Positions 1 through 64,000 of a stretch of 64,000 bases of DNA are shown here, piece by piece. Numbering within the stretch: position 1 is the first letter of the stretch; each line of letters starts with the position of its first letter. The DNA is taken from positions 2,399,380-2,463,379 of the forward strand of contig OZ242341.1 in the NCBI GenBank assembly GCA_965208545.1, in the 5' to 3' direction. Made by a program: the position numbers and the translations under genes. The notes under the pieces were generated by a model. It had not been told where the DNA came from. It ran no database searches and saw only the letters and a list, made by a program, of their open reading frames with translations. This DNA is from Candidatus Poriferisocius sp. (GTDB taxonomy: Bacteria > Actinomycetota > Acidimicrobiia > Acidimicrobiales > Bin134).

Positions 1-1672
1 CCGGGGAGCCCCATGTGTTGGCGATCGACTGACCGCTGTACACCTCGGTCACCAACTCTCCGACCCCAACACACATCGGCGTAGCCTTGATGCCCACCGT
101 TGCCCACATGGTCGCCAACGTCTCGACGATGCGGAGGTTCTCTGGAGACATCGTGCAGAGGGGCTCGAATTCCAGCGGCCCGCCCAACTCAGCCTCGCAT
201 TCCTCCAAAGCAACTGCCGCCGCCACTGGGTCGTAATCGGGAAGCATCGCGTGGGGCTCGAGCCACGGGGACCCCGGGGCCATCAAGGTGCGATCCATGG
301 TTCTCACTCCGCCCCAAAGGAGGGTGTTCAAAGTGTCATAGTCGATGGCGTGTGCGACGGCCACCCGACACGCCCGAACGTTGAAAGGCGCCATTTCGCC
401 ATTTAGGAAAAATATGAAGCCGTAGTTGTCAATCCTGACAGTGGAATTCACGCCGTTAGCGGCAGCAAGCCTCAGAGTCTCATCATTGCCGTCATGCGCA
501 ATGTCAACATTGCCCTCACCAAAGGCGCTATACGTGGCTGCTGAGTTGACAATCGTCTTGAAAATCACCTTGTCCAAATACGGGCAGCCGTCCCGGAAAT
601 AGTCGGGATTGCGCACCAGCACCGCCTGGATATTCCCAACCCCAGATTCGAACATGAAGGGGCCAGCGCCCACTCCAATTGGGTTGTGGTTGATTTCAGC
701 GTTGAGTCCCGTCACTGGATCCTGGCCACTTCGGTAGGCATATGGCGACATCATCCAGGCCAGTCGATCAGCAAAGATCTGTGGGAACGTGGCGTCGCCG
801 CGTGCGGCAGTGATGTTTACGGTTAGGTCATCTATCTTCTCGATCGAGGAAATCCGGGATGCCTGGTACCCGTAACGAGATCGGACCGCCGGATTCTTGT
901 GATACTCCACATTCCAAAGGAATGCATCGGCATCAAGCGGCGTTCCATCCGTAAAATTGACGCCCTCTCGCAGCTTTAGCGTGAACACCTGATTGTCCTC
1001 GGTGGTGATGCTCTCGGCCAGACCTGGGACAAGTTGCCCGGTTGTGAGGTCCAAGTAAAAGAGGGCGTCGTACAGGGCCGTCATCCGAGTTGCCCCCGAA
1101 GGGTTCATGCCATCGTCATGTGCTGGATCCCAGCCCTTCATACCTGACGGTACGCCTATGGTCAGAGTGCCTCCCCGAGGCCGGTCATCGGTGCACTCGG
1201 TGGTGAGGATGGCACCATCTATGCGGCCGGTATTTCCGGTGGGAACCGGCCCAGAATCCACACCCTCCGACGATTCAGTCGGGTCGGGCTGGCTACCGCA
1301 GCCGTCGGGCACGATCTCGGTGTCCACGTTGAACAGGCAGCGGTAGGTGTTGAGCAAGGACTCCTGGGCAACCACCAATTGGTCGCGAATCTCTATCTCT
1401 GACGAAGTGGGCACGCCCTCAAACACATCAGGCGGGATAGGGCCCGTAGCAGGCTGCCCGTCGACGCATCCTCCAGGTACCACCCCAATGTCGATGTTGA
1501 ACAGGCAGCGATAGGTGTTAAGCAACGACTCCTGCGCCGCGATCAGGTTGTTACGGAAATTGATCTCTTCCAGAACAGTTGGCTCTTGAGCCGCCGCCCC
1601 GCCCGACACCGGGGCCACAACGCCGACAAACAGCGATGCCACCAGCAAGACGCCCTTCAACCTGAACTTCAC
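1..1672 (-). CDS. ABC transporter substrate-binding protein, family 5 (DppA/OppA/NikA type); 3' end lies outside the window
   Basis: The minus-strand frame is open from GTG (1672-1670) to beyond position 1. It is absent from the ORF track because no stop falls in the window. My translation begins VKFRLKGVLLVASLFVGVVAPVSGGAAAQE (signal peptide). It continues ...GGTLTIGVPSGMKGWDPAHDDGMNPSGATRMTALYDALFYLD...FTLKLREGVNFTDGTPLDADAFLWNVEYH, which is typical of SBP family 5. Confidence 0.8.
   Translation of the reverse strand, partial: MKFRLKGVLLVASLFVGVVAPVSGGAAAQEPTVLEEINFRNNLIAAQESLLNTYRCLFNIDIGVVPGGCVDGQPATGPIPPDVFEGVPTSSEIEIRDQLVVAQESLLNTYRCLFNVDTEIVPDGCGSQPDPTESSEGVDSGPVPTGNTGRIDGAILTTECTDDRPRGGTLTIGVPSGMKGWDPAHDDGMNPSGATRMTALYDALFYLDLTTGQLVPGLAESITTEDNQVFTLKLREGVNFTDGTPLDADAFLWNVEYHKNPAVRSRYGYQASRISSIEKIDDLTVNITAARGDATFPQIFADRLAWMMSPYAYRSGQDPVTGLNAEINHNPIGVGAGPFMFESGVGNIQAVLVRNPDYFRDGCPYLDKVIFKTIVNSAATYSAFGEGNVDIAHDGNDETLRLAAANGVNSTVRIDNYGFIFFLNGEMAPFNVRACRVAVAHAIDYDTLNTLLWGGVRTMDRTLMAPGSPWLEPHAMLPDYDPVAAAVALEECEAELGGPLEFEPLCTMSPENLRIVETLATMWATVGIKATPMCVGVGELVTEVYSGQSIANTWGSP
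1328..1537 (-). repeat. Two 42-nt near-identical direct repeats (1328-1369 and 1496-1537, about 38/42 identical, 168 nt apart) inside the SBP gene
   Basis: gttgaacaggcagcggtaggtgttgagcaaggactcctgggc versus gttgaacaggcagcgataggtgttaagcaacgactcctgcgc. Both encode AQESLLNTYRCLFN. Confidence 0.85.
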
Positions 1673-1695
1673 GCCCAGAACGATAGTAAGCCTGA

Positions 1696-2529
1696 TTATC
1701 GCATGACGGAGCCGCCGGCGACGGTGATGCATTCGCCGGTGATGAACGAAGCCTCGTTGGAGAGCAGGAAGGCGATCACCGCGGCGGTTTCATCGGGGTC
1801 TTGGAGGCGGTTGAGGGCGATTTTGGACTGCACCCACTGGTCGCGGTCGCCGCCTGACTGGGCCACGGTCTGAGCAAGGTAGGGGTGGCCGCTGTCCGTC
1901 GCGTCGGGATCTACGCCCAGCGGGCGCACACCGTTGACCCGGATTCGGTACGGCGCCAGTTCCATGGCAAAGGCCGAAACCAGCCGGTCTACCCCAGCTT
2001 TGGCGGCGGCGAATGCCGACGTTCCAACATCCGCGGCCACGGTGGCATACGACGACAGCAGCACAACGGACCCGCCGTCTCCCTGCTCGACCATCTGACG
2101 GGCTGAGGCTTGGGCCACCAAGAACGCTCCAGTGAGGTTCACGTCCGTCGATCGCCGCCACGACGCCTCGGTCAGCTCCAGCAGCGGCGCCCACCCCATT
2201 TCGGGACCCAGCCCGCCAGCCACGTTTACCACCAAGTCGAGCCGCCCCAACTCCTTGGCACACCGCTCGACTGCCTCGTTTACCTGGGCAGCGTCGGCTA
2301 CATCAGCTTCAAGCCGCAGAGCCGCCTGTCCCTCGGCCCGCACCGCCTCAACGGTGGCATCCAGCGCCTCTGGCGATGCGCAAGCCGAATCCGGATGACC
2401 AACCTCCACCCGATCGGCGCAAGCCACGTCGGCCCCGGCCCGAGCCAGCCGCACCGCCACCGCCCGTCCGATCTCGGGAGGACAGGCCGCCCCCATCACC
2501 AGCGCTACCTTCCCGGCAAAGTCGTGCAT
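1696..2529 (-). CDS. Short-chain dehydrogenase/reductase (SDR)
   Basis: The track ORF is 1696..2700. I trimmed it to the internal ATG at 2529 (MHDFAGKVALVMGAA...), where the Rossmann motif begins. It also contains NVAGG and a YxxxK-like segment (SSYATVAADVGTSAFAAAKAG). The upstream 57 codons are Arg/Pro/His-rich filler. Confidence 0.8.
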   Translation of the reverse strand: MHDFAGKVALVMGAACPPEIGRAVAVRLARAGADVACADRVEVGHPDSACASPEALDATVEAVRAEGQAALRLEADVADAAQVNEAVERCAKELGRLDLVVNVAGGLGPEMGWAPLLELTEASWRRSTDVNLTGAFLVAQASARQMVEQGDGGSVVLLSSYATVAADVGTSAFAAAKAGVDRLVSAFAMELAPYRIRVNGVRPLGVDPDATDSGHPYLAQTVAQSGGDRDQWVQSKIALNRLQDPDETAAVIAFLLSNEASFITGECITVAGGSVMR

Positions 2530-2619
2530 CCCTTCAGCATCCCCCAGCCACGATGTCGGCATCCACACCGAGCGGTTTCTCCTTCCAATCGCGCCACAAC
2601 CCGCAATTAGGGTGGCCGG

Positions 2620-3129
2620 GTGCAGGTGGGGGCGGCCCGGTATCAGATGGCGGGTGGGATCCACCAGATCCCGGTGCCCGGTGCGGCCGGGCATCTCCAC
2701 GCCGCGGCATTCGCAGTAACCGGGCCTGATCCCTCGGCGGCCCTAGAAGATGTGGGCGCCGGGGTGATGGTGTGCTTGCTAACCGACGCCGAAATTGCCA
2801 TGCGATTTCCCGACTACCCCGCGTGGCTGGATAACCCTGCTCCTCACCAGGCCATTCATGTACCGATGGTCGATCAAGAGGTAGCCGGCGACGACGAGGT
2901 TCGAAAGCTGGTGGGTGACATCAACCAGCACCTAGACCAGGGCACCGGGGTGATGGTCCACTGTGGGGCCGGTTACGGCCGGGCCGGAATCGTGTGCATC
3001 TCGGTGCTCACCTCCCGGGGAATGGACCTCGAAGGAGCGGTGGCCGCGGTGCGAGCCGCCCGGCCCGCAGCGGGACCCCAGTCCCATTCGCAGGAGGCTC
3101 AGATCGCCCGCTTAGCCGCTGGAGTGTAA
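2620..3129 (+). CDS. Cys-based protein tyrosine / dual-specificity phosphatase-like protein
   Basis: It carries the P-loop signature HCGAGYGRAG (HCxxGxxR) followed by IVCISVL. The start is uncertain: GTG 2620, GTG 2626 or ATG 2647. Confidence 0.6.
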   Translation: MQVGAARYQMAGGIHQIPVPGAAGHLHAAAFAVTGPDPSAALEDVGAGVMVCLLTDAEIAMRFPDYPAWLDNPAPHQAIHVPMVDQEVAGDDEVRKLVGDINQHLDQGTGVMVHCGAGYGRAGIVCISVLTSRGMDLEGAVAAVRAARPAAGPQSHSQEAQIARLAAGV

Positions 3130-3140
3130 AAGGCCGCTGC

Positions 3141-3905
3141 TCACATGCCGCCGGCGATCTTGTAATCGTGGCCGGTGACGTATGAGGCCGCATCAGAGGC
3201 CAGGAACAGGGCCAGTCCGATGATCTCGTCGCAGTCGGCCACCCGCTTCATCATCGTGGCCCGCCCTGATCGTTCGGGAAACTCGGGGTCGAATCGCATG
3301 GATCCCTTCATCATCTCCGACATGAAGGGCCCCGGCACCAGGGAGTTGACCCGCACGTTCAGCCCAGCCCACTCCCCTGCCATGGCCCGGGTGAGGTTGT
3401 GCAGCGCCGCCTTGCTGGAGGTGTAGATCCCCACACCGGGGCCACCGCCGTATGCGCCCATGGTGGTCACGTTGATGATCGACCCGCCGCCAGCCTCCCC
3501 CATGCGGGGGGCCACTAGCCCGGCCAGGCGGATCGGCCCCTTCACGTTTACCGCGTACACCTTGTCGAAGTAGGCCTCCGTGCAATCAGCCACCGTGACC
3601 GGTGCGGGGTTGATACCGGCGTTGTTGACCAGCACATCCAACTGGCCCAATTCGTCGTACACCCGGTCGACCAGGGCGTCAATCTGGTCCCACTCCCCCA
3701 TGTGGCAGGCGATGCCCCGCACCGTTTCGCCTCCTAGCTCATCATTCAGCTCAGCGGCGGCCTCGTCGCAGCCCTCTTGACGCCGTCCGGTGATCACCAC
3801 CTCGGCCCCAGCCATGGCATAGCCCTTGGCAATGGACCGGCCGATGCCCTTGGTCCCCCCGGTGACCACCGCCACTTTCCCCGTCAAGTCGAACAAACTG
3901 CTCAT
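3141..3905 (-). CDS. SDR family oxidoreductase (FabG-like)
   Basis: It has TGGTKGIG (TGxxxGIG), NNAG and YTSSKAA (YxxxK). The 254-aa length is typical of classical SDRs. Confidence 0.85.
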   Translation of the reverse strand: MSSLFDLTGKVAVVTGGTKGIGRSIAKGYAMAGAEVVITGRRQEGCDEAAAELNDELGGETVRGIACHMGEWDQIDALVDRVYDELGQLDVLVNNAGINPAPVTVADCTEAYFDKVYAVNVKGPIRLAGLVAPRMGEAGGGSIINVTTMGAYGGGPGVGIYTSSKAALHNLTRAMAGEWAGLNVRVNSLVPGPFMSEMMKGSMRFDPEFPERSGRATMMKRVADCDEIIGLALFLASDAASYVTGHDYKIAGGM

Positions 3906-3943
3906 GGCCTGATCTTACGAACCACCGTCTGGCTGACTGCCAT

Positions 3944-3969
3944 GCAGGGCTGCCACAGCGGCAGCCTGC
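3944..3969 (-). terminator. Imperfect GC hairpin downstream of the flavodoxin-like gene
   Basis: gcagggctgcc-acagc-ggcagcctgc forms a stem of about 10 bp with one bulge. No clear U-tract follows on the minus strand. Confidence 0.25.
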
Positions 3970-3980
3970 TGGCATAAGGG

Positions 3981-4439
3981 TCAGTAGATCCCCAGTTCCA
4001 AACCGGCGGCCAGGGTCATGCCCAATTCCCGGCAGGCCTCCAAGTGGTCGTCGGTCAGCTCGCCTGTGGCCACCACCGGCGGAGCCACCGCCTTCCACCC
4101 CAACCCGGTGACCAGAGGCTCCACCGCCCGCACCGCACCGGTGCCGTCGTTGCCGGCCCGCACGAACAGGCCATAGGGCCGGCCTCGGGTGTGGTCCAAG
4201 CAGTCGTAGTACACGGTGTCGAAGAAGTGCTTGAGGGCGCCGCTCATGTAGCCGAAGTTCTCCGGGGTGCCCAGCAGGTAGCCGTCGGCGGCCATCACAT
4301 CGTCCGGGGTGGCATCGAGCGCAGCCACCTCCAACACTTCCACACCATCGATGTCGGGATGGCTGGCCCCGGCCACCACCGCCTCGGTCATGGCTTTGGT
4401 ACCGCCGGTCTTGGAGTGGGACACCACCAGCACTCGCAT
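3981..4439 (-). CDS. Flavodoxin-like fold / NAD(P)H-dependent FMN reductase family protein
   Basis: The sequence MRVLVVSHSKTGGTKAM...ADGYLLGTPENFGYMSGALKHFFD matches the flavodoxin-like FMN-binding pattern. Confidence 0.7.
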   Translation of the reverse strand: MRVLVVSHSKTGGTKAMTEAVVAGASHPDIDGVEVLEVAALDATPDDVMAADGYLLGTPENFGYMSGALKHFFDTVYYDCLDHTRGRPYGLFVRAGNDGTGAVRAVEPLVTGLGWKAVAPPVVATGELTDDHLEACRELGMTLAAGLELGIY

Positions 4440-4476
4440 GCTTCCGACGGTACTCCCCCCTCAGAGTCCTTGCGGG

Positions 4477-5721
4477 CTAACTGGCGGCAGTACCCACGTC
4501 CATGGAGGCGAATCGGCGGGTGCTCACCAGCCAGGCGGCCAGCACCACGATGGTGGCTGCGCTGATCGACACCGTGACTCGGGGGCCGATCCAGTCGTAC
4601 AGCGCCCCTTGGATCATGGTGCCCACGCCGATGGCCACGTTGATCACCATCAGGTACAAGGCGATGACCCGACCCCGCATGGACTCCTCCACCTGGAGCT
4701 GGATGACGGTGTTCAGCGTCGAAGCGGTGGCGAGGTGGCAGCCGCCGAGGATGAGTAAGAACACAATGGCCATGGCATACCAGGGCGCCAGTCCGAATCC
4801 AGCCAGCGCCAGCCCATAGATGCTCAGCCCAATACCCAGCAGCCGGGACCGGGCGGTGAACTGACCCCTTCCGGCCACCAGGGGGAAGAAGATGATCGAT
4901 CCGATGCCGGTGCCGGCGGCCAGCAGGCCCAGCTGCCAACCGCTGGTGTTGAACTCTTCTTCGGCGAAAACCACGATTAGGAAAATGATGGGCTGGGCAC
5001 AAGTAGCGGTAATGAGCACCGTCTTGAATGCCCTTTGGATGCCCGGCTGGGTTCTCCAGTAGCCCACCACCTCGCGCAGATCGGCGAACACCCTGATGGG
5101 AGGCGGGTCGTCGGGCAAAAGGCGGGGCACCTGGATGAGCACCACGGTAAACAGCACCGCAAAAAAGGAGACCCCGTTGGCGAAGAACACCCAGCCCGGT
5201 CCGAAGAATCCCAACAGCACGCCGCCCAGGGCCGGCCCTACTGCCCGGGTGGCCTGGAACTGGGTGGAGTTGAGGGTCACCGCGTTCAAGAGCAGCTCTT
5301 TGGGCACCAGTTCGGCGATGAAGGCCTGCCAGGCGGGCAGCATAAACCCGTTGAGGATGCCGTAGCCCCAGGCCAACAGCATGTAGATCACCGGCGAGCG
5401 CACACCCGCCGCCCACAGGGCGGCAAACCCGAAGGCCCCCACGCACAGCAAACTCTGAGTCACCAGGATGATGCTGCGGCGGGGCACCCGGTCGGCCAAC
5501 GGCCCGGCCCACAAATTGGTGAAAACCGTCATTATCATTTGGGTGATCGCCACCAGTCCGACCCACGCTCCCCGGTCGGTGATCTCGTCGATCACATAGG
5601 CCAGCACCAGAATCTGCATCCACGTTCCGGTGTTGGAGACCAACGCCCCAAACCAGAACAACCGGAAGTTGCGCAACCGCAAGGCCCGAGTCGAAGCCCG
5701 AAACCCCGATCGATCAACCAC
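4477..5721 (-). CDS. MFS transporter
   Basis: The 414-aa protein is hydrophobic throughout. It starts RLRNFRLFWFGALVSNTGTWMQ, which resembles EntS/MFS_3-type exporters, and has PLADRVPRR in the loop 2-3 position. Confidence 0.8.
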   Translation of the reverse strand: MVDRSGFRASTRALRLRNFRLFWFGALVSNTGTWMQILVLAYVIDEITDRGAWVGLVAITQMIMTVFTNLWAGPLADRVPRRSIILVTQSLLCVGAFGFAALWAAGVRSPVIYMLLAWGYGILNGFMLPAWQAFIAELVPKELLLNAVTLNSTQFQATRAVGPALGGVLLGFFGPGWVFFANGVSFFAVLFTVVLIQVPRLLPDDPPPIRVFADLREVVGYWRTQPGIQRAFKTVLITATCAQPIIFLIVVFAEEEFNTSGWQLGLLAAGTGIGSIIFFPLVAGRGQFTARSRLLGIGLSIYGLALAGFGLAPWYAMAIVFLLILGGCHLATASTLNTVIQLQVEESMRGRVIALYLMVINVAIGVGTMIQGALYDWIGPRVTVSISAATIVVLAAWLVSTRRFASMDVGTAAS

Positions 5722-5774
5722 CCAGCGACCCTACCCCCGCCCGGCAATCGGCAATACCTCCACAAGTTGGATCC

Positions 5775-5791
5775 GTACGGTGCTACCGTAC
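5775..5791. promoter_or_regulatory. Perfect 7-3-7 palindrome gtacggt-gct-accgtac, 6 nt upstream of the higA-like start
   Basis: Read directly from the sequence. It lies in the 75-bp divergent spacer between the MFS gene and the HigA-like gene, so it is a candidate operator. Confidence 0.4.
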
Positions 5792-5796
5792 AATCA

Positions 5797-6102
5797 ATGC
5801 CTGTGAACCCAGTCGAAATCAACATGACCCCATCGCATCCGGGCGATTTCGTTCGCACTGAGATCATCGAGGAACTCAGTCTGAGCGTTTCGAAAGCGGC
5901 CGAGATCTTGGGGGTCCGCCGAGCAACCCTGTCCGACTTGTTGAACGGCAATGCCGCCCTATCAGCAGAAATGGCACTCCGTCTTGAGAAGGCTTTCGAC
6001 GTAAGCATGGAGATGCTCCTGCGGATGCAGGCCTGGTACGACGCGGCGATGATGCGAGCCCGAGCTGACGAGGTCGATGTCAAACGATACGAGCCCGTGT
6101 AG
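5797..6102 (+). CDS. higA: HigA-family antitoxin-like XRE HTH protein (no partner toxin seen)
   Basis: This is the C-terminal 101 codons of track ORF 5035..6102, starting at ATG 5797. HPGDFVRTEIIEELSLSVSKAAEILGVRRATLSDLLNGNAALSAEMALRLEKAF matches the HigA antidote family pattern. Confidence 0.75.
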   Translation: MPVNPVEINMTPSHPGDFVRTEIIEELSLSVSKAAEILGVRRATLSDLLNGNAALSAEMALRLEKAFDVSMEMLLRMQAWYDAAMMRARADEVDVKRYEPV

Positions 6103-6255
6103 CCGTGAAGATGAAGATCGGAGAGCCGGATGCCCACCGCGAGGGCAGACTCACACTCTCGGGGTGACCAGCGCTATTTCCGCTGACCTAGTGTCAAAAA
6201 CCGTGCATGCATGGTCTGCTCCGAGCGGCAACACGGCCGCGTTTGGAGAGCGGCC

Positions 6256-7185
6256 GTGACGACGGTGGTCGAACTCGACCGCGTTTCGAAATCGTTTGGG
6301 GACCAGTCGGTCTTGCGGGAGCTCTCGTTTTCCATCGAGCGGGGTGAGATCTTCTGCCTGCTTGGACCGAACGGTGCGGGCAAAACCACCACTTTGGAGA
6401 TCCTCGAGGGATTCCTCGAACCTGATTCCGGATCGGTCCAAGTCCTCGGGTGTGATCCACTCACATCTGGTGAAACGCTCCGACCGAGCGTGGGGGTTGT
6501 GCTGCAAGAGAGCGGGTTCCCGAAATTCTTTCGGGTGGGAGAGATGATCGACACCTGGCGGTCCTACTACGACGATCCGCTGCCTTACGACGATATTCTC
6601 GACCTTGTCGATCTGCGTAGCGACGAGGCGAAGTTGGTACGAAAACTCTCCGGGGGGCAGCGTCGCCGACTCGATTTCGCACTGGCGGTTGCCGGCGACC
6701 CGGAAGTCATCTTCCTTGACGAGCCGACCACGGGCTTCGACCCAGAGGCGAGGGCGCGCTGTTGGGAAGCCATCGCCAGTCTGCGAGAACTAGGCAAGAC
6801 CATACTGCTGACCACCCACTATCTAGACGAGGCCGAACGCCTTGGTGATCGAATTGCAGTGCTCTTGGACGGCGCGGCCGGAGCGATCGGCAGCACCCAG
6901 GAACTGGCTCAGCTAGCCAATCTGGGGGTGACGGTCTCGTTCCAGACGACGGCCGAAGTTGCTGAGGAGCTTGCTCGCGAGTTCCCCGGGCTCAATGCAG
7001 CCGACGAGTCTGTGGACGGCCAGATCGACAATGTCCGCGCCCTCACTCGTCGACTCGAATTGCTCGACGATCACGCGTCGCAGCGGGCATTTGCCAGTCT
7101 CCGAGTTCAGCCTCCGAGCCTTGAGCAGGCCTACCTCTCGCTGGTCGGCAGGCAATCGCTCCCGACAGATTCGAGATCGCAATGA
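6256..7185 (+). CDS. ABC transporter ATP-binding protein (ABC-2/DrrA-like exporter type)
   Basis: It has Walker A GPNGAGKTT, signature LSGGQRRRL and Walker B IFLDEPTTGFD. I prefer the GTG at 6256 (VTTVVELDRVSKSF) as the start. The track ORF begins at 6211. Confidence 0.85.
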   Translation: MTTVVELDRVSKSFGDQSVLRELSFSIERGEIFCLLGPNGAGKTTTLEILEGFLEPDSGSVQVLGCDPLTSGETLRPSVGVVLQESGFPKFFRVGEMIDTWRSYYDDPLPYDDILDLVDLRSDEAKLVRKLSGGQRRRLDFALAVAGDPEVIFLDEPTTGFDPEARARCWEAIASLRELGKTILLTTHYLDEAERLGDRIAVLLDGAAGAIGSTQELAQLANLGVTVSFQTTAEVAEELAREFPGLNAADESVDGQIDNVRALTRRLELLDDHASQRAFASLRVQPPSLEQAYLSLVGRQSLPTDSRSQ

Positions 7186-7952
7186 TGTCGATCCTTGTCC
7201 GAATGGGTCGCCAGGCCAAGCTCGAACAGCGGGCCTTCTGGCGGAACCCCGACTATGCCTTCTTCACCTTTCTGCTGCCGCTCTTGTTGCTGGCGTTGCT
7301 CGGTTCCGTCAACTCAGGGGACGAGATCGGCGACCGGACCGACATCAACGCCATTGACTTGGTGGTGCCCGGAGTGGTCGCCTTCGCGGTAATGGTTTCC
7401 GCCTACGCCAACCTGGCATCTCGTCTGGCTGTTCTCAGGGCCGATGGGGTCTTGAAGAGGATTAGAACTACGCCGCTCGATCCGCGGGCGTATCTCACCG
7501 CGCAGCTCCTCAGCACCTTGGTCACCACCCTGTTGGCCAGTGCCGCCACCATCCTTCTGGGATTCGTCGCCTTCGACGTCTCACCCCGAGCCGAAGGAGT
7601 GCTCGCTCTCGCCCTCGGGCTCGTTCTCGGCATCATCTGCTTTGCCGCCCTCGGACTCGCCCTCAGTTCGGCCATCTCCCATGCTGATGCCGCCGGTCCC
7701 ATCACCCATGCCACCTACCTCCCCCTGGCATTGGTCTCTGGTGTCTTCGATCCCAGCATCAACATCCCCGGCTGGCTGGAGACCCTGGTTTCCCTCTTCC
7801 CCGTCCAAGCGCTCGTCGAGCTCCTGGTGGCGGCTTACGACCCGACGGCCGACGGTGTGCCCCTCGGGGCCTCATTGGTGCTGGCTATTTGGGGAATAGG
7901 TGCCATTGCCATCGCCATGCGGACTTTCAGCTGGGTCCCGTCGCGGAACTAG
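7182..7952 (+). CDS. ABC-2 type transporter permease
   Basis: Its ATGA start overlaps the stop of the ATPase gene. The 256-aa protein has about six hydrophobic segments. Confidence 0.8.
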   Translation: MMSILVRMGRQAKLEQRAFWRNPDYAFFTFLLPLLLLALLGSVNSGDEIGDRTDINAIDLVVPGVVAFAVMVSAYANLASRLAVLRADGVLKRIRTTPLDPRAYLTAQLLSTLVTTLLASAATILLGFVAFDVSPRAEGVLALALGLVLGIICFAALGLALSSAISHADAAGPITHATYLPLALVSGVFDPSINIPGWLETLVSLFPVQALVELLVAAYDPTADGVPLGASLVLAIWGIGAIAIAMRTFSWVPSRN

Positions 7953-7985
7953 ACCGTCTAGGCCGCACCGCTAGGCTTCGCGGCC

Positions 7986-9017
7986 GTGCGAGCATGGCGT
8001 GTTCATCAATACGGGAGGCCGTCGGAGGCTCTGCGGCTGGATGACATCGAGGAGCCGGAGCCGGAACCGGGCAAGATCCGAGTGGCGCCCACTCGGACGG
8101 TGCTGAACTTCAACGAGATCGACGGCTGCCACGGGCGCTACCGCACCGTGAACCCCGAGCTCCCCTACACCTTGGGCATGGAGGTGTTGGGCACGGTTGA
8201 CGCCGCTGGGGAGGGAGCCGAGGAGTGGCTCGGACGCCGGGTGCACGCCACCGCCGAGAGTGCCTTCGGAGGCTACGCCGACAAGGTGATCGCCCAGCCC
8301 GACATGGTGTTCGACGCCCCCAAATCGCTCGACGACACCGAGGCGGCCGCCTTCTTCTTTCCGTTCCATTTGGCCTGGCTGGGTTTGCACGAGCGGGGTC
8401 AGGTCCAGCCCGGGGAGTGGGTGCTGATCCACGCCGCGGCCGGCGGGGTGGGTTCGGCCGCAGTGCAGCTGGCCGTCGACGCCGGGGCCCGGGTGATCGG
8501 CACTGCGGGCAGCAAGGCCAAGTGCGAGTTCGTGCGCTCCCTGGGGGCCGAAGCCGCGGTGAACTACCGGGACGGGGACTTCGCCACCGAAGTGCGGGAC
8601 ATCACCGGTGGGTCCGGAGTCGACCTGGTGTTCGACGGCGTAGGGGGCGAGGTCACCGAGGCTTCGCTGCGGTGCATGACTCGGGGCGGGCGGCTGATGA
8701 TCATTGGCTTTGCCAGCAAGATCGAGGCCGAGGATGCGGTCGGCCTCCCCCCGAGGCTGCTGTGCTTCTCCCAAGTCTCGATCGGAGGGGTGCTCTTGGC
8801 CTACAGCGGCAACCCAGCGGTCTATGGCGGCATGGCCGGGTTCAACATCAACCCCCGATCGTTGGGCGACCAGATCCACGAGGAGCTCTGCGGCCGGCTA
8901 GCCGAGGGCCGGATCGCCCCGTTGGTGGGCGGAACGGTGGCCTTCGAGGAGCTGCCCATCGCCCTGGAGCAGATGGAGGACCGCCTCACCACAGGGCGCA
9001 TTGTGGTGGTCTGTTGA
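7986..9017 (+). CDS. NADPH:quinone oxidoreductase / MDR zinc-type alcohol dehydrogenase family
   Basis: The sequence MRAWRVHQYGRP...LRLDDIEEPEP...VLIHAAAGGVGSAAVQLA (AxxGxxG) shows the typical MDR layout. Confidence 0.8.
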   Translation: MRAWRVHQYGRPSEALRLDDIEEPEPEPGKIRVAPTRTVLNFNEIDGCHGRYRTVNPELPYTLGMEVLGTVDAAGEGAEEWLGRRVHATAESAFGGYADKVIAQPDMVFDAPKSLDDTEAAAFFFPFHLAWLGLHERGQVQPGEWVLIHAAAGGVGSAAVQLAVDAGARVIGTAGSKAKCEFVRSLGAEAAVNYRDGDFATEVRDITGGSGVDLVFDGVGGEVTEASLRCMTRGGRLMIIGFASKIEAEDAVGLPPRLLCFSQVSIGGVLLAYSGNPAVYGGMAGFNINPRSLGDQIHEELCGRLAEGRIAPLVGGTVAFEELPIALEQMEDRLTTGRIVVVC

Positions 9018-9106
9018 TCCAAGCCCGGTTCTAGTCCTGCCGGTGGTCTGCTGATCGCTGCACCCTGTTGTGGTCGATTGCCAAGCAAACAAGCCAAAAT
9101 AGAGCC

Positions 9107-10285
9107 ATGACCGAGCTCGGATATCTCGCCTTTGACGCCGACAACCACTACTACGAGGCCACCGACGCCTTCACCCGCCACATCGACCCCAAGATGGCCA
9201 AGCGCTGTATGCAGTGGGCCGACATTGGGGGTAAGCAGCGGCTGATCGTCGGTGGGCGGATCAACCGGTTCATCCCCAACCCAACCTTCGACCCGGTGGC
9301 CAAGCCCGGCATCCTCGACGAGTACTTCCGGGCCAAGACCTCGGCCAGCGACATGCGGGAGGCGTTCGGCGAGCTCGACCCCATCAGCCCCGCCTATCGC
9401 AACCGCGACGATCGGCTGGCTCTCATGGACTCCCAGGGGCTGGGCGGCTGCTTCTTGTTCCCCACCTTGGGCGTGGGCATGGAGGCCTGCCTGGAAGACG
9501 ACCTTGGCGCCATCACCGCGGCGTTTGGGGCGTTCAACCGCTGGTTGGACGAAGACTGGGGCTTCTCCTACCAGGAGCGCCTGTTCACCGCCCTGTATCT
9601 GAGCCTGGTTGACGTGGACTGGGCGCTGGGCGAGCTGGAATGGGCCATCGGCCGGGGCCTGCGGCTGGTGAACTTCCGGGCCACCTCGGTGCCCGACGGC
9701 CACGGCAACTACCGCTCTCTGGGCCATCCCGCCCACGACCCGGTGTGGCAGTACCTCAATGACCACGGAGTGTGCGTGGCCTTCCACTCCGGCGACTCCG
9801 GCTATTCGTTCATGAACCACCGCTGGGGGCTGGGCACCGAGACCGAGGCCTTCCGCTACAACCCCCTCCAGAGTCTGCTGTCGCACTCCCCCATCAGCGA
9901 CACCATGGCATCGCTTCTAGCCGACGGCGTGCTGGTGCGGTTCCCCAACCTGCGGGTGGCCACAATCGAGACCGGCTCGTACTGGGTACGGCCCCTCATC
10001 CAGAAGCTGGCCAAGACCTACGGCCAGCACCGCCACGCCTTCGAGGAAGACCCGGTGGAGACCTTCCGCAACCAGGTGTGGGTGTCGCCCTATTACGAGG
10101 ACGACCTGCACGAACTGGCCGGGCTGATCGGCACCGATCACATGCTGTTCGGCTCCGACTTCCCCCACGCCGAAGGACTGGCCAACCCGGTGTCGTTTGT
10201 GGACGACCTCTACGGGTTCAGCGACGACGACATCCGCCGCATCATGTGCGAAAACGGCGCTGGCCTGTCGCGGCTGGCCGTCTAG
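9107..10285 (+). CDS. Amidohydrolase family protein (amidohydrolase_2 / ACMSD-like)
   Basis: ATG 9107 opens MTELGYLAFDADNHYYE (metal-binding D-x-H-like motif), and the protein ends ...MLFGSDFPHAEG. The track ORF starts at an upstream TTG (9068). Confidence 0.75.
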   Translation: MTELGYLAFDADNHYYEATDAFTRHIDPKMAKRCMQWADIGGKQRLIVGGRINRFIPNPTFDPVAKPGILDEYFRAKTSASDMREAFGELDPISPAYRNRDDRLALMDSQGLGGCFLFPTLGVGMEACLEDDLGAITAAFGAFNRWLDEDWGFSYQERLFTALYLSLVDVDWALGELEWAIGRGLRLVNFRATSVPDGHGNYRSLGHPAHDPVWQYLNDHGVCVAFHSGDSGYSFMNHRWGLGTETEAFRYNPLQSLLSHSPISDTMASLLADGVLVRFPNLRVATIETGSYWVRPLIQKLAKTYGQHRHAFEEDPVETFRNQVWVSPYYEDDLHELAGLIGTDHMLFGSDFPHAEGLANPVSFVDDLYGFSDDDIRRIMCENGAGLSRLAV

Positions 10286-10336
10286 CCCAGACCACCGCCC
10301 GGCGAGAGTTCACCACCCGATTGAAAGGGGCCTCCC

Positions 10337-11641
10337 ATGGCCTGGGATTTTGAGACCGAACCCGAGTACCAGGAGCAGCTGGACTGGTCCCGGGCGTTCC
10401 TCGATGAGCACATCCTTCCGCTGGAGCCCATCGAGCTGGAGGTGACCGACGAGCAGTGGAAGGCGCTGACCGCCCCGCTGAAGCAGCAGGTCAAGGACCG
10501 GGGCCTGTGGGCCTGCCATCTCGACCCGGAGCTGGGAGGCCAGGGCTTTGGCCAGGTGAAGCTGGGGTTGATGCACGAGATCCTGGGCCGATCGTCGATC
10601 GCCCCGGCCATCTTCGGAAACAACGCGCCCGACTCCGGCAACGCCGAGCTTCTGGCCATCGGCGGCAACGAGGAGCAGAAGAAGCGCTGGATGGAGCCGC
10701 TGCTGGCCGGCGAGCTGCGCTCGGGGTTCTCCATGACCGAACCCGACACCGCCGGGTCCGACCCCACCTTGTTGGAGACCAATGCAGTGCGCGACGGCGA
10801 CACCTGGGTGATCAACGGCCACAAGTGGTTCACCTCGGGCGGATCAGGGGCCGACTTCCTGATCGCCATGGTGGTGACCAACCCCGATGTCCACCCGTAT
10901 CAGGGATCGTCCATGATCGTGGTGCCCACCGACACCCCCGGTTTGGACATCGTGCGGGATGTGCCCAACATGCACCACCCCTATCCGGGCCAGTTCGCCC
11001 GCCATCCCCTGGGCCACTCCGAGGTGATCTACAACGACGTGCGGGTGCCGGCTGAGAACTTGATCGGCGAGCCCGGCGACGGGTTTGTGCTGGCCCAAAA
11101 GCGCCTCGGCCCCGGCCGCATCCACCACGCCATGCGCTGGATCGGCCAGTCGCAGCGGGCGCTGGACATGATGTGCGAGCGGGCTCTGTCCCGATTCGCC
11201 CACGGCAGCCTTTTGGCCGAAAAGCAGATGGTGCAGGACTTCATCGCCGAGACCCGCATTGATATCGCCTCGGCCCGGCTGCTGTGTCTGCACGCCGCCT
11301 GGCACATGGATAAGCACGGCTCCTCGGCGTCGCGCACCGAGATCGCCATGATCAAGGTGTACGGCACCAAGATGCTGTTCAACGCCATCGACCGCTCCAT
11401 CCAGGTCCACGGCGCCCTGGGCTACTCGGCCGACATGCCCCTAGAGGAGATGTACCGCAACGCCCGTGCCTCCCGCCTGGTTGACGGGGCCGACGAGGTG
11501 CACAAGGTGTCCATCGCCCGCCGCACCCTCAAGGAGTACGCCGCGGTTGACGGCTTTCCCACCGAGCACATCCCCACCCGCCGAGCCGCCGCCCTGGAGC
11601 GCTTCGCCGAGCACCTCGACATCGAGGTAATGAACAGCTAG
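10337..11641 (+). CDS. Acyl-CoA dehydrogenase family protein
   Basis: The 434-aa protein has GFSMTEPDTAGSDP, WVINGHKWFTSG and a C-terminal QVHGALGYS...ARASRLVDGADEVH, which are classic ACAD motifs. Confidence 0.85.
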   Translation: MAWDFETEPEYQEQLDWSRAFLDEHILPLEPIELEVTDEQWKALTAPLKQQVKDRGLWACHLDPELGGQGFGQVKLGLMHEILGRSSIAPAIFGNNAPDSGNAELLAIGGNEEQKKRWMEPLLAGELRSGFSMTEPDTAGSDPTLLETNAVRDGDTWVINGHKWFTSGGSGADFLIAMVVTNPDVHPYQGSSMIVVPTDTPGLDIVRDVPNMHHPYPGQFARHPLGHSEVIYNDVRVPAENLIGEPGDGFVLAQKRLGPGRIHHAMRWIGQSQRALDMMCERALSRFAHGSLLAEKQMVQDFIAETRIDIASARLLCLHAAWHMDKHGSSASRTEIAMIKVYGTKMLFNAIDRSIQVHGALGYSADMPLEEMYRNARASRLVDGADEVHKVSIARRTLKEYAAVDGFPTEHIPTRRAAALERFAEHLDIEVMNS

Positions 11642-11675
11642 CTCCGGCTCAACGGGGTAGGGAGGCCGGTAGCCT

Positions 11676-12278
11676 TTGGGGATGTCCAAGCCGCTGGCGC
11701 TGCGCTTTCTGCGGTCGGCCAGCGATGCCGATCAGCTGCCCGAGTCCCGTTGTGAGGTGGCGCTGGTAGGCCGGTCCAACGTGGGCAAGTCATCGCTTCT
11801 CAATGCAGTGGCCAACCGCAAGGGCCTGGCCCGCACCTCTAAGGCCCCGGGGGCCACCCGGCTGCTCAACATCTTCGAGCTGGAGGGCGAACCCGGCCGC
11901 TGGCTGGTGGACCTGCCCGGCTACGGCTTCGCCAAAGCCCCCAAGGCCGACCGCTACCGGTGGCAGGAGATGATGGACGGGTACCTGATCGACCGGCCCG
12001 CGCTCGTGCAGGTGCTATTGCTGATCGACGGCCTGATCGGCCCCACACCGTTGGATCTTCAGACCGTGGAGTGGCTGACCCACCACGAAGTTGCCCTGCG
12101 CCCGGTGGCCACCAAGGCCGACAAGGTGAAGTCCTCCCAACGCGGCGCCCGTCGAAACGAGCTGGCCCAGGGCCTCGGCGTCGCTCCCGGCGATGTACTG
12201 TGGACCAGCGCAGCCAAGGGCCAAGGCGTACCCGAATTGCGAGCCGAGTTGGCTGCCGCTCTGCGCCTCAATCCCTGA
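11676..12278 (+). CDS. engB: Ribosome biogenesis GTP-binding protein EngB/YsxC/YihA
   Basis: It has the G1 motif GRSNVGKSSLLN, then TSKAPGATR and DLPGYGFA, which together form the EngB signature. GGAGG lies 10 nt upstream of TTG 11676. An alternative ATG is at 11682. Confidence 0.8.
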   Translation: MGMSKPLALRFLRSASDADQLPESRCEVALVGRSNVGKSSLLNAVANRKGLARTSKAPGATRLLNIFELEGEPGRWLVDLPGYGFAKAPKADRYRWQEMMDGYLIDRPALVQVLLLIDGLIGPTPLDLQTVEWLTHHEVALRPVATKADKVKSSQRGARRNELAQGLGVAPGDVLWTSAAKGQGVPELRAELAAALRLNP

Positions 12279-12894
12279 GCGAAAACCCCACCGCGGCCTC
12301 CAGCTCAGTAAGCGCCTCGTCGACATCCACCACCTTGATGGTGGTCATCCCCATGGCTCGAGCCGGCTTGAGATTCACCCCCAGGTCGTCGAGGAACACG
12401 CACTCCGACGGCTCCACGCCCAGCGCCTTGCAGGCCATCGCGTAGAACGCCGGGTCGGGCTTCCGAACCCCCACCACGGACGACTCGATCACTACGTCGA
12501 ACCACTCCAGCACCTGGGCCAGCTCCGCTGACCGATCTGAAGACCCCATCGGCGAGTAGTTATTGGTCAAGAGCCCCGTCTTCAACCGCTCCGAACACCG
12601 CCGAACCGCCTCAGCCATGCTGGGAATCAGCTCCCCACCCAGGCTGTTCAACACCGCCGTCCCGTCCACCCGAAACCCCAGTGCCGCCGCCTCTGCCTCA
12701 AACGCCTCGGCGAATTCGTCCAGCCCAATCTTCCCCCGCTCCATCTGTGCCCAGGCATTGCTATCGGGATCAGTCGAATTGATCCGCCGAATCAACCCAT
12801 CCGGCAAACCATTGGCCCGCTCATAAGCCGCAAACCCCTCCCACGGCCCCGACACGATCACCCCACCCATGTCAAACAACACCGCCTCAATCAC
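12268..12894 (-). CDS. HAD-superfamily hydrolase (subfamily IA)
   Basis: It has motif I (AVLFDMGGV), then LLTNN and FLDDLGVNLKPA. Its 3' end overlaps that of engB by 11 bp. Confidence 0.8.
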   Translation of the reverse strand: MIEAVLFDMGGVIVSGPWEGFAAYERANGLPDGLIRRINSTDPDSNAWAQMERGKIGLDEFAEAFEAEAAALGFRVDGTAVLNSLGGELIPSMAEAVRRCSERLKTGLLTNNYSPMGSSDRSAELAQVLEWFDVVIESSVVGVRKPDPAFYAMACKALGVEPSECVFLDDLGVNLKPARAMGMTTIKVVDVDEALTELEAAVGFSLRD

Positions 12895-12930
12895 CGAACG
12901 ACCTCATCGAGTTGAACTATCCAGCATTGG

Positions 12931-14148
12931 TTACTGCCGCGGGCGGACGGAGGCGGGGGTGAGGGTGGACGCTGTCGGGACGCCGATTAGGGCGAGGGTG
13001 CGGTTTAGGTCTTCGGTGAATTGGTCGATGAGGTGGTCGACGCCGGGTTCGCCGGCGGCGGCCAGGGCGTAGAGGTAGGGGCGGCCGAACATCACCGCAT
13101 CAGCGCCGAGAGCGAGGGCCATAGCGACGTGGCTTCCCCGGCGCACGCCGCCGTCGCAGATGATGTCGATGTCGTCGCCCACGGCGTCGGCCACCTGGGG
13201 CACCAACTCCAGGATGGGCGGTGCGCCGTCGAGCTGGCGGCCGCCGTGGTTGGACAGGATGATTCCGTCCACGCCCTGATCTGCCGCCATTTGGGCATCG
13301 GCCACCGATTGCACTCCCTTGAGCACCAGCTTTCCGGCCCAGCGCTCCCGGAGCCAGTCGAGGTCGTCCCACGACAGCTCCTGGTTGAACTGGTTGTGGG
13401 CGAACTCGGCCAGGCCCAGCGCCGAGCTGCCGTCGTAGCCCTGCACTCCGGTCAGGTTGGCGAAGGTGATCGGGTCGGACCGCAGCAGCGACCACGTCCA
13501 TCCCGGTCGGCGCAACCCGTCCAGCACCGTATCGGGCCCCAGCGTGGGCGGCAGGGTGAAGCCCCGGCGCACGTCTCTCTCCCGGCGGCCGAACACCGGT
13601 GTGTCCACCGCCACCAGCAGAGCCTCGTAGTCGCAGTCGGCCGCCCGCTGGAGCCAATCAGCCACCAACCCCCGGTCCCGCCAGAAGTAGAGCTGGAACC
13701 ACAGCGGGCCGTCGCTCACCTCTCTGATCTCTTCGATGGAGCGGGTGCTCAGGGTAGAAAGCGAATAGGCGATCCCCTTCCGGGCGGCGGCCCGGGCCAC
13801 GGCCAGCTCCCCGTCGGGGCACACGATGCGGGTGAACCCGGTGGGCGCCAGCGCGAACGGCACTGGATGGCGCCGGCCCAACAGGTCCACCGAGGTGTCC
13901 AGCTCCGACACGTCGCGCAGCACTCGGGGCACGAACTCCCACTGGTCGAAGGCCGCGGCGTTGCGCTCCATGGTCAGCTCGTCTTCTGCTGCCCCATCGA
14001 TGTAGTCGAACACTCCCGCCGGGAGCTGCCGCCGGGCCAGTTCCCGCAGGTCAGCCACCGACGCCGCCCGGCTCAACCGCCGCTTGGCCCGATTGGGCTC
14101 GAGGCGCCGAAACCGCGCTACCGACCGCAGCGTCCGAATCATGCCCAC
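12931..14148 (-). CDS. FMN-dependent alpha-hydroxy acid dehydrogenase/oxidase (LldD/glycolate oxidase family)
   Basis: FDYIDGAAEDE...N..AF, LVLKGV, ILSNHGGRQLDG and DGGVRRGSHV are canonical family motifs. Confidence 0.85.
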   Translation of the reverse strand: MGMIRTLRSVARFRRLEPNRAKRRLSRAASVADLRELARRQLPAGVFDYIDGAAEDELTMERNAAAFDQWEFVPRVLRDVSELDTSVDLLGRRHPVPFALAPTGFTRIVCPDGELAVARAAARKGIAYSLSTLSTRSIEEIREVSDGPLWFQLYFWRDRGLVADWLQRAADCDYEALLVAVDTPVFGRRERDVRRGFTLPPTLGPDTVLDGLRRPGWTWSLLRSDPITFANLTGVQGYDGSSALGLAEFAHNQFNQELSWDDLDWLRERWAGKLVLKGVQSVADAQMAADQGVDGIILSNHGGRQLDGAPPILELVPQVADAVGDDIDIICDGGVRRGSHVAMALALGADAVMFGRPYLYALAAAGEPGVDHLIDQFTEDLNRTLALIGVPTASTLTPASVRPRQ

Positions 14149-14209
14149 AGTCTGAACTTACAGCGGCTCTGCTCGCCGCCCCTCAATCGGGATTGTGGGA
14201 GCATTGCCC

Positions 14210-15019
14210 ATGATGGGCACTGACTACTGGCGGGAAGGCTACGTCATCCGGCGCCAGTTGGTGCCCGAAGAGATGATCGACACCCTCAACCGGAGATTCG
14301 CCGACATCGCCGAGGGCATCGTCGCCCAAGCTCCCAACATGCAGATAGCCCGCAACGTGGAGGTGGCCAAGGGATTTGTCACCCCCCGCACCCCGGCCCA
14401 CGGCATCGCCAAGGTGAACTTCGTGAATGGCGACCCGGTGCTGTCCCGCTACGCGCACTATGAGCCGATCATCGACCAGGTGGAGGATCTTATCGGCGAC
14501 GACCTGATCGCCTTGAACAGCATGTACCTGAACAAGCCCACCGATGTCGACGGCCGCCACCCCCTGCACCAGGATCTGCTCTACTTCCCCCTTCGTCCCG
14601 CCGACCGCATCGTGGGGGTGTGGACGGCGCTCGACACGATCACCCGGGAAAACGGCTGCCTGGTGGTGTTGCCCGGCACCCACACCGGTGAACTCCTCGA
14701 ACACGACTACCCCGACTGGGAGCACAAGAACTTCCTGTTCTTCGGGGCCAAGGGCATCAACGTCGACCAGCGGGTCCACCTAGAGATGGACCCCGGCGAC
14801 ACCTTGTTCTTCCATCCCCTGCTGGTCCACGGCTCTGGCTACAACCGCACCGACGACCTACGCCGGGCCATCGCCGTCCACTACGCCAGCTCCCACTGCG
14901 AAGACATCTGGCACGGTGAGACCAAAACCATCGGCAACTTCGACCCCCGCCTAGACATCCGCCTAGTTAGAGGCCAAGACCCTCACCACTACGCCCATAA
15001 CCCCGCCACATCAAGCTGA
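14210..15019 (+). CDS. Phytanoyl-CoA dioxygenase (PhyH) family Fe(II)/2OG oxygenase
   Basis: It has HPLHQDLLYFP (HxD), VLPGTHTG and HPLLVHGSG. The track ORF starts at GTG 14195. ATG codons at 14210 and 14213 are more likely starts. Confidence 0.75.
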   Translation: MMGTDYWREGYVIRRQLVPEEMIDTLNRRFADIAEGIVAQAPNMQIARNVEVAKGFVTPRTPAHGIAKVNFVNGDPVLSRYAHYEPIIDQVEDLIGDDLIALNSMYLNKPTDVDGRHPLHQDLLYFPLRPADRIVGVWTALDTITRENGCLVVLPGTHTGELLEHDYPDWEHKNFLFFGAKGINVDQRVHLEMDPGDTLFFHPLLVHGSGYNRTDDLRRAIAVHYASSHCEDIWHGETKTIGNFDPRLDIRLVRGQDPHHYAHNPATSS

Positions 15020-15976
15020 GGCCTTACCCCCGTACGCAGAATTGAACTTTGCCTGAAGCCACGGCCCGGCTTTCACGGTGCCATACCTGGCCGGGTTGGT
15101 TGCACTGACGCAGGTATCGATTGGGGTCACCTCGGTGTGCCAATTCGGCAAATGGAAGAACGCAATCGCATAGCGGTGCTCGCGCCGTGCCCGCTCGATT
15201 GCCGGGAGAGCCACGCGGTGACGAGTAGAGCGCCATCGATCGTTGGTCCATTGCGCGAGGAGGTCGCCAGTGTTGATCACGAAGCAGCCGTCGATTGGCT
15301 CGACCGGAACCCAATGGCCTTCGACGTGTTCAACTTCGAGTCCTCCAGTGCCCGCACCCGGCAACAGGATTGTGAGGGTCCCGTAGTCAGTGTGAACCCC
15401 GGCTCGCAGCTGGCCCTCCTCCGCGGGCTGGGTGACGGGTGGGTAGTGAATGCCACGAAGCGCGGCCAGGTGTTGGTCAATCGATGGTTCGAAGTGCATT
15501 GTCGGCAGGTGGAGGGCTTCGGCCATCAGTTGAAGGATGCGCCCGGCAAGGTCCTCCATCGCGTCGTAGTACGCCTCCAAGGCCGGACGGAAGGTGATTG
15601 GGTGTGACGGCCAGAGTCGATCGTTGCCCCCGAACGCGCCAGTGGGATCAGGGTGGTGTTTGGGGGGTGCCACGTTGAAGGTCTCTTTGAGATCCGGGGG
15701 AGTCGCTTGCCCCAAAGACGCCGCAAGGGTCTCTTGTTGGGGCGGGTGGTAGCCATAGGGATGGTTCGCGTCCGTCGGGTGGTGCCCAGTCATCTTGACG
15801 TCGTGGGATTGACCGAAGAACGCAACGATCTCATTCCAAGCGGTGTCGATCGTGTGGCTGTCGACGCCATGGCCAACAACGGCGAAAAACCCAACGTTCG
15901 CTGCGGCGTCATCGATCTGGCGTACGACCGAGTCGCGTGAGCCACTCAGGTCTACGACCGGAATGCTCATGGCCAT
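15011..15976 (-). CDS. 2OG-Fe(II) oxygenase (isopenicillin N synthase-like family)
   Basis: It has the N-terminal IPVVDLS...GFFAVVGHGVD, then HTDYGTLTILL (HxD) and RHRV. Its 3' end overlaps the PhyH gene by 9 bp. Confidence 0.8.
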   Translation of the reverse strand: MAMSIPVVDLSGSRDSVVRQIDDAAANVGFFAVVGHGVDSHTIDTAWNEIVAFFGQSHDVKMTGHHPTDANHPYGYHPPQQETLAASLGQATPPDLKETFNVAPPKHHPDPTGAFGGNDRLWPSHPITFRPALEAYYDAMEDLAGRILQLMAEALHLPTMHFEPSIDQHLAALRGIHYPPVTQPAEEGQLRAGVHTDYGTLTILLPGAGTGGLEVEHVEGHWVPVEPIDGCFVINTGDLLAQWTNDRWRSTRHRVALPAIERARREHRYAIAFFHLPNWHTEVTPIDTCVSATNPARYGTVKAGPWLQAKFNSAYGGKASA

Positions 15977-15978
15977 AG

Positions 15979-16101
15979 ATCCTCCCTCAGCCTCTGGCCA
16001 ATTATGCCCCGCATTACAGTGTCGGCATCACCCGCTCATCGGTCGCGACCCACCTCAGCAACCTCACGGCTCAAGGCAAGGAAAAGGGGCGCGGCTACGT
16101 C
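15979..16101 (+). other. In-frame, start-less remnant of a winged-HTH domain upstream of the psuK start
   Basis: The psuK frame is open back to the TAG at 15976-15978. It reads ILPQPLANYAPHYSVGITRSSVATHLSNLTAQGKEKGRGYVV with no ATG, GTG or TTG before GTG 16102. Confidence 0.5.
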
Positions 16102-16983
16102 GTGGCCGACGAGGCCTATGTTGTCGTCGTTGGCGGAGCGAACGTCGACATCGAGGGCCGGAGCTCCACACCGCCACTGCCAAACGAATCGAACCCTGGT
16201 GCCGTCGCGATCTCGGCTGGTGGCGTCGCCCGCAACATCGCCGCGAATCTCGCCTCGACCGGACTCCAAACCCACCTGATAACCGCCCTCGGAGAGGACG
16301 ACCACGGCCAACTCATCTACAACCGCACATCAACTAGCGGTGTTGATCTGTCTTCGGTGCTGTGGACCTCCCAGCACCCGACGGCCACATACCTGTCGAT
16401 CCTTGACCCGAGCGGCGAGCTCCTCATGGCCGTCAATGACATGGCCATCACCGCAGTCGTGGACCGCAAGGCCATCGCGGCGAGCGCGGATCTCTTACGC
16501 CACGCCCGGGTTGTGGTTGTGGACTGCAACCTCGGTGACGAGGCCCTCGATGAGATCACCAGCCTTTCCTCTACCGTGTTCGTCGACGCAACCTCGGTGG
16601 CCAAGGCACCCCGGATTCGGCCCTATTTGGATCGCGTCCACACGCTGAAGCCAAACCGCGCCGAGGCGACCGCGCTCACCGGGATCGACATTCACAACAC
16701 CGAGACAGCTCGCAAAGCTGCGCAGTGGCTCCTTGACGCTGGTGTCGCCAACGTCTACGTGACGCTCGGACCCGACGGTGTCGTCTGGGCCAACCAAGAA
16801 GGCGGCGGCGGATTCCTCTCGGCACCCCAGGTTCACGCGCTCAGCGCGACCGGCGCGGGTGACGCGTTCACCGCAGCACTTGTTATGGGATTCTGCAACC
16901 TCACCGGCCCCGACGAACTCGTCGAGCTCGCCACCGAGCAAGCCGCAGCCATCGCTACCGAACTCACCCCCGGCCCCCAGTAG
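16102..16983 (+). CDS. psuK: PfkB-family carbohydrate kinase, pseudouridine kinase type (YeiC/YeiI-like)
   Basis: It has VVVVGGANVDIEG, GGVARNIA and a C-terminal TGAGDAF. It sits immediately upstream of psuG. Confidence 0.8.
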   Translation: MADEAYVVVVGGANVDIEGRSSTPPLPNESNPGAVAISAGGVARNIAANLASTGLQTHLITALGEDDHGQLIYNRTSTSGVDLSSVLWTSQHPTATYLSILDPSGELLMAVNDMAITAVVDRKAIAASADLLRHARVVVVDCNLGDEALDEITSLSSTVFVDATSVAKAPRIRPYLDRVHTLKPNRAEATALTGIDIHNTETARKAAQWLLDAGVANVYVTLGPDGVVWANQEGGGGFLSAPQVHALSATGAGDAFTAALVMGFCNLTGPDELVELATEQAAAIATELTPGPQ

Positions 16984-17006
16984 GCCGGCAATCCCCAGGA
17001 GATGAA

Positions 17007-17948
17007 TTGAACTCGCAGCACACAACCCACATCGTGCTCAGCGACGAAGTCGCCGCCGCGGCAGCCAACCAGGAAGCGATCGTTGCTCTCGAGTCCACCA
17101 TCATCACCCACGGAATGCCCGAACCTGACAACGTCGAGACCGCCCGCCGCGTGGAAGCAGCCGTTCGCGCCAACGGCGCAACCCCAGCCACGATCGCGGT
17201 CGTCGACGGCGTCGCCCGCATCGGACTCACTGACAAGGAGCTTGAGCGGCTCGGCCAGCCCGGCCCGGAGCTCGTCAAGATCGGCAACCAGAATCTCGCC
17301 GCGTCGTTCTACCTTGGTCAAACTGGCGGCACCACCGTCGCAGTAACCATGAAGCTCGCCGCTCTCGCCGGTATCAAGATCTTCGCCACGGGTGGGATCG
17401 GCGGCGTCCACCGCGGCGCGCAACACAGCTTCGACATCAGCGGCGACCTCGAAGAGCTCGCCCGCACCCCCGTGGCCGTCGTTTCCGCAGGCTTCAAGTC
17501 GATCCTCGACGTCGCCAAAACCACCGAGTACCTAGAGACCCTTGGTGTCCCGATCGTCGGCTACCAGACGACAACGCTCCCGTCCTTCTACAGCATCGAA
17601 AGTCCCCATGAGGTCAGCCTCCAGTTGGACAGTCCCGAATCCATCGGCGCCTACCTTCACACCCACTGGAGCCTTTACCCAGCCTGCGGTGCCGTGATCG
17701 CGAACCCCATCCCACAACACGCCGCGATCCCCACCAACCGCATCGAGGCGGCAATCGCCCAAGCGTGCGTTCACGCCGATGCTGAGGGCATCAGCGGCAA
17801 AGAACTCACCCCATTCCTACTGCAATGGCTCGTCGATGCAACCGACGGCGAGAGCCTAGAAGCGAACAAAGAGCTGGTGGTCAACAACGCGAAGGTCGCC
17901 GCGCTGATCGCCCAGCACCTCACATCGCCATGTGAGTCCCAAAACTAG
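17007..17948 (+). CDS. psuG: Pseudouridine-5'-phosphate glycosidase
   Basis: VALESTIITHGMPEP.N, GGTTVA.TM and FATGGIGGVHRGA are hallmark PsuG/YeiN motifs. The start is TTG 17007 or GTG 17034. Confidence 0.9.
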   Translation: MNSQHTTHIVLSDEVAAAAANQEAIVALESTIITHGMPEPDNVETARRVEAAVRANGATPATIAVVDGVARIGLTDKELERLGQPGPELVKIGNQNLAASFYLGQTGGTTVAVTMKLAALAGIKIFATGGIGGVHRGAQHSFDISGDLEELARTPVAVVSAGFKSILDVAKTTEYLETLGVPIVGYQTTTLPSFYSIESPHEVSLQLDSPESIGAYLHTHWSLYPACGAVIANPIPQHAAIPTNRIEAAIAQACVHADAEGISGKELTPFLLQWLVDATDGESLEANKELVVNNAKVAALIAQHLTSPCESQN

Positions 17949-18020
17949 AAGGGTGGTGCCAACAACCCCACGCGTAACGACTGCAACCCGCCACCAATAC
18001 AGCAGTACGATGACCAGGCG

Positions 18021-20561
18021 ATGACCGCCCGCAAAGTCCCCGAGAAGCCCGCCCTCGAGGGCCTCGAAGCCAAGTGGGACGAAATCTGGGAAGCCAACGG
18101 CACGTATAGGTTCGACCGCACCGCCACCCGCGATCAGGTCTATTCCATCGACACCCCGCCCCCCACGGTCAGCGGCAGCCTCCACGTGGGTCACATCTTC
18201 AGCTACACCCACACCGACACCCTCGCCCGCTACCGCCGCATGCAGGGCAAGCAGGTGTACTACCCCATGGGCTGGGACGACAACGGCCTGCCCACCGAGC
18301 GCCGGGTGCAGAACTACTTCGGCGTGCGCTGCGACCCCTCCCTTCCCTACCACCCCCACTTCCAGCCCCCCGACAAGCCCGGCAAAGACCAGCTCCCCAT
18401 CTCGCGGCGCAACTTCGTCGAATTGTGTGAACAGCTCACCGCCACCGACGAGCAGGCCTTCGAGGAACTCTGGCGCCGCCTGGGCCTGTCCATCGACTGG
18501 AGCCTCACTTACGCCACCATCGACGAGCGCAGCCGCCGGGCCTCCCAGCGGGCCTTCCTCCGAAACCTGGCCCGGGGTGAGGCTTACCAGAGCGAAGCCC
18601 CCAGCCTCTGGGACGTGACCTTCCGCACCGCGGTGGCCCAGGCCGAGTTGGAAGACCGGGAGCGCCCCGGCGCCTACCACCGCCTGGCCTTCAAGCGCCC
18701 CGACGGCCGCGACCTGCTGATAGATACCACCCGCCCGGAACTTCTGGCCGCTTGTGTGGCCGTGGTGGCCCATCCCGACGACCAGCGCTACCAGCCCCTG
18801 TTTGGCCAGACCATCACCACTCCGCTTTTCAAGGCGTCAGTGCCCATGGTGGCCCACGAGCTGGCCGATCCCGAAAAGGGCACCGGCACGGCCATGATCT
18901 GCACCTTCGGCGACACCACCGACGTGACTTGGTGGCGGGAGTTGGACCTGCCGGTGCGGGCCATCGTCGACCGAGGCGGCCGCATCGTGGCCGATGCTCC
19001 CGACGGCGTCGACCCCGCTCCCTATGCCGAGATAGCCGGGCGCACCATCCACGGCGCCCAGCAACGCATGGTCGAACTGCTCAGCGAGTCGGGCGAGCTG
19101 ATCGGCGAGCCCCAGCCCATCACCCACCCGGTGAAGTTCTTCGAGAAGGGCCAGCGCCCCCTCGAGATCGTCACGTCCCGCCAGTGGTATATCCGCAACG
19201 GAGGACGCGACCAAACCCTGCGCGACGCCCTCATCCAGCGGGGCCGGGAGCTGAACTGGGTGCCCGAGCACATGCGGGTCCGCTATGAGAACTGGGTGGG
19301 CGGATTGAACGGCGACTGGCTCATCAGCCGCCAGCGCTTCTTCGGCGTCCCCTTCCCCATCTGGTACCCGCTCGATGCCGACGGACAGCCCAACTACCAC
19401 CACCCCATCGCCGCCGACGAGGCCAGCCTCCCCATCGACCCCTCCTCCGACACACCTACGGGCTACACCGAAGACCAGCGGGACGAGCCCGGCGGCTTCG
19501 CCGCCGACCCCGACGTGATGGACACCTGGGCCACCTCCTCCCTCAGCCCCCAGATCGCCTGCTACTGGGAGGACGACCCCGACCTGTTCGAGCGCACCTT
19601 CCCCATGGACCTGCGCCCCCAGGCCCACGAGATCATCCGCACTTGGCTGTTCGCCACCGTGACCCGGGCCCATTTCGAGCACGGCGGGCTGCCGTGGTCC
19701 ACCGCGGCCATCTCCGGATGGGTGCTCGATCCCGATCGCAAGAAGATGTCCAAGTCGAAGGGCAATGTGGTCACCCCCATGGACACCCTGGAGGCATTCG
19801 GGGCCGACGCGCTGCGCTACTGGGCCTCGTCGGGACGGCCCGGCACCGACACCGCCTTTGAGGAGGGCCAGATGAAGGTGGGCCGGCGCTTGGCGGTGAA
19901 GATCCTCAACGCCAGCCGATTCGTGCTGGGCCAAGAGCCCGCCACCAATGCCCAGGCCACCGAGACCCTCGACCGGGCCCTGCTCGCTCACTTGGCCGAC
20001 CTGATCGACGACACCACGGCCGCATTCGAAAAGGGCGACTACGCCCGATCCCTGGAGAGTACCGAGACGTCGTTCTGGTCGTTCACCGACGATTACCTGG
20101 AGCTGGTCAAGAACCGGGCCTACGGCGGCCGGGGCGGTGCGGCCGGCGAGTCGGCCCGCTACACCTTGGAGACGGCCCTCATCGCCTACCTCAAGCTGTT
20201 CGCCCCGTTCCTGCCCTATGTGACCGAAGAGGTGTGGTCGTGGTGGCAACAAGGCTCGGTCCACCGCTCCCCCTGGCCCGACGCCGCGGAGCTGCGGGCC
20301 GCGGCCGGCGATGTGAACCCGGAAGCCGCCGTGGTAGCAGCCGACACGCTGCGGGAGATTCGCCGGATAAAGAGCGACGCCAAGGTGCGCCTGGCCACCG
20401 CGGTCACAACCGCCACCGTCACCGACACCGCCGAGCGGCTGGCCATCTTGGAGCAGGTGGCCGACGACGTGGCCGATGCCGGACGGTGTCGGGAACTGCT
20501 CACGGCGGTGGGCCCGGAGCTGTCGGTGACCGCGGAGCTGGAAACCGAGTCCGCGGCCTGA
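18021..20561 (+). CDS. valS: Valine--tRNA ligase
   Basis: The 846-aa protein has PPPTVSGSLHVGH (HIGH region), KMSKSKGNVV (KMSKS) and the class I editing-domain layout. Confidence 0.93.
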   Translation: MTARKVPEKPALEGLEAKWDEIWEANGTYRFDRTATRDQVYSIDTPPPTVSGSLHVGHIFSYTHTDTLARYRRMQGKQVYYPMGWDDNGLPTERRVQNYFGVRCDPSLPYHPHFQPPDKPGKDQLPISRRNFVELCEQLTATDEQAFEELWRRLGLSIDWSLTYATIDERSRRASQRAFLRNLARGEAYQSEAPSLWDVTFRTAVAQAELEDRERPGAYHRLAFKRPDGRDLLIDTTRPELLAACVAVVAHPDDQRYQPLFGQTITTPLFKASVPMVAHELADPEKGTGTAMICTFGDTTDVTWWRELDLPVRAIVDRGGRIVADAPDGVDPAPYAEIAGRTIHGAQQRMVELLSESGELIGEPQPITHPVKFFEKGQRPLEIVTSRQWYIRNGGRDQTLRDALIQRGRELNWVPEHMRVRYENWVGGLNGDWLISRQRFFGVPFPIWYPLDADGQPNYHHPIAADEASLPIDPSSDTPTGYTEDQRDEPGGFAADPDVMDTWATSSLSPQIACYWEDDPDLFERTFPMDLRPQAHEIIRTWLFATVTRAHFEHGGLPWSTAAISGWVLDPDRKKMSKSKGNVVTPMDTLEAFGADALRYWASSGRPGTDTAFEEGQMKVGRRLAVKILNASRFVLGQEPATNAQATETLDRALLAHLADLIDDTTAAFEKGDYARSLESTETSFWSFTDDYLELVKNRAYGGRGGAAGESARYTLETALIAYLKLFAPFLPYVTEEVWSWWQQGSVHRSPWPDAAELRAAAGDVNPEAAVVAADTLREIRRIKSDAKVRLATAVTTATVTDTAERLAILEQVADDVADAGRCRELLTAVGPELSVTAELETESAA

Positions 20562-20562
20562 C

Positions 20563-21297
20563 ATGCGCACACTGGGCCTCGGTGTTCTGGCCGGGGTTCT
20601 GGCCTGGTTGGTGACAGGATGCGGGGGTGGAGGCGAGACCACCGTGACGGTGTACGCGGCCGCGTCGCTGGCGGAGGCGTTCGAGGACCTGGCCACCGAG
20701 TACGAGTCCGCCAACCCCGATGTCGACGTGAAGCTCAACTTCGCAGGCAGCGCCCGGCTGGCGGCTCAGATCAGCGCCGGTGCCCGGGCCGACGTGTTCG
20801 CGTCGGCCAACGCCGCCACCATGAGTCGGGTTGTGGCCGAAGACCGTACCGCCGCACCCCCAGTCTTGTTCGCCCGCAACCGTCTGGCTTTGGTGGTGCC
20901 GATCGACAACCCCGGCAACGTGACTGAGCTGGAAGACCTGTCTGATGACGGCCTGGTATTGGCAGTGTGCGCTCCCGAGGTGCCTTGCGGTGCCCTCGCC
21001 CGGGCCGTGCTGTTGGACGCCGGGGTCAACCCCGACGCCGACACCGAGGAGACCAGCGTGCGGGCCGTGCTCACCAAAGTAACGCTGGGCGAGGCCGACG
21101 CCGGGCTGGTGTATGCCACCGACGTGGCGGCCGGCGGTGACAAGGTGGCCTCAGTGCCCCTCGGCCCCCAGATCAGGTTCAACGACTACCCAGTGGCCGC
21201 AGTCAGCGATCGGGCAGTAGCCGCCGACTTCGTGGACTTCGTCCTCGGGCCTGACGGCCAGCGCATTCTCTGGAGTCACGGATTCGATTCCCCATGA
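20563..21297 (+). CDS. modA: Molybdate ABC transporter substrate-binding lipoprotein
   Basis: It has the lipobox LVTGC, then VYAAASL..AF..L and NFAGS..L..QI..GA.ADVFASA. It is followed by modB and modC. Confidence 0.85.
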   Translation: MRTLGLGVLAGVLAWLVTGCGGGGETTVTVYAAASLAEAFEDLATEYESANPDVDVKLNFAGSARLAAQISAGARADVFASANAATMSRVVAEDRTAAPPVLFARNRLALVVPIDNPGNVTELEDLSDDGLVLAVCAPEVPCGALARAVLLDAGVNPDADTEETSVRAVLTKVTLGEADAGLVYATDVAAGGDKVASVPLGPQIRFNDYPVAAVSDRAVAADFVDFVLGPDGQRILWSHGFDSP

Positions 21298-22148
21298 CCA
21301 ACCGCCCCACCTCCAAAGAGCCGAATCGCCGTCCGCCGATAGCGATTTTGGTGATGGCTCTCATCGCCGTGGCCGTTTTGGCTCTGCCCCTGGTGGGTCT
21401 GTTGCAGCGAACGCCGTGGTCATCGCTGGGCACCACGCTGGGCGAAACCGCCACCCTGGAGGCCCTCCGGGTGTCGGTGGTGGTGTCGCTTCTGGCCGCG
21501 GCGATATCGGTGGCACTCGGGCTTCCGCTGGCCTGGGTTTTGGCCCGGCTGGCGTTCCGAGGCCGGGCGCTGGTGCGCGCCGTGGTGCTGCTGCCCATGG
21601 TGCTGCCCCCGGTGGTGGGGGGCATCGCCCTATTCTTCGCCCTCGGTCGCCGGGGTCTCGTCGGCCGGGCCCTGCACAACTGGTTCGGCCTGGACACCCT
21701 CATCGGCACCACCGCAGGCGCGGTGATCGCCGCCGCTTTTGTGTCTATGCCGTTCTTCGTGATCACCGCCGAGGCCGGCTTGCGCCAGCTCGATCCCCGG
21801 CTGGAGTCGGCCGCCTCCTCTTTGGGCGCCGGTCGCTGGACTGTGCTGCGCCGGATCACCCTGCCGCTGCTGGCCCCGTCGCTGGCTGCGGGGGCCACCC
21901 TGTCGTGGGCCCGAGCCCTGGGCGAATTCGGGGCCACCATTACATTTGCCGGCAACCATCCGGGCCGCACCCGCACGCTGCCGCTGGCCATCGCGCAGGC
22001 CAACGAGGCCGGCCAGCCCGAGGCGGCCATCGCCATGTCGGTGCTGCTCATTGGAGTGTCCTTGCTCATCCTCATCGGCCTGCGCCACCGCTGGATCGCT
22101 CCCCGCACCACCCAACAGCAGAACCCACCGGAGTCGTCCCCGTCATGA
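21294..22148 (+). CDS. modB: Molybdate ABC transporter permease
   Basis: Its ATGA start overlaps the modA stop. It has the EAA-like loop SSLGAGRWTVLRRITLPLL and TFAGN..G.TRTLPLAI, as in ModB. Confidence 0.85.
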   Translation: MTNRPTSKEPNRRPPIAILVMALIAVAVLALPLVGLLQRTPWSSLGTTLGETATLEALRVSVVVSLLAAAISVALGLPLAWVLARLAFRGRALVRAVVLLPMVLPPVVGGIALFFALGRRGLVGRALHNWFGLDTLIGTTAGAVIAAAFVSMPFFVITAEAGLRQLDPRLESAASSLGAGRWTVLRRITLPLLAPSLAAGATLSWARALGEFGATITFAGNHPGRTRTLPLAIAQANEAGQPEAAIAMSVLLIGVSLLILIGLRHRWIAPRTTQQQNPPESSPS

Positions 22149-23185
22149 GCATCCAGGCTGAGGTCCAGGCCACCATGGGAGGCTTTTCGATTGACGCCGC
22201 CTTCGACGCACCGACCGGGAGTTGCACCGCCATCGTCGGACCCAACGGAGCGGGCAAGACCACTCTGGTCCACGCGCTGGCCGGTCTGATATCCCTCCAG
22301 AAGGGCAAGATCGTGCTGGCCGGACAGGTGGTCGACGATCCCGCCCAGGGCGTCCATGTGCCCCCCAACCGCCGCCCCATCGCCCTGCACAGCCAGCACA
22401 ACCTGCTGTTTCCCCACCTCAGCGTGGTGGACAACGTGGCGTTTGGTCCCCGATGCTCGGGTCTGGCCACCCGTCTGGCCCGCCAGCAGGCCGAGGAGTG
22501 GCTGCACAAGGTCGGGCTGGCCGACATGGGCGATCTGCGTCCCGCGCAACTCTCCGGCGGCCAGGCCCAGCGGGTGGGCCTGGCCCGGGCCGCGGCCTGC
22601 CAGCCAGACGTCCTGCTGCTCGACGAGTCCCTGGCCTCTCTCGACGCCGAGACCCGCACCGACGTGCGCCACCTGCTGGCCGACATGTCGGCCACCCGGG
22701 TGCTGATCACCCACGACCCGGTGGAAACCAGGGTGCTGGCCGATCAACTCTTGGTGATGGAGAAGGGGGAGATCGTGCAGACCGGCACCCCAGAGGAGGT
22801 AACCGCCGACCCCCGAACCCCGTGGACCGCCGGACTGCTCGACATCAACTTGCTCGCCGGGCAGGCCGCTGGTACCGAGGTGGCCCTCGACTGCGGGCTG
22901 GCCCTGACCACAGCCACCCCCATGACCGGGCCGGTGCTGGTCACTTTCTCCCCCGCGGCCGTGACTCTGTCAACGGCCGAGCCCCACACCAGCGCCCGCA
23001 ACACCTGGGAAGCAGAAGTGGCTCGAATTCAGCCCGAGAGCGACCGGGTCAGGGTGCTTCTGGGGTCCCCGGCACCGTGCCAGGTGTGGGTCACACCCCA
23101 AGCGGTAGGAGAACTGGATCTGAGTGCCGGATCGCGGTGCTGGGCCGCCCTCAAGGCCACTGAGCTGACCGTCCGAGAGGCTTAA
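22145..23185 (+). CDS. modC: Molybdate ABC transporter ATP-binding protein with C-terminal TOBE-like domain
   Basis: ATG 22145 overlaps the modB stop (ATGA). The gene lies inside track ORF 21416..23185. It has Walker A GPNGAGKTT, LSGGQAQRV and LLLDESLASLD. The C-terminal roughly 120 aa form a TOBE-like beta domain. Confidence 0.85.
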   Translation: MSIQAEVQATMGGFSIDAAFDAPTGSCTAIVGPNGAGKTTLVHALAGLISLQKGKIVLAGQVVDDPAQGVHVPPNRRPIALHSQHNLLFPHLSVVDNVAFGPRCSGLATRLARQQAEEWLHKVGLADMGDLRPAQLSGGQAQRVGLARAAACQPDVLLLDESLASLDAETRTDVRHLLADMSATRVLITHDPVETRVLADQLLVMEKGEIVQTGTPEEVTADPRTPWTAGLLDINLLAGQAAGTEVALDCGLALTTATPMTGPVLVTFSPAAVTLSTAEPHTSARNTWEAEVARIQPESDRVRVLLGSPAPCQVWVTPQAVGELDLSAGSRCWAALKATELTVREA

Positions 23186-23186
23186 T

Positions 23187-23207
23187 CCGCGCGCGCGGGC
23201 GCGCGCC
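23187..23207 (+). terminator. Alternating-CG hairpin just after the modC stop
   Basis: In ccgcgcgcgcgggcgcgcgcc, gcgcgcg / cgcgcgc form a perfect 7-bp stem around cggg. No U-tract follows, so function as an intrinsic terminator is uncertain. Confidence 0.3.
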
Positions 23208-23299
23208 AAATGGCGTTCTGGAGGCGTCAAGACCGTCCCCCACGCGCGAATTCCCTGGTTACAGCGTTGTCATTTGAGGCTTATTGATGAAGTTTCCTT

Positions 23300-23309
23300 G
23301 TTGTAATTA
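23300..23309. promoter_or_regulatory. Perfect 10-bp palindrome TGTAATTACA in the AT-rich nrdA leader
   Basis: Read directly from the sequence. It lies about 45 nt upstream of the SD-supported nrdA start and is a candidate operator only. Confidence 0.2.
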
Positions 23310-23352
23310 CACTGGTGTCTCACGTTGGCAGCCTCGTTCTGAGGGGGGATCG

Positions 23353-25782
23353 ATGACACTCATACAGGAGCCACTGGCCGCCGTAAGCACGAATGGGACC
23401 GATGCCGAACAGAACGGAGACCATGCCGCCAGCGCGACCGGGATGCGGGTGCGCAAGCGCAACGGCGAGCTGGAGCCGGTAGACGTCAACAAGATCGTCA
23501 ACGCGGTAGCCCGCTGCGCCGAGGGACTGGTGGGCGTCGACCCGATGCGGGTGGCCACTCGGACCATCTCCGCCCTGGCCGACGGGGCCACCACCCGAGA
23601 GCTCGACGAGCTATCCATCCGCACCGCGGCCGGGCTGATCGTCACCGAGCCCAACTACTCCAAACTGGCCGCCCGGCTCCTGTCCACCTGCATCGACAAA
23701 GAGGTCCGCAACCAGAACATCCCCTGGTTCACCGAGTCGATCAAGACCGGTCACAGCCTGGACCTGATCAGCGATGAGACTCTCGACTTCGCCGAGAAGT
23801 ACGCCCCCGCGCTGAACGCCTCCATCAGCTCGCTGCGCGACCGGAACTTCGAGTTCTTCGGCCTGCGCACGGTGTACGACCGCTATCTGCTGCGCCATCC
23901 CGACACCCGCCAGGTCATCGAAACCCCTCAATACTTCTTCTTGCGGGTGGCTTGCGGCCTCTCGGCCGACGCCGATGAGGCCATCGCCTTCTACGACCTG
24001 ATGAGCTCGCTGGCTTACCTCCCGTCGAGCCCGACGCTGTTCAACTCCGGTACCGCCCACCCGCAGATGTCGTCGTGCTACCTGCTCGACTCCCCCGAAG
24101 ACAGCCTCGAGGGCATCTACCAGCGCTACACCGACATTGCCCGGCTCTCCAAGTTCGCCGGCGGCATTGGCGTGGCCTGGCACCGCATCCGCTCCAAGGG
24201 ATCGCTCATCAAAGGCACCAACGGCCTGTCCAACGGCATCGTGCCATGGCTAAAGACCCTGGACAGCTCGGTAGCCGCCGTCAACCAGGGGGGCAAGCGC
24301 AAGGGCGCGGCCTGCGTGTACCTGGAGACTTGGCACGCCGACATCGAGGACTTCTTGGAGCTCAAGGAGAACACCGGCGACCACAACCGCCGAGCCCACA
24401 ATCTCAATCTGGCCAACTGGGTACCCGACCTGTTCATGGAGCGAGTGGAACAGGACTGGCAGTGGTCGCTGTTTGACCCCAAGAAGGTCCCCCACTTCAC
24501 CGACCTCTATGGGGATGAGTTCCGGGAGGCTTATGCAGAAGCCGAGGCTGCCGGGCTGTACGAGCGCCAGCTCCCCGCCCGCCAGCTCTACAGCCGCATG
24601 ATGCGGTGCCTGGCCCAGACTGGCAACGGCTGGATGACCTTCAAAGACGCCTCCAATCTGCGGTGCAATCAAACCGGCCAAGAAGGCCGCACCGTACACC
24701 TGTCCAACCTGTGCACCGAGATCATCGAAGTCACCAGCGCCGATGAGACCGCAGTATGCAACCTGGGGTCGGTCAACCTGGGAGCGTTTGTCGACACCGA
24801 CACCGGCACAATGGACTTCGACCGGCTTGGGAGCGTGGTCCGCTCCGTGGTGCCCTTCTTGGACCGGGTAATCGACATCAACTTCTACCCCACCTCCGAG
24901 GCGGCCAACTCCAACGCCAAGTGGCGCCCGGTGGGCCTGGGCCTGATGGGCCTCCAAGACGTGTTCTTCCACTTGGCCATGCCCTTTGACAGCGACGAGG
25001 CCCGCCGGCTGTCGGCCCGCATCTCCGAGGAGATCTATTTCAACGCCTTGTGGGCCTCTACCGAGCTCGCCGAGAAGCACGGACCCCACTTAGCGTTCCC
25101 CGAAACCCGGGCGGCCAGCGGCCAGCTCCAGTTCGACCTGTGGGGCAAGGAGTCCTCCGATCCAGCCCGGTGGCAAACGCTGCGCGATCGCATCGCCGAG
25201 CACGGACTGCGCAATTCCCTGCTCATCGCCATCGCCCCCACCGCCACCATCGCCTCCATCGCCGGGTGCTTCGAGTGCATCGAGCCCCAGGTGTCCAATC
25301 TGTTCAAGCGGGAGACCCTCTCCGGCGAGTTCTTGCAGATCAACCGCTACCTGGTAAGCGACCTCCAGGAGCTGGGCCTGTGGGACGACCAGATGATCGC
25401 TGATGTCAAGCGGTCCGAGGGCTCGGTGGCCGACATCGAGCGCATCCCCGACAGCCTCAAGGCGGTGTACCGCACCGCGTGGGAGCTCCCCCAGCGCTCG
25501 CTCATCGACATGGCCGCCGACCGAGGGGCATTCATCGACCAGTCCCAGTCGCTGAACCTGTTCATGGAGTCGCCCACCATCGGCAAGCTCAGCTCCATGT
25601 ACTCGCACGCTTGGAAATCAGGGCTGAAAACCACCTACTACCTGAGATCCCGGCCAGCCACCCGGATCAACCAGACCACCACCGGCGGCACACCCACAGC
25701 CCCTGTCTCTGCTCCGGTAACCGATGCTGAGGCGGTGGCCTGCTCCCTGGAAAACCCCGAGACCTGTGAGGCATGCGAATAA
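23353..25782 (+). CDS. nrdA: Ribonucleoside-diphosphate reductase alpha subunit, class Ia (with N-terminal ATP-cone)
   Basis: ATG 23353 is preceded by gaggggggatcg. RVRKRNGELEPVDVNKIVNAVARCAEGL resembles the E. coli NrdA ATP-cone. It also has the catalytic NLCTEI and a C-terminal CxxC-like tail (CSLENPETCEACE). Confidence 0.9.
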   Translation: MTLIQEPLAAVSTNGTDAEQNGDHAASATGMRVRKRNGELEPVDVNKIVNAVARCAEGLVGVDPMRVATRTISALADGATTRELDELSIRTAAGLIVTEPNYSKLAARLLSTCIDKEVRNQNIPWFTESIKTGHSLDLISDETLDFAEKYAPALNASISSLRDRNFEFFGLRTVYDRYLLRHPDTRQVIETPQYFFLRVACGLSADADEAIAFYDLMSSLAYLPSSPTLFNSGTAHPQMSSCYLLDSPEDSLEGIYQRYTDIARLSKFAGGIGVAWHRIRSKGSLIKGTNGLSNGIVPWLKTLDSSVAAVNQGGKRKGAACVYLETWHADIEDFLELKENTGDHNRRAHNLNLANWVPDLFMERVEQDWQWSLFDPKKVPHFTDLYGDEFREAYAEAEAAGLYERQLPARQLYSRMMRCLAQTGNGWMTFKDASNLRCNQTGQEGRTVHLSNLCTEIIEVTSADETAVCNLGSVNLGAFVDTDTGTMDFDRLGSVVRSVVPFLDRVIDINFYPTSEAANSNAKWRPVGLGLMGLQDVFFHLAMPFDSDEARRLSARISEEIYFNALWASTELAEKHGPHLAFPETRAASGQLQFDLWGKESSDPARWQTLRDRIAEHGLRNSLLIAIAPTATIASIAGCFECIEPQVSNLFKRETLSGEFLQINRYLVSDLQELGLWDDQMIADVKRSEGSVADIERIPDSLKAVYRTAWELPQRSLIDMAADRGAFIDQSQSLNLFMESPTIGKLSSMYSHAWKSGLKTTYYLRSRPATRINQTTTGGTPTAPVSAPVTDAEAVACSLENPETCEACE

Positions 25783-26879
25783 TGGCTCTGGCAGAAACCC
25801 CGTTTATTGAAGAGGACCTGGGTCTCAACCCGTCACCAGAATCGTCGCCTCCGGCACCTGAGGCGACTCCAGCCCTAGGGCGGATCCTTGATCCCGGCTT
25901 CAAGCTGACACTGCGCCCCATGCGATATCCGCAGTTCTTTGACATGTACCGCGACGCCATCAAGAACACCTGGACGGTGGATGAGATCGACTTCTCCGAC
26001 GACCTGGTCGACTTGGAGCGCACCCTTCTCCCCGCGGAGAAGCACCTGGTGAATCGGCTGGTGGCCTTCTTCGCCACCGGTGACTCCATCGTGGCCAACA
26101 ACCTTGTGCTGAACCTCTACAAGCACGTCAACGCCCCCGAGGCCCGGATGTACCTGTCCCGTCAGCTCTACGAGGAGGCGCTGCACGTCCAGTTCTACCT
26201 GACCCTGCTCGACAACTACATCCCCGACCTCGACGAGCGGGAGGCCGCGTTCGCCGCCATCGACAACATTCCCTCCATCCGCAAAAAGGCCGAGTTCTGC
26301 TTCCGGTGGATGAACTCGATGGATGACATCGACCAGTGCGACACCCCTCAGCAGCGCCGTCAGTTCTTGTTGAATTTGATCTGCTTCGCCACCTGCATCG
26401 AGGGGCTGTTCTTCTTCGCCGCCTTCGCCTATGTGTACTTCTTGCGATCCAAAGGGCTGTTGAACGGGCTAGCCGCGGGCACCAATTGGGTGTTCCGCGA
26501 CGAGAGCTGTCACATGAACTTCGCCCTCGAGGTGGTGAACACCGTACGGGCCGAGGAACCCGAGCTGTTCGACGCCGAGCTCAGCGAGCAGGTCACTACC
26601 ATGATCTGCGAGGCAGTCGACTGCGAGTACCAATTCGCCGAGGATCTGCTAGGCCAGGGCGTGCCTGGCATGTCGGTGGCCGACACCCGCCGCTACTTGG
26701 AATTCGTGGCCGACCAGCGCCTCAGCCAATTGGGTCTTCCCAAGCAGTTCGGTGCCAAGAACCCGTTCTCGTTCATGGAACTCCAAGATGTGCAGGAGCT
26801 GACCAACTTCTTCGAGCGCACCGTGGCCTCCTACCAAGTGGGTGTAGAGGGCGACGTCGCCTTCGACGAGGACTTCTAA
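25773..26879 (+). CDS. nrdB: Ribonucleoside-diphosphate reductase beta subunit (class Ia, radical Tyr present)
   Basis: EEALHVQFY places Tyr four residues after the ligand His, as in E. coli R2. It also has RDESCHMNF. The start is ATG 25773 (10-nt overlap with nrdA) or ATG 25782 (TAATG overlap). Confidence 0.9.
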   Translation: MRIMALAETPFIEEDLGLNPSPESSPPAPEATPALGRILDPGFKLTLRPMRYPQFFDMYRDAIKNTWTVDEIDFSDDLVDLERTLLPAEKHLVNRLVAFFATGDSIVANNLVLNLYKHVNAPEARMYLSRQLYEEALHVQFYLTLLDNYIPDLDEREAAFAAIDNIPSIRKKAEFCFRWMNSMDDIDQCDTPQQRRQFLLNLICFATCIEGLFFFAAFAYVYFLRSKGLLNGLAAGTNWVFRDESCHMNFALEVVNTVRAEEPELFDAELSEQVTTMICEAVDCEYQFAEDLLGQGVPGMSVADTRRYLEFVADQRLSQLGLPKQFGAKNPFSFMELQDVQELTNFFERTVASYQVGVEGDVAFDEDF

Positions 26880-26934
26880 CCGGCATCGCCCCTCCGGGGC
26901 ACTCCTCGGCGACAAACCGTTGCTGGATTCATCT

Positions 26935-27055
26935 GTTGGCCGGACGCGCTGCGCCCCTGGGCCGGAGGGGGGCAGCCCAGGGGCGCACTTACCCCGTTGA
27001 GGGATCTTCTACAAGGCTACGGGTACCGTGAGGATTCCGGGTGGATGCTGTAGGT
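26935..27055 (-). repeat. Copy A of a roughly 120-bp duplicated module: last 13 codons of the kinase gene, spacer, and terminator hairpin
   Basis: Compared with 29036-29155, the first 36 nt differ at 1 position, the hairpin arms are identical, and the last 25 nt (aggattccgggtggatgctgtaggt) differ at 1 position. Confidence 0.85.
26950..26987. terminator. Strong GC hairpin between convergent nrdB and the histidine kinase gene
   Basis: tgcgcccctgggc ... gcccaggggcgca forms a 13-bp stem with a 12-nt loop. It is positioned to terminate both convergent transcripts. Confidence 0.55.
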
Positions 27056-28261
27056 GGTGGCATTGAGGGTTACTTCGAAGCGGGCACCGCCGAGCTCGGC
27101 GGAATCGCCCACCTGAATGGCGCCCCGGTGGCGATCGACGATGGCCTTGACGAGGGCGAGGCCAATGCCAATACCGCCGGTTTCTCTGGCTCGGCTGCTA
27201 TCGAGGCGAACGAAGCGTTCAAAGATGCGATCACGGTCTTCAGAGCTGATTCCCGGTCCGTCGTCCTCAACCGCGATCAAGACTTTGGTGTCCTCAGCCG
27301 TCACAGTTACCACCACGCGACCCGCGGCATGGATGACTGCGTTGTCCACCAGATTGATCACTACCTGCTCGATCTGCGAGGCCACGCCATCGGCTCGCGC
27401 CACTGCCGGGCAATTCAATGAGATTGCGGACACTTCCTCTTCGAAACGATCAACCGCGTCACGGCACACCGCGGCAACATCAACCTCAGTGGTGTCGAGT
27501 TCCAAGCGATCCTCATCGAGCCGAGCGAGATCCAGCAGATTGGCAACCAGCAGCTGCATGCGCTGAGCCTCCCCCGACACCGTCTCGGCCAGCTTCTGGA
27601 GCTTGATTGGGTCGGGGCTGACCGACGCAATCTCGGCCGCCGCCACAATCGTCGACAGTGGGGAGCGAAGTTCATGGCTGGCGTCGGCGACGAATGCCCG
27701 CTGTCGCTCCGATGACGATTCCAGCCGGTCGAGCATCTCGTTCATCAGAGCAGCAAGCTTGGCGATCTCGTCTTCGCTAGCCGGCACCGGGACCCGCTCG
27801 TTGAGAGTAGAACCTGTGATTTCCGCGACCTGAGCAGAGATGTCTCGCACAGGACGCAAGGCTCGCCCCACTGTCCACCAAATGGCGAGACCGAGTGCCA
27901 CCACTACCACGGGCACGATGATCAGCAGCGCGTTTGACGCGGCGTCAACCCCGGCTTGCACTTCGCGGACGGAAGCATCGGCCAAGGCGCGCTGCTGAGC
28001 ATCGCCGCTGGATCCGCCGTCGGTTGATCCTTCGCCGCCCTCGCCGGCTTCTCCGCTGCCGCCGTCGGTTGATCCTTCGCCGCTAACGGAATGGGATGCC
28101 GATTCCAACGCAGTGCTGAGCGCGCTTCTGGCGTTGTCCTCCAGATCGCGCTCCACCAGCTGGACTATGAAGTACGACGCCAAGCCCAACACGAGAGCCG
28201 TCAACAAGGTGGCGGCCACCGTGGTCCTCCACCGCACCGACCGCAGCCGGCCAAGCTTCAT
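27017..28261 (-). CDS. Two-component sensor histidine kinase (2 TM segments, HAMP, HisKA, HATPase_c)
   Basis: I trimmed the ORF to ATG 28261 (MKLGRLRSVRW...), which overlaps the regulator stop (ATGA). It has the H-box ADASHELRSPLS, the N box DNAVIHA, and the G boxes DDGPGI and GIGIGLALV. The terminal TTYSIHPESSRYP lies beyond the ATPase domain. Confidence 0.88.
   Translation of the reverse strand: MKLGRLRSVRWRTTVAATLLTALVLGLASYFIVQLVERDLEDNARSALSTALESASHSVSGEGSTDGGSGEAGEGGEGSTDGGSSGDAQQRALADASVREVQAGVDAASNALLIIVPVVVVALGLAIWWTVGRALRPVRDISAQVAEITGSTLNERVPVPASEDEIAKLAALMNEMLDRLESSSERQRAFVADASHELRSPLSTIVAAAEIASVSPDPIKLQKLAETVSGEAQRMQLLVANLLDLARLDEDRLELDTTEVDVAAVCRDAVDRFEEEVSAISLNCPAVARADGVASQIEQVVINLVDNAVIHAAGRVVVTVTAEDTKVLIAVEDDGPGISSEDRDRIFERFVRLDSSRARETGGIGIGLALVKAIVDRHRGAIQVGDSAELGGARFEVTLNATTYSIHPESSRYP
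28014..28083 (-). repeat. 25-nt perfect direct repeat with a 45-nt period, inside the kinase sensor loop
   Basis: ccgccgtcggttgatccttcgccgc occurs at 28014-28038 and 28059-28083. It encodes the duplicated GEGSTDGG. Confidence 0.85.
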
Positions 28262-28929
28262 GTCGCCACGACCCGGTAGCCGACTCCCCGCAGGTTCTTG
28301 ATGGTGCTCACGTCGAACGGTTCGTCGACCTTGCGCCGCAAATAGCGCACGTAAACCTCCACGATCTTGGGATCGACATCGGCGTCGATACCCCACACCC
28401 GATTGAATATCTCCAGCTTGGGCACCGGAGTGTCGCCCGCTCTCATCAGCACTTCGAGAACCTGCAACTCAGTGCGGGTCAGATCGATCACCGTCTCTCC
28501 CCGACGCACGGCCGATGAGGCGACATCGAACACCAGATCGCCCACCTGGAGCACGGCGGGTCGCTCGACCGAGGGACGGCGGGCCAGCGCTCGCAACCGA
28601 GCCAATAGCACGACGAATGAGAACGGCTTGGACAGATAGTCGTCGGCACCGGTGTCGAGGGCCTCGGCTTCGTCCCACTCCCCGTCCTTGGCCGTAAGCA
28701 TCAGAATCGGGGTCCAGATCTCGGCCTCGCGCAGTTTGCGGCAGATCTGGTAGCCGTTGAGCCCGGGCAGCATGATGTCCAACACGATCACGTCATAGCT
28801 GCCCACTTTGGCCCGAAACAGCCCTTCGCGGCCGTCGTGCTCGATGTCGGCAGTCACGCCGTGCTCGCTGAGCCCCTCGCGGATCGTCTCGGCCAGCCGC
28901 TCCTCGTCCTCCACCAGCAGAACGCGCAT
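28258..28929 (-). CDS. OmpR/PhoB-family response regulator
   Basis: It has MRVLLVEDEERL, VLDIMLPGLNG, LTAKD and SKPF, followed by a winged helix ending GVGYRV. Confidence 0.9.
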   Translation of the reverse strand: MRVLLVEDEERLAETIREGLSEHGVTADIEHDGREGLFRAKVGSYDVIVLDIMLPGLNGYQICRKLREAEIWTPILMLTAKDGEWDEAEALDTGADDYLSKPFSFVVLLARLRALARRPSVERPAVLQVGDLVFDVASSAVRRGETVIDLTRTELQVLEVLMRAGDTPVPKLEIFNRVWGIDADVDPKIVEVYVRYLRRKVDEPFDVSTIKNLRGVGYRVVAT

Positions 28930-29035
28930 AGGGTTACATCATCCCTCACGCTTGCGAGGCAGGCGCATCACAGTCCGCAGAAGCGCGTGCGTTTGTCGAC
29001 ATTGCGCCGCTCTGAGGAGCAGATGGTGCATGGGA

Positions 29036-29155
29036 GTTGGCCGGACGTGCTGCGCCCCTGGGCCGGAGGGGATAGACCCAGGGGCGCACATGCCCGGTTG
29101 CGGTTCCTTTCTCAAATCAGGGGCATGGGGAGGATTCGGGGTGGATGCTGTAGGT
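29036..29155 (-). repeat. Copy B of the roughly 120-bp duplicated module (end of the lipoprotein gene, spacer, and hairpin)
   Basis: See copy A. This copy overlaps the last 13 codons (DTYSIHPESSPCP) of the lipoprotein gene. Confidence 0.85.
29051..29088 (-). terminator. GC hairpin downstream of the lipoprotein gene
   Basis: The 12-bp arms tgcgcccctggg / cccaggggcgca are identical to those of the hairpin at 26950-26987. The loop differs. Confidence 0.55.
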
Positions 29156-30670
29156 ATCGGGAACCACCGGATCGGCTGAAAGCACCACATCGATGGACTC
29201 GCCCGGTCGCAGGTCGACGCCGATGGTGGGTCCTAGCTCGATGACCTGTCCCTGAGCGCCCATGTGGATCTCCAACCGGGAGGCGCACACCGTTTGGCTG
29301 GTGTTGTTGGTCACCGTCGCCTGAAAGGAGTTGGTGGCCCGGTCGTAGGCAACGCGGTAGTCCAGGTTGTTGAACGTGCCGGACACGGGCTGGCTAATGG
29401 GTGTAGACGGGCTAGTCTCCTCGCCGCCTTCGCCGCCGCCTTCGCTGCCGCCGCCTTCATGGCCCGCTCCTTCGCCGCCGCTCTCGTGGCCGGGGCCTTC
29501 GCCGCCGCTCTCGCTGCCGGATTCACCGCTGCCGCCTTCCGCGCCTTCGCCGGGGTGGCTGGCAACGGAGGTACAGGTGAAGGTCTCGGTTTCGGCTTGC
29601 CACGTGTTGAACCGGGATTGGGGCGCCTCAACGGTGAAGTCCGCTCGGCCCGCCACGTCCAAGGCGGGAATCAGCACGCTTTGCGAGCCGGCTCGGCCGT
29701 CGGCGATCACCTTGACCGACGTATTGCAGATCGGAACCGCGGCCTCGTTTTTCACCCGGGCCAAAAAGCGGTCGTTCTGCTCGTCGTAAGTGATGGCCAG
29801 CTCCAGGTCATTCAGATTCCCCGCATAGGACTCACCAATGACGAGCACCTGGGACGACTTGACTCCCCGGCTCACCCCAGAGCTGGTCAGGTAGGTAGCC
29901 GAGCCCGGCCCAGCCGCCTGGCGACCGGTTTCGGTCCCCTCGGGTCCCTCGCCGCGGCCTTCGCTGCCACCGCTTTCGTGGCCCGCACCCTCACTGCCCT
30001 CGCCGCCGGAGCCTTCACCGGCTTCGCCCGATCCGACTTCGACGTGGGCGCTCCAAGTGTCGAATGGAGCTGCCGTCGAAGGCAGTGTCAGGCGAAGGGA
30101 TTGGCCGGGTGGCAGATCGGTTGGCGTGGTAGGGCCAAGCTCAGTGCCGTTGGATAGGTGAACCTCCACTCGGACTCGGGTCAGAGTCTGGTTGGTGGTG
30201 TTCTCCGCCGTGCCCACGAAGGCGTTGGCCGCCGGATCGAAGGCCAGCTGGAGACGGGCGCCTCCGATGGTCTCGTCGTAGGTCTGGTCGGGTGTCAGCA
30301 GGGTGACGTTGCCGCCCTCGGCTGCTTCGCCGCGGCCAGCTTCGCCGCCGTGGCCGGCTTCCGCCGCTTCACCCATCCCGCCGCCTTCGCCGCTTCCTGA
30401 GTGTTCCCCGGCGCCTTCGGGGCCGGTTGATCCTTCGCGGCTTTCGCCCCCGCTCTCGTGGCCGGCACCCTCGCTGGCCTCAGCACCGCTTTCGTGGCCG
30501 GCACCTTCGCCGGACTCGCCGCTGGCGCACGCACCGGCAACGAGAGCAATCGACAGCACGACGGCGCCCGCCGCGGCGGCAACCCGCTTCTTTGATTTGC
30601 CGAAGAAACCGAGAATCTTGTTCTTGCCTTCTTGGGTCTCTTGATCTTCTGGTCTGGTTTCGATGGTCAT
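29117..30670 (-). CDS. Secreted lipoprotein with three homologous beta-rich domains separated by Gly/Glu/Ser/His low-complexity linkers; function unknown
   Basis: ATG 30670 is preceded by aaggag. It has a signal peptide with the lipobox-like LVAGAC. The linkers carry repeated EGAGHESGG. The three domains end FDTWSAHVE, FNTWQAETE and PDTYSIHPE. I recognise no known family. Confidence 0.75.
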   Translation of the reverse strand: MTIETRPEDQETQEGKNKILGFFGKSKKRVAAAAGAVVLSIALVAGACASGESGEGAGHESGAEASEGAGHESGGESREGSTGPEGAGEHSGSGEGGGMGEAAEAGHGGEAGRGEAAEGGNVTLLTPDQTYDETIGGARLQLAFDPAANAFVGTAENTTNQTLTRVRVEVHLSNGTELGPTTPTDLPPGQSLRLTLPSTAAPFDTWSAHVEVGSGEAGEGSGGEGSEGAGHESGGSEGRGEGPEGTETGRQAAGPGSATYLTSSGVSRGVKSSQVLVIGESYAGNLNDLELAITYDEQNDRFLARVKNEAAVPICNTSVKVIADGRAGSQSVLIPALDVAGRADFTVEAPQSRFNTWQAETETFTCTSVASHPGEGAEGGSGESGSESGGEGPGHESGGEGAGHEGGGSEGGGEGGEETSPSTPISQPVSGTFNNLDYRVAYDRATNSFQATVTNNTSQTVCASRLEIHMGAQGQVIELGPTIGVDLRPGESIDVVLSADPVVPDTYSIHPESSPCP

Positions 30671-30774
30671 TTTCCATCTCCTTTGATGTGACCGGTTCTG
30701 CTCCTCACAGAACCTGATGGTCACAGTGTGCCGAGGAGATGGTTAAAGGAAGGTTGGAATGCGGAGCACTTTAA

Positions 30775-30791
30775 CCCTGCTTTAAGCAGGG
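30775..30791 (-). terminator. Small hairpin downstream of dnaG
   Basis: ccctgc-tttaa-gcaggg is a 6-bp stem. On the minus strand it is followed by ttaaag. This is a weak candidate. Confidence 0.25.
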
Positions 30792-30829
30792 GATTTAGCG
30801 AGACCGACGGTGTTGTTCGATGAGGAGCT

Positions 30830-32698
30830 CTAGGTCCCAGGTCGCAACATCTCTAGGAGGATGCGAGCCTGTTCGGCCTCCCACTCCGATTCCCGGAGCT
30901 GGTCCATGGATGTCTTCAAGCTGGCCACCCGGCGCAGCAGCTCCTCGTCGGCTGAGCCGGTACGGGCTTGGCGCTCCAGGTAGGCCAACTCCCGCTGGGC
31001 CTCCTCATACAACAAGATGGCCATCACAACGTCCTGTCGATGGCGACTCGTCCGCAGCTCCTCGTCCTCATCCACCACCAGCTCCCGCATGAGCTCTGTC
31101 ACCCTTGGGTCTGCCTCAGCCAGCAGCGTGTCCATATCGGGGTATTCCAGCAGAGCCTCGAATACCCCCCGATAGAGAGGATGGTGGAATAGCTCGGGAC
31201 CGATCTCCGGCCACACCCCATCGGGCTCGTTGGCCGCCAGCCACAGCACTTGGCGCTCCACGTTGTTGGGAGGAGGGCTCTCATTGGCCCCATCGCCTTC
31301 GAATTCCGCGTAGTCGCCACGGTAGCCACTGGACTCATGCACTGCGTCAGCCGGGTGGGGGGCGTCTTCCGCCGCGGGTCGGGATGCCCGGCGCGGGCCG
31401 CGGCGGCGAGCATCGGCTGCCACGTTCCGCAGGTGGTCGGCGTTCACCGAGCAGCGGTCAGCTACCTCCACCAAGTACTTGTCCCGGATCTCCGGGTTGG
31501 GGTGCTCGGACACCAGACGGGCGGCCCTTTCCCCCGCTCGGACCTGGCCCTTGACCGTCGATAGGTCGGCCTCGCCCAATACCCGGTTGATGCGGAAGTC
31601 CATGAAGTCCACCGCATCAGAGACCGCGGCCGCCAGCCGCTCCGGATCGTTCTGGGCCAAATCGCCGGGATCAGCCCCGGGAGGCAGGTCGGCCACCGCC
31701 ACCTCCAGTTCGAAGGCGTGCTCCCACTGAGAGAATCGCTCGGCCGCGGTCTGACCAGCGGAGTCCGCGTCGAAGGCCAGCACGATGCGGGGGGCGAACC
31801 GGCGTAGCACCCGAACGTGGTCCTCGGTTAGGGCGGTTCCGCAGGTAGCCACCGCTCGGGCGATGCCGGCCTGGGCGAATCCGATCACGTCGGTGTAGCC
31901 CTCGCACACAATCACCTCACTGGCGTTCACTATGTCCTGTTTGGCCCAATTGAGCCCGTACAACACCCGGGACTTGCGGTAGACGGCGTTGTCCACCGAG
32001 TTCTTGTATTTGGGACCGTCCCCGCCGGGAAGCACCCGTCCGCCGAAGCCCACCGGCTTGCCGCTGGGATCGAAGATGGGAAACAGCAGGCGGGCCCGGA
32101 AGCTGTCCTGGATGCGCCCGCCCTTGTTGCGGAATCCCAGGCCGGCGTCGGAGAAAACCTGCGCCGCCATTCCCTTGTCGGTGCCCACCCCGAGGTCGGC
32201 TGCCAGCGCATCCCAGTCATCGGGGGCCCATCCCAGTTTGTACTGGCGCACCACGTCGCCGTCGTAGCCCCGGTGGCGGAGATAGCCCCGGGCCGGGCCG
32301 GCATCGGCCGCAGTCAGCAGACGCTGGTGATACCACTCAACCGCCTGCTCCAGGGCCTCGGTGAGCTTGCCCCGCTTCTGGCGGTCGGCCCCCTCACCAG
32401 GAGCGGTGTAGCGAAGGGCAATCCCCGCCCGCCCAGCCAGTCGCTCCACCGCCTCGGGAAAGTCGGCGTGCTCCACCTCCCGAAGGAAGGTGATGGCGTC
32501 GCCGCTGGCCTTGCAGCCGAAGCAGTGGTACACGCCCATCTCGGCGTTAACCGAGAAAGACGGGGTCTTCTCGGCATGGAAAGGGCACAGCCCCTGCCAG
32601 CGGCGCCCCACCCGTTTCAGCTGAACGTATTCGCTGATGACCGCGACGATGTCCGTCGCCTCTCTCACCCGGGCCACGTCTTCGTCGTGGATGCCCAC
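30830..32698 (-). CDS. dnaG: DNA primase
   Basis: It has the zinc ribbon CPFHAEKTPSFSVN...YHCFGCKASGD, the Toprim motif VCEGYTDV, and AFDADSAG. The start is GTG. Confidence 0.93.
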   Translation of the reverse strand: MGIHDEDVARVREATDIVAVISEYVQLKRVGRRWQGLCPFHAEKTPSFSVNAEMGVYHCFGCKASGDAITFLREVEHADFPEAVERLAGRAGIALRYTAPGEGADRQKRGKLTEALEQAVEWYHQRLLTAADAGPARGYLRHRGYDGDVVRQYKLGWAPDDWDALAADLGVGTDKGMAAQVFSDAGLGFRNKGGRIQDSFRARLLFPIFDPSGKPVGFGGRVLPGGDGPKYKNSVDNAVYRKSRVLYGLNWAKQDIVNASEVIVCEGYTDVIGFAQAGIARAVATCGTALTEDHVRVLRRFAPRIVLAFDADSAGQTAAERFSQWEHAFELEVAVADLPPGADPGDLAQNDPERLAAAVSDAVDFMDFRINRVLGEADLSTVKGQVRAGERAARLVSEHPNPEIRDKYLVEVADRCSVNADHLRNVAADARRRGPRRASRPAAEDAPHPADAVHESSGYRGDYAEFEGDGANESPPPNNVERQVLWLAANEPDGVWPEIGPELFHHPLYRGVFEALLEYPDMDTLLAEADPRVTELMRELVVDEDEELRTSRHRQDVVMAILLYEEAQRELAYLERQARTGSADEELLRRVASLKTSMDQLRESEWEAEQARILLEMLRPGT

Positions 32699-32707
32699 AG
32701 CGTGAGA

Positions 32708-34237
32708 CTACGCCGAGTTAGCGACAGCTTGGGCGGCAACCGCCTGGGCAGCCGCCAGGCGGGCCACCGGAACGCGGTGAGGGGAGCAGGACACGTAGTC
32801 CATCCCCGAAGCGGCCCAGAACGCGATCGACGCTGGGTCGCCGCCGTGCTCGCCGCACACCCCGATCTCGATTCCGGGGCGAGCAGCGCGGGCCGCAGCC
32901 GCCGCGTCGGCCACCAGCCGGCCCACTCCGCCGGTGTCCAAGGTCTCAAAGGGGTTGGCCGCCAGCAGGCCGTGGTCGATGTAGGGGCGCATGATCCTGG
33001 CCTCGATGTCGTCGCGGCAAAACCCGAAGGTCATCTGGGTCAAGTCGTTGGTGCCCACTGACAAAAAGTCGGCGCAATCCGCAATCTCGGCCGCGGCCAG
33101 CGCCGACCGGGGGGTCTCTATCATCGCGCCCACGGGGATGGACCGCCCGGCCAGGCGGCTCTCGAATCGGGCGAGCTCGTCGGTCACCGCGGCCCGCACG
33201 TGGGCCAGCTCGGGGCCGCCCACCACCAGAGGCACCATAACCCGCACCCGCGGATCGCCGCCGTCAGCCACCCGGCGGGCAGCCGCCTCGCCCGCTGCTT
33301 TGGCCTGGGCCCGGTACAGCTCGGGGCGAAGTACCCCCAGCCGCGCGCCGCGCACGCCGAGCATGGGGTTTTCCTCGACCAGCTCGGGATGATCGGGCAG
33401 AAACTCGTGCAGGGGCGGGTCAAGCAGTCTCACGATCACCGGCAACCCGTCCATAACCTCCAACAGTTCGACCAGGTCGTTCACCTGGGCCTCGGCCAGC
33501 GCGTCCAAAGCGGCTTGCCCGCCATCGGTGATGGCCCGCTGGATGAGGGGCAGCCGCTCACCCAAAAACATGTGCTCGGTGCGGCACAGCCCCACGCCGT
33601 CTGCTCCGAACTCCCGGGCCAGCCGGGCCGAGAAGGCGTCGTCGGCGTTGGCCCGCACCCCTAGGCGTTCAGCGCGCAGTTCGTCAGCCCACTCCAGCAG
33701 CCGGAACAGCTCGTCGGGGATCTCCACGTCGTCCACCTCGGCGGCACCCAGCATGATGGTGCCCGCTGAGCCGTCCACGGTGATGGGATCGCCATTGCGC
33801 AGTTCCACCTCACCCAATCGGGCCGCCCCCGCGGCCACGTCCAAAGACAGGGTCTCCACTCCCACCACCGCGGGAATGCCCCAGCCCCGGGCGATTACCG
33901 CCGCGTGGCTGGCCATGCCCCCCTTGGCGGTGATGATGGCCGCAGCAACCGACATGGCCACTTCATCGGCCGGCGTGGTGAATGGGCGCACAAAGACGGC
34001 GGGAACGCCTTCGTCGTCGGCGTCGAGCACCGCGTCCACCGACAGGCATACCCGTCCCGAGGCCGCTCCCGGCGAGGCGGCCACCCCGTGGGCAGCCACC
34101 GGCCCTGATGGGCCGTCGGCCATCTTGGCGTGAAGCAGGTCTTCGATGTCGATGGGGGAAACCCCCATCACCGCCTCAGCCTGTTCCATTTCACCACGCC
34201 CGACGGCGTTTACCGCAGCGACAACCGGGCTGGTCAC
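32708..34237 (-). CDS. ppdK: Short-form pyruvate phosphate dikinase (phosphohistidine swivel and PEP/pyruvate domains only; no ATP-grasp domain)
   Basis: It has GGMASHAAVIARGWGIPAVVG (catalytic His), LCRTEHMF, NPMLGVRG, GTNDLTQ and MDYVSCSPHRVP (catalytic Cys). The proposed GTG start at 34237 lies 10 nt after the glyQS stop. The upstream part of the track ORF overlaps glyQS. Confidence 0.8.
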   Translation of the reverse strand: MTSPVVAAVNAVGRGEMEQAEAVMGVSPIDIEDLLHAKMADGPSGPVAAHGVAASPGAASGRVCLSVDAVLDADDEGVPAVFVRPFTTPADEVAMSVAAAIITAKGGMASHAAVIARGWGIPAVVGVETLSLDVAAGAARLGEVELRNGDPITVDGSAGTIMLGAAEVDDVEIPDELFRLLEWADELRAERLGVRANADDAFSARLAREFGADGVGLCRTEHMFLGERLPLIQRAITDGGQAALDALAEAQVNDLVELLEVMDGLPVIVRLLDPPLHEFLPDHPELVEENPMLGVRGARLGVLRPELYRAQAKAAGEAAARRVADGGDPRVRVMVPLVVGGPELAHVRAAVTDELARFESRLAGRSIPVGAMIETPRSALAAAEIADCADFLSVGTNDLTQMTFGFCRDDIEARIMRPYIDHGLLAANPFETLDTGGVGRLVADAAAAARAARPGIEIGVCGEHGGDPASIAFWAASGMDYVSCSPHRVPVARLAAAQAVAAQAVANSA

Positions 34238-34247
34238 CGTGTCTGTC

Positions 34248-35585
34248 TCACAGACCGAGCTTGGCGTCCAAGTGCTCGGCCAGCCCGTCGATGGGCACCC
34301 GGTCTTGGTCCATGGTGTCCCGGTCACGCACGGTGACGGCCCGGTCTTCGAGGGTGTCGAAGTCCACGGTCACGCAGAAGGGGGTGCCGATTTCGTCTTG
34401 GCGTCGGTAGCGGCGCCCGATGGATTGGGTCACGTCGTAGTCGGTCATCCATCGGGGCTGGAGCAGGCCCAGCACTTCCTCGGACACCGCTTGGAGATCG
34501 GGCTTCTTGGACAGGGGCAGCACCGCCGCCTTATAGGGCGCCAGCCGAGGGTGCAGTCGCAGCACCGTGCGGGATTCCCCCCGCACCTCCTCGGTATCGA
34601 AGGCGGCTAGCAGAAACGCCATCATCGTGCGAGTGGCCCCGGCGGCCGGTTCGATCACATGGGGCCGGTAGCGCTCGTCAGCCTGCTGGTCGTAGTAGTC
34701 CAAGTCGACGCCTGAGTGCTGGGAATGCTGTGTGAGGTCGTAGTCGGTGCGGTTGGCGATACCCTCCAACTCGCCCCATCCCCAGGGGAACAGGTACTCC
34801 ACATCGGCGGTCCCCGCTGAGTAGTGGCTGAGCTCGTCGGCGTCGTGGGGCCGCAACCGCAGCTTGTCGGCGGGAATGCCCAACTCGGCGTACCAGTCCA
34901 TCCGAGCACCGCACCAGTACTCGAACCATGTGGCGGCCTCGTCGGGGGGCACGAAGTACTCCATCTCCATCTGCTCGAACTCCCGGGTGCGGAAGATGAA
35001 GTTGCCCGGCGTGATCTCGTTGCGGAACGACTTGCCGATTTGAGCGATGCCGAACGGCGGCTTGTTGCGCACGGTGTTCAGCACGTTGGCGAAGTTGATG
35101 AACATGCCCTGGGCGGTTTCGGGCCGCAGGTAAACGTCAGCCCCGGCCCCGGCCACCGGACCGGCCTGGGTGCGGAACATCAGGTTGAATTCCCGGGCCT
35201 CGGTGAACTGGCCCCGGGCCCCGCAGCTAGGGCAGACCTCAGGGTCTTCCAACTGGTCTGCCCGAAAGCGCATACCGCAGTTGCGGCAATCCACCAGGGG
35301 GTCGGTGAAGTTGGTCAGGTGCCCCGAAGCCTCCCACACCTCAGGAGGCGACAAGATGGAGGCGTCTAGGCCGACCACATCGGTGCGGAGCTGCACCATG
35401 GTCCGCCACCAGGCATCCTTCACGTTGCGCAGCAGCAGCACCCCCAAGGGGCCATAGTCGTAGGCGCTGCGGAAGCCGCCGTAGATCTCGGCTGACTGGT
35501 ACACGAACCCCCGCCGCTTGCAGAGATTCACCACCTTGTCCATCAGATCGTCGCCCGCACCCCGGTCGACGTCGCCGCTGCTCAT
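34248..35585 (-). CDS. glyQS: Glycine--tRNA ligase (class II, homodimeric GlyQS type)
   Basis: It has LCKRRGFVYQSAEIYGG..S.YDYGPLG, RPETAQG, FRNEISPR-like FRNEITPGNFIFRTREFEQME, and an anticodon-binding C-terminus. The start is uncertain: ATG 35585 or 35543. The track gives 35624. Confidence 0.9.
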   Translation of the reverse strand: MSSGDVDRGAGDDLMDKVVNLCKRRGFVYQSAEIYGGFRSAYDYGPLGVLLLRNVKDAWWRTMVQLRTDVVGLDASILSPPEVWEASGHLTNFTDPLVDCRNCGMRFRADQLEDPEVCPSCGARGQFTEAREFNLMFRTQAGPVAGAGADVYLRPETAQGMFINFANVLNTVRNKPPFGIAQIGKSFRNEITPGNFIFRTREFEQMEMEYFVPPDEAATWFEYWCGARMDWYAELGIPADKLRLRPHDADELSHYSAGTADVEYLFPWGWGELEGIANRTDYDLTQHSQHSGVDLDYYDQQADERYRPHVIEPAAGATRTMMAFLLAAFDTEEVRGESRTVLRLHPRLAPYKAAVLPLSKKPDLQAVSEEVLGLLQPRWMTDYDVTQSIGRRYRRQDEIGTPFCVTVDFDTLEDRAVTVRDRDTMDQDRVPIDGLAEHLDAKLGL

Positions 35586-35658
35586 GGGCCGCAGGCTACC
35601 GGCCCTCAGCTCCATAGCTGGCACCGAAAACCGGTGGCTGTCCGCCGGGCCGACCCTC

Positions 35659-36372
35659 TCAGCTGTAGGCGCCGGCGGCGCGGAGGCGGCGTTCTAGGTG
35701 GTGCTCCATGGCGGAGGTGGCCAGGTGCTCGACTTCGCCGGTGGCGGGCGAGGCGGGCAGGGCCAGGGCGGCGCTGAGACTGCCGCCCAGCACCATGCGC
35801 ATCAGCTCCAGTGCGTCGGGCGACAGAGGCGATCCCCGGCGGCAGTTCCGACACAGCACCCCGCCGCTGCCGTAGTCGAAGGCCGCTAATTCGTCTGTGG
35901 CCCCACACGACGCGCACGCTCCCACCTCAGGGCCCACTCCGTCGTGGACTAGGAGCTTGAGGTAGAAGGCGGGCACCACCAGAGCCGAGTCGCCCGCGTC
36001 CAGCGCCCGCAGCCCGCCCAGCAGCATCCGATACAGGGCACCGTCGGACTCCCGGTCGACACCCACCCGGTCGACCGCCTCCAGCATGGCCATGGCCTTG
36101 CCGAGGCGACCCAAGTCCTCCCGCACGGCGCGAAACTGGTCCACGGACTCGGTCTGGGTCACCACATCGAGCTCGCTTCGACCCCGGTGCAGTTGCACCT
36201 GTACGTGGCTAGTGGGCTCAAGGCGCCCCCCGAACCGGCTGCGGGTTTTGCGAACACCCTTGGCCACTGCCCGCACCTTGCCGTGGCCCCGCGTACAGAA
36301 CACCACGATGCGATCGGCCTCACCCAACTTATAGGTGCGCAGCACGATCCCCTGGTCTCGATAGAGGCTCAC
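35659..36372 (-). CDS. recO: DNA repair protein RecO
   Basis: GTG 36372 opens VSLYRDQGIVLRTYKLGEADRIV...GKVRAVAKGVRK.RSRF, and a CxxC...CxxC zinc motif follows (CASCG...CRNC). Confidence 0.88.
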   Translation of the reverse strand: MSLYRDQGIVLRTYKLGEADRIVVFCTRGHGKVRAVAKGVRKTRSRFGGRLEPTSHVQVQLHRGRSELDVVTQTESVDQFRAVREDLGRLGKAMAMLEAVDRVGVDRESDGALYRMLLGGLRALDAGDSALVVPAFYLKLLVHDGVGPEVGACASCGATDELAAFDYGSGGVLCRNCRRGSPLSPDALELMRMVLGGSLSAALALPASPATGEVEHLATSAMEHHLERRLRAAGAYS

Positions 36373-36422
36373 TGCAACAAGCCTCTCACTCCTCAACCGG
36401 GCAGAGGCTCATGGTGCCCCCG

Positions 36423-37199
<777 letters not shown>

Positions 37200-37247
37200 T
37201 TGGGTTTCTCCCCGATTCCTTCAACGGCCACTACTAGCGTCAGGGTG

Positions 37248-39131
37248 ATGCCGGAAATCGCCGCGGTCAATGAGGCCCTGGAAGCGGCTGTCTCGTCGCT
37301 GGAGGGCGGGGGCGAGCGACGGCCTGGACAGCGAGACATGTGCCATGCGGTAGCCGAAGCCATGGAAGCAGAGCGACACCTAGTGGTGGCCGCCGGTACG
37401 GGAACCGGGAAATCACTGGCCTACCTGGTGCCTCTAGTCCTGGGCCAAGGCCCTTCGGTGGTGGCTACCGCCACCAAGACCCTCCAAGACCAGTTGGTCG
37501 ACAAGGACCTCCCCCAACTCGCCGAAGCCTTGGGGCGCCCGGTGCGATTTGCCGTGCTCAAAGGCCGGTCCAACTATCTGTGCCTCCAGCGGTTGGAGGA
37601 GCACCTCCAAGATGACCAGCTGAGCCTGGGAATTGCCGACGGTCCCAAGGCGGAGATCAACCGGCTGGCGGTATGGGCCGGGCAAACCGACACCGGCGAC
37701 CGGGCCGAGCTGGACTTCGAGCCCTCTCCCGCGGCTTGGGATGCGCTCAGCGTCTCGGGCCGCGAGTGCCCAGGGGCGCAACGCTGCCCGTCGGGTCCGG
37801 TGTGCTTCGCCGAAAAGGCCCGCCACCAGACTGATGCCGCCGACATAGTGGTGGTGAACACCCACCTCTACTGCCTGCACTTGTTCAGCGACACCCCGCT
37901 GCTGCCTGAGCACGCCACCGTGGTGATTGACGAGGCCCACGGGTTGGAGGACATCGTGTCCGACACCGCGGGCTTGTCATTGACCGGCGGAAGGTTCGAT
38001 GAACTGGCCCGCAGCATCCGGGCCGTGGTGGCCGAATCGGCCGCCGCCGGCGATCTCGAGGACGCCGGCGTGCTCTTGCGGGAGACCCTGTCCCCTTATA
38101 GGGACAAGCCGCTGCCCTCCCCGCTGACCGACGAGCTCCAGCGAGTAGCCATCGTGGCCCGGGGCCGGGTGGAGCAGGCCCTTGTCGAGCTGCGAGGAGT
38201 GCCCGACGATGCTCCCGGTGATGTCGCCCCCCGCAAACTGCGGGCCATGCTGGCCGGCGGCGCCCTGGCTGAAGACTTGGCCCGGGCGGTGGAGGCCACA
38301 CCTGCTGAGGTGGCCTGGGTATCGGGAACCGAGTCGGCGCCCGCGTGGCGAATCGCCCCTGTCCAGCTCGGCGACCTGTTGACCGAGCACTTGTGGGACC
38401 ACACCACCGCAGTACTGACCAGTGCCACCATTCCCATGAACCTGGGCGAGGTGCTGGGGCTGCATCCCGACGAGCACGACGCCATCGACGTGGGCAGCCC
38501 GTTCGACTACGAGGCCAACGCCCTGCTCTATTGCGCCAAGCACCTGCCCGACCCCCGCAATCCTGGCTACGAGCCATCCCTGCACGAAGAGCTGGCCGCA
38601 TTGATCGAAGCCGCCGGAGGCCGGACCCTTGCGCTGTTCACCAGCTACCGGGCCATGGACCGGGCTGCCGAGGTGCTCCGTGATCAGCTCGATTTCGAGA
38701 TCTACACCCAGCGCGACCTCCCCAAGCCCGAGCTGCTGCGGCGCTTCTCCGCCGAGGTGGAGAGCTGCCTGTTCGCCACCATGAGCTTCTGGCAGGGGGT
38801 AGATGTGCCCGGGGAGTCTCTGTCGCTGGTGACGATCGACCGGCTGCCTTTCCCCCGGCCCGATGATCCCCTGTTGGAGGCCCGGCGGGAGCGTTATGGC
38901 AGCGATGCATTCCGCCTCGTCGACCTGCCCCGGGCCGCCACTCGACTGGCTCAAGGAGCAGGGAGGCTGATCCGACGGGGCGACGACCGGGGTGTGGTGG
39001 CGGTGCTGGATTCCCGGATGGCCACCGCCGGTTACCGCTGGGAGCTGGTGCGTGCCCTGCCCCAGTTCCCCCGCACTGCCGAGCGGGACCGGGCCGTGAC
39101 CCTGCTGCGCTCGATCCGCGACGGGGTCTGA
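37248..39131 (+). CDS. dinG: ATP-dependent DinG/Rad3-family DNA helicase
   Basis: This is the 3' 627 codons of track ORF 36411..39131. It has AGTGTGKSLAYL (Walker A), DEAH (VIDEAHGLED), four Cys in the Fe-S position (C...C..C...C around GRECPGAQRCPSGPVCF), and a C-terminal RLIRRGDDRGVV. Confidence 0.85.
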   Translation: MPEIAAVNEALEAAVSSLEGGGERRPGQRDMCHAVAEAMEAERHLVVAAGTGTGKSLAYLVPLVLGQGPSVVATATKTLQDQLVDKDLPQLAEALGRPVRFAVLKGRSNYLCLQRLEEHLQDDQLSLGIADGPKAEINRLAVWAGQTDTGDRAELDFEPSPAAWDALSVSGRECPGAQRCPSGPVCFAEKARHQTDAADIVVVNTHLYCLHLFSDTPLLPEHATVVIDEAHGLEDIVSDTAGLSLTGGRFDELARSIRAVVAESAAAGDLEDAGVLLRETLSPYRDKPLPSPLTDELQRVAIVARGRVEQALVELRGVPDDAPGDVAPRKLRAMLAGGALAEDLARAVEATPAEVAWVSGTESAPAWRIAPVQLGDLLTEHLWDHTTAVLTSATIPMNLGEVLGLHPDEHDAIDVGSPFDYEANALLYCAKHLPDPRNPGYEPSLHEELAALIEAAGGRTLALFTSYRAMDRAAEVLRDQLDFEIYTQRDLPKPELLRRFSAEVESCLFATMSFWQGVDVPGESLSLVTIDRLPFPRPDDPLLEARRERYGSDAFRLVDLPRAATRLAQGAGRLIRRGDDRGVVAVLDSRMATAGYRWELVRALPQFPRTAERDRAVTLLRSIRDGV

Positions 39132-39146
39132 CCTACGAGTCGGGGT

Positions 39147-40106
39147 CTAGAGATCGGGACTGGCCATGGACCCCGGTCCGTAGCCGAAGCGGTCGAGCAT
39201 CTCGGGACGGCGCTGCCAGTTCTTCTCTACGCCCACGTGCAGCTCGAGGAACACGCCCTTGGGGAGCTGAGCTCGGGCCGCGGTACCCACTTGTTTGAGC
39301 ACCGAACCCTTCTTGCCGATCACCATGGGCTTCTGCGACTCCCGCTCCACCAAGATCTCCACTTTGATGCGGGGCCACTCCCACTCGGTCACCGCCACGG
39401 TGATGGAGTGGGGCAGCTCCTCTCGGGTCACCGCTAGAAGCTGCTCCCGCACCAACTCGGCCACCCAGCGGGCCTCGGGCATGTCGCGCACCATCTCGGG
39501 CGGGTACAGGGGCGGGCCGGGAGGCATCAGTTCGCACAGCCGGTCCACCAAGGCATCCACTCCCTTGCCTGTGCGGGCCGAGGTGGGGAAGTACTCAGCG
39601 AACCCGAGCTCGCCGGCCACAGCCAGCTGGGCCACCACCTTCGATCGGGGGGCGGCGTCGGTCTTGGTCACCACCACGATGGAGTCGGGGCCGAGCCGCT
39701 CGGCGATGAACCGGTCGCCCCGGCCCAGCGGGCGGGTGGCGTCGATGCACAAGCACACCACGTCCACGTCGGCGGCGGCGTCGGCCGCAGTGGAGTTCAA
39801 CCGCTCCCCCAGTGCCGTGCGGGGCTTGTGGATGCCAGGAGTGTCCACGAAAACTACCTGCACATCGTCGCGGTGAAGCACACCGCGCACGGCGTGGCGA
39901 GTGGTTTGGGCCTTGTCGGACACAATGGCCACCTTGGTGCCCACGATGGCGTTCACCAGGGTGGACTTGCCCGAATTGGGCCGCCCCAGCAGGGTCACAA
40001 ACCCCGAACGGAAGCCCTCCCACGGGTTTTGACCTCCGAGGTCGCCGACTGCCTCGTCTGTCGGCGTGTCTTCCTGCTCGGCCACGCCAACCAGGCTACC
40101 CCTCAA
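39147..40106 (-). CDS. era: GTPase Era
   Basis: It has GRPNSGKSTL (G1), DTPG, TKTD and a C-terminal KH domain (VIGKKGS.LK.VG). The start is TTG 40106 or GTG 40085. Confidence 0.9.
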   Translation of the reverse strand: MRGSLVGVAEQEDTPTDEAVGDLGGQNPWEGFRSGFVTLLGRPNSGKSTLVNAIVGTKVAIVSDKAQTTRHAVRGVLHRDDVQVVFVDTPGIHKPRTALGERLNSTAADAAADVDVVCLCIDATRPLGRGDRFIAERLGPDSIVVVTKTDAAPRSKVVAQLAVAGELGFAEYFPTSARTGKGVDALVDRLCELMPPGPPLYPPEMVRDMPEARWVAELVREQLLAVTREELPHSITVAVTEWEWPRIKVEILVERESQKPMVIGKKGSVLKQVGTAARAQLPKGVFLELHVGVEKNWQRRPEMLDRFGYGPGSMASPDL

Positions 40107-40147
40107 TTGCCGCCGCCCTTCCCTAGTGGTCCAGGTACCGTGAGCAA

Positions 40148-40663
40148 ATGGCCGGGACCAAGCCGGGACCCAATAGTGAACAGGAGCGCACCAAAGTGGT
40201 GGCCACCAATCGCCGCGCCCGTCGGGATTTCGAGATCCTCGACGAGTACGAGGCCGGCCTGGTGCTGGAGGGCTCAGAGGTTAAATCACTGCGGGAGTCC
40301 AAAGTGACGCTGGCCGAGTCGTATGCCCGAATGGCGGAGGGTGAGTTGTGGCTCCAATCCCTGCACATCGCCCCCTACTCCCATGCCAGCGGAGCCGCGG
40401 GCCACGACCCCGACCGGCCCAAGAAGCTGCTGCTGCACCGGGGCGAGCTCAACCGCATCAAGGCCCGCCTCGAGCAAGACCGCCTCACCGTGGTGCCCCT
40501 GTCGCTCTACTTCAAACAGGGACGGGCCAAAGTGCTGATCGGAGTGGCCCGAGGCCGCCGCCGGGCCGACAAGCGCCAAGCCATCGCCGAACAAGACGCC
40601 CGCCGCGAAGCCCGAAACGAGATGGGCCGAGCGGCCAAATCCAGGGGATCGCTGTCAGAGTGA
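40148..40663 (+). CDS. smpB: SsrA-binding protein
   Basis: N.RARRDFEI...EAGLVL.GSEVKSLR and the C-terminal basic tail identify it. It lies immediately upstream of the tmRNA gene. Confidence 0.92.
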   Translation: MAGTKPGPNSEQERTKVVATNRRARRDFEILDEYEAGLVLEGSEVKSLRESKVTLAESYARMAEGELWLQSLHIAPYSHASGAAGHDPDRPKKLLLHRGELNRIKARLEQDRLTVVPLSLYFKQGRAKVLIGVARGRRRADKRQAIAEQDARREARNEMGRAAKSRGSLSE

Positions 40664-40702
40664 GCCGGTATCATGGCAGGGCACCTTGACAAGAAGTGCA
40701 CA

Positions 40703-41092
40703 CGGGGCTGATCGGTTTCGACGTTGGGACCGGGGGCTGCGCTGTGCGACCCGAGTTGCTCAGACTCGCAAAACGGGGCAACCAACTAAACGGCAATGAC
40801 CGTGAACTTCTCGCAGCCTGATCATTCTGGCCAAGAGAAGAACCGCGACCGGTAACGGCACGCGGGGCCAGTCCACCGCAGCCCGGCAACAGAAGCGGCG
40901 GAGACAGTAGGGACAGACCACTGACGGCGGGAAAGACCGCTGGCTCCGGGGAACAGACCCGGTGGCGGGCCCCCAAGCGGGGGCCACCCGACCCGGCGAC
41001 GCAGCTGCCATTGACGCCGCAGACCGGGAATGGTCGTATCACAGACAGGCACCGCCCAGCGGACGGGGGTTCGATTCCCCCCAGCTCCACCA
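40703..41092 (+). ncRNA. ssrA: tmRNA (transfer-messenger RNA)
   Basis: The 5' GGGGCUG pairs with the 3' CAGCUCC-ACCA, giving a 7-bp acceptor stem with the G3:U wobble used by AlaRS. The T-arm is GGGGGTTCGATTCCCCC. An internal tag frame at 40777-40821 (GGC AAC CAA CTA AAC GGC AAT GAC CGT GAA CTT CTC GCA GCC TGA) reads GNQLNGNDRELLAA-stop. Confidence 0.9.
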
Positions 41093-41472
41093 TCACAGAA
41101 GCAGAAATACTCGAAGCAGCCGCAGACGGCCAGAGGGCATTCGACTGCCAGACCGAAGATGAACTGCTTGGATACCAAAGCACTTTCGCCGAACGCTGGG
41201 CCACGCAATAGCCCTCAGCATTGCCATCCAGTGAGTGGTGATGGGGCAATTAACGATCGCATGATGTCCAGACAATTTGGCCGGTTTAGATCAGTTGATA
41301 AATCAAATATTCATGTCTTTCTCTTGTTTTGTGATCCAATAACACAACAATGACTAGAGCTATCAAAGGGGTTTATTAGACCAGGGACAAGGGGAATTCG
41401 ATCATGTGGTGTTGCTTTCTCGGCATCTGTTAGGGTGAGCAATTCCATGAAGTTCCCGACAATCCATGTGTC

Positions 41473-41970
41473 ATGACGTCTCATTCGAATGATCCCAATT
41501 CGGTCTCACCCGAAAACTTTGGCAAAGACGAGCTGCCAGCAGCCTTTGAAGACTGCGTTGCACTGCTGGCTCAGGCAACATCATTCGCAGTGGCTCTTGA
41601 ATTGGAGCGGAGCGATCTCGATCCCAATGAGTACGCGGTATTGGAGCTCTTCTGCCAGCAAACCGAATGGACCGCAACCCAGATTGTCGAGAAGCTCTCG
41701 CTTGACCCCTCACACATAAGCCGATTGGTAGCCCATCTAGTAGATCGGCGTCTATTGCGCCGGCGGCGGTCGAGAACCGACCGCCGGGTAGTCCATCTTG
41801 CTCTAACCGAATACGGAAGCGAGATTATTGGAGACGCGCGCGACAGAGTCCTCTCCTATCAGGGCAGTCTCCTGGAAGACGTGGACAGCAAGGAACTGGA
41901 TGGCTTTTTTTCCACCGCCTCCAAGGTTTTCCAGAAACACAACGAGATCAAGACCACCTTCCACGAGTAG
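41473..41970 (+). CDS. MarR-family transcriptional regulator (paralog 1)
   Basis: It has a winged HTH: WTATQIVEKLSLDPSHISRLVAHLVDRRLLRRRRSRTDRRVVHLALTEYG. Confidence 0.85.
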   Translation: MTSHSNDPNSVSPENFGKDELPAAFEDCVALLAQATSFAVALELERSDLDPNEYAVLELFCQQTEWTATQIVEKLSLDPSHISRLVAHLVDRRLLRRRRSRTDRRVVHLALTEYGSEIIGDARDRVLSYQGSLLEDVDSKELDGFFSTASKVFQKHNEIKTTFHE

Positions 41971-42082
41971 GCCAATCATTACCCGTCGGTATTTCAGGCG
42001 CGTCTAGCGACTACACCTTCAAGATCGCATCCCCGCATGAATGCGACGCTACTTGTACCTGACTACCGCCTTCAGCTATAAC

Positions 42083-42105
42083 CATTGTCAATAGACAATG
42101 TTGTC
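42083..42105. promoter_or_regulatory. Overlapping palindromes TTGTC-AATA-GACAA-TG-TTGTC (core cattgtc-aata-gacaatg is a perfect 7-4-7) upstream of MarR paralog 2
   Basis: Read directly from the sequence. MarR proteins typically bind palindromes overlapping their own promoters. Confidence 0.45.
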
Positions 42106-42116
42106 ATGAGAGCGCC

Positions 42117-42635
42117 GTGACCCCGGAAACGAAGAGCCAGTATGCGGGCTCAGTTGAACTGCCCATGTTGGGCGACTTGTCGGCTGCTTTTGGCGACTGC
42201 GTTTCGTCATTGGCGAAGGTGATCTCCGCAGCGGTCGAATTCGAGTTGGAACGAGGCAACCTCCGTCCAATCGAGTTCGCCGTGATGCAATTGTTCTGCT
42301 ATCAACCCGAGTGGACTGCAACCCAGCTCGTCGAGAAGACGTCTATCAAAGCAGCGCACATGAGCCGCATAGTCGCCAATCTGGTAAATCGGGGCCTGCT
42401 ATGCCGACGGCGTTCGAGGACCGACCGGCGAGTCATCAATTTGTTGTTGACCGACTACGGAGGCGAGATGATCGCCGAGGCGCACACCAGGATCATCTCT
42501 TACCAAGCAGCCCTCTTGAAAGATGTGAGTGACCAGGAATTGAGCGGCTTTCTTGCCACTGCCCGCAAGGTCATCCAAAACTACGCCGACCTGGCGCCCT
42601 ATCAATCCCAGGTGTCCGGCTTGGGCATGCGGTAG
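42117..42635 (+). CDS. MarR-family transcriptional regulator (paralog 2)
   Basis: It has WTATQLVEKTSIKAAHMSRIVANLVNRGLLCRRRSRTDRRVINLLLTDYG. The start is GTG 42117 or ATG 42165. Confidence 0.85.
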   Translation: MTPETKSQYAGSVELPMLGDLSAAFGDCVSSLAKVISAAVEFELERGNLRPIEFAVMQLFCYQPEWTATQLVEKTSIKAAHMSRIVANLVNRGLLCRRRSRTDRRVINLLLTDYGGEMIAEAHTRIISYQAALLKDVSDQELSGFLATARKVIQNYADLAPYQSQVSGLGMR

Positions 42636-44986
42636 CCGACACGGGGAACGGTGATGATGTAGCGAGGGCTTTTGGCCCGGTCGCCGAGCTTGTGTCTCAG
42701 ATTCTTGACCATTGTTCGCATGGGGCGGAAGTCACCGGTGCTATTCGGACCCCAAATCTTCTTCTGCAATTGATCGTGGGTCAGTGCCACCCCGGGATTG
42801 GCTGACAGCTCCACGAGAAGTCGATATTCGGTAGGGGTCAGGTCGACGATGCGACCGGCTACCGACACCGAGCGTTCGGCGAAATCAATAGCCAGCTCGT
42901 CGAAGATGTAGGACGCCTGCGTGCTCGACCGCTTGCGCAGGGCGGCCTTGACCCGTGCGGTCAACTCAGTGGTAGAGAACGGCTTGACCATGTAGTCGAC
43001 GGCCCCCATCTCAAAGGCCTTGGAAATGAGGTCCTCCTGATCGAATGACGACAGCAGGATTACCGGCGTGCCGCGGGTCAAGTGGATGTCCCGCATCAAC
43101 TCCATTCCGTCTGCGCCCGGAATCATCATGTCCAACAGCACCAGATGGGGATCCGTCTCCTCTATCAGAGCGACCACTTGCTGGGGATCCCCGGTGACGA
43201 CCGGGTCGCATCCCGCGCCCTGAAGCGCGTCCCGAATGTGCTTGAGAGTCCTGGGCTCGTCGTCGACGGCGAGAACACGCGGCTGGTCGCTGTCGATCGA
43301 CTGCGGGAAGCTAACCCCGGTAGGCATCACCCTGCCAGGGCCCTCTTCGGCGGTCGGAATGGTGAATGTGAATCGGCTGCCCAAGCCCGGCCCGTCGCTC
43401 TCGGCCCAAATCCTGCCCCCGTGGGCTTCCACGATGCCCTTGCAGATAGCCAGACCCAAATCGAGGTCTCGACCGTGGCCGTTTCCTGGCGGCCGGGAGT
43501 ATTTGCTGAACAGGTGCGGAATCCACTCGGCGGCAACGCCCCGCCCATCGTCGGTGACGGAGAAGGCGACGTGGACATCTTCGGCAACGGCGTCAATTCG
43601 TATGGGCGACGTATCGTGGGAGCTGCGAGATGCGTTGGACAGGAGATCGCCGAATACCTGGACGAGGCGACGTCGGTCGGCGTACACCAGGGGCAGCCCT
43701 GGGGCAAGGTTGATGCGAACGTTGTCCCGGCCGCCGGCGCTGATGAAAGTGTTGCGAGCCTCATCGACCACTCGAGACACCTCCAATGGCTCCGGATTCA
43801 CCGACAGCGTGCCCGTGTCGATCCGCACGACATCGATCAGGTTGCCGACCAGATCCCGCATGTAGTCGGCTTGCTCGCTGATTATCCGGTGATATTGGGA
43901 AACCTCGGCGGGGTCTAACGACGATTCCGCCTCCAATAGCGTGGCCACTGAGCCCTTGATGCTGGCCAGCGGCATTCGAAGCTCATGGCCGACGACTCCC
44001 AGAAATTCGGCGCGCAGCCGCTCCAGCTCTGATTCCTGGGTCATGTCCTGAAATGTGGCCATGACCGACTTCAACTGCCCGTCGGAGGATCGGACGGGCG
44101 TGGCGTTAACCAAGATGATCACGGTTTGCCCACCGGGACTCTCGATGACGATCTCCTCATCTCGCACCGTCTCCCCAAAGCTCAGGGCCTCAACGATCGA
44201 GGTGCCCTCCTGAGAGATCTTCCGACCATCTGCCCGGCTGAATACCAGGGCGCTGAGGAGGTCCTCCACGGAACCGTCGGGAAGGCGCCTCTCACGGATG
44301 ATCCTGCGAGCCTCACGGCTGACCGACCGAGTTGCCCCGGTCTCGGCGTCAAACACCACCAACCCCAGCGGGGCGGTGTTCACCAAGGTTTCCAGGTCTA
44401 CCCTGGCCTGAAGCTCCTGTTGGTATCGACGGGCGTTAGAGATGACTAGGGCGGCCTGCGAAGCGAACATGACCAACGTCTCCTCGTCATCGGCCGTAAA
44501 TCCCCCATCTCCCTCTGAGGCCGGGAATTCTCTTTGTTTCTCGGCCAAGAAGATGCCGCCAACCCGCTCACCTTGGAAGCGGATCGGTGCCCCCAAGAAG
44601 GAGACCCCCGAACTCGCCGGCACCGGTAGACGCACCTCGGGAATACCCAATTCCTTGATGTGGCTGAGCAGATCCCGCACTCGAAGCGGATTCTCCTTCC
44701 CAAACACTGCCTCTAGGACCTCCCACTTCTCCGGAAGTCCCCACAGATCCTCGTTCTGCTCGGGCGTGAAGCCAGAAGAAAGAGAATCCACAACCTCTGC
44801 GTGGTCATCGACCAGAACGATCACCCCGTAGCGGGCACCCATCAATAGCCGGGCGCTGTCCAACACCCCCTGCAAAACCTCACCGAACTCCAAACTCTCA
44901 TTGATTCGCAAGCTGGCTTGACTCAGCTTGGACAAGCGCTCCCGCAGTCGCCCGACCTCCAATGCCAGCTCATCAACCCGATTCAC
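42602..44986 (-). CDS. Cytoplasmic GAF-PAS sensor histidine kinase fused to a complete OmpR-type response regulator (REC plus winged helix)
   Basis: It is a single 794-aa ORF with these parts in order. GAF-like N-terminus: LRINESLEFGEVLQGVLDSA. H-box: GHELRMPLASIKG. ATPase boxes: LLSNASRSS, TDDGRGV, GLGLAICKGIV. REC: VDDEP, LLDMMIPGADG, VKPF. Winged helix: LTPTEYRLLVEL...VPRVGYRM. Confidence 0.85.
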   Translation of the reverse strand: MNRVDELALEVGRLRERLSKLSQASLRINESLEFGEVLQGVLDSARLLMGARYGVIVLVDDHAEVVDSLSSGFTPEQNEDLWGLPEKWEVLEAVFGKENPLRVRDLLSHIKELGIPEVRLPVPASSGVSFLGAPIRFQGERVGGIFLAEKQREFPASEGDGGFTADDEETLVMFASQAALVISNARRYQQELQARVDLETLVNTAPLGLVVFDAETGATRSVSREARRIIRERRLPDGSVEDLLSALVFSRADGRKISQEGTSIVEALSFGETVRDEEIVIESPGGQTVIILVNATPVRSSDGQLKSVMATFQDMTQESELERLRAEFLGVVGHELRMPLASIKGSVATLLEAESSLDPAEVSQYHRIISEQADYMRDLVGNLIDVVRIDTGTLSVNPEPLEVSRVVDEARNTFISAGGRDNVRINLAPGLPLVYADRRRLVQVFGDLLSNASRSSHDTSPIRIDAVAEDVHVAFSVTDDGRGVAAEWIPHLFSKYSRPPGNGHGRDLDLGLAICKGIVEAHGGRIWAESDGPGLGSRFTFTIPTAEEGPGRVMPTGVSFPQSIDSDQPRVLAVDDEPRTLKHIRDALQGAGCDPVVTGDPQQVVALIEETDPHLVLLDMMIPGADGMELMRDIHLTRGTPVILLSSFDQEDLISKAFEMGAVDYMVKPFSTTELTARVKAALRKRSSTQASYIFDELAIDFAERSVSVAGRIVDLTPTEYRLLVELSANPGVALTHDQLQKKIWGPNSTGDFRPMRTMVKNLRHKLGDRAKSPRYIITVPRVGYRMPKPDTWD

Positions 44987-45122
44987 CGGCCCACCCCTCG
45001 CCCCATGCGATCCGGTTGCTCACACCCTAAAACCCATTCCAATCGCCGAAGCTCATAACTGCCTCACAATGTAGTGGCTTGAGCATCGGCCCACATTTGG
45101 GCCTCCGAGAATCCGGAAACTT

Positions 45123-45605
45123 CTACCGACCGGAGGATTCTTCGAGCTTTTGGAGGTTCTTGTTGATCTTGTCGGTGGTCGTGTGAAAGCCAGCCAGCTC
45201 TCTAGCCCCCACTCCCCGCAAGAGCATCGCCTCGTGAGCCTTCATCTGCTCGGCGATCTCCTCGGACAACTGGGCCCCCCGGTCGGTGAGCGTCAAATAG
45301 ACAACGCGGCGGTCTGTGCGACCCCGCCGTCGACGCAGAATGCGATTGTCAACCATCTTGGCCACGAGCCGGCTCATGCGCGATGGGTCGATATCGAGGT
45401 GGTCCAGAAGCTGGGTTGCGCTCCACTCATCTCGCTTGGCAAAAAGTTGCAATACGGCAAACTCATTCACATGAAGGCCGTGGCGCTTGACTTCGCTTCT
45501 CACACCCAATGCGATCGCGCTATCCAGGCACGCCACGCTTTCTTGCAACGTCATGGGCTGGTCGTCCTGTCCAGATTGAGAGGATTGTTCAGACACTTGA
45601 TGCAC
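45123..45605 (-). CDS. MarR-family transcriptional regulator (paralog 3)
   Basis: It has WSATQLLDHLDIDPSRMSRLVAKMVDNRILRRRRGRTDRRVVYLTLTDRG. The start is GTG 45605; an internal ATG alternative opens MTLQES. Confidence 0.85.
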   Translation of the reverse strand: MHQVSEQSSQSGQDDQPMTLQESVACLDSAIALGVRSEVKRHGLHVNEFAVLQLFAKRDEWSATQLLDHLDIDPSRMSRLVAKMVDNRILRRRRGRTDRRVVYLTLTDRGAQLSEEIAEQMKAHEAMLLRGVGARELAGFHTTTDKINKNLQKLEESSGR

Positions 45606-46069
45606 CTTGCTTGTTGTATTGGGCCTATGACTATGAAATGCGCCACTCAGTAGCTCATCTCATCTGAGCAGAATACAGGATCAAATGCGCTACTTTCGTG
45701 TCTTGTAGACAACTCCGGCCTCAATATTGCCTGATCACCCTCTTCAAATATCTCGACCATTGGCAGAATCAACCGTAATAGTCATGACTAAATCACATAA
45801 AGATCACAATTGGTTTTGGGTGATATTGCGGTTGACATCACCCACGTTCAATCCTTGAATACAACCCTGACAAAATACACACGGCAACTGTAGCAATGAT
45901 TTATTTTTACTACTATTTTTTTATGTCTCGTTATATTTCTGCCACGTTTAGCGAATGTCAACCGGATAACCAGGTCAAACCACCGTTGGAAACCAAGACA
46001 GCACCCGTGGTGATGCTAAGAGCATTGAGAACCAAGGATCGACAGCTCTCAACAGGCCAAGCAGGGATA

Positions 46070-46681
46070 TCAGACCTCGGTGGCTCGCCAGCAATACCAA
46101 GCGGCGACACTTCGGTAGGGACGGAATTGGTCGCCCAGCGGTCCCAACTCATCGGCAGAGGGGGCTTCAGTCCAGCCGTGGGCCAGGCCGTAGCCCTTGC
46201 GGACCCCGAAGTCGCCCACCGGCCAGACGTCGAGGCGGCGCAGCGAGAAGATCAAGAACATCTGGGCGGTCCAGGTGCCGATGCCCCAGACCTGACTGAG
46301 CTGTTCGATCACCTCCTGGTCAGACAGCCGGCCCAAGCAGGCCAAATCGAGCGAGCCCTGCTCGCAATGAGCGGCCAAGTCGAGCATCGCCCGGGTCTTG
46401 GCCCCCGATAGCCCGGCACCTCGCAGCGGCTCTTCCCCTAGCGCCAGCACCGCACCGGGAACCCACTCCGGTGCCTGTTCCCGCACCCGTCCCCAGATGG
46501 CGCTGGCCGCCTTGCCAGCCAACTGCTGGTAGGCGATTTCGCGGCTCAGCACTTCGAATCGCTCCCCCACCGGGGGCTTGGGGCCGAACCGGGCCGGCCC
46601 GAATCGATCCACAAGATCGGCCATCACCGCTGATGTCTGGGCCAAGGCACGGCTGGCCTCGGTCAAGCCAGTTCTGCTCAC
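46070..46681 (-). CDS. DNA-3-methyladenine glycosylase II family (HhH-GPD, AlkA-like)
   Basis: It has QQLAGKAASAIWGRV, GLSGAKTRAMLDLA, and VWGIGTWTAQMFLIF...D.WPVGDFGVRKG (the HhH-GPD motif with catalytic Asp). Confidence 0.8.
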   Translation of the reverse strand: MSRTGLTEASRALAQTSAVMADLVDRFGPARFGPKPPVGERFEVLSREIAYQQLAGKAASAIWGRVREQAPEWVPGAVLALGEEPLRGAGLSGAKTRAMLDLAAHCEQGSLDLACLGRLSDQEVIEQLSQVWGIGTWTAQMFLIFSLRRLDVWPVGDFGVRKGYGLAHGWTEAPSADELGPLGDQFRPYRSVAAWYCWRATEV

Positions 46682-46718
46682 GCCTACGCCTCAGTTTCGA
46701 TCAGGTCAGGGATCTGCG

Positions 46719-47564
46719 CTACCCGTCGGGGGCCTGCTGTGTCGCCGGCTTGACGATCACCCTAGCGATGCGCCGCCCGGTGACCCGCTCTACCAGTAAC
46801 TCCCAGCCATCCATGACCAGCGTCTCCCCCTCTTCGGGCACATGGCCCAGAGTGTTGAAGATCAGACCCCCCACCGTGTCCCAGTCGCCGTTGGGCAGTG
46901 GCGCCGCTAGCACCTCGCTGAGCTCGTCGATGGGAACCCGGCCGTTCACTCTCACCGTGCCGGGGGCCAACCGCTCGATCATGGGCTCCTCGACGTCGAA
47001 CTCGTCGACGATCTCGCCCACCAGTTCCTCGATGAGGTCTTCCAACGTGACAACGCCAGCGGTGCCCCCGTACTCGTCAACCACGATGGCGATGTGAAAC
47101 TTTTCAGCCTGCATCTCCCGCAGCAAGAGAGCGATGCGCTTGGTCTCGGGCACGAAACGAGGCGTGCGGGCCACCGCCACCGCCGGAGAGTGCTCCCCTT
47201 GGTCCCGCTCGGCCCGCATCAGGTCTTTGGCGTGCACTACGCCCACCACGTCGTCGATGCCCTCGGCGTACACCGGCACCCGGCTATAGCCGTGCTCGAT
47301 GACGATGCCGATGGCCTCGCTTACCGTGTGCTGGTCGCTCATCGCCACTGTGTCGGTGCGGGGCACCATCACTTCCCGCACCACCGTGTCGCCGAACTCA
47401 ATTATCTGGCCGATCAGCTCCCGCTCCTCGGGCTCGATAGCGTCCGAGGCTTCAGCCGCCTCCGCCATGGCCAGCAGCTCTTCCTCCGACACCTGGGGTG
47501 CCTCGCGGCGCCAGCTGGCCTGCACCAGCCGGCGAAGCAGCCCGAAACGGCCCAACACGCTCAC
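46719..47564 (-). CDS. corC: CBS-pair plus CorC/HlyC C-terminal domain protein (CorC/YbeX type, no membrane DUF21 domain)
   Basis: It has VREVMVPRTD, VVDEYGGTAGVVTLEDLIEELVGEI and GGLIFNTLGHVPEEGE. Its position after phoH-ybeY matches E. coli ybeZYX. Confidence 0.75.
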   Translation of the reverse strand: MSVLGRFGLLRRLVQASWRREAPQVSEEELLAMAEAAEASDAIEPEERELIGQIIEFGDTVVREVMVPRTDTVAMSDQHTVSEAIGIVIEHGYSRVPVYAEGIDDVVGVVHAKDLMRAERDQGEHSPAVAVARTPRFVPETKRIALLLREMQAEKFHIAIVVDEYGGTAGVVTLEDLIEELVGEIVDEFDVEEPMIERLAPGTVRVNGRVPIDELSEVLAAPLPNGDWDTVGGLIFNTLGHVPEEGETLVMDGWELLVERVTGRRIARVIVKPATQQAPDG

Positions 47565-48094
47565 GATGATCCCAATTTCGCAGAAGCAACAGCATCCGTG
47601 GGCGCATCCAGGGCGAGCATCTCCTGCTCCCGGCCTTCCATCTTCTCGGCGTCAAGGTCTTCTGCATGGTCATAGCCCAGCAAGTGCAGTGCACCGTGCA
47701 CCACAAGCAGGGCCAACTCATCTTGGACAGACCTCCCGCTGGCCTCAGCGTTGGCCGCGGCTACCGAAGGGCAGATCACCACGTCGCCCACCAGTCGGGG
47801 CTCATCGGCCCCCCGGGGGGCGCTGCCGTCGTCCGCGCCGAAGGCGAGCACGTCGGTGGGCCGGTTGACTTTTCGATGGGCGGCGTTGAGGGCGGCCATC
47901 TCGTCGGCGCCCACGAATGAGAGCCCTGCCTCCCAGGGAACCGACACCTGCTCTTCAGCGAGGACTCGGCGCATCAGCCTGGCCCAACGGCCCTCGTCAA
48001 CTGTCAGGTCCTGCTGGAGGTCGAAAACCACGACCACCGCGCCATCAATGTCGGAATCGCCGGGTTTAGGAACCCCGTCGCCTTCGGCCATCAC
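47561..48094 (-). CDS. ybeY: rRNA maturation endoribonuclease YbeY
   Basis: It has the zinc motif HGALHLLGYDH and PTDVLAF. Confidence 0.9.
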   Translation of the reverse strand: MMAEGDGVPKPGDSDIDGAVVVVFDLQQDLTVDEGRWARLMRRVLAEEQVSVPWEAGLSFVGADEMAALNAAHRKVNRPTDVLAFGADDGSAPRGADEPRLVGDVVICPSVAAANAEASGRSVQDELALLVVHGALHLLGYDHAEDLDAEKMEGREQEMLALDAPTDAVASAKLGSS

Positions 48095-49038
48095 TGCTGG
48101 GCCCGCTCGTAGGCGTTGACGATGTCAGCCACGATGGGGTGGCGGACCACGTCGCGAGAGCTCAGGTGGACGAACGACAGGCCGTCGATGCCTGCCAGGA
48201 TCTTCTCCAAGGACACCAGTCCGCTGCGGCCGCCTTCGACGTCCACCTGGGTAACGTCGCCGGTCACCACCGCTCTTGAGCCGAACCCGATACGGGTCAA
48301 GAACATTTTCATCTGCTCTGGGGTGGTGTTCTGGGCCTCGTCAAGAATGATGAAGCTGTCGTTCAGAGTGCGGCCCCTCATATAGGCCAGCGGAGCGATC
48401 TCTATGACCCCCCGGTCGATCAGGGACTGGACTTCCTCGGTGTCGAGCATGTCGTAGAGGGCGTCGTAGAGCGGGCGCAAATATGGGTCCACCTTGGCGA
48501 TCATGTCGCCGGGCAGAAACCCCAGGCGCTCCCCCGCCTCCACCGCGGGCCGGGTCAAGATGATCCGCTCCACGGTATGGGCCTTCAATTCCCGCACTGC
48601 GGTGGCCACCGCAAGCCAGCTCTTGCCCGTACCGGCCGGGCCGATGCTGAAGGTGATGATGTTGCTCCGCATGGCGTCGACATAGCTGCGCTGGCCAGCT
48701 GATTGCGGCCGGATTACCCGGCCTCGTGCCGACCGCAACACATCGGTGTCCATCACTCCCGAGGGGCTCTCATCTGCCTCTACCATTTTGATCGCCCGAC
48801 CCAGCGTACGGGAATCGAGCTGGTGGCCGCCCTGAACAAGCAGAATCATCTCGTCGAATAGGCCCGCGACCCGGTCGGCGCTTTGGCCCGACACCGTGAT
48901 CCGGTTGCCCCGCACAAAGATGTCGGCATCGGGGAACGACTGCTCGATCTGGCGGAGGTGTTGATCGCGCTCTCCCAACAGGGCTGCCATGAGCCCGTTG
49001 CGCGCAATGTCTATAGTGACCGGCGCTGCGGTGGTCAT
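48091..49038 (-). CDS. phoH: PhoH-like ATPase (YbeZ)
   Basis: It has GPAGTGKSWLAV (Walker A), ILDEAQN, and RPAVEAGE.LGFLPGD. Confidence 0.9.
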   Translation of the reverse strand: MTTAAPVTIDIARNGLMAALLGERDQHLRQIEQSFPDADIFVRGNRITVSGQSADRVAGLFDEMILLVQGGHQLDSRTLGRAIKMVEADESPSGVMDTDVLRSARGRVIRPQSAGQRSYVDAMRSNIITFSIGPAGTGKSWLAVATAVRELKAHTVERIILTRPAVEAGERLGFLPGDMIAKVDPYLRPLYDALYDMLDTEEVQSLIDRGVIEIAPLAYMRGRTLNDSFIILDEAQNTTPEQMKMFLTRIGFGSRAVVTGDVTQVDVEGGRSGLVSLEKILAGIDGLSFVHLSSRDVVRHPIVADIVNAYERAQQ

Positions 49039-49311
49039 TCAGGAGTCGGAGTCTGCGTCGCTGTCATCGCCCTCCGCATCGGCGCTGCCGACGGGGACAG
49101 GGTCGGGATACAGATGACCGAGTGTCCCAGGCTCGATGCGGCTGCGCTCGATGAACGCATCCACGTCAGCCTGTTTGACCCGGATAACTCGACCCATTCG
49201 ATAGGCGGGCAGACCCCCCTCATTGATGAACCGGTACAGCGTACGCGTGGTGATTCCTAGCCGCTTTGCGGCAGTCTCGGTGTTCAGCCACACAATCTGG
49301 GTGTCGCTCAT
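49039..49311 (-). CDS. Excisionase-family (HTH_17 / MerR-like) small DNA-binding protein with an acidic tail
   Basis: It has LNTETAAKRLGITTRTLYRFINEGGLPAYRMGRVIRVKQADVDAFIE. Its stop abuts the phoH start with zero gap. Confidence 0.75.
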   Translation of the reverse strand: MSDTQIVWLNTETAAKRLGITTRTLYRFINEGGLPAYRMGRVIRVKQADVDAFIERSRIEPGTLGHLYPDPVPVGSADAEGDDSDADSDS

Positions 49312-49411
49312 CTACCCACACTCTATCCCGTTCACACGCCTCCGCACCCCAAAATCTCGGCAATCTAGATGCCGGCCTGCTATCCCGATCAATACTGACT
49401 TTCATGAACTG

Positions 49412-50209
49412 TCATACCGCTTCGCTGGGCGGAGGAGGATCGTTGGCGTGGCGCAGCATCTGTACCGCACTGACGATGAGCAAGATTGCGAAAAGGGCGC
49501 CCGACAATCGGGGGCTGAGCGCACTGGCGCCCAGCGCGCCAACGAACGCCGTAGCAACCCCTGATGCCCCCACGACCAGCGCCGACTTGGGGTCGATGTT
49601 GCCAGAGTGGCGATTCCTGAGGGTGCCGACGACCGCCGTGGGAAGGATAACCAGCAACGAGGTTCCCTTGGCAGTGGGGTCAACGAAACCGAACAGCAGG
49701 ATCAGCGCCGGAATCATGATCACGCCCCCGCCCACCCCCATGGTCCCCGACAGCAAACCAGTGGCCAGGCCGCAGGCCACATAGGCAAAAGCCAAGGCGA
49801 CGGTAATGTCACCGTGGCCGTCGGTGTCAGGAGCGAAAGCCAAGAAACGGGCCGCAGTGGCCAGAAGAAGTAGGGCGAATCCAATCCGGAGCGATCGGAT
49901 GGGGACTTCGTTGAGCAATGACGTGCCCGCGGTAACCCCCACCGATGAGCCGGCAAAGATCAGCAGGCCGGGCAGCCAGGCCACCGACCCTTCCAGTAGG
50001 AAACCTCCCAGCGCCGACGCGGAGATGAGCACCATGGCCCCCAGGGAGGTGCCGTGGGCTCGACGCTGCTCCATGCCCAGCAGCAGCACCAGGCAGGGCA
50101 CCATGAGGATCCCACCGCCAACACCGAACAGGCCGGACAAGAAGCCAGTTGCCACCCCGACTCCGACCGGCCCCCACTTCGAGTTGATTCCCCATTTCGA
50201 CTTGTTCAT
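49412..50209 (-). CDS. TauE/SafE (TSUP) family sulfite/organosulfonate exporter-like permease
   Basis: The GFLSGLFGVGGGILMVP motif is repeated in the second half (GLLSGTMGVGGGVIMIP). The protein has about 8 TM segments. Confidence 0.8.
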   Translation of the reverse strand: MNKSKWGINSKWGPVGVGVATGFLSGLFGVGGGILMVPCLVLLLGMEQRRAHGTSLGAMVLISASALGGFLLEGSVAWLPGLLIFAGSSVGVTAGTSLLNEVPIRSLRIGFALLLLATAARFLAFAPDTDGHGDITVALAFAYVACGLATGLLSGTMGVGGGVIMIPALILLFGFVDPTAKGTSLLVILPTAVVGTLRNRHSGNIDPKSALVVGASGVATAFVGALGASALSPRLSGALFAILLIVSAVQMLRHANDPPPPSEAV

Positions 50210-50249
50210 GACATGGCGATGATTGCAGTGTCAGGGGCTATAACAGCAG

Positions 50250-51827
50250 TCACTCGGCGGAGGCCTGCTCGCGGAGCACGTACTTCAGCACCTTGCCCGA
50301 GGCGTTTAGGGGCAGGGCGTCAGTGAATCGCACCCGGCGGGGCACTTTGTAGTTGGCCATCTGGTCGCGGCACCAGGCGATGACGTCGGCCTCAGCGGGG
50401 TCGGCCCCAGGAGCGGGCACCACCGTGGCCACCGCCACCTCTCCCAGTCGGTCGTCGGGCATCCCAATCACCGCCACCTGCCCGATTTGGGGGTGGACCA
50501 GCATGATGTTTTCGATTTCGGCTGGATAGGCATTGAATCCGCCCACGATGAACATGTCTTTCTTGCGGTCGGTGATGTCGATGTTGCCCTGTTCGTCCAT
50601 CACCCCGATGTCACCGGTGTGCAGCCAGCCGTCGGCGTCGATGGCCTCAGCGGTCTGCTCGGGGTCGTCCAGGTAGCCGAGCATCACGTTGTAGCCCCGC
50701 ACCACGATCTCGCCGGGTTCGCCCCGGGGCATCTCGTTGCCGTCGTCATCGGTGATCTGTACCTCTACGTCGGGGATGGCCCGGCCCGAGGTGTTGGCGA
50801 TGGTCTCGGGGGCGTCATCGTGGCGGCACATGGTGGCTATGCCCGACGCCTCGGTGAGGCCATAGCCGGTGACGATGGTCTCAAACCCCAAGCGGGCCCG
50901 CATCTGGAGGATCATCTCCACCGGGATGGCAGCGGCCCCGGTCACCGCCAGGCGCAGGGTGGACATGTCGAAGCTGTCCAGATCGGGATGGTTCAAGATG
51001 GTCTGGTAGATGGCCGGTGGTCCGGGCAACATGGAGATGCGCTCTTCGGGTACCCGAGCCATCACCGCGGGGACGTCGAACACTGCGTGGGGGATGTTGG
51101 TGGCCCCGGTCATTAGGCAGGCCAAGATGCCCGAGTTGAGGCCGAAAGCGTGGAAGTAGGGGTTGACGATCAGGTATCGGTCGCCCGCCCGCAGGCCAAT
51201 CACCTCGCACCACGACTTGAACCCCCGGCAGATGGCGGAGTGGACGAGCATGGCCCCTTTGGGCAGGCCGGTGGTGCCCGAGGTGAACATGATGTGGCAG
51301 AGATCGTCGCCGCTCACCGAGGCGGCCCGGGCGTCGCCGTCAACCTCGGATATCTGGGCGGCACGCTCTAGGAAATCGGCAAAGCCGGTGGTGCCCTCGG
51401 GGACGGACCCCCGCAGCACCACAATCTCGTCGAGGGTGTTTCCGCCGTCGGCGTCCCGAAGCAGGGCGACGTAGTCGGTGTCCAAGAAATCGGTCACGGT
51501 GAACAAGATGCGGGCGCCGGACTTCTGGAGGATGAAATCGGCCTCGCGGCCCTTGAACCGGGTGTTGACCGGCACCAGCACTCCCCCGGCTAAATGGACC
51601 CCCAGGCCGGACACCACCCACTCCCAGATGTTGGGGGCCCAAACCGCCACCCGGTCTCCCGGCTCGATGCCCGAGGCCACTAGTGCCCGAGCTGAGGCTC
51701 GGATTTGGTCCCGCAACTCCGGGAAGGTCCAACGCACATCGCCGTCTACCAGGGCTTCCAAGTCAGGGAACCGTCGGGCCGCGTCGTCAACCAACTCGCA
51801 GATGGTGGTCCACGGAGCATCTGACAT
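50250..51827 (-). CDS. AMP-dependent acyl-CoA synthetase/ligase (FadD-like)
   Basis: It has the AMP-binding motif I (MFTSGTTGLPKGA), then YGLTE, TGDIG, and the C-terminal PLNASGKVLK. Confidence 0.88.
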   Translation of the reverse strand: MSDAPWTTICELVDDAARRFPDLEALVDGDVRWTFPELRDQIRASARALVASGIEPGDRVAVWAPNIWEWVVSGLGVHLAGGVLVPVNTRFKGREADFILQKSGARILFTVTDFLDTDYVALLRDADGGNTLDEIVVLRGSVPEGTTGFADFLERAAQISEVDGDARAASVSGDDLCHIMFTSGTTGLPKGAMLVHSAICRGFKSWCEVIGLRAGDRYLIVNPYFHAFGLNSGILACLMTGATNIPHAVFDVPAVMARVPEERISMLPGPPAIYQTILNHPDLDSFDMSTLRLAVTGAAAIPVEMILQMRARLGFETIVTGYGLTEASGIATMCRHDDAPETIANTSGRAIPDVEVQITDDDGNEMPRGEPGEIVVRGYNVMLGYLDDPEQTAEAIDADGWLHTGDIGVMDEQGNIDITDRKKDMFIVGGFNAYPAEIENIMLVHPQIGQVAVIGMPDDRLGEVAVATVVPAPGADPAEADVIAWCRDQMANYKVPRRVRFTDALPLNASGKVLKYVLREQASAE

Positions 51828-51873
51828 GGCTGCGACCCTAATTCACTGCTTTGGCCACTTCGGAGTTGGCCAC

Positions 51874-53031
51874 TCAGTCAGCGGCTTGGACCGCCCCCTG
51901 AGCGATGAGGTGGGCGATTTCGAGGTCGCTTAGACCCAGATCGTCGGCCAATACCGAGCGGGTGTCCTCGCCCAGTCGGGCGGATCGGTGAGTGACCCCC
52001 ACGGTGGCGTCGCCCATGGCAAATGGTTTGGCCGGCACCGGGATGCCAGGGCGGATCTCAGCTATTAGCCCCCGGTCGGCAGCCCAGTCGGAGGCGGCTA
52101 GCTCGGCTACCGAGCTGATGCGAGCCGCGGGCAACGGCTGGCGCTCCACCACTTCGGCCAATTCCTCGTAGGTAGAGAAGCCGGCAACCAGCCCTCGTAG
52201 CAGAGAAAGGGCCTCTTCCCGGGTGGGCTGGTCGGGGCAGTCGTCTGCGTTGCCTCCAAGAGCAGCCACCCACCGGGGCAACATCTGTTCGGGATTGCCG
52301 ATCAGCGACACCGCCTGTCCGTCGGCGGTGCGGGCGACGGCGTAGTTCCACGTGTCGAAATCCCTGGGTCCGTCGTAGCCCGAGAGGTCGTTGCCCGCCT
52401 GGTCGTTGGCGTAGACGAGGGTCTCAGCCATGGCGACATCGAGGTGCTGGCCGTTGCCGGTGTGCTCCCTCTGATAGAGCGCGGCCAACACCGCGGACAC
52501 CGAGATGAACCCGGCATATAGATCACCGTGCTGGTGGATCTCCTGGAGTGGCTCGGCCTCCCGGAGACGAGCGGCCAGCTCGATGGTGCCAGCGACGGCG
52601 TGCATCATGGGAGCGTGGGCCCGGCGATGGGTCCACGGCCCGGTTTGGCCGAACCCGGTGATGGAGCAGAAAACCAGCCGGGAGTTGCGCGCCGACAGCT
52701 CCTCATACGACAGCCCGTAGCGGGCCATGACGCCGGGGCGGTAGTTCTCCAACAGCACGTCGGCCCGGTCGGCCAGCGCGGCCACCACCTTGGGACCGCC
52801 TTCGGCTTTGAGGTCGATGCAGATGTTGCGCTTGCCCGCGTTCATGTGGCTGAACGTGACCCCGATGCCGTCGTCGTCCACCGGGGGCACCGGCCGGGTG
52901 AGGTCGCCGGAGGGGGGCTCAACCTTGATCACGTCGGCGCCTAAGTCGGCCAGCACCCGCCCGCAGATCGGTCCTGAGAAGATCCGGGTGAGGTCCACCA
53001 CCCGGATGCCAGCGAGCGGCCCGTCCTTCAT
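51874..53031 (-). CDS. Family III CoA-transferase (CaiB/BaiF)
   Basis: It has GIRVVDLTRIFSGPICGRVLADLGADVIKVEPP and ENYRPG. Confidence 0.88.
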   Translation of the reverse strand: MKDGPLAGIRVVDLTRIFSGPICGRVLADLGADVIKVEPPSGDLTRPVPPVDDDGIGVTFSHMNAGKRNICIDLKAEGGPKVVAALADRADVLLENYRPGVMARYGLSYEELSARNSRLVFCSITGFGQTGPWTHRRAHAPMMHAVAGTIELAARLREAEPLQEIHQHGDLYAGFISVSAVLAALYQREHTGNGQHLDVAMAETLVYANDQAGNDLSGYDGPRDFDTWNYAVARTADGQAVSLIGNPEQMLPRWVAALGGNADDCPDQPTREEALSLLRGLVAGFSTYEELAEVVERQPLPAARISSVAELAASDWAADRGLIAEIRPGIPVPAKPFAMGDATVGVTHRSARLGEDTRSVLADDLGLSDLEIAHLIAQGAVQAAD

Positions 53032-53046
53032 GGCCTACAGGACGCG

Positions 53047-53091
53047 GCCGGGCCCGACCCGCCGCCGAAAGGGCAGCCGATCGGGCCCGGC
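53047..53091 (-). terminator. Perfect 11-bp GC stem (gccgggcccga / tcgggcccggc, 23-nt loop) between the binding-protein gene and the CoA-transferase gene
   Basis: Read directly from the sequence. It could be an intra-operon attenuator or an mRNA-stabilising hairpin. No U-tract is present. Confidence 0.35.
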
Positions 53092-53115
53092 ACAGTCGCT
53101 ATTGGTTCAGTTGGC

Positions 53116-54603
53116 TTACCGGTCGGGGTCGCCGTAGCAAACGAATTCGTAGGCCACCGCATATTCGGCGTCCACCACCTGCACCATGCCGGTGCAGTCG
53201 GGGGCAATGACGTGGTCGGCCGGCCACTTCACCGAGCCGAGACCGCCGGACTGCTGGGTGGTCGCAAAGCCGTCGATGTTGACCGCCTGGTAGAAGCTGG
53301 CGGTGTTCAGATCCTCGCCGGCGGCGGCGATCATCTGGATCATCAAATCGGCCGACCAATAGCCCACCAAGCTGCCGAAGCCGGGGAAGGCCCCAACTGC
53401 CTCGTAGTCAGCCAAGAGCTGCTGAATGGCCGGCTGCGAAGAATCTTCAACAGGGGGCACCTGGGTCACGGCGTAGCCGCCCTCCAGGGCCTGACCCAAG
53501 TCAGGGCTCGACCCGGGAAGGCCAGGAACATAGGTCAGATAATCGGCCACCGGGCCTTCATATCCCGAAGCGGCGATGGTCGCCTTCAGGGTGATGGCTC
53601 CGGCGAAGTCGGTGGACAGGATCACCAAATCGGGCTCGTGCTCCAGCACTGTGTTTACGAACCGAGTGGGATCGGTGATGCCGCCTGCACTTGCAGTAGG
53701 AACGAAATCGTTGAACGCCAGCTTGCCGGCCCACAGCGTTTCGTACAGCGCGTGACCGGCGCGACCAGCGTCGTCGTCGCTGTTGAAGATGCCGACCACA
53801 ATGTCCTCGGTGCCGAAGAAGTCGTACCAAATGTTCTGGACTGACACCAGAGGATCGGCGCCCTCGACTCCGAAGGCGAAGCCGCTTAGGCAGCCGTTGA
53901 AGCCGAAGCCCCAGTCGTTGGGGGCGCAGAACCCGGGCATGAATCCCCAGCCGGTGAACGGCACTTGGTTCTCGGCCAGGTAATCGGTGGTCTGGGGAAG
54001 CGACACCGCAGAGGTGACCATGATGCCGAACACCTCGTCGTTCTCCACCATGCTGCGGGCACCTTCGAAGTTGGCCTGTGGATCGCTGCCATCGTCCACG
54101 TATTGCACGAGTTCGACTTGCCGACCGCCGGGCAGCTCGCCGTCGCGGTTGGCCCGACCGAGTCGGGCGTTGATGCCGTCGGTGAATCCCCCGTACAGAG
54201 CATCCTGAGTCATGGCACCCAGGCGCACCGTGTCGTCGCTCACACCCCGAGTGGATGGCTCGAAGTCAATCTCGTAGGTGTAGGCACCCCAAGTGCGGGA
54301 GGTTGCCATCTCCTCGTCGTCCATGGGCTCGGCGTCATCCATCGGCTCTTCGTCGTCCATAGGCTCGTCATCCATGGGCTCTTCGTCGTGCTCGTGGTCG
54401 TCGTCGTCCTCGTGCGCATGGTCGTCGTCGTCCTCGTGCTCATGGTCGTCGTCGTCATCCATGGGCTCCTCAGCAGGCTCATCAGCCGGGGCCGGAGCAG
54501 CGTCTGGGGCCGGAGCGTCATCGTCGTCGTTGCCGCAGGCAGCAACCACCAACGCCAGCGCGGCCAAGAGCGCGAGAAGCTTGTGCAACAGTGATCGTCT
54601 CAT
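53116..54603 (-). CDS. ABC transporter substrate-binding lipoprotein, type I periplasmic binding fold (LivJ/branched-chain amino acid-like), with an N-terminal Asp/His/Glu repeat
   Basis: ATG 54603 is preceded by ggagggg. It has the lipobox VVAACG, followed by DDDDHEHEDDDDHAHEDDDDHEHDEEPMDDEPMDDEEPMDDAEPMDDEE. The Peripla_BP_6-like core follows (VRLGAM...GRQVELVQYVDDGSDP). Confidence 0.8.
   Translation of the reverse strand: MRRSLLHKLLALLAALALVVAACGNDDDDAPAPDAAPAPADEPAEEPMDDDDDHEHEDDDDHAHEDDDDHEHDEEPMDDEPMDDEEPMDDAEPMDDEEMATSRTWGAYTYEIDFEPSTRGVSDDTVRLGAMTQDALYGGFTDGINARLGRANRDGELPGGRQVELVQYVDDGSDPQANFEGARSMVENDEVFGIMVTSAVSLPQTTDYLAENQVPFTGWGFMPGFCAPNDWGFGFNGCLSGFAFGVEGADPLVSVQNIWYDFFGTEDIVVGIFNSDDDAGRAGHALYETLWAGKLAFNDFVPTASAGGITDPTRFVNTVLEHEPDLVILSTDFAGAITLKATIAASGYEGPVADYLTYVPGLPGSSPDLGQALEGGYAVTQVPPVEDSSQPAIQQLLADYEAVGAFPGFGSLVGYWSADLMIQMIAAAGEDLNTASFYQAVNIDGFATTQQSGGLGSVKWPADHVIAPDCTGMVQVVDAEYAVAYEFVCYGDPDR
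54316..54471 (-). repeat. In-frame tandem repeats: 3 x 24 nt (54388-54459, DDDDH[EA]H[ED]) flanked by 15-18-nt EPMDD units
   Basis: The 24-nt units are gtgctcgtggtcgtcgtcgtcctc / gtgcgcatggtcgtcgtcgtcctc / gtgctcatggtcgtcgtcgtcatc. They are preceded by four units of the form gtc[ga]tccat[gca]ggctc... Confidence 0.85.
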
Positions 54604-54669
54604 TTCCCCTCCGATAGTTGGATTGGCGACATAGTAGGCCAAGTGCTTTCTACTGTCACCCCGACGGAG

Positions 54670-57669
54670 TCAGTCTGAGTTGGCCGTTACCTCTCCCAGA
54701 TAGGCGGCGTCGAGCTGGTCGTGATCCACCTCGGAGCGGGGGCCGTGCCAGGTGATGTGGCCCAAGCTGATGAACGCCACCGAGTCGGCAATCTCCAGCA
54801 CGTCGCGGGCCTTCTCCTCTACCAAGAGCAAGGCCACGCCCCGCTCCTTGAACTCAATGAACAGTTCAAGGATCTGATTCACGATGAGCGGGGCCAAACC
54901 CAGCGACGGCTCGTCGGCGATTAGCACTTCGGGCGGGTGGGCCAGCAGCGGAGCCAGGGTAAGGATCTGCTGCTCGCCCCCTGAGAGATTGCCAGCCAGC
55001 TGGTTCTGGCGCTCGCCCAGGATGGGGAACCGATCACAGCACAGGTCGCGGTCCTCTGGTTTGGGCAGCCAGAGTTGCAGATTCTCCCGCACGGTCAGCC
55101 CGCTGAAAATACCCCGGGCCTCGGGGGCCAGCACTACGCCCCGTCGGGACCGGCGGTGGCTGCGCAGCGCCGTGATGTCCTCCCCGTCGAACCGGATGAT
55201 GCCGTGGGTGGCAGCCAGTAGGCCGGAGGCCACCGCGCAGGTGGTGGACTTGCCGGCGCCGTTGGGACCCAAGAGTGCAGTGATCTCACCCCGGGGTACT
55301 GACAAGTCAATTCCGTGCAGAGCCTCCACCAATCCGTAACTGGCCCTCACCCCCACGAGTTCGAGGGCAGGCGGGTGATCGCCGATGTATTGGTCGCCCA
55401 TCTCCTCGGCAACCGCAGGAGTCTCTGACGCCGCCGGTGCGGCTGGGACCGATTCAGCAATCCGACTCGAACTGGCAATCTCGAACTCTCCCCGCCAGGC
55501 AGCGAGCCGCCGACGCCAAGCATCGCGGCGAACCCGGTTTTGGGCGGCGGTGAACGCGAGGATTCCATCGGGCTCGCGGGCGAGTTGCATGGCGCCGAGG
55601 CCGAACATGAAGGCGGTGATGTTGCGGGCCTCGTCGTACTGGTCGAACCCGTCCCAGTCGATGGGATACCAGGAATACACGCGTGCCAGGCAGATAAAGG
55701 CCAGCACCGCCAGCACTCCGAGAATGGGCGGCGAGAACGGCAGCCCCACTTGGCGGTCTCGGATGGCGGTGAACAATGCCGCCGCCCCGAATACCGAGGC
55801 CACCAGCACCACGTGCCACGACTCCATCCAATCCCAGTGCCAGCCAGTGCCGAATGTGTGTCCGCTGGCCGCCACCATGATGCCGGCCATTACCGCGGCC
55901 CCAGGCCGGCGGATGCCGACCAAGATCACCACGGCCAGCCAGAACAGACCGGCCTGGGTGGTGGCGGTGAACGGAGTCACATTGCCGATGAAGGTGGCGA
56001 AAAACACCCCACCGAACCCGGCTAGCAATGCCGACAGGGCAAACACCGCCAGCTTGGTGCGAACGATGGAATGGCCAGAGGTGGCTGCGGCGGGCTCGGA
56101 GTTGCGCACCGCGATGATGGCCCGTCCGGTGACCGAGCGCTGGAGGTTTCGCACCAACCAGCCCGCGGCCAACACCAATATCACTAACAGCACTGCAAGG
56201 GATTTCTCGTCTTCCAAGTCGAACGGCCCCAGTTGTGGGCGGGGGATATCCCATCCCTTGGAGCCTTGGCCGTTCTTGAACCAGCTCCACTCGAACAGCA
56301 CCCGCTCGCTCATGAAGGCCAAGGCCAGGGTGGCCAATGCCAACGGCAAACCCCCCAGCCGCAGGGCGGGAAGTGCCACGACTACGCCCAGCACTCCGGC
56401 AACAATCACGCCCACGATCAGCGCGGGAATGAACGGCAGCCCGGTTTTGTCCAAGATCAGACCAGCGGTCATGGCCGCCATGGTCACGAAGGCCGCTTGG
56501 GCCAGGCTGACCATGCCGCCGAGGCCGGTAAGCAGCACCCAGGACATGAACACCAGGCCAAAGGCCAAGCCGGTGACCCACAACCCGAGCCAGAACTGGT
56601 CGGCAAAGACAAAAACCTGAAGCACGATGAACGCCGCGCCCAGGAACCACGGCAGTCGAACCCGCCACGCCGGCAGGTCGTCGGTGTAGACGGTGGCCGG
56701 AGGGGCGTCGGCCACCACCCCGCTGCGGCGAGTCCGCTCCCGGGCCATAAACAACAGCCCCACCAACAGAACTACGAACGGCACTGAGCTCTCGAATCCC
56801 CGAATGTCCTGGGCAAAGGTGGCGTACCGGCCCACCCAGCTGGTGACCACTCCCAAGGCCACGCCCCCGGCGAAAGCCAGCGGAATGGAGCGCAACCCGC
56901 CAACCACCGCGGCGGCGGTGGCGATGAACATGAACACGTTGTATTGATTGGACTCCAGCGAATTGAACACCGGGGCGCCGACCACTCCGGCCATCCCGGC
57001 CAGCATGGTGCCGATGATCCAAGCGGCCGACGAGGTGAACTTTTCGCTGACCCCCCGCAGCCCGGCCAAATCGGGTCGGTCCACCACTGCCCGCATTTGA
57101 AGCCCCATACGGGTGTGGCGCATCAGCGCCCACAGTCCAACGGCGACGACCACGGCCACAACCAGTACCGCCCACTGATTGCTGCTGATGCGCAGGTCGA
57201 AGCTCCCGAGGTCGTAGGTCCAGGTCTCGCTGGGTACTTTCCACACCCCGGGGGTGAGGAACACGTAGTCGGTGGATTGCAGGCTCCAGTCCCACGTCTT
57301 GGTACCCAAGTCGACAATCAAGTCGGTGAGCGCGGGTAATGCCACCAGAATTCCGATGGTGGCCATGACTTTGGCCGCGTCGTTGGCCCGGGCCAGGGGA
57401 CGAAATACCGCCACGTTCAGGAGTTGGCCAAGCAACGGGCAAAACACCAGCACCACGAGGAAGAACGACAGCAGCCGCATGCCCAGGCTCTCTATGCCCA
57501 GAGCGTTGATCAGCTGGAAATAGAGCATGGCCGAGGTGTAGGCGATGCCCCCATAGGCCAGGTTGAAGATTCCGGTGGAGGTGTAGCTCAGCGTGAGCCC
57601 GGCGGCGATCAGCGAGTAGATGGAGCCGGCGATGGCCCCGCTCACTAGCAATTGGATGAACTCGCCCAC
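54670..57669 (-). CDS. Fused ABC importer: LivH-like permease + LivM-like permease + LivF-like ATPase in one 999-aa polypeptide
   Basis: I trimmed the ORF to GTG 57669 (VGEFIQLLVSGAIAGSIYSL..., with gggggaa about 10 nt upstream). The second permease module begins near LPWFLGAAFIVLQV...LLTGLGGMVSLAQAAF. The C-terminal ATPase has GPNGAGKST, LSGGEQQ, LIADEPSLGL and LLVEE. The upstream 146 codons of the track ORF are Arg/Pro-rich and I rejected them. Confidence 0.8.
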   Translation of the reverse strand: MGEFIQLLVSGAIAGSIYSLIAAGLTLSYTSTGIFNLAYGGIAYTSAMLYFQLINALGIESLGMRLLSFFLVVLVFCPLLGQLLNVAVFRPLARANDAAKVMATIGILVALPALTDLIVDLGTKTWDWSLQSTDYVFLTPGVWKVPSETWTYDLGSFDLRISSNQWAVLVVAVVVAVGLWALMRHTRMGLQMRAVVDRPDLAGLRGVSEKFTSSAAWIIGTMLAGMAGVVGAPVFNSLESNQYNVFMFIATAAAVVGGLRSIPLAFAGGVALGVVTSWVGRYATFAQDIRGFESSVPFVVLLVGLLFMARERTRRSGVVADAPPATVYTDDLPAWRVRLPWFLGAAFIVLQVFVFADQFWLGLWVTGLAFGLVFMSWVLLTGLGGMVSLAQAAFVTMAAMTAGLILDKTGLPFIPALIVGVIVAGVLGVVVALPALRLGGLPLALATLALAFMSERVLFEWSWFKNGQGSKGWDIPRPQLGPFDLEDEKSLAVLLVILVLAAGWLVRNLQRSVTGRAIIAVRNSEPAAATSGHSIVRTKLAVFALSALLAGFGGVFFATFIGNVTPFTATTQAGLFWLAVVILVGIRRPGAAVMAGIMVAASGHTFGTGWHWDWMESWHVVLVASVFGAAALFTAIRDRQVGLPFSPPILGVLAVLAFICLARVYSWYPIDWDGFDQYDEARNITAFMFGLGAMQLAREPDGILAFTAAQNRVRRDAWRRRLAAWRGEFEIASSSRIAESVPAAPAASETPAVAEEMGDQYIGDHPPALELVGVRASYGLVEALHGIDLSVPRGEITALLGPNGAGKSTTCAVASGLLAATHGIIRFDGEDITALRSHRRSRRGVVLAPEARGIFSGLTVRENLQLWLPKPEDRDLCCDRFPILGERQNQLAGNLSGGEQQILTLAPLLAHPPEVLIADEPSLGLAPLIVNQILELFIEFKERGVALLLVEEKARDVLEIADSVAFISLGHITWHGPRSEVDHDQLDAAYLGEVTANSD

Positions 57670-57740
57670 CCGACAATTTCCCCCTGGACTATTCGACCTG
57701 CGCCACTCTAGTGGCCCGCTCTGATCGGTACATTCGTCCC

Positions 57741-58475
57741 ATGGACGAAGTGCTGTTAGACGACCTCGCTGCCGAACACAAGGTATTGGACGACCTGGTA
57801 GCCCGGCTGCCTCAAGAATCGTGGACGAAGCAGTCGCCGTCGCCAGGCTGGACGCTGGCCCACCAGATACACCATCTCGATGTGAGCGAGGGGGCCGCCT
57901 TGCTGGCCCTGACCGGCCACAGCGACCGAGTATTTGCTCCCACCGGCCGCTGGCCCGACCGCCCCTTGCCCAACGATCCCACCGAAGTGCTGGACAACTG
58001 GCGGTCTTCTCGGACGGCCAGTTTTGAGGCAATGGCCGGGCTGGACGCCAAATCACCGGTGATCTGGGGCGACGGCCCCATGACCTGCCGCTCCTTCGCC
58101 ACCTCACGGCTCATGGAGACCTGGGCCCACGGACTCGATTGCTTCACCACCCTCGGAGTTGAGCCGGTTGACACCGACCGGCTCCGCCATGTCGCCCACA
58201 TTGGCTACCGTGCCCTCCCCTACGCCTTCCGCAGCCAAGGCGTGAACCCTCCCGCCCCCCTCTCCGAGCTTCGCTTGGAACTGTCCTCGCCGTCGGGCCA
58301 GCTCTGGACTTACGGCGAAGAAATTGCCCTCCAATCCATCACCGGCTCAGCCGCTCACTGGTGCCGAGTAGCCACCCGCCGCATGGCTGCCGAAGACTCC
58401 GACCTACTCGCCAGCGGCCCTCTGGCCCACTCAGTCTTGGCCGTCGCCCGCGCTTACCTGTCGGATGGGGCATAG
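57741..58475 (+). CDS. Mycothiol-dependent maleylpyruvate isomerase N-terminal (DinB-like) family protein, TIGR03084-like
   Basis: ATG 57741 opens MDEVLLDDLAAEHKVLDDLVARL....W...SP.PGWTLAHQIHHL, the pattern of the actinobacterial DinB_2/MDMPI family. Confidence 0.65.
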   Translation: MDEVLLDDLAAEHKVLDDLVARLPQESWTKQSPSPGWTLAHQIHHLDVSEGAALLALTGHSDRVFAPTGRWPDRPLPNDPTEVLDNWRSSRTASFEAMAGLDAKSPVIWGDGPMTCRSFATSRLMETWAHGLDCFTTLGVEPVDTDRLRHVAHIGYRALPYAFRSQGVNPPAPLSELRLELSSPSGQLWTYGEEIALQSITGSAAHWCRVATRRMAAEDSDLLASGPLAHSVLAVARAYLSDGA

Positions 58476-58502
58476 CCCCGGCACGCCTAGACCAAGAAAA
58501 AC

Positions 58503-59684
58503 GTGGCAAAATTCGACATGGCCGCAACGCGAGATCAGATCCGAGTCATCGACGTCGATACCCACCTGACTGAACCCCACGACCTGTGGAGCAGCCGGGC
58601 GCCCGCGGACTACGTCGACCGCCTGCCGAGGGTGGCCGATGTGGACGGGCGGCCCCACTGGATCCTCGACGGAGAGCCCCTGGGATTCGCCACCGCCAGC
58701 GGGGTGGTGCGCCCCGACGGCAGCAAAGCGCTGGGCACCGACTTCATGGGCTGGACCATCGACGAAGTCCATCCCGGCGCATACGACATGGACGCCCGGG
58801 TGGAGGTCATGGACCAGGTCGGCATTCACGCCCAGATCATCTACCCAAACCTGGCCGGCTTCGGCAGCCAGAAGTTCGGCCAGATCGAGGATGTGGAGCT
58901 CAAGCGCCTGTGCGTGTCGGTGTACAACGACGCCATGGCCGAGATCCAAGAGAACTCAGGAGAGCGCCTGTTCCCGATGGGGCTGATCCCGTGGTGGGAC
59001 ATCGAGGGTTCGCTGGCCGAGGCCGAGCGCATCGTGGACTTGGGCTTGCGAGGGATCGTGATGTGCAGCGATCCCCAGCTCCGAGGTCTGCCCGATCTGG
59101 GCGAGGAGCCGTGGCGACCGCTGTGGGAGTTCTGCTGCGACCACGAGCTGCCGGTGAACTTCCACATCGGGGCCAGCGAGAGCTCGATGGGCTGGTTCGG
59201 CACCTCGCCATGGCCCTCGCAGGGCGACGACGAGAAGCTGGCCATCGGCTCGGCCATGATGTATCTGACCAACGCCCGGGTGCTGGCCAACCTGATCTTC
59301 TCCGGTGTGCTGGAACGCCATCCGACGCTCAAGATCGTGTCGGTAGAATCGGGAGTCGGCTGGATCCCGTTCGTGCTGGAGTCGCTCGACTACCAGATGG
59401 AGCAGCTGCGCACCGACGTGCAGGCCCAGTTCAGCCTGAGCCCCAGCGAGTACTTCCGCCGCCAGATGTACGGCTGTTTCTGGTTCGAGGACCTGTCCCC
59501 CGACAAACTCATCAACCAAGTGGGTCCCGACAACGTGCTGTTCGAGACCGACTTCCCCCACCCCACCTGCCTGTACCCCTTCGGTTTAGACCAAGCCACC
59601 GATGCGTTGAGCGATGTGGGCGAGGACGTGGCCCGCAAGGTGCTCCAGGACAACGCCGCCGAGCTCTACAAGATCGCGGTCTAA
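58503..59684 (+). CDS. Amidohydrolase family protein (amidohydrolase_2)
   Basis: It has VIDVDTHLTEP (HxH-like metal site), NFHIG, and LFETDFPHPTC. It is a paralog of the gene at 9107..10285. Confidence 0.75.
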   Translation: MAKFDMAATRDQIRVIDVDTHLTEPHDLWSSRAPADYVDRLPRVADVDGRPHWILDGEPLGFATASGVVRPDGSKALGTDFMGWTIDEVHPGAYDMDARVEVMDQVGIHAQIIYPNLAGFGSQKFGQIEDVELKRLCVSVYNDAMAEIQENSGERLFPMGLIPWWDIEGSLAEAERIVDLGLRGIVMCSDPQLRGLPDLGEEPWRPLWEFCCDHELPVNFHIGASESSMGWFGTSPWPSQGDDEKLAIGSAMMYLTNARVLANLIFSGVLERHPTLKIVSVESGVGWIPFVLESLDYQMEQLRTDVQAQFSLSPSEYFRRQMYGCFWFEDLSPDKLINQVGPDNVLFETDFPHPTCLYPFGLDQATDALSDVGEDVARKVLQDNAAELYKIAV

Positions 59685-59687
59685 GCC

Positions 59688-60428
59688 CTAGAGGTCTTCG
59701 TAGTCGATCCGGTCGCTGCGAGCCGGTTGTCGGCCGGTGCGGAACGGGGACAGCGGGGCGTCCACTAGGAGGAACCGGTGCCAGCCCTGTACCAGGTCGT
59801 CCACCGCGGCCCGCCACCGGAGCAAGCCCTGATCAGTGCCCTGGGCCTTCTCGAATTCGGCCCAGGCCTCCCAGGTGGGAATGGCCCACAGCAAAAAGGC
59901 CTCGTTGTCGGCCACCATGGCCGTCTCCCATGCTCCGGCCAGCTCCCAGCCGAAAGGCTCATAGGCGGCGATGGCGTCGGTTCGCACCCGCTCTAAGAAC
60001 TCGGCTGACGCCCCCTGCTTGAGGCTCACCTGCTCGTGGGCGTAGCACTCGCCGGTCATCCCGTCGGCGCACAACTCCTCGATGGTCCGGGTCCACGGCG
60101 CGGGCACCAGCAAGCGGTCGGTGCCCGAGCGCCGGTAGTTGGCCGCCTGCGCCCACCACTTGGCCAGCTTGGGGTCTTGGGCCCCGGCGCCCTGGCATTC
60201 GAGGCGGAACGAGGTGGCCATGCCGTCCCAGCCGTCCTCCTCCCACAGATTCAGCACCTGCGGCCAGCCCCTGGTGGTGCCGACGATGGCCCACACCCCG
60301 TAGCAGAGCTGGTCGCGCTCGTCTTGGGCGATGGGCGACCAGTTGGCCGTCATGTGGTGCATGTAGTTGGCCCGGTGATGGCCGATGATGTCGATGAACT
60401 CGTGGATGTAGAGCTTCTCGTTGGCCAC
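59688..60428 (-). CDS. Hypothetical protein, possibly a tandem NIPSNAP-like alpha+beta domain protein
   Basis: The ORF has clean GC-rich codon usage, and its two halves share a ...G.W......NE...LW..P.W..W..FE pattern. I cannot assign a family with confidence. Confidence 0.5.
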   Translation of the reverse strand: MANEKLYIHEFIDIIGHHRANYMHHMTANWSPIAQDERDQLCYGVWAIVGTTRGWPQVLNLWEEDGWDGMATSFRLECQGAGAQDPKLAKWWAQAANYRRSGTDRLLVPAPWTRTIEELCADGMTGECYAHEQVSLKQGASAEFLERVRTDAIAAYEPFGWELAGAWETAMVADNEAFLLWAIPTWEAWAEFEKAQGTDQGLLRWRAAVDDLVQGWHRFLLVDAPLSPFRTGRQPARSDRIDYEDL

Positions 60429-60430
60429 GG

Positions 60431-61243
60431 TCAGCCCTTGTCGCCGCGGTCAAAATCGGGTGTGCGCTTGTTCAAGAAGGCGTCCACCGCCTCCCGGTGG
60501 TCGTCGGTGTCGAAGGTGATGGCCTCCAGCGCGAAGGCCAGGTCGTAGAGGCGGTTGACCCGGTCTTCCAGCTCCTTGTTGCACAGCCGCTTGTTGAACT
60601 CGATGGCATGGCGGGGTCCGGCGGCCAGCCGCTGGGCCATGGCGGAGGCCGACACCAGCACTTCGTCGGCCGGCACCACGTGATTTACCAACCCGTAGCG
60701 CTCGGCCTGGTCGGCGTCCAACAGGTCGCCGGTCATGAGCAGCTCCTTGGCCCGGTTGAGCCCCACCAACAGCGGCCACAGCACCGCTCCCCCATCGCCG
60801 GCTACCAACCCGGCATTCACATGGGGGTCGCCGATTCGGGCCGCATCGCTCATGTAGACGATGTCGCAGAACAGAGCCAGCGACGCCCCCAGCCCGATGG
60901 CGTGGCCGTTTACCGCGGCCACCATGGGCTGGCGGACCCGAAGCGCCCCCCGGGCAATGTCGATGCCGTCGTCGAGCAGGTCGGGACGGCCCTCGGGATA
61001 GCCGGTTTCCAGATTCTCCTCCATGACCGCAAAATCGGCCCCTACGCAAAACGACCGGCCTGCCCCGGTGAGGACCACCGCCCGCACGTCAGCGTCCTCT
61101 GCAATGCGGCGGTACAGGTCCCGCAGGTCCAGGTGCATTTGCTTGTTGAGGCCGTTGCCTCGATCAGGACGATTCAACGTGGCGGTGAGCACCCCGCCTT
61201 CTAGCCCGGTGGCGATGGTCTCCAATCCATAGCGGTCAGTCAT
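60431..61243 (-). CDS. Enoyl-CoA hydratase/isomerase (crotonase) family
   Basis: It has VVLTGAGRSFCVGADF and AAVNGHAIGLGASLAL.CD, which form the oxyanion-hole motifs. Confidence 0.88.
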   Translation of the reverse strand: MTDRYGLETIATGLEGGVLTATLNRPDRGNGLNKQMHLDLRDLYRRIAEDADVRAVVLTGAGRSFCVGADFAVMEENLETGYPEGRPDLLDDGIDIARGALRVRQPMVAAVNGHAIGLGASLALFCDIVYMSDAARIGDPHVNAGLVAGDGGAVLWPLLVGLNRAKELLMTGDLLDADQAERYGLVNHVVPADEVLVSASAMAQRLAAGPRHAIEFNKRLCNKELEDRVNRLYDLAFALEAITFDTDDHREAVDAFLNKRTPDFDRGDKG

Positions 61244-61309
61244 AGGGGTAGCTTGGCACTTCGGTGGTCGGGTGGTGGATTTCAGGTCAGGTGGGGAATG
61301 CTTGGAGCC

Positions 61310-62299
61310 ATGAGAGCTTGGGTGGTTGAAGGTACGGGGGCGCCAAGTGAGGTACTGCGGCTGATCGACAAGCCCGTGCCCGATGCTCGGGAAGGGGCAT
61401 TTCTGATGGAGGTGGGCGCGGTGGGTGTCGGCCTGCCCGACGTCTTCATGTGCAAAGGGACATATCCGCTCGCTCCGAAGGAAGGATCGTTCACCTCAGG
61501 CCAAGAGGTGTGCGGGACGGTGGTCCAGGCGGGCGACGGGGTGGAATTGGAGCCCGGTCAGCGGGTGATGACCGTCACCTCCTTCCAAACCGGCGACGGC
61601 GGATTTGCCGAACAGTGCCTAGGGCTGGGCCACTCGTGGTTCACCGTGCCCGACTCCATGGACGACGCCGCCGCAGCCGGTTTCCTGATCCCCTACCACA
61701 CCGCCTGGATCGGCCTGGTGCGACGGGGCGGATTGGCGGCAGCCGAGACCTTGCTGGTGCTAGGCGCAGCGGGCGGCACCGGGGCGGCGGCCTGCTCGCT
61801 GGGCGCCGCGCTAGGCGCGAGGGTGATCGCCGTGGCCGGAGGGCCGGAGCGGTGCGAGGCGGCGGCATCATTCGGTGCCCACCAGACGGTGGACCATCGA
61901 GAAGGCGACATCGCCGCCGCGGTCATGGAGCTGACCGACGGACGGGGGGTGGATGTGGTGTATGACCCTGTGGGGGGCGACGCCTATACCGCCGCCACCC
62001 GATGCGTGGCCCGCGACGCTCGCATCGTGCTCATTGGCTTCGCCAGCGGCGAGTGGGCGCCGGTGAACGTCCGCCACGTGGTGCAGCGCAACTACTCGGT
62101 GGTGGGGGCCATCCCCGCCCGCTACAGCCGTGAGGAGCGCCTGGACGACCACCGCGAGCTCAGCGCGTTGTGGGATGCGGGCAGTATCAACTCGGTGGTC
62201 ACGTCCTCCTATCGGTTCGAAGAACTTCCCGAGGCTATGAGGGCCCTGGAGTCCAGAGAGGTGATCGGCCGGGTTGTTCTCGACCTATCGTCGGGCTGA
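61310..62299 (+). CDS. NADPH:quinone oxidoreductase / MDR family
   Basis: ATG 61310 opens MRAWVVEGTGAPSEVLRL, and it has VLGAAGGTGAAACSLG. It is a paralog of the gene at 7986..9017. Confidence 0.8.
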   Translation: MRAWVVEGTGAPSEVLRLIDKPVPDAREGAFLMEVGAVGVGLPDVFMCKGTYPLAPKEGSFTSGQEVCGTVVQAGDGVELEPGQRVMTVTSFQTGDGGFAEQCLGLGHSWFTVPDSMDDAAAAGFLIPYHTAWIGLVRRGGLAAAETLLVLGAAGGTGAAACSLGAALGARVIAVAGGPERCEAAASFGAHQTVDHREGDIAAAVMELTDGRGVDVVYDPVGGDAYTAATRCVARDARIVLIGFASGEWAPVNVRHVVQRNYSVVGAIPARYSREERLDDHRELSALWDAGSINSVVTSSYRFEELPEAMRALESREVIGRVVLDLSSG

Positions 62300-62355
62300 G
62301 CCTGCCAATAAACCGGCGAGTAGTCTGCGGGCGCAGCGACAGAGGGAGGAGCGTC

Positions 62356-63549
62356 GTGGAGTTCGCCATTTTCTTGCAGGGATCACCTCGCCGGGGTGGG
62401 GCCCGGAGCCCCTACTGGGAGCATCAGGCCTTTGAGAACGAGCTGGAGATGGTGCGGGTCGCCGACCAGCACAACTGGAAGTACATCTGGGTGAGCGAGC
62501 ACCACTTCCTGGAGGACTATTCCCACACCTCGGCCAGCGAAGTGTTCATGGCCTATTCCTTCGCCCAGACCTCTCAGATCCACATGGGATCGGGCATCTT
62601 CAATCTAAACCCCATCGTGAACCATCCCCTCAAGCTGGCCGAGCGGGTGGCCATGCTCGACCACATGAGCAAGGGCCGCTTCGAGTTCGGCACCGGCCGG
62701 GGGGCGGGCAGCCACGAGATCGGCGGCTTCGGCATCGACCCGTCGGAGACCAAGGCCAACTGGGACGAAGTGATCTGGGAATTCAAGAAGATATGGGGCA
62801 GCACCGCCTACTCCCACCCCGACGGCACCGCCTTCCAGACCCCCGAGACCGGCACCTGGGGCACGTTCAACGTGCTGCCCAAGCCCTATTGCCACTCCCA
62901 CCCGCCCATGTGGGTGGCGGCGGGCAACACCCCCACCTATGAGAAGGCCGCTCGCCACGGCCTCGGGGTGCTGGGTTTCAACGTGTCGGCCATCTACGAC
63001 ATGGCCCCCCACGTGGAGGCCTACAAGAACGCCATCCCCCAGGCCGAGCCGGCCGGCGAGTATGTGAACGACAACGTGATGATCGCCAATGGCCTGGTGT
63101 GCCTGGAAGACGGCCAGGAGGCCCGCCGGGTGGTGTGCGAGCAGATGCAGCTCAGCTACCTCCAGTCGCTGGTGTTCAAGTACCACGACACCTTCCCCAA
63201 GCCTGAGGGCCTGCCGGTATACCCCGAGTTGGTCCCCGAGCCGACCATCGAAGACGTGGAGGAGCGCATCGCCGCGGGGTTCCTGCTGTGCGGTGACCCC
63301 GACGAGGTGCTGGAACAGGTGAAGCGCTATGACGAGATCGGCTGCGACCAGGTGTCGTTCGGCCTCCCCATCCAGCTAGACCACGAGGTCTGCCTGGAGA
63401 CCATCCGGCTGTTCGGCACCCATGTGATCCCCAAGCTGGACAAAGACCCGCTGCACCGCAGCACCCGCCAGCGGATCGAGCACGGCGGCCCGCTGGAGAT
63501 GACTCCCGACCCGCTCTATGACGTTCCCCGAGCTGAGGAATTCAAGTAA
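62356..63549 (+). CDS. LLM-class (luciferase-like) flavin-dependent oxidoreductase
   Basis: GTG 62356 follows agggagga. It has VSEHHF...YS, and GRFEFGTGRGAG. The track ORF 62170..63549 begins inside the previous gene. Confidence 0.8.
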   Translation: MEFAIFLQGSPRRGGARSPYWEHQAFENELEMVRVADQHNWKYIWVSEHHFLEDYSHTSASEVFMAYSFAQTSQIHMGSGIFNLNPIVNHPLKLAERVAMLDHMSKGRFEFGTGRGAGSHEIGGFGIDPSETKANWDEVIWEFKKIWGSTAYSHPDGTAFQTPETGTWGTFNVLPKPYCHSHPPMWVAAGNTPTYEKAARHGLGVLGFNVSAIYDMAPHVEAYKNAIPQAEPAGEYVNDNVMIANGLVCLEDGQEARRVVCEQMQLSYLQSLVFKYHDTFPKPEGLPVYPELVPEPTIEDVEERIAAGFLLCGDPDEVLEQVKRYDEIGCDQVSFGLPIQLDHEVCLETIRLFGTHVIPKLDKDPLHRSTRQRIEHGGPLEMTPDPLYDVPRAEEFK

Positions 63550-63557
63550 TCGGCTAG

Positions 63558-64000
63558 ATGAGCGACGACGGCCCAGACATTCTGGGAGCAAGAAGCGACC
63601 GATCCGAGCTGCGAGAACCGCTGGCCAGGTGGCTGGCCGATCGGCTCGGCGCTCAGAATGTGGACATCGGGCCCTTCGAGGTGCCGTCGGGGGGCTACTC
63701 AGCAGAGACTCTGCTGTTCGATGCTGACGTAAATCGGGGAGCCGGCCCGGAGGTCGAGCGCTATGTGCTCCGCCGGGAGCTGCCCGAGCCGCCGGTGTAC
63801 CCCCAGCAGGCGCCGGGCGAGCTGGACGTGGAGGTGGACATCCAGTACCGGGTCATGTCGGCGGTGGCCAACCACAGCGACGCCCCCATCGCCCCACAGG
63901 TGGGGTACGAAGCTGATGATTCGGTGCTAGGCGGGCCGTTCTTCGTGATGGGATTCATCGGCGGGGATGTTCCCCGGGAGGACCCCATCTACACCAGTGC
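63558..64000 (+). CDS. Phosphotransferase (APH/choline kinase-like) family protein; 3' end outside the window
   Basis: My translation reads MSDDGPDILGARSDRSELREPLARWLADRLGAQNVDIGPFEVPSGGYSAETLLFDA...YVLRRELP...GGPFFVMGFIGGDVP. This is typical of the N-lobe of actinobacterial APH-like kinases found near acyl-CoA dehydrogenase genes. Confidence 0.65.
   Translation, partial: MSDDGPDILGARSDRSELREPLARWLADRLGAQNVDIGPFEVPSGGYSAETLLFDADVNRGAGPEVERYVLRRELPEPPVYPQQAPGELDVEVDIQYRVMSAVANHSDAPIAPQVGYEADDSVLGGPFFVMGFIGGDVPREDPIYTS

Follow-up and report, generated by a model that had tools for sequence, protein, structure and literature searches.

The window, a stretch of 64,000 nucleotides on contig OZ242341.1 of Candidatus Poriferisocius sp., comes from a 3.6-Mb metagenome-assembled genome. 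On its minus strand it carries lipoA (29117–30670), which encodes a lipoprotein with three β-sandwich domains and His/Glu/Gly linkers between them (FxLYD domain, E = 9e-9; model of domain 3, pLDDT 91.9), together with genes for an OmpR-family response regulator (28258–28929) and a sensor histidine kinase containing HAMP, HisKA, and HATPase_c domains (27017–28261). The stop codon of the response regulator gene overlaps the start codon of the kinase gene in the sequence ATGA. Domain and family matches placed the two proteins closest to the CusR/CopR and CusS/CopS groups, respectively. The likeness to CusRS/CopRS-type heavy-metal two-component systems lies in the best NCBIfam matches, TIGR01386 and TIGR01387, and in the flanking lipoproteins with His/Glu-rich linkers; CusRS/CopRS systems have adjacent periplasmic metal-binding proteins. 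The kinase scored 207.2 bits against CusS/CopS (TIGR01386), below the curated cut-off of 292.55, and this family is no more than the best match; the TIGR01387 score of 213 bits was likewise below its curated cut-off of 279 bits. In contrast to the CusRS/CopRS systems, the lipoprotein domain here is an uncharacterised β-sandwich with weak fold matches only, and a fold search with domain 3 returned generic β-sandwich proteins, the best being SadB (E = 8.6e-4, query TM-score 0.62). A literature search on FxLYD and on Poriferisodalis found no papers.

The two other internal domains of the lipoprotein end in FDTWSAHVE and FNTWQAETE, exactly as the first-pass annotation had described, and the motif D-T-[WYF]-x-x-H-x-E was found to close every domain of the family, Dehalococcoidia homologues included, and is native to this domain family. 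Sequence comparison placed the 5′ edge of an anciently duplicated lipoprotein unit at 30741–30791 on the minus strand, consisting of the inverted repeat GGTTAAAG/CTTTAACC and the palindrome CCCTGCTTTAAGCAGGG.

A repeated gene end and its hairpin

Direct repeats had been proposed at 26935–27055 and 29036–29155, and these were recovered as copies of ~ 120 bp with ~ 80% identity, situated 2.1 kb apart and flanking the response regulator/kinase pair. Identity was 85% across 68 nt (26935–27002 versus 29036–29103) and 86% across 35 nt (27021–27055 versus 29121–29155), with one mismatch in the first 36 nt, one in the last 25 nt, and a diverged middle, in agreement with the original description. Copy A (29036–29155, minus strand) was identified by repeat alignment as the native 3′ end of lipoA and comprises 12 codons, the stop, the 3′ UTR, and a hairpin. 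Copy B (26935–27055, minus strand) has the same composition and continues ~ 15 nt past the hairpin; repeat alignment, BLAST, and a 3′ UTR signature mark it as the relic of lipoB, a second lipoprotein gene. Each copy does include a gene 3′ end, though the 13 codons counted in the first-pass annotation are precisely 12 sense codons and a stop. A whole-genome BLAST search returned the second copy at E = 4.8e-23 and no other match below E = 0.2, while a genome search with a profile built from 13 copies found only two sites (E = 4e-32 and 2.6e-31; next best E = 2.2). Within the 3.6 Mb the repeat is therefore local, with two copies, and not dispersed.

Copy B supplies the end of the kinase. By translation and alignment, the C-terminal tail TYSIHPESSRYP (27020–27055, minus strand) corresponds to 12 former lipoB codons and is followed by a TAG stop at 27017–27019, so the kinase ends ..RFEVTLNATTYSIHPESSRYP and the lipoprotein ..PDTYSIHPESSPCP, as previously read. 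The tail was also correctly placed beyond the ATPase domain, the HATPase_c match covering residues 293–401 of the 414 in the kinase.

Hairpin B (26950–26987, minus strand), which has a 15-bp G+C-rich stem, lies where the kinase gene and nrdB converge, and hairpin A (29051–29088, minus strand) lies between lipoA and the response regulator gene; both were defined by folding and covariation. The hairpin arms tgcgcccctggg (26950 and 29051) and cccaggggcgca (26976 and 29077) are indeed identical in the two copies. The fold energy of a 96-nt stretch containing hairpin B was −45.4 kcal/mol (z = −3.1), and across 14 copies 97.6% of the hairpin pair cells were paired, with wobble changes and one compensatory pair. 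An Rfam search for a known RNA family gave no match at E ≤ 1. The G+C-rich hairpin stands just after the stop codon as in a canonical intrinsic terminator, but there is no U-tract past the stem, where the sequence is GCGCGUCCGGCCAAC, and a terminator consensus scan found no site there. In high-G+C Actinobacteria, hairpin-only 3′ ends that lack a U-tract have been proposed as non-canonical intrinsic terminators, a proposal that is disputed, and mycobacterial RNA polymerase is reported to require the U-tract (PMC3993855). The stem found here resembles such 3′ ends in its length, its G+C content, its place right after the stop, and the pairing kept across 14 copies, whereas its role in termination is putative and the A copy is not indispensable, because it has been deleted in one relative (L065). 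We infer that the hairpin retained behind the kinase still terminates or stabilises the response regulator–kinase transcript, separating it from the convergent nrdB.

Presence and probable loss of lipoB in related genomes

Synteny was compared across 11 related loci from sponge-associated Acidimicrobiia, seven of them from genomes of the genus and four from metagenome contigs. The common layout is dnaG, lipoA, response regulator, kinase, lipoB, and a convergent nrdB. In five cases (G001, G020, G015, G043, and L067) the gene immediately following the kinase is an intact lipoB. In relatives lipoB is preceded by the same 5′ block that stands before lipoA, and this block has been removed on the B side of the window. 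Kinases with a retained lipoB end at ..AAKTPA, ..AAETPA, ..AAKAPA, or ..AAESPA (for example ..TLPAAKTPA and ..TLKAAESPA). The tail is present and lipoB absent in G000, G003, and G041; the lipoB remnant in the window and its close kin is made up of the last 12 codons, stop, 3′ UTR, and hairpin, in frame with the kinase. The outgroup kinase (G011) has neither a lipoprotein neighbour nor a tail. Comparison of kinase orthologues, as suggested in the first-pass annotation, thus showed that those without the fusion end without the tail. The internal tree of the seven-member clade was without resolution, and the clade is a population mosaic.

The B-position signature TAGCCT..TAG.AGATCCCTCAAC.GGGTAAG is common to the relic and to the true lipoB ends of G015 and L067, and the L067 lipoB end, ..TCC TCA CCG TGC CCG TAG CCTGATAGAAGATCCCTCAAC, matches the kinase tails nearly base for base. 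When JGI metagenome contigs were scanned for the signature of the B-type 3′ UTR, there was no hit. The junction joins GCC GCC of the kinase to ACC TAC of lipoB, and both parental forms are seen in L067, against which the deletion measures ~ 1.16 kb. Microhomology at this type-1 junction is 1–2 nt at most, and Smith–Waterman scores between the breakpoint regions of four intact loci were no better than those of shuffled sequences; a homology-driven deletion was rejected.

Taken together, copy B and the kinase tail are very probably the remnant of a deleted lipoB fused to the kinase. In the ancestral locus, paralogous units, each with a promoter palindrome, a gene, and a terminal hairpin, would have stood on either side of the two-component pair as lipoA and lipoB. 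An illegitimate deletion would then have taken the last four codons and stop of the kinase gene, the spacer, and lipoB together with its promoter, save for the extreme 3′ end of the gene, after which the kinase would read in frame through the last 12 lipoB codons to the lipoB stop, followed by the 3′ UTR and hairpin. As only the end of lipoB would have been left behind the kinase, the 120-bp repeat would represent the ends of two old paralogous genes, one of which has otherwise gone. The polarity of this change is argued from parsimony, together with the point that a stub of 12 codons cannot grow back into a full gene. As in other remnants and fusion scars that arise when a neighbouring gene is deleted, such as pseudogene stubs or C termini replaced through readthrough into the frame of a neighbour, there is an intact orthologue at the same position in relatives, a definable junction without homology as in illegitimate recombination, and a preserved frame, stop, and 3′ UTR of the lost gene, and the relic is closer to its orthologues than to its paralogue. 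This case differs in that the stub is in frame and, from the reading frame, appears to be translated into the end of a working kinase, and in that a second, slightly different junction occurs in sister lineages.

The second junction and the kinase tail

In the second junction class, ..AAESP is joined to SIHPESSPCP. The breakpoints of the two classes lie at most 9 nt and 6 nt apart, and both classes preserve the same frame and share their last 10 residues. Among the 120 best kinase homologues in a search of 5.8 billion proteins, six carried a lipoprotein-derived tail, three per junction class and all at ≥ 86% identity; further tailed sequences were present among the members of their 90% clusters.

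A single random deletion is not expected to produce a second class with near-identical breakpoints. When breakpoints were simulated uniformly, such closeness arose in just a few percent of the deletions that were viable, and the breakpoint regions have no sequence homology to account for the coincidence. Tails of ≤ 15 amino acids ending before the hairpin arose from 16.7% of simulated endpoint pairs, but these endpoints were spread along lipoB, and a constraint on tail length alone therefore fails to explain the coincident breakpoints. One interpretation of these data is that (S)IHPESSPCP, or reading in the lipoB frame, helps the kinase, serving for instance as a metal ligand through His/Cys or as a peptide that a partner recognises, and was captured or restored more than once. 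This would require either two independent deletions a few bases apart or two secondary deletions that each restored the lipoB frame, the latter perhaps by way of a hypothetical intermediate in which kinase ..GAATCCCC was joined to GATACCTACAGC.. before small frame-restoring deletions. Such a benefit is considered quite improbable, and it appears unlikely that the kinase acquired the last β-strand and His/Cys peptide of the lipoprotein more than once with selection for the lipoB frame. Across the tails there are ~ 3 nonsynonymous and 3–4 synonymous changes, which might speak for a benefit but are too few to reject neutrality, and most of the kinase homologues have a native short end. In the structural model the tail corresponds to the last β-strand of lipoprotein domain 3 (model residues 89–98), predicted to be buried, plus an orphan cysteine that is probably a disulfide cysteine in the exported domain; being native to an exported domain, the peptide would be misplaced at the end of a cytoplasmic kinase. 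The tail in the window itself has lost the proline and the cysteine (P to R and C to Y, giving SRYP). Since it lies beyond the ATPase domain and is already decaying, the kinase tail is probably functionally neutral.

The further suggestion that the peptide is a C-terminal tag shared by both proteins is also unlikely. The lipoprotein, with its signal peptide and lipobox, is predicted to be exported and the ATPase end of the kinase to be cytoplasmic, and in the lipoprotein the peptide is the terminal β-strand of a folded domain, without a free accessible end.

Other origins of the repeat and significance

The first-pass annotation had proposed that recombination or gene conversion transplanted the lipoA 3′ end, terminator included, to the kinase gene. 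A lipoprotein 3′ end is indeed the source of the kinase tail and hairpin, but the upstream lipoA was not the donor: the orthologue of the copy behind the kinase is the end of lipoB, and relatives show this gene intact at its position just downstream. The proximity of the two copies in one genome, their identical hairpin arms, and the single difference in the first 26 coding nucleotides would suit a recent transfer. Between the stop codon and the hairpin, however, sequence follows gene position and not genome, the relic sharing 83–91% identity with B copies in other genomes and 77% with the lipoA end of its own genome, and B relics cluster with the lipoB ends of G015 and G043 (support 98/96), split from the A lineage. 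Copies within the genome are thus not closer than orthologous copies, as a gene-conversion tract would demand, and the relic bears the B-specific signature. A recent transplant is therefore highly improbable, and the stretch is better read as an in-place deletion relic.

That a dispersed REP-like or mobile element came by chance to lie at two gene ends has next to no likelihood: the repeat is a G+C-rich palindromic unit just past stop codons, but instead of many copies at unrelated sites there are two, which run into coding sequence, are both syntenic in relatives, and have no Rfam counterpart. Equally remote is an in silico collapse between two lipoprotein repeats that dropped lipoB from a repetitive locus in a metagenome-assembled genome, as the junction joins unrelated sequences and not repeat to repeat, and it recurs with diverged flanks in the independent assemblies G003 and G041 and in a dozen or more deposited NCBI protein records, apparently from different metagenome-assembled genomes.

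The repeat at the kinase tail is a neat yet ordinary deletion scar. No special function has to be invoked for the odd kinase C terminus or the duplicated hairpin, since both are traces of a paralogous lipoprotein gene that was lost, and the main value of the finding lies in annotation and in the reading of similar cases. The second junction class is the sole element possibly of further specialist interest; recurrent capture, if true, would be a small case of convergent uptake of a neighbour's C terminus by a signalling protein. The locus is a natural example of a deletion that swaps a protein's C terminus for that of its neighbour while keeping the neighbour's stop and 3′ structure, within a repetitive lipoprotein/two-component cassette of sponge symbionts in which domains and whole copies are gained and lost.

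A repeated 3′ module flanking a regulator–kinase gene pair

The direct repeat at 26935-27055 and 29036-29155 described in the first-pass annotation was confirmed as real by self-alignment, whole-genome BLAST and a profile HMM. The alignment consisted of one block at 85% identity and another at 86%, separated by a diverged middle. The 12-nt hairpin arms were the same in both copies and the outer ends nearly so. A BLAST search of the whole 3.6-Mb genome recovered the second copy at E = 4.8e-23 and no further match below E = 0.2, and the profile HMM, prepared from 13 related copies, found these two sites only. Within each copy lie the final 12 sense codons and stop codon of a gene on the minus strand; the kinase ends ..FEVTLNATTYSIHPESSRYP and the lipoprotein (encoded by lipoA) ends ..VVPDTYSIHPESSPCP.

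The two copies flank genes for an OmpR-type response regulator (28258-28929, minus strand) and a HAMP/HisKA/HATPase_c kinase (27017-28261, minus), both of which matched the heavy-metal CusRS/CopRS subfamilies best, below curated cut-offs. Upstream are lipoA (29117-30670, minus), whose product gave an FxLYD-domain match only, and dnaG (30830-32698, minus), while the convergent nrdB (25773-26879, plus) lies on the other side. The HATPase_c match covers residues 293-401 of the 414-residue kinase, and the tail starts beyond it. The extracytoplasmic loop of the kinase (27960-28110) is an acidic Gly/Glu/Ser/Asp repeat, like the lipoprotein linkers, and corresponds to repeat families D2-D4 in the window self-comparison.

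Both copies contain a 15-bp G+C-rich stem, and the hairpin-bearing stretches of 95-96 nt folded at approximately -45 kcal/mol (z = -3.1 and -3.9). Among 14 copies from seven genomes, standard pairs filled 97.6% of pair cells, compared with 27-52% for a slid partner. Five pairs vary one-sidedly, mostly through wobble, and one shows a compensatory change from C-G to U-A in the modules downstream of the kinase in two same-genus genomes (G001 and G020); this covariation is modest, the observed score being reached in 29 of 500 shuffles. No Rfam family matched the hairpin, and no U-tract was seen at either hairpin in the sequence or by consensus scan. Since a U-tract is reported to be necessary for mycobacterial RNA polymerase (PMC3993855), we regard the hairpin as a conserved 3′ end structure that may act as a terminator or stabilise the RNA. 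At one locus (L065:5291-5333) a deletion has taken the hairpin on the lipoA side and reduced the spacer between lipoA and the regulator to 38 nt, so that copy, at least, is dispensable; lipoA, regulator and kinase are probably co-transcribed there.

The first-pass annotation had also raised the possibility that the common C-terminal peptide is a shared recognition or degradation tag. In the lipoprotein, D-T-[WYF]-x-x-H is nearly invariant at every domain end in an alignment that included single-domain homologues from Dehalococcoidia and Latescibacterota. An AlphaFold model presents domain 3 as a beta-sandwich (pLDDT 91.9), the last strand of which (residues 89-98, TYSIHPESSP) is the 12-residue kinase peptide minus its final C-P. 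The SPCP Cys aligns with the second of the two Cys residues in domain 2, and the partner Cys lies upstream in the same column in both domains; with one Cys pair in aligned columns in each of domains 2 and 3, a disulfide is likely. On a cytoplasmic kinase, the tail is an orphan strand with an orphan Cys, and in the window it has already undergone P->R and C->Y substitutions. These features, and the separate compartments predicted for the two proteins, speak against a shared tag.

Origin of the kinase-side copy

Of 40 same-genus genomes searched, six had kinase orthologues (73-92% identity), and lipoprotein homologues occurred in 6/39; every locus carrying the two genes together lies between dnaG and nrdB. 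G001 and G020 have a full three-domain paralogue of lipoA, termed lipoB, directly 3′ of the kinase gene with remnants only upstream, G015 and G043 have lipoproteins both upstream and downstream of the regulator–kinase pair, and in the genome of the window, G003 and G041 the locus has just lipoA. Kinases accompanied by lipoB end ..TLPAAKTPA*, ..TLPAAETPA* or ..TLPAAKAPA*, and a more distant orthologue (G011), in another context and without the lipoprotein, ends ..TLPTAP*. The kinase nearest to that of the window (92% identity), on metagenome contig L067, retains a 356-aa lipoB.

When all 3′ modules were aligned, the stretch from stop codon to hairpin sorted by gene position, not by genome. In the window, G003 and G041 the copy beside the kinase reads TAGCCT..TAG.AGATCCCTCAAC.GGGTAAG, a pattern shared with the genuine lipoB end in G015 and, apart from a few changes, with that in G043. 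Every lipoA end has TGAT.TGAGAAAGGAACCGCAACCGGGCATG or a near variant. The window relic was 85% and 83% identical to the lipoB ends of G015 and G043, 90% and 91% to the kinase-side copies of G003 and G041, and 77% to the lipoA end in the same genome. Maximum-likelihood analysis placed the relics with the G015 and G043 lipoB ends (support 98/96). The lipoB end of L067, ..ACC TAC AGC ATC CAC CCG GAA TCC TCA CCG TGC CCG TAG CCTGATAGAAGATCCCTCAAC, matches the G003 kinase tail almost base for base, and by this sequence comparison the origin of the tail is settled as an in-place lipoB remnant. The earlier proposal was thus correct in deriving the tail from a lipoprotein gene end, but not in its mechanism and donor, a recombinational copy of the lipoA end. 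Which way the change ran was judged from distribution and parsimony, and the genomes are all metagenome assemblies.

Homology between lipoA and lipoB begins ~125 nt upstream of the ATG and ends ~15 nt beyond the hairpin, at ..GGCCAAC; by these limits, the near-identical outer 36 nt pointed out in the first-pass annotation mark the 3′ boundary of an old duplication ~1.8 kb in length. At the 5′ edge of homology is a palindrome (30775-30791; CCCTGCTTAAAGCAGGG in gene sense, elsewhere written CCCTGCTTTAAGCAGGG), followed in gene sense by the inverted repeat GGTTAAAG/CTTTAACC. The two elements together (30741-30791) are conserved upstream of lipoA and lipoB and could serve the duplicated unit as an operator or promoter block. 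In relatives the B-side palindrome block occupies the kinase-lipoB spacer, and at intact loci the loop of this palindrome contains the TAA stop of the kinase gene.

Lipoprotein-domain homologues were also present in Dehalococcoidia and Latescibacterota MAGs (L053:3832-7185; L055-L064 around 6001-6550). L053 encodes a 480-aa homologue (56% identity, C-terminus PDTFSLHPESSPCP), with genes for the same type of regulator (70%) and kinase (54%) in divergent orientation. This arrangement and the cross-phylum homologues suggest a cassette common to several phyla, possibly among sponge symbionts.

Junctions at a deletion-prone locus

The parental kinase gene ends ..GCC GCC GAA TCC CCT GCT TAA in L067 and ..GCG GCC AAA ACC CCT GCT TAA in G001, and the parental lipoB end reads ..CCC GAT ACC TAC AGC.... 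The fused junction is ..GCC ACC|ACC TAC AGC in the window and ..GCC GCC|ACC TAC AGC in G003. Lost in the deletion were the last four codons and stop codon of the kinase gene, the promoter block of lipoB and the whole of lipoB apart from 12 codons, amounting to 1,159 nt relative to L067, 706-724 nt relative to the one-domain lipoB of G015 and G043, and 1,564 nt relative to G001 and G020. Junction microhomology is at most 1-2 nt and the breakpoint regions aligned locally with each other no better than shuffled sequence, an indication of illegitimate recombination. Deletion relics are a known kind of feature, and this one is probably neutral.

The locus is deletion-prone, and the window scar is one among several. 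G001 lipoA retains ~30 N-terminal codons that run straight into the gene's 3′ UTR and hairpin, G020 lipoA is a 112-aa stub, and lipoA and lipoB have one, two or three domains depending on the genome, a variation probably due to recombination between repeated domains and Gly/Glu/His linkers. The G001 scar (L043, gene-sense 3964-4236), a mirror image, carries AAGAAGG/AAAGG-like microhomology.

Kinase homologues were drawn from a large protein collection, and six of the best 120 carried lipoprotein-derived tails, three per junction class and all at ≥86% identity; further tailed sequences occurred among members of their 90% clusters. Type 1 (..T[LF][QN][AT][AT]|TYSIHPES..) was found in the window, G003, G041 and many NCBI MAG proteins, and type 2 (..TLKAA[EK]SP|SIHPES..; DNA GAATCCCC|CAGCATC) in L065, L066 and L069. 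The breakpoints of the two types fall within 8-9 nt of each other at the kinase end of the deletion and within 5-6 nt at its lipoB end. Both types retain parental bases missing from the other, so neither arose from the other by simple deletion. A simulation on L067 revealed that endpoints all along lipoB suffice for short tails ending before the hairpin, so under uniform breakpoints the coincidence is only a few percent likely. One reading is that two independent deletions occurred, their viable endpoints perhaps narrowed by requirements to preserve the kinase fold, lose the lipoB promoter and retain the hairpin. The other reading is a single deletion via CCC microhomology, giving an unseen out-of-frame intermediate from which 11-nt and 8-nt deletions restored the lipoB frame. 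The branching order within the clade of seven members (both types and the intact L067) was not resolved in the tree.

Between G041 (type 1; L046) and L069 (type 2), identity was 96-100% in the regulator and the greater part of the kinase but ~86% in the last 340 nt; sliding-window identity shifted from 86% to 100% within this single locus. Such jumps indicate a population mosaic with frequent homologous recombination among symbiont strains. The second junction class may be the sole point of further interest in what is otherwise an ordinary deletion relic.

Follow-up and report, generated by a model that had tools for sequence, protein, structure and literature searches.

A three-domain FxLYD lipoprotein encoded beside a regulator–kinase pair in Candidatus Poriferisocius, a probable cation-binding partner of a two-component sensor

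The stretch of DNA analysed here (64,000 nucleotides; the window) encodes a lipoprotein of three beta-sandwich domains upstream of an OmpR-family response regulator and a histidine kinase, with all three genes on the minus strand. Judged from its sequence and from the neighbourhoods of its homologues, the lipoprotein probably serves the sensor as a partner that binds cations (metals). The fuller explanation, which we favour tentatively and place a little short of an even chance, is that this lipid-anchored FxLYD protein and the adjacent sensor pair form a functional unit, in which the lipoprotein would act as a cation-binding tethered buffer that feeds back on the kinase. The features of the locus are as follows.

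29117..30670, minus strand: lipoprotein gene (P0001), 517 aa, from translation, ribosome-binding site and orthologues
30527..30670, minus strand: signal peptide and lipobox LVAGAC, residues 1–48, from sequence and a model helix at 30–44
30311..30526, minus strand: linker 1, residues 49–120, rich in Gly/Glu/Ser/Ala, with 4 His and two GAGHESG units (pLDDT <50)
30023..30310, minus strand: domain 1, residues 121–216, a conserved 'A-type' FxLYD beta-sandwich, from AlphaFold2 and family match
29879..30022, minus strand: linker 2, residues 217–264, with one GAGHESGG unit, from sequence and model
29570..29878, minus strand: domain 2, residues 265–367, a diverged copy with an added N-terminal strand and a Cys315–Cys366 pair
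29411..29569, minus strand: linker 3, residues 368–420, with GPGHESGG and GAGHEGGG units, from sequence and model
29120..29410, minus strand: domain 3, residues 421–517, with a Cys462–Cys516 pair, from alignment, invariant columns and model
29051..29090, minus strand: GC-rich hairpin between the lipoprotein and regulator genes, from folding against shuffles
28258..28929, minus strand: OmpR-family response regulator, from Pfam Response_reg and Trans_reg_C
27017..28261, minus strand: histidine kinase with two TM segments, HAMP, HisKA and HATPase, from domain matches

The lipoprotein gene has AAGGAG 7 nt 5′ of its ATG at 30670, and its orthologues share the N-terminus MTIETRPEDQ and 80–91% identity across the full length. 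The signal region passes from KSKKR through 18 hydrophobic residues to LVAGAC, which makes Cys48 the lipidated first mature residue; an equivalent lipobox (xGC or xAC, for example) is found in nearly all relatives. Folded regions make up about 55% of the protein, and the linkers are predicted to be disordered, with pLDDT <50 at residues 45–121, 216–264 and 369–420 of the full-length AlphaFold2 model. The linkers consist of 40% Gly, 19% Glu, 14% Ser and 3.6% His, and carry five GxGHE[SG]G(G) units between them. Linker His is sparse (approx. one per 10–20 residues) and in 62% of cases directly preceded by Glu, as in GEHG[SG]; Met and Cys are nearly absent from the linkers, and Met accounts for only 3 of the 517 residues of the lipoprotein. 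The length of linker 1 varies among close relatives, and variable linker length is expected of simple spacers; this variation, the low density of linker His and the near absence of Met and Cys all count against the cation-binding explanation. The linkers show no strict triplet repeat, and a collagen-like Gly-X-Y pattern was ruled out by eye.

Local alignment against 500 shuffles gives z = 21.8 for domains 1 and 3, 10.1 for domains 2 and 3 and 3.8 for domains 1 and 2, and a single HMM built from the three domains recovers them all; the domains are thus homologous well beyond chance, and domain 2 is the diverged one. An earlier note, made from the sequence, had described a lipoprotein with a Cys lipobox, three Gly/Glu/Ser linkers with His units and three homologous beta-rich domains, encoded upstream of an OmpR/kinase pair, and this description holds at the coordinates listed above. 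The same note had not recognised the domain. By profile match, the domains are members of a named but functionally uncharacterised family, NCBIfam NF038353 FxLYD_dom, which scores the lipoprotein at 35.2 bits (E = 8.5e-9, two stretches, of which the best covers residues 150–204) against a cut-off of 23; six relatives score 24.7–60.7 bits, all above this cut-off. Strand 2 reads LQLAFD, LAITYD and YRVAYD in domains 1–3, resembling F-x-L-Y-D in a comparison with the motif name alone. Domain 1 is modelled with seven strands at a pLDDT of 91.9 (AlphaFold2). The likeness to other FxLYD_dom proteins lies in the score and in the small beta-sandwich fold; the present subfamily differs in carrying a lipobox followed by one to five copies of the domain joined by Gly/Glu/Ser/His linkers, and in being tied to a two-component system. 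Full-text literature searches for 'FxLYD' returned no relevant paper, and the literature on sponge-symbiont lipoproteins and two-component systems returned nothing on this lipoprotein family. The Cys pairs of domains 2 and 3 fit an oxidising, extracytoplasmic location.

The most conserved positions of the domain are dominated by His and Glu. Among 702 distinct domain copies, residues (in domain numbering) are retained as follows.

N43: kept in 700 of 702 copies
E97: kept in 677 of 702 copies
E55: kept in 667 of 702 copies
E63: kept in 663 of 702 copies
H95: kept in 658 of 702 copies
H57: kept in 625 of 702 copies

These residues place a patch at E-x-H on strand 4, E in the ELGP loop and H-x-E on strand 7. 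Domain 1 carries R167, E169, H171, E177, H209 and E211 (R53, E55, H57, E63, H95 and E97 in domain numbering) and domain 3 retains E467, H469, E478, H510 and E512, while in domain 2 the E-x-H and H-x-E residues are swapped for K..I and E..E. Direct-coupling analysis (Meff ~250) ranks H57–H95 fourth and E63–E97 fifth, and the couplings give an antiparallel ladder between strands 4 and 7 (T50–S100, R53–E97, V54–V96, E55–H95 and L58–W92). Part of the co-variation signal is the loss of the site from the whole subfamily of D2-type copies; among His-bearing copies alone, E55–E97, E63–E97 and E55–E63 are still within the top 12 coupled pairs. Because the most conserved residues co-vary and sit on adjacent strands, a candidate cation site at E-x-H/E/H-x-E is plausible, and with it metal or cation binding by the lipoprotein. 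In its favour we count this co-varying conserved patch and the constant sequence surroundings in which the linker His occur, both of which make binding plausible; against it we count the lack of a conserved metal-handling neighbour and a sensor pair that is sub-threshold for the heavy-metal subfamily.

The patch does not come with a known metallochaperone fold. A resemblance to CopC, YcnI or FixH had been suggested for the domains; tested by Pfam and Foldseek, it was not found. A Pfam scan of the lipoprotein at E up to 1 returned DUF7507 alone (E = 0.19) and no metallochaperone family, and among PDB sequences a profile search reached only Ig-like modules, at E ≥ 0.036. When the domain 1 model was compared with the PDB by Foldseek, the best E was 9e-3 and the best TM-score 0.54 (SadB); there was no match with E <0.001, and CopC, YcnI, PCuAC and FixH were absent among the best 50 matches. 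The full-length model gave meaningless tandem-beta matches alone (TMq ≤ 0.15), with RbmA-type and FN3-type tandem proteins among these weak matches. Like CopC, YcnI and PCuAC, the domain is a small beta-sandwich that lies outside the cytoplasm and bears conserved His, but the lipoprotein differs from them in lacking a Pfam match, a His brace at the N-terminus and any Met-rich motif. A histidine brace of the LPMO or CopC type was rejected because the lipidated Cys forms the mature N-terminus.

The sensor pair itself has its best family matches, at sub-threshold level, in the CusRS/SilRS/CopRS heavy-metal subfamily. The top NCBIfam match of the regulator is TIGR01387 cztR_silR_copR (213.5 bits, below the cut-off of 279.2), and that of the kinase is TIGR01386 cztS_silS_copS (207.2 bits, below the cut-off of 292.55). 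The outside loop of the window kinase is ~90 aa long, mostly low-complexity Gly/Glu/Ser/Asp, and holds no folded sensor domain. The regulator is 76% identical to the one beside the orthologue in locus L005 and ~32% identical to the regulators of the module that most often accompanies the family (the common module), whose kinase looks BaeS-like, likewise below the cut-off of that model. Acidic Gly-rich segments occur in the kinase outside loops of both sensor lineages, and His is also present in most of the kinase loops inspected, that of the window included. The spacer between the lipoprotein and regulator genes is 187 nt and contains the hairpin at 29051–29090 (−45.3 kcal/mol, z = −4.6, none of 200 shuffles as stable, no U tract), a probable terminator or attenuator; because of this spacer and its strong hairpin, the lipoprotein, regulator and kinase need not share one transcript. 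An Rfam scan of 26800–31000 at E ≤ 1 gave no match, and a scan for sigma-70 promoters found none, with one terminator-like match that is within chance expectation.

Homologues were collected by a related-locus search with the A-type domain alignment, and linkage was counted in 50 multi-domain homologues from species-representative genomes. The family comprises 798 clusters at 50% identity and is present in metagenome-assembled genomes (MAGs) that span at least seven phyla; many of these MAGs are sponge-derived, including bins from Aplysina aerophoba (PMC5649159); only two of 201 sampled Acidimicrobiia genomes contain it. An OmpR-type regulator and a kinase follow the lipoprotein gene directly in 31 of the 50 homologues and precede it directly in two, so that a regulator–kinase pair is directly adjacent on the same strand in 33; an adjacent sensor pair is lacking in some 30% of multi-domain homologues and in most of those with a single domain. 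The linkage is seen in three flanking contexts unrelated to each other, and it involves two sensor pairs that are non-orthologous (~32% identical). The connection to a two-component system that the earlier note had proposed is therefore upheld by 33 adjacent cases, three flanks and two sensor pairs; homologues that were never linked to two-component genes, the survey outcome it had named as contrary to its proposal, are not what is found. Clustering of all ORFs in 79 loci left the regulator and kinase as the only conserved neighbours, with no efflux pump, oxidase or chaperone gene among them; next in frequency come unrelated genes of housekeeping type (SDR, DUF255 thioredoxin-like, luciferase-like monooxygenase, enoyl-CoA hydratase and ABC ATPase). 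By its lipobox and conserved synteny, the predicted protein can be classed as a sensor-associated accessory lipoprotein. A-type domains of other phyla are 52–69% identical to domain 1 and the usual partner regulators are ~77% identical to one another, which together suggest horizontal spread and a function that matters in the sponge habitat.

There are two rival explanations, each of which we consider unlikely. The lipoprotein might be a signalling accessory that involves no metal chemistry, touching the outside loop of the kinase (as proposed for CseA and LpqB) to report some other envelope or host cue, with the patch serving as a protein–protein interface. Synteny with two different sensor pairs, a window kinase whose loop is of low complexity and lacks a folded sensor domain, and the absence of metal-handling genes nearby all speak for such a role, but the two-His/three-Glu patch is kept across two non-orthologous kinases with differing outside regions, which is hard to reconcile with a kinase-specific interface, and single-domain members occur where there is no sensor pair at all. 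To a similar degree improbable is a host-facing coat or adhesin of sponge symbionts, in which Ig-like beads on long anionic spacers would extend through the wall and bind the sponge matrix or shield the cell, and the sensor pair would be only a switch. The A-type domains are unusually conserved across phyla and their invariant residues are polar, as is typical of a fixed small ligand and not of a variable host-binding surface, and adhesin-type neighbours and secretion genes are absent; these points weigh against the Ig-like fold with its RbmA- and FN3-type matches, the spread of the family through MAGs of many phyla (the A. aerophoba bins among them) and its rarity in Acidimicrobiia, from which the adhesin reading draws its strength.

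The locus holds two further features.

30741..30785, minus strand: candidate site for regulator binding in the promoter region of the lipoprotein gene, TTAAAG-N5-TTAAAG (30785–30769) with an inverted copy CTTTAACC (30748–30741)
26935..27055, minus strand: remnant of a second copy of the lipoprotein gene (its final 13 codons and the hairpin), joined to the 3′ end of the kinase gene

The exact TTAAAGN5TTAAAG occurs only once in the 3.6-Mb genome. The TTAAAG repeat is kept upstream of the lipoprotein gene in loci L015, L016 and L002, though the gene there follows the kinase, while L005 has GGTTAAAC ... GGTTTAACC at the equivalent place. The common module carries a different conserved direct repeat, GACATaTTTCTGcGACATTTC, just upstream of its lipoprotein gene, and each sensor lineage thus has its own conserved direct repeat at this position; the regulator may bind at 30741–30785.

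The remnant records how the gene order of the window arose. Positions 26935–27055 are a direct repeat of 29036–29155, and 27056–26933 of the window aligns with the 3′ end of the lipoprotein gene of L015. The remnant adds a foreign tail, TYSIHPESSRYP, to the window kinase, where the kinases of relatives end ...FEVTLPAAKTPA. The gene order has evidently been permuted by tandem duplication followed by reciprocal deletion, which left the kinase with a lipoprotein-derived tail. The window is an unusually clean example of such a permutation, with both scars preserved in sister genomes.

In the explanation that we prefer, the lipoprotein of this sponge-associated Acidimicrobiia bacterium would be anchored by its lipid to the outside of the cytoplasmic membrane, where polyanionic disordered linkers with Glu–His dyads would space its domains. 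The regulator would drive the lipoprotein promoter via the TTAAAG direct repeat, and the lipoprotein would bind divalent cations, most likely a transition metal, at the conserved E-x-H/E/H-x-E surface patch in domains 1 and 3, with weaker binding on the GxGHExGG linkers, thereby acting as a tethered buffer. The loading state of the lipoprotein would then be relayed to the kinase, which itself has a similarly acidic, Gly-rich outside loop. The analysis shows the architecture, homology, predicted disorder, conserved synteny, patch and upstream repeat; from these we infer cation binding, the identity of the ligand, binding by the regulator and feedback on the kinase. The hairpin between the genes and the homologues that lack an adjacent sensor pair speak against this explanation. 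A bolder version, which we hold to be distinctly doubtful, makes the lipoprotein the true ligand-binding 'antenna' of a horizontally mobile, sponge-holobiont-specific three-gene module, the kinase reading its loading via ion-bridged disordered Glu/His-rich segments on both proteins; were this so, sensing would proceed via a shared disordered chelating interface instead of a folded sensor domain.

It is very unlikely that the lipoprotein is instead a pH- or proton-responsive element, in which the Glu of the linkers and the His and Glu of the patches would titrate around pH 4–7 and acidification (e.g. in a host phagosome) would shift the conformation and signal via the kinase: the composition of linkers and patch and the sponge-symbiont setting would suit this role, but composition is its sole basis and acid-resistance genes are not linked. 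That the lipoprotein and sensor pair are neighbours by chance or shared horizontal transfer only, as the hairpin and 187-nt gap, the unlinked ~30% of multi-domain homologues and the status of the common module as one orthologous unit (so that its occurrences are not independent events) might suggest, is barely credible, since the adjacency has outlasted a duplication–deletion reshuffle and transfer to other flanks, a non-orthologous sensor pair also adjoins the gene and nothing else is conserved nearby.

The proposed buffer can be set beside known sensor-associated proteins. CseA (cseABC) and LpqB (mtrAB-lpqB) are actinobacterial sensor-associated lipoproteins, and are thought to contact the outside loop of the kinase directly. 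The likeness is that of an actinobacterial lipoprotein whose gene keeps synteny with those of an OmpR-type regulator and a kinase. There is no sequence similarity: with the sensor pair here, MtrAB, CseB and other NCBIfam models fall short of their cut-offs, and the lipoprotein matches no such family. The fold and repeat architecture of the lipoprotein also differ, and its family is spread across phyla instead of belonging to the actinobacterial core genes. SilE is soluble and periplasmic, is disordered throughout and uses His/Met motifs. The SilE/PcoE 'molecular sponge' proteins, encoded beside silRS/pcoRS, have been proposed to soak up metal ions (PMC5008109). These resemble the lipoprotein as His-bearing extracytoplasmic polypeptides beside a CusRS-like sensor pair, with a disorder that in the lipoprotein is predicted for the linkers; but the lipoprotein is lipid-anchored, its best-conserved candidate site lies in folded domains, and it has 3 Met and Glu–His dyads; repeated His/Met motifs of the SilE/PcoE type are not found, its linker His standing in GxGHExGG or GEHG contexts. 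In the copMRS system of Synechocystis sp. PCC 6803, CopM accompanies the CopRS two-component system (PMC4335983). The order of exported binding protein, regulator and kinase is alike, and the exported protein is made by the system that it accompanies (PMC4335983). The lipoprotein has no sequence link to CopM (weak DUF7507 alone in Pfam), CopM is neither a lipoprotein nor made of repeated beta-sandwiches and the copper response is a feature of copMRS.

The family is a self-contained unit of sensor and surface protein with a candidate binding site and a candidate operator, and offers a tractable entry to the question of which cues uncultured sponge symbionts detect at the cell surface. Should the ligand prove to be a metal, a new fold and a new architecture would join the small set of sensor-coupled extracytoplasmic metal buffers (CopM, SilE/PcoE and ZraP).

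The lipoprotein gene and the sensor pair that follows it, an adjoining OmpR-type response regulator and histidine kinase, are listed here with an associated direct repeat:

29117–30670, minus strand, lipoprotein ORF (517 residues by translation)
28258–28929, minus strand, response regulator, 3′ of the lipoprotein gene
27017–28261, minus strand, kinase, 3′ of the lipoprotein gene
26935–27055 and 29036–29155, direct repeat of ~120 bp comprising the last 13 lipoprotein codons and a hairpin

The sequence AAGGAG lies 7 nt 5′ of the lipoprotein ATG. The N-terminus, common to the orthologues in alignment, runs from a basic n-region through an 18-residue hydrophobic core to LVAGAC, which makes Cys48 the lipidated residue 1 of the mature protein. 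Three Gly/Glu/Ser/Ala-rich linkers (residues 49–120, 217–264 and 368–420) alternate with three beta-rich domains, D1, D2 and D3, each linker preceding its domain; the domains' homology emerges from pairwise local alignment against shuffled controls (z = 21.8 for D1–D3, 10.1 for D2–D3 and 3.8 for D1–D2). The full-length AlphaFold2 model contains three confident all-beta domains (block pLDDT 72–97; pTM 0.32), and pLDDT is below 50 at residues 45–121, 216–264 and 369–420; as modelled, the lipoprotein is beads on flexible strings. The ORF, lipobox, z-scores and model together bear out the earlier note's description of a lipobox lipoprotein with three linkers and three homologous domains. In the linkers, G accounts for 40% of residues, E for 19%, S for 14% and H for 3.6%. 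Five GxGHE[SG]G(G) units are spread over the three, and in 62% of cases the residue before His is Glu. A Cys pair is present in D2 and D3 and absent from D1; such pairs fit an extracytoplasmic location.

The domain had been described as unrecognised, which holds for Pfam, where the sole match is a weak one to DUF7507, but not for NCBIfam: the lipoprotein passes NF038353 ‘FxLYD_dom’ (35.2 bits; cut-off 23), as do 6/6 relatives tested. A literature search found no publications on the FxLYD_dom family. The D1 model, based on 32 aligned sequences, shows a seven-stranded beta-sandwich (pLDDT 91.9). A Foldseek search of the PDB with this model gave nothing at E < 0.001, and the top TM-scores (~0.5) belong to generic Ig-like modules, namely SadB, adaptin appendage and GH2 Ig domains. 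The suggested CopC/YcnI-type metallochaperone fold found no backing here, with CopC, YcnI and PCuAC all outside the top 50 PDB matches. A profile search of PDB sequences with the domain gave no significant match.

The lipoprotein gene could be delimited in 75 loci, on which the synteny counts rest. Among multi-domain members (at least 330 aa; n = 50), regulator and kinase lie directly downstream in 31 and the kinase directly upstream in 2; for single-domain members (130–314 aa; n = 25), the counts are 3 and 0. Three of the 17 multi-domain members lacking a directly adjoining pair are at contig ends, and two more have the pair within 0.7 kb upstream (same strand in L079, divergent in L080). Clustering of all ORFs identifies regulator and kinase as the only conserved neighbours, followed in frequency by unrelated enzymes, and the linkage is kept in unrelated flanks (loci L002–L004, L005 and L008). 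There is good support for the tie to the sensor pair, and the linkage proposed earlier stands, the pair directly adjoining 33/50 multi-domain homologues.

In the common module, the usual set of lipoprotein, OmpR-type regulator and kinase, regulators from different phyla share 77% identity and kinases 69%. The window regulator (~32%) and kinase (~31%) are distant from these counterparts, but 76–90% identical to those of their own lineage (L015, L016 and L005); one lipoprotein family thus accompanies two sensor pairs that are not orthologous. The common-module kinase is BaeS-like (226 bits, under the cut-off of 500), while the nearest subfamily for the window kinase is heavy-metal CusS/SilS/CopS, with a score below its cut-off. 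Both kinase types have outside loops with acidic Gly-rich segments that resemble the lipoprotein linkers, and most of the segments printed, including the window's, also contain His. The window loop (27960–28110) is almost wholly Gly/Glu/Ser/Asp low-complexity sequence, GEGSTDGGSGEAGEGGEGSTDGGSSGD, bordered by conserved helices and varying among L015, L002 and L005; it shows no sign of a folded sensor domain. Elsewhere, a GAF-PAS-HisKA-HATPase-receiver-OmpR single polypeptide recurs 2–3 kb 3′ of the module at seven loci (including L032:10890–13304). A pyruvate-phosphate-dikinase-like ORF (32708–34327, minus strand) has only PEP-utilizers and PEP-utilizers_C parts, apparently without the N-terminal ATP-grasp part; its equivalent in relatives is 506 aa with the same two Pfam families.

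Gene order in the window is lipoprotein-regulator-kinase, versus regulator-kinase-lipoprotein in the closest relatives. Through the ~120-bp repeat the window kinase ends in ...FEVTLNATTYSIHPESSRYP, whereas relatives' kinases end in ...FEVTLPAAKTPA. In the sister genome L015 (4236–4560), the dnaG spacer, including the lipoprotein promoter, and the first 84 nt of a lipoprotein gene are joined directly to the post-lipoprotein hairpin, at a joint 5′ of the regulator gene. The window scar, a 3′ lipoprotein remnant fused to the kinase, is reciprocal to this one, so both orders arose from a lipoprotein-regulator-kinase-lipoprotein intermediate via reciprocal deletions. The trio remained together throughout the permutation.

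Upstream repeats also differ between the lineages. In nearly all common-module loci, GACATaTTTCTGcGACATTTC lies ~35 nt 5′ of a -10-like TATCGT; it is a near-invariant direct repeat followed by TATCGTGAG, roughly 60–90 nt 5′ of the lipoprotein start, in L018, L025, L028, L037 and ~25 more loci from Chloroflexota, Spirochaetia and some Acidimicrobiia. It is probably the operator of the common-module regulator. The window lineage, unlike the common module, has CTTAAAGCAGGGTTAAAG, 21 nt and then CTTTAACC upstream of the lipoprotein gene. An exact TTAAAG-N5-TTAAAG is found at a single place in the 3.6-Mb genome (estimated chance expectation ~0.02) and is kept in L015, L016 and L002, whose lipoprotein gene is 3′ of the kinase. 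A different regulator paired with a different repeat is the pattern that regulator-specific operators would predict; the repeats are putative binding sites.

Conservation was counted over 702 distinct domain copies, numbering residues within the domain: N43 is kept in 700/702, E97 in 677/702, E55 in 667/702, E63 in 663/702, H95 in 658/702 and H57 in 625/702. Mean-field coupling analysis (Meff ~250) ranks H57–H95 fourth and E63–E97 fifth, and contains an antiparallel ladder between strands 4 and 7 (T50–S100, R53–E97, V54–V96, E55–H95 and L58–W92); the Glu–Glu couplings remain after restriction to His-bearing copies. With V54, V56, L58, W92, A94 and V96 taken as core-facing, E55, H57, H95 and E97 would sit side by side on an exposed face, beside E63. 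The full residue set is kept in D1 and D3 and lost from D2. This conservation, with the composition, suggests that the lipoprotein binds cations. Against a metal, metal-handling genes are not linked to the lipoprotein loci, the sensor pair scores below heavy-metal sensor cut-offs, linker His density is low and linker length differs from strain to strain; rival readings are a kinase accessory without metal and a pH-responsive element. CopM-CopRS (PMC4335983) and SilE/PcoE (PMC5008109) are analogous by context, but unrelated in sequence and fold.

Each of the 121 matches listed in a whole-protein search carries 2–5 domain copies, most commonly as A-B-A (96, 106 and 96 aa), where A is the conserved D1 kind. 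A D1 search gave 798 clusters (50% identity) at E ≤ 1e-3 and 579 at E ≤ 1e-10, and at least 493 coding relatives turned up when species-representative genomes were scanned. In P0045, from L019 of Ca. Poriferisodalis, the order is D2-type, D3-type, A/D1-type, a circular permutation of the window protein, with the sensor pair absent within 7 kb. Single-domain members of 130–200 aa, each made of a lipobox, an SGEHG linker and a lone A-type domain, are frequent among Dehalococcoidia and Poribacteria MAGs and mostly have no adjoining sensor pair (L020, L023, L029–L031, L036, L040, L052, L072 and others). The window's own genome has a single copy, and the domain occurs in only 2/201 sampled genomes of its class, the second without an adjoining sensor pair. 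This patchy distribution and the 52–69% identity of A-type domains across phyla point to horizontal spread; one rival is that lipoprotein and sensor pair were merely co-transferred. Relatives' MAG titles name Dehalococcoidia with SAR202, Caldilineaceae, Acidimicrobiia (including Ca. Poriferisodalis), Poribacteria, Latescibacterota, Spirochaetia, Phycisphaerae and Paracoccaceae; MPMJ, MPMM, MPNC, MPNN and MPNQ records are Aplysina aerophoba sponge bins (PMC5649159). A link of the family to the sponge habitat is likely, and a coat protein facing the host is a further rival. The reading with most support is of a tethered surface lipoprotein that would bind cations, probably a transition metal, and act as target and partner alike of the adjoining sensor pair.

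Follow-up and report, generated by a model that had tools for sequence, protein, structure and literature searches.

Regulatory genes in a low-GC block between ssrA and alkA of Candidatus Poriferisocius are probably old residents of an integration hotspot

The tmRNA gene (ssrA) is a general integration hotspot, and a segment that begins at the base after such a gene raises the question of whether it is a mobile element, what is left of one, or neither. We analysed a window of 64,000 nt from Candidatus Poriferisocius sp. (GCA_965208545.1, contig OZ242341.1, positions 2,399,380-2,463,379 of the forward strand), a member of the sponge-symbiont Acidimicrobiia. In this window a block of lower GC content, 41093-46069, follows ssrA and, by its Pfam content, encodes only regulators, namely three paralogous MarR proteins and one 794-aa kinase/response regulator fusion. 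The original prediction, which had recognized these four genes, proposed either the decayed remnant of an integrative element or a horizontally acquired, self-contained signalling cassette, and pointed to an island made only of regulators as a class not known to have been described. In this paper we examine these proposals by comparing the locus with the corresponding interval in related genomes.

On its left the block is bounded by ssrA (40704..41092, plus strand; ARAGORN; Rfam RF00023, 64.4 bits), which encodes its CCA end at 41092 and the tag GNDRELLAA, and on its right by an HhH-GPD (alkA-like) glycosylase gene (46070..46681, minus strand; Pfam HhH-GPD). In about 33 related 'Ca. Poriferisocius' genomes homology is lost at the ssrA 3' end (41090-41092), the left edge of the variable region, and returns at the alkA stop codon (46069-46072), its right edge; on both sides the predicted limits of the block lie within 1-3 bases of these breakpoints. 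The predicted drop in GC content, starting at the base after the CCA, is also present: the block has a GC of 0.565 versus a mean of 0.653 (sd 0.014, minimum 0.626) for all 5-kb windows that lie clear of it, which places it approximately 6 sd below the rest of the window. GC is 0.474 in the spacer at 41093-41472, 0.507 at 41971-42116, 0.574 at 44987-45122 and 0.431 at 45606-46069, and these spacers combined make up 23% of the block. GC3 is 0.62, 0.73 and 0.70 in the three MarR genes and 0.75 in the kinase fusion, with values of 0.74-0.86 in flanking genes; because the kinase gene is barely atypical, the GC dip is owed mostly to the spacers and the MarR genes.

The ssrA-alkA interval is an integrase-served, fast-changing hotspot, and the block is an optional segment within it. 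Five related species (L002, L010, L012, L014 and L015) have an empty site in which smpB-ssrA is followed directly by alkA, with 16-88 bp between ssrA and alkA and short spacers that are mutually unrelated; the idea of an accessory segment at the ssrA 3' end is borne out by them. One relative (L011) carries an intact P4-type integrase gene (Arm-DNA-bind_3/Phage_int_M/Phage_integrase) 143 bp after ssrA, integrase remnants lie at the site in three others (L013, L023 and L025), and perfect repeats of 21-22 nt of the ssrA end border inserted elements distally in L023, L025 and L088. These integrases, remnants, repeats and empty sites identify the hotspot as integrase-served, and still other relatives carry unrelated cargo at the same site. 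In L088 the ssrA-end repeat lies between a newer helicase element and a catabolic module with a MarR cluster, a position which shows serial accretion at the site.

The block itself has no such signature, as had been predicted. As a tblastn query the L011 integrase had no match there, even with the threshold relaxed to E<=10. The ssrA 3' end occurs just once when as many as 3 mismatches per 25 nt are tolerated, no repeat family was detected, and the locus yielded neither an integrase nor an att repeat nor any other direct sign of the arrival of the MarR cluster. The left margin (41093..41291, plus strand) is specific to this genome, without a blastn match in any cassette-bearing relative, and homology begins at 41292. 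It holds a 39-codon open frame (41092-41211) that weakly matches (42% identity, 28.5 bits) residues 359-394, at the C terminus of a protein of 395 aa from the ssrA island of a sibling (L022, 13694-14881, minus strand). This margin of 199 bp is probably the deletion scar of earlier content.

The three MarR proteins pass the Pfam gathering scores for both MarR_2 and MarR and are 38-57% identical to one another. MarR-A (41473..41970, plus strand) is a winged-helix regulator of 165 aa (MarR_2 40.6 bits, MarR 38.1 bits, above cut-off) whose orthologues in 8 genomes are 63-88% identical, with a dN/dS of approximately 0.24. MarR-B (42117..42635, plus strand; 172 aa; MarR_2 36.6 bits) is 53-57% identical to MarR-A, has a dN/dS of 0.3-0.4, and shares 34 nt at its 3' end with the kinase gene, which converges on it. 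The third paralogue, MarR-C (45123..45605, minus strand; 160 aa; Pfam), is 38-44% identical to A and B, has a dN/dS of approximately 0.16, and shares its strand with the kinase gene, which it precedes. No MarR score reaches an equivalog cut-off in NCBIfam, where the best sub-threshold matches include HpaR, Saro_0803 and BilQ, and relatives in the PDB are generic (<=37 bits). The subfamily is narrow: there are 24 database hits, and all retrieved contexts but one (L090) are this cluster beside alkA. Redox sensing by a single cysteine, as in OhrR-type MarR proteins, was considered and rejected, since an invariant cysteine in the N-terminal helix is not found; the MarR-A cysteine is replaced by Ser in L087, and that of MarR-C is shifted, and absent in L007 and L008.

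The fourth gene (42602..44986, minus strand) encodes a single-polypeptide two-component protein of 794 aa (Pfam GAF-PAS-HisKA-HATPase_c-Response_reg-Trans_reg_C), in which a coiled N-terminus is followed by GAF, PAS, HisKA, HATPase_c, a receiver and an OmpR-type winged helix (Trans_reg_C, 69.3 bits). Its motifs include His334 in HELRMPL, the G1 box DDGRG at 479, the receiver Asp in LVLLD at about 617, and Lys668 (KP). Hydropathy gives no membrane segment (maximum KD19 = 1.40), and the protein is predicted to be soluble. More than 120 full-length homologues of 56-62% identity occur in the same symbiont group. An indel (42622-45121) separates kinase-less variants of the locus from kinase-bearing ones; one of the former (L092) retains the first 45 codons of the kinase gene (80% identity, E=8e-14), a 3' remnant and the upstream spacer, and these remnants show that the absence of the kinase there is a deletion. 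The kinase-less forms appear to be deletion derivatives, the four-gene form being ancestral among carriers.

Conservation extends to the non-coding DNA. The spacer upstream of MarR-A (41292..41472, plus strand; alignment of 8 genomes) contains the conserved block TTTCTC-N-TCTGTTAGGGTG, with a -10-like element of TAnnnT type. A perfect 7-4-7 palindrome, CATTGTC-AATA-GACAATG (42083..42100), which precedes the MarR-B start by 16 nt, has no second occurrence in the window even with 2 mismatches allowed, is only partly conserved in relatives, and is a candidate MarR operator. The spacer between MarR-C and the kinase gene (44987..45122, minus strand; alignment of 5 genomes) has the conserved block GTGTGAGCAAC. 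A densely conserved regulatory region is formed by approximately 250 bp upstream of MarR-C (45606..45860, minus strand; alignment of 9 genomes), which are conserved above synonymous sites and include the invariant block AGTTGTCTAC, the palindrome TAGTCATGACTA at 45779-45790 and the direct repeat TGTGAT-N5-TGTGAT at 45792-45808. This region matches no Rfam family and has essentially no covariation, which places its conservation at the DNA level. The direct repeat occurs once in the window. Among 95 loci its exact form is found in 7, each of which has the MarR cluster, with the repeat every time upstream of MarR-C. From here to the alkA stop codon runs an AT-rich variable segment (45861..46069; alignment) that is present in some cassette-bearing genomes and missing from others, and an inverted repeat (I4) pairs 45811-45838 with 45955-45982. 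A consensus promoter scan found no match in the block. The operators proposed here are candidates picked out purely by conservation and symmetry.

The same four-gene cassette is found at the same position in at least five genomes besides the window: L004, L007, L008, L094 and L083, the last with a catabolic module as well. In every carrier the MarR trio abuts alkA. In these genomes the four proteins thus co-occur as a cassette, and they do so at the same site. Four sister lineages (L084/L085, L088 and L091 with the MarR trio, L083 with the full cassette) have, directly upstream of MarR-A, a four-gene CoA-dependent catabolic module of an amidohydrolase, a double family-III CoA-transferase, an SCP-x-type thiolase and a DUF35 protein. 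Homology of the MarR-A spacer to the module-bearing genomes begins 25 bp past their DUF35 stop codon, and in the window only the 199-bp scar occupies the position of the module. What ties the MarR genes to the module is adjacency alone; the module is confined to the window's own sub-clade, its upstream spacer shares no 9-mer with the cassette spacers, and it may have arrived later as an unrelated neighbour. A content of regulators only represents one state of this modular locus, and a regulator-only class of island does not hold up beside the sister clusters with their module and the kinase-less deletion products.

How, then, did the block come to be there? That it is a decayed remnant, left by a prophage or island that integrated at ssrA and was then stripped of integrase, att site and cargo, its regulators being leftovers moving toward loss, is quite unlikely. 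Integrase-bearing elements use the site and integrase genes decay there, the left margin resembles a deletion scar with a gene fragment, and there is gene damage or loss among carriers, with two of the four genes missing in L018, MarR-C frameshifted in L004 and the kinase internally deleted in L092. However, the four genes are intact in the window and at least four other species and bear the mark of purifying selection (dN/dS 0.1-0.4 over a dS of approximately 0.55; dN 0.13-0.21 and dS 0.5-0.8 for the MarR genes, dN 0.07 and dS 0.55 for the fusion), the DNA upstream of MarR-C is conserved beyond synonymous sites, the block has neither integrase remnant nor att repeat, and the cluster occupies the alkA-proximal, oldest position. 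A recently arrived foreign signalling cassette, self-contained and with a low GC inherited from a donor of different composition, is very unlikely. The GC contrast with the flanks would fit, as would a patchy distribution on the species tree (neighbour-joining, three proteins) and the lack of other detected relatives of the MarR subfamily, but the cassette dS between species is similar to that of flanking core genes (0.4-0.7), as expected from co-divergence with the hosts. Moreover, GC is 0.57-0.58 in all carriers, largely from the AT-rich regulatory spacers and small MarR genes, and the kinase has a native-like GC3 and its many full-length relatives within the same symbiont group. From these comparisons the cassette appears to be old, selectively maintained and lineage-restricted, neither decaying nor recent.

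The remaining alternative, that the MarR cluster belonged to the original ssrA-alkA interval of the genus and was deleted or overwritten in most lineages, differs from our preferred explanation solely in the age of the gain, and is unlikely. Two separate clades carry the cassette in the same position and orientation, its dS matches the value for the flanks, deletion of the kinase gene is documented, and mutually unrelated empty-site spacers are what independent deletions predict; against this, the composition is atypical and the cluster is missing from the deepest-branching genomes sampled (L030, L013/L017, L014 and the L029/L019/L022/L025/L027 group). The history of the cassette may be one of ancient gain with many losses, or of spread by homologous recombination. 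Between the window and L083 the kinase fusion and MarR-C have a dS of 0.56-0.75 versus 0.2-0.3 for the flanks, a mosaic which argues that some recombination occurred.

We consider it probable that the block is an old hotspot resident, a MarR trio abutting alkA together with a soluble two-component protein, and not a mobile element. New DNA would enter on the ssrA side and older content would be shifted toward alkA. MarR dimers would occupy the conserved AT-rich promoter regions that serve their own genes and, in genomes that have it, the catabolic module; a small ligand, for which an aromatic or acyl-CoA intermediate is plausible, would release them from DNA when bound. The kinase fusion would sense a cytoplasmic signal through GAF/PAS, autophosphorylate on His334, transfer the phosphoryl group to the Asp of its own receiver and then bind DNA by its OmpR-type domain, for which the 11-bp-spaced direct repeat upstream of the MarR-C/kinase operon is a candidate site. 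In the window genome the regulators would have to act on themselves, on targets elsewhere, or both. A more tentative reading, which we regard as possible though doubtful, is a stable 'regulatory islet', a cassette long kept at the hotspot without linked targets (in the window, L004, L007, L008 and L094) and acting in trans, with three cross-regulating MarR paralogues and a one-protein two-component system. If that were true, the cassette would rewire symbiont genes, whether core ones or distant accessory ones, for example in response to a host-derived metabolite.

On the preferred reading, that of an old resident, an apparent regulator-only island becomes a documented case of ssrA hotspot evolution in uncultivated sponge symbionts, with entry at the tmRNA end, older content toward alkA, loss of modules by deletion, and a regulatory core that can outlast its neighbours. 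Of specialist interest are a MarR subfamily almost confined to this cluster, with one related gene elsewhere (L090), and, in sponge-associated Acidimicrobiia, a large family of soluble regulators that join kinase, receiver and OmpR-type parts in a single chain.

The locus is neither a new kind of island nor a new kind of system. MarR-family repressors control aromatic or CoA-dependent catabolic operons, for example those of the HpaR and CouR/HcaR types. Like these, the proteins described here are small winged-helix proteins, beside a catabolic operon in the sister lineages, with AT-rich, partly palindromic promoter regions; unlike them, they come as three paralogues per cluster, and the adjacent operon is missing in the window genome. 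Genomic islands specific to ssrA are known, for example in Dehalococcoides (PMC3146451), and as in those islands the variable DNA starts at the 3' end of a single-copy tmRNA gene, siblings have an ssrA-adjacent tyrosine integrase and short ssrA-end direct repeats, units accrete serially, and much of the difference between close relatives stems from the hotspot. The block shares with them its position 3' of the tmRNA gene, empty sites in relatives and atypical composition; unlike them, the window segment has no integration module, neither integrase gene nor remnant, and no distal ssrA-end direct repeat, has co-diverged with its host, and contains regulators only. In Bacteroides, hybrid two-component systems (HTCS; PMC11253607) govern polysaccharide utilization loci; they are membrane proteins that combine a periplasmic sensor with an AraC-type output. 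As in HTCS, kinase, receiver and DNA-binding output stand in one chain, which implies intramolecular phosphotransfer, whereas the fusion described here is predicted to be soluble, with GAF/PAS sensing and an OmpR-type winged-helix output.

The tmRNA gene (ssrA) was placed at 40704-41092 on the forward strand by both ARAGORN and Rfam, with its CCA end encoded, and SmpB, Era and a DinG-like helicase are encoded on its upstream side. Pfam identified four genes in the block that follows (41093-46069): MarR-A (41473-41970, +), MarR-B (42117-42635, +), a 794-aa GAF-PAS-HisKA-HATPase_c-Response_reg-Trans_reg_C protein, here called the kinase fusion (42602-44986, -), and MarR-C (45123-45605, -). An HhH-GPD (alkA-like) gene follows at 46070 (-), and next come CorC, YbeY and PhoH. 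GC content is 0.65-0.69 in the flanks and drops to 0.44-0.60 across 41.0-46.1 kb. The composition of the block differs from its surroundings, with a GC of 0.565 against a mean of 0.653 (sd 0.014, min 0.626) in the reference, namely all 5-kb windows of the 64-kb sequence without overlap with the block. Four non-coding spacers (GC 0.43-0.57) total 1126 bp, or 23% of the block, and GC3 is 0.62, 0.73 and 0.70 in the three small MarR genes, 0.75 in the large kinase gene and 0.74-0.86 in flanking genes. Pairwise identity among the three MarR proteins is 38-57%. No second ssrA 3' end was found in 40600-46800 using a 25-mer and a 13-mer with mismatches together with general repeat finding, tblastn with a sibling integrase gave no match to integrase or transposase remnants in the block, and a permissive Rfam search of the block returned the tmRNA end as its sole match. 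The original prediction had described a low-GC segment of four regulator genes that begins at the tmRNA end and lacks a second copy of the ssrA 3' end, and this description holds in full.

A scan with SmpB yielded about 33 close relatives (SmpB 78-95% identical), all of them metagenome-assembled Acidimicrobiia from sponges and many named 'Candidatus Poriferisocius', for which a literature search gave incidental mentions only. DNA homology to the window ends at 41090-41092 in every one of these relatives and resumes at 46069-46072 in those with alkA within reach; the predicted coordinates are the true borders of a variable region. In line with the predicted insertion, ssrA is followed almost directly by alkA in L002, L010, L012, L014 and L015, where the interval is empty (16-88 bp), and L030 has 175 bp with no ORF. 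In other relatives the interval holds a short-chain dehydrogenase (L003, L032), an AAA_14/DUF4143 ATPase with or without an FtsX permease or a ~1400-aa protein (L001, L006, L016, L019, L020, L024), a Fic protein (L021), an AAA_15/AAA_21 ATPase (L026), or RCC1-repeat, serpin or fn3/cadherin-like proteins (L025, L033, L021, L005). The set of AAA_14/DUF4143 ATPase and ~1400-aa protein (DUF8371 in L092) recurs at this hotspot, as do 1470-1700-aa DEAD+UvrD double helicases (L001 11004-16411; L019; L020; L024; L092 1-9351; L022 15288-19703; L088 1-2629), and both look like candidate defence modules. The eukaryote-like proteins of sibling islands at the same site, including 26 RCC1 repeats, a serpin and fn3/cadherin-like proteins (L025 14241-18995; L033 15436-17070; L021 16540-19698; L005 11668-12996), are typical sponge-symbiont accessory genes.

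An intact P4-type integrase (Arm-DNA-bind_3, Phage_int_M, Phage_integrase) starts 143 bp past ssrA in L011, and pieces of an integrase of this type lie directly 3' of ssrA in L013, L023 and L025. Elements of 7.4 and 8.7 kb in L023 and L025 are bordered distally by a perfect 21-nt copy of the ssrA 3' end. In L088 a 22-nt ssrA-end fragment separates a helicase-bearing element from older content, and its position shows that insertion takes place at ssrA, with new elements moving what was there before closer to alkA, a pattern that matches the ssrA-specific islands of Dehalococcoides (PMC3146451). Both the accessory nature of the block and the integration hotspot that it occupies are real.

Variation around ssrA extends beyond this interval. 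A conserved motif of about 30 nt, TCTGATTACGCTATTGAGTAATTTTACTCA, lies directly 3' of ssrA in L001 (10944-10975), L003, L006, L016, L019, L020, L024 and L083, whatever gene follows; the window lacks this motif, which includes the hairpin TTGAGTAA-TT-TTACTCAA and could be a terminator or an element end. The smpB-ssrA spacer carries an insert of ~1.3-2 kb in many relatives and none in the window. In L018 (10502-12324) this insert encodes HalD-like and 3-hydroxyisobutyrate-dehydrogenase-like proteins; L011, L013, L015, L020 and L022 have the same spacing (tmRNA start near 12474), and inserts of other lengths occur in L003, L012, L019, L023 and L026. The window (41090-41092), L018 and L021 encode the CCA end of their tmRNA; most relatives in L001-L033 read ...CTCCAC and then T. 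The tmRNA tag peptide alternates among close relatives between GNDRELLAA-like and DT(K/D)(S/R)VPLAA-like forms.

The four cassette genes, with order and orientation kept, fill the interval in L004, L007, L008 (80-81% nucleotide identity to the window) and L094/L095. L083 (85.6%) has the same four genes and, between ssrA and MarR-A, four more that encode an Amidohydro_2 protein, an 830-aa double CoA_transf_3 protein, a Thiolase_C_1 protein, for which 'lipid-transfer protein' is the nearest NCBIfam model, and a DUF35/ChsH2-type OB protein. This catabolic module is joined to the three MarR genes, without the kinase gene, in L084/L085, L088 and L091, the MarR trio stands beside other left neighbours in L087 and L092/L093, and L018 has MarR-B and MarR-C only. 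The MarR cluster adjoins alkA in all of these carriers (L004, L007, L008, L018, L083-L085, L087, L088, L091-L095). The kinase indel corresponds to window 42622-45121, and L092 retains the first 45 kinase codons (80% identity, E=8e-14) along with the spacer ahead of the gene and a remnant of its 3' part, so that the kinase-less state is a deletion, at least there, and the four-gene form is ancestral among carriers. Homology between the window and the module-bearing genomes starts at 41292, 25 bp past their DUF35 stop codon. The 199 bp from ssrA to 41292 are unique to the window, and a 39-codon frame within them weakly resembles the C-terminus of a 395-aa island protein of L022. No remnants of the catabolic module were detected in the window, L004, L007 or L008, and just 27-37% paralogues occur elsewhere in the window. 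MarR-C of L004 (13949-14427) is split into two overlapping tblastn segments by a frameshift or assembly error, and this copy may be a pseudogene. The 'regulators only' content is one of the states that this modular locus takes: the MarR cluster next to alkA is retained, several lineages have lost the kinase gene by deletion, and four sister lineages have the CoA-dependent catabolic module on the side nearer ssrA. The suggestion of a regulator-only class of island is not supported, since the same MarR cluster sits with that module in L083, L084/L085, L088 and L091.

The original prediction saw in the block either the decayed remnant of an integrative element or a horizontally acquired signalling cassette. 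The low GC might seem to favour acquisition; it is the same in all carriers of the cassette (0.57-0.58), however, and so reflects a lasting feature of the segment and does not mark it as recent. Between the window and L004, L007 and L008, dN is 0.07 and dS 0.55 for the kinase fusion, with 0.13-0.21 and 0.5-0.8 for the MarR genes, and dS of flanking core genes is 0.4-0.7; within the L004/L007/L008 clade, cassette divergence again equals flank divergence. Low dN with flank-like dS means that the cassette genes are functional and have co-diverged with their hosts, which rules out ongoing decay as well as recent acquisition. The carriers fall into two separate clades of a neighbour-joining species tree of three proteins, with empty or differently filled sites in the genomes between them, which points to repeated loss or overwriting, or to spread by homologous recombination. 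L083 is the closest relative of the window in the flanks, MarR-A and MarR-B (dS 0.2-0.3), whereas its kinase gene and MarR-C are far more diverged (dS 0.56-0.75), a mosaic that indicates allelic replacement by recombination inside the cassette. The block is an old, maintained regulatory cluster, neither a mobile element nor the wreck of one.

The kinase fusion has an H-box His (HELRMPL, 334), a G1 box (DDGRG, 479), and a receiver with Asp (LVLLD, ~617) and Lys (668). With these catalytic motifs and no hydrophobic segment, it is predicted to be a soluble sensor whose phosphotransfer is intramolecular and leads to an OmpR-type output. A look-up of the exact protein gave no record, and the family is very large: the best 120 database matches all share its architecture at 56-62% identity over the full length, many of them on megabase contigs of related symbionts. 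The large family in related symbionts and the native-like GC3 suggest an origin of the kinase gene within the lineage. Several family members occur per genome or contig in sponge-associated Acidimicrobiia, with paralogues (49-50% identity) less than 10 kb from ssrA in L021 and L033; to our knowledge, this expansion of a soluble single-chain GAF-PAS-kinase-receiver-OmpR-type family has no prior description. Paralogues at the two loci inspected (~60% identity) have no MarR neighbours, so the MarR-kinase pairing is specific to this locus. A conventional pair of separate histidine kinase and OmpR-type response regulator at 27065-28926 (-) shares ~29% identity with the matching parts of the fusion.

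A MarR search of 5.8 billion clusters, which relies on shared 5-residue words such that more distant relatives may exist, returned just 24 relatives, and a metagenome scan with MarR-C returned none. In every retrieved context except L090 these are orthologues in the alkA-adjacent cluster. The L090 protein (9001-9447) is a more distant relative, 53% identical to MarR-A, in the company of an IS110 transposase and a type I-U-like CRISPR-Cas cluster (Cas_GSU0053/54, Cas3, Cas4-Cas1). No NCBIfam equivalog matched the MarR proteins, the best sub-threshold models being HpaR, Saro_0803, BilQ and OhrR, and PDB matches were generic MarR entries only. OhrR-like redox sensing through an N-terminal cysteine was ruled out because that cysteine is not invariant.

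The aligned spacers are strongly conserved ahead of MarR-A and most markedly in the ~250 bp ahead of MarR-C; the latter region contains the invariant block AGTTGTCTAC and the palindrome TAGTCATGACTA. A structured leader RNA upstream of MarR-C was considered and rejected, the covariation term being just -1.84 kcal/mol with 2 of 60 pairs compensatory. With no Rfam family and a consensus fold that has almost no covariation support, the conservation is best read as probable DNA-binding sites and promoters. A consensus sigma-70 promoter scan gave 0 matches, which is uninformative for an actinobacterium. Direct repeats spaced by 11 bp are the typical recognition target of OmpR-family dimers, and TGTGAT-N5-TGTGAT at 45792-45808, upstream of MarR-C, is a candidate site of the kinase fusion. 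The exact repeat occurs in 7 of the 95 fetched loci, all with the MarR cluster and always upstream of MarR-C. MarR-B is preceded, at a distance of 16 nt, by the perfect palindrome CATTGTC-AATA-GACAATG, which is just partly conserved; neither this palindrome nor the direct repeat has a further copy in the 64-kb window.

In this genome the four regulators would act on their own genes, on targets elsewhere, or on both. Adjacency and common MarR behaviour suggest that the MarR proteins may regulate the catabolic module; no 9-mers are common to the module promoter spacer and the cassette spacers, and no shared motif supports the link. In its mode of action the kinase fusion would resemble the Bacteroides hybrid two-component systems (PMC11253607); it does not belong to that group, being soluble, with GAF/PAS sensing and an OmpR-type output. 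In kind of locus the cassette resembles the ssrA-specific islands; however, two of their defining features, the integrase and the att repeat, are missing from the block, which is thus resident content of the ssrA hotspot and not an island of the ssrA-specific family.
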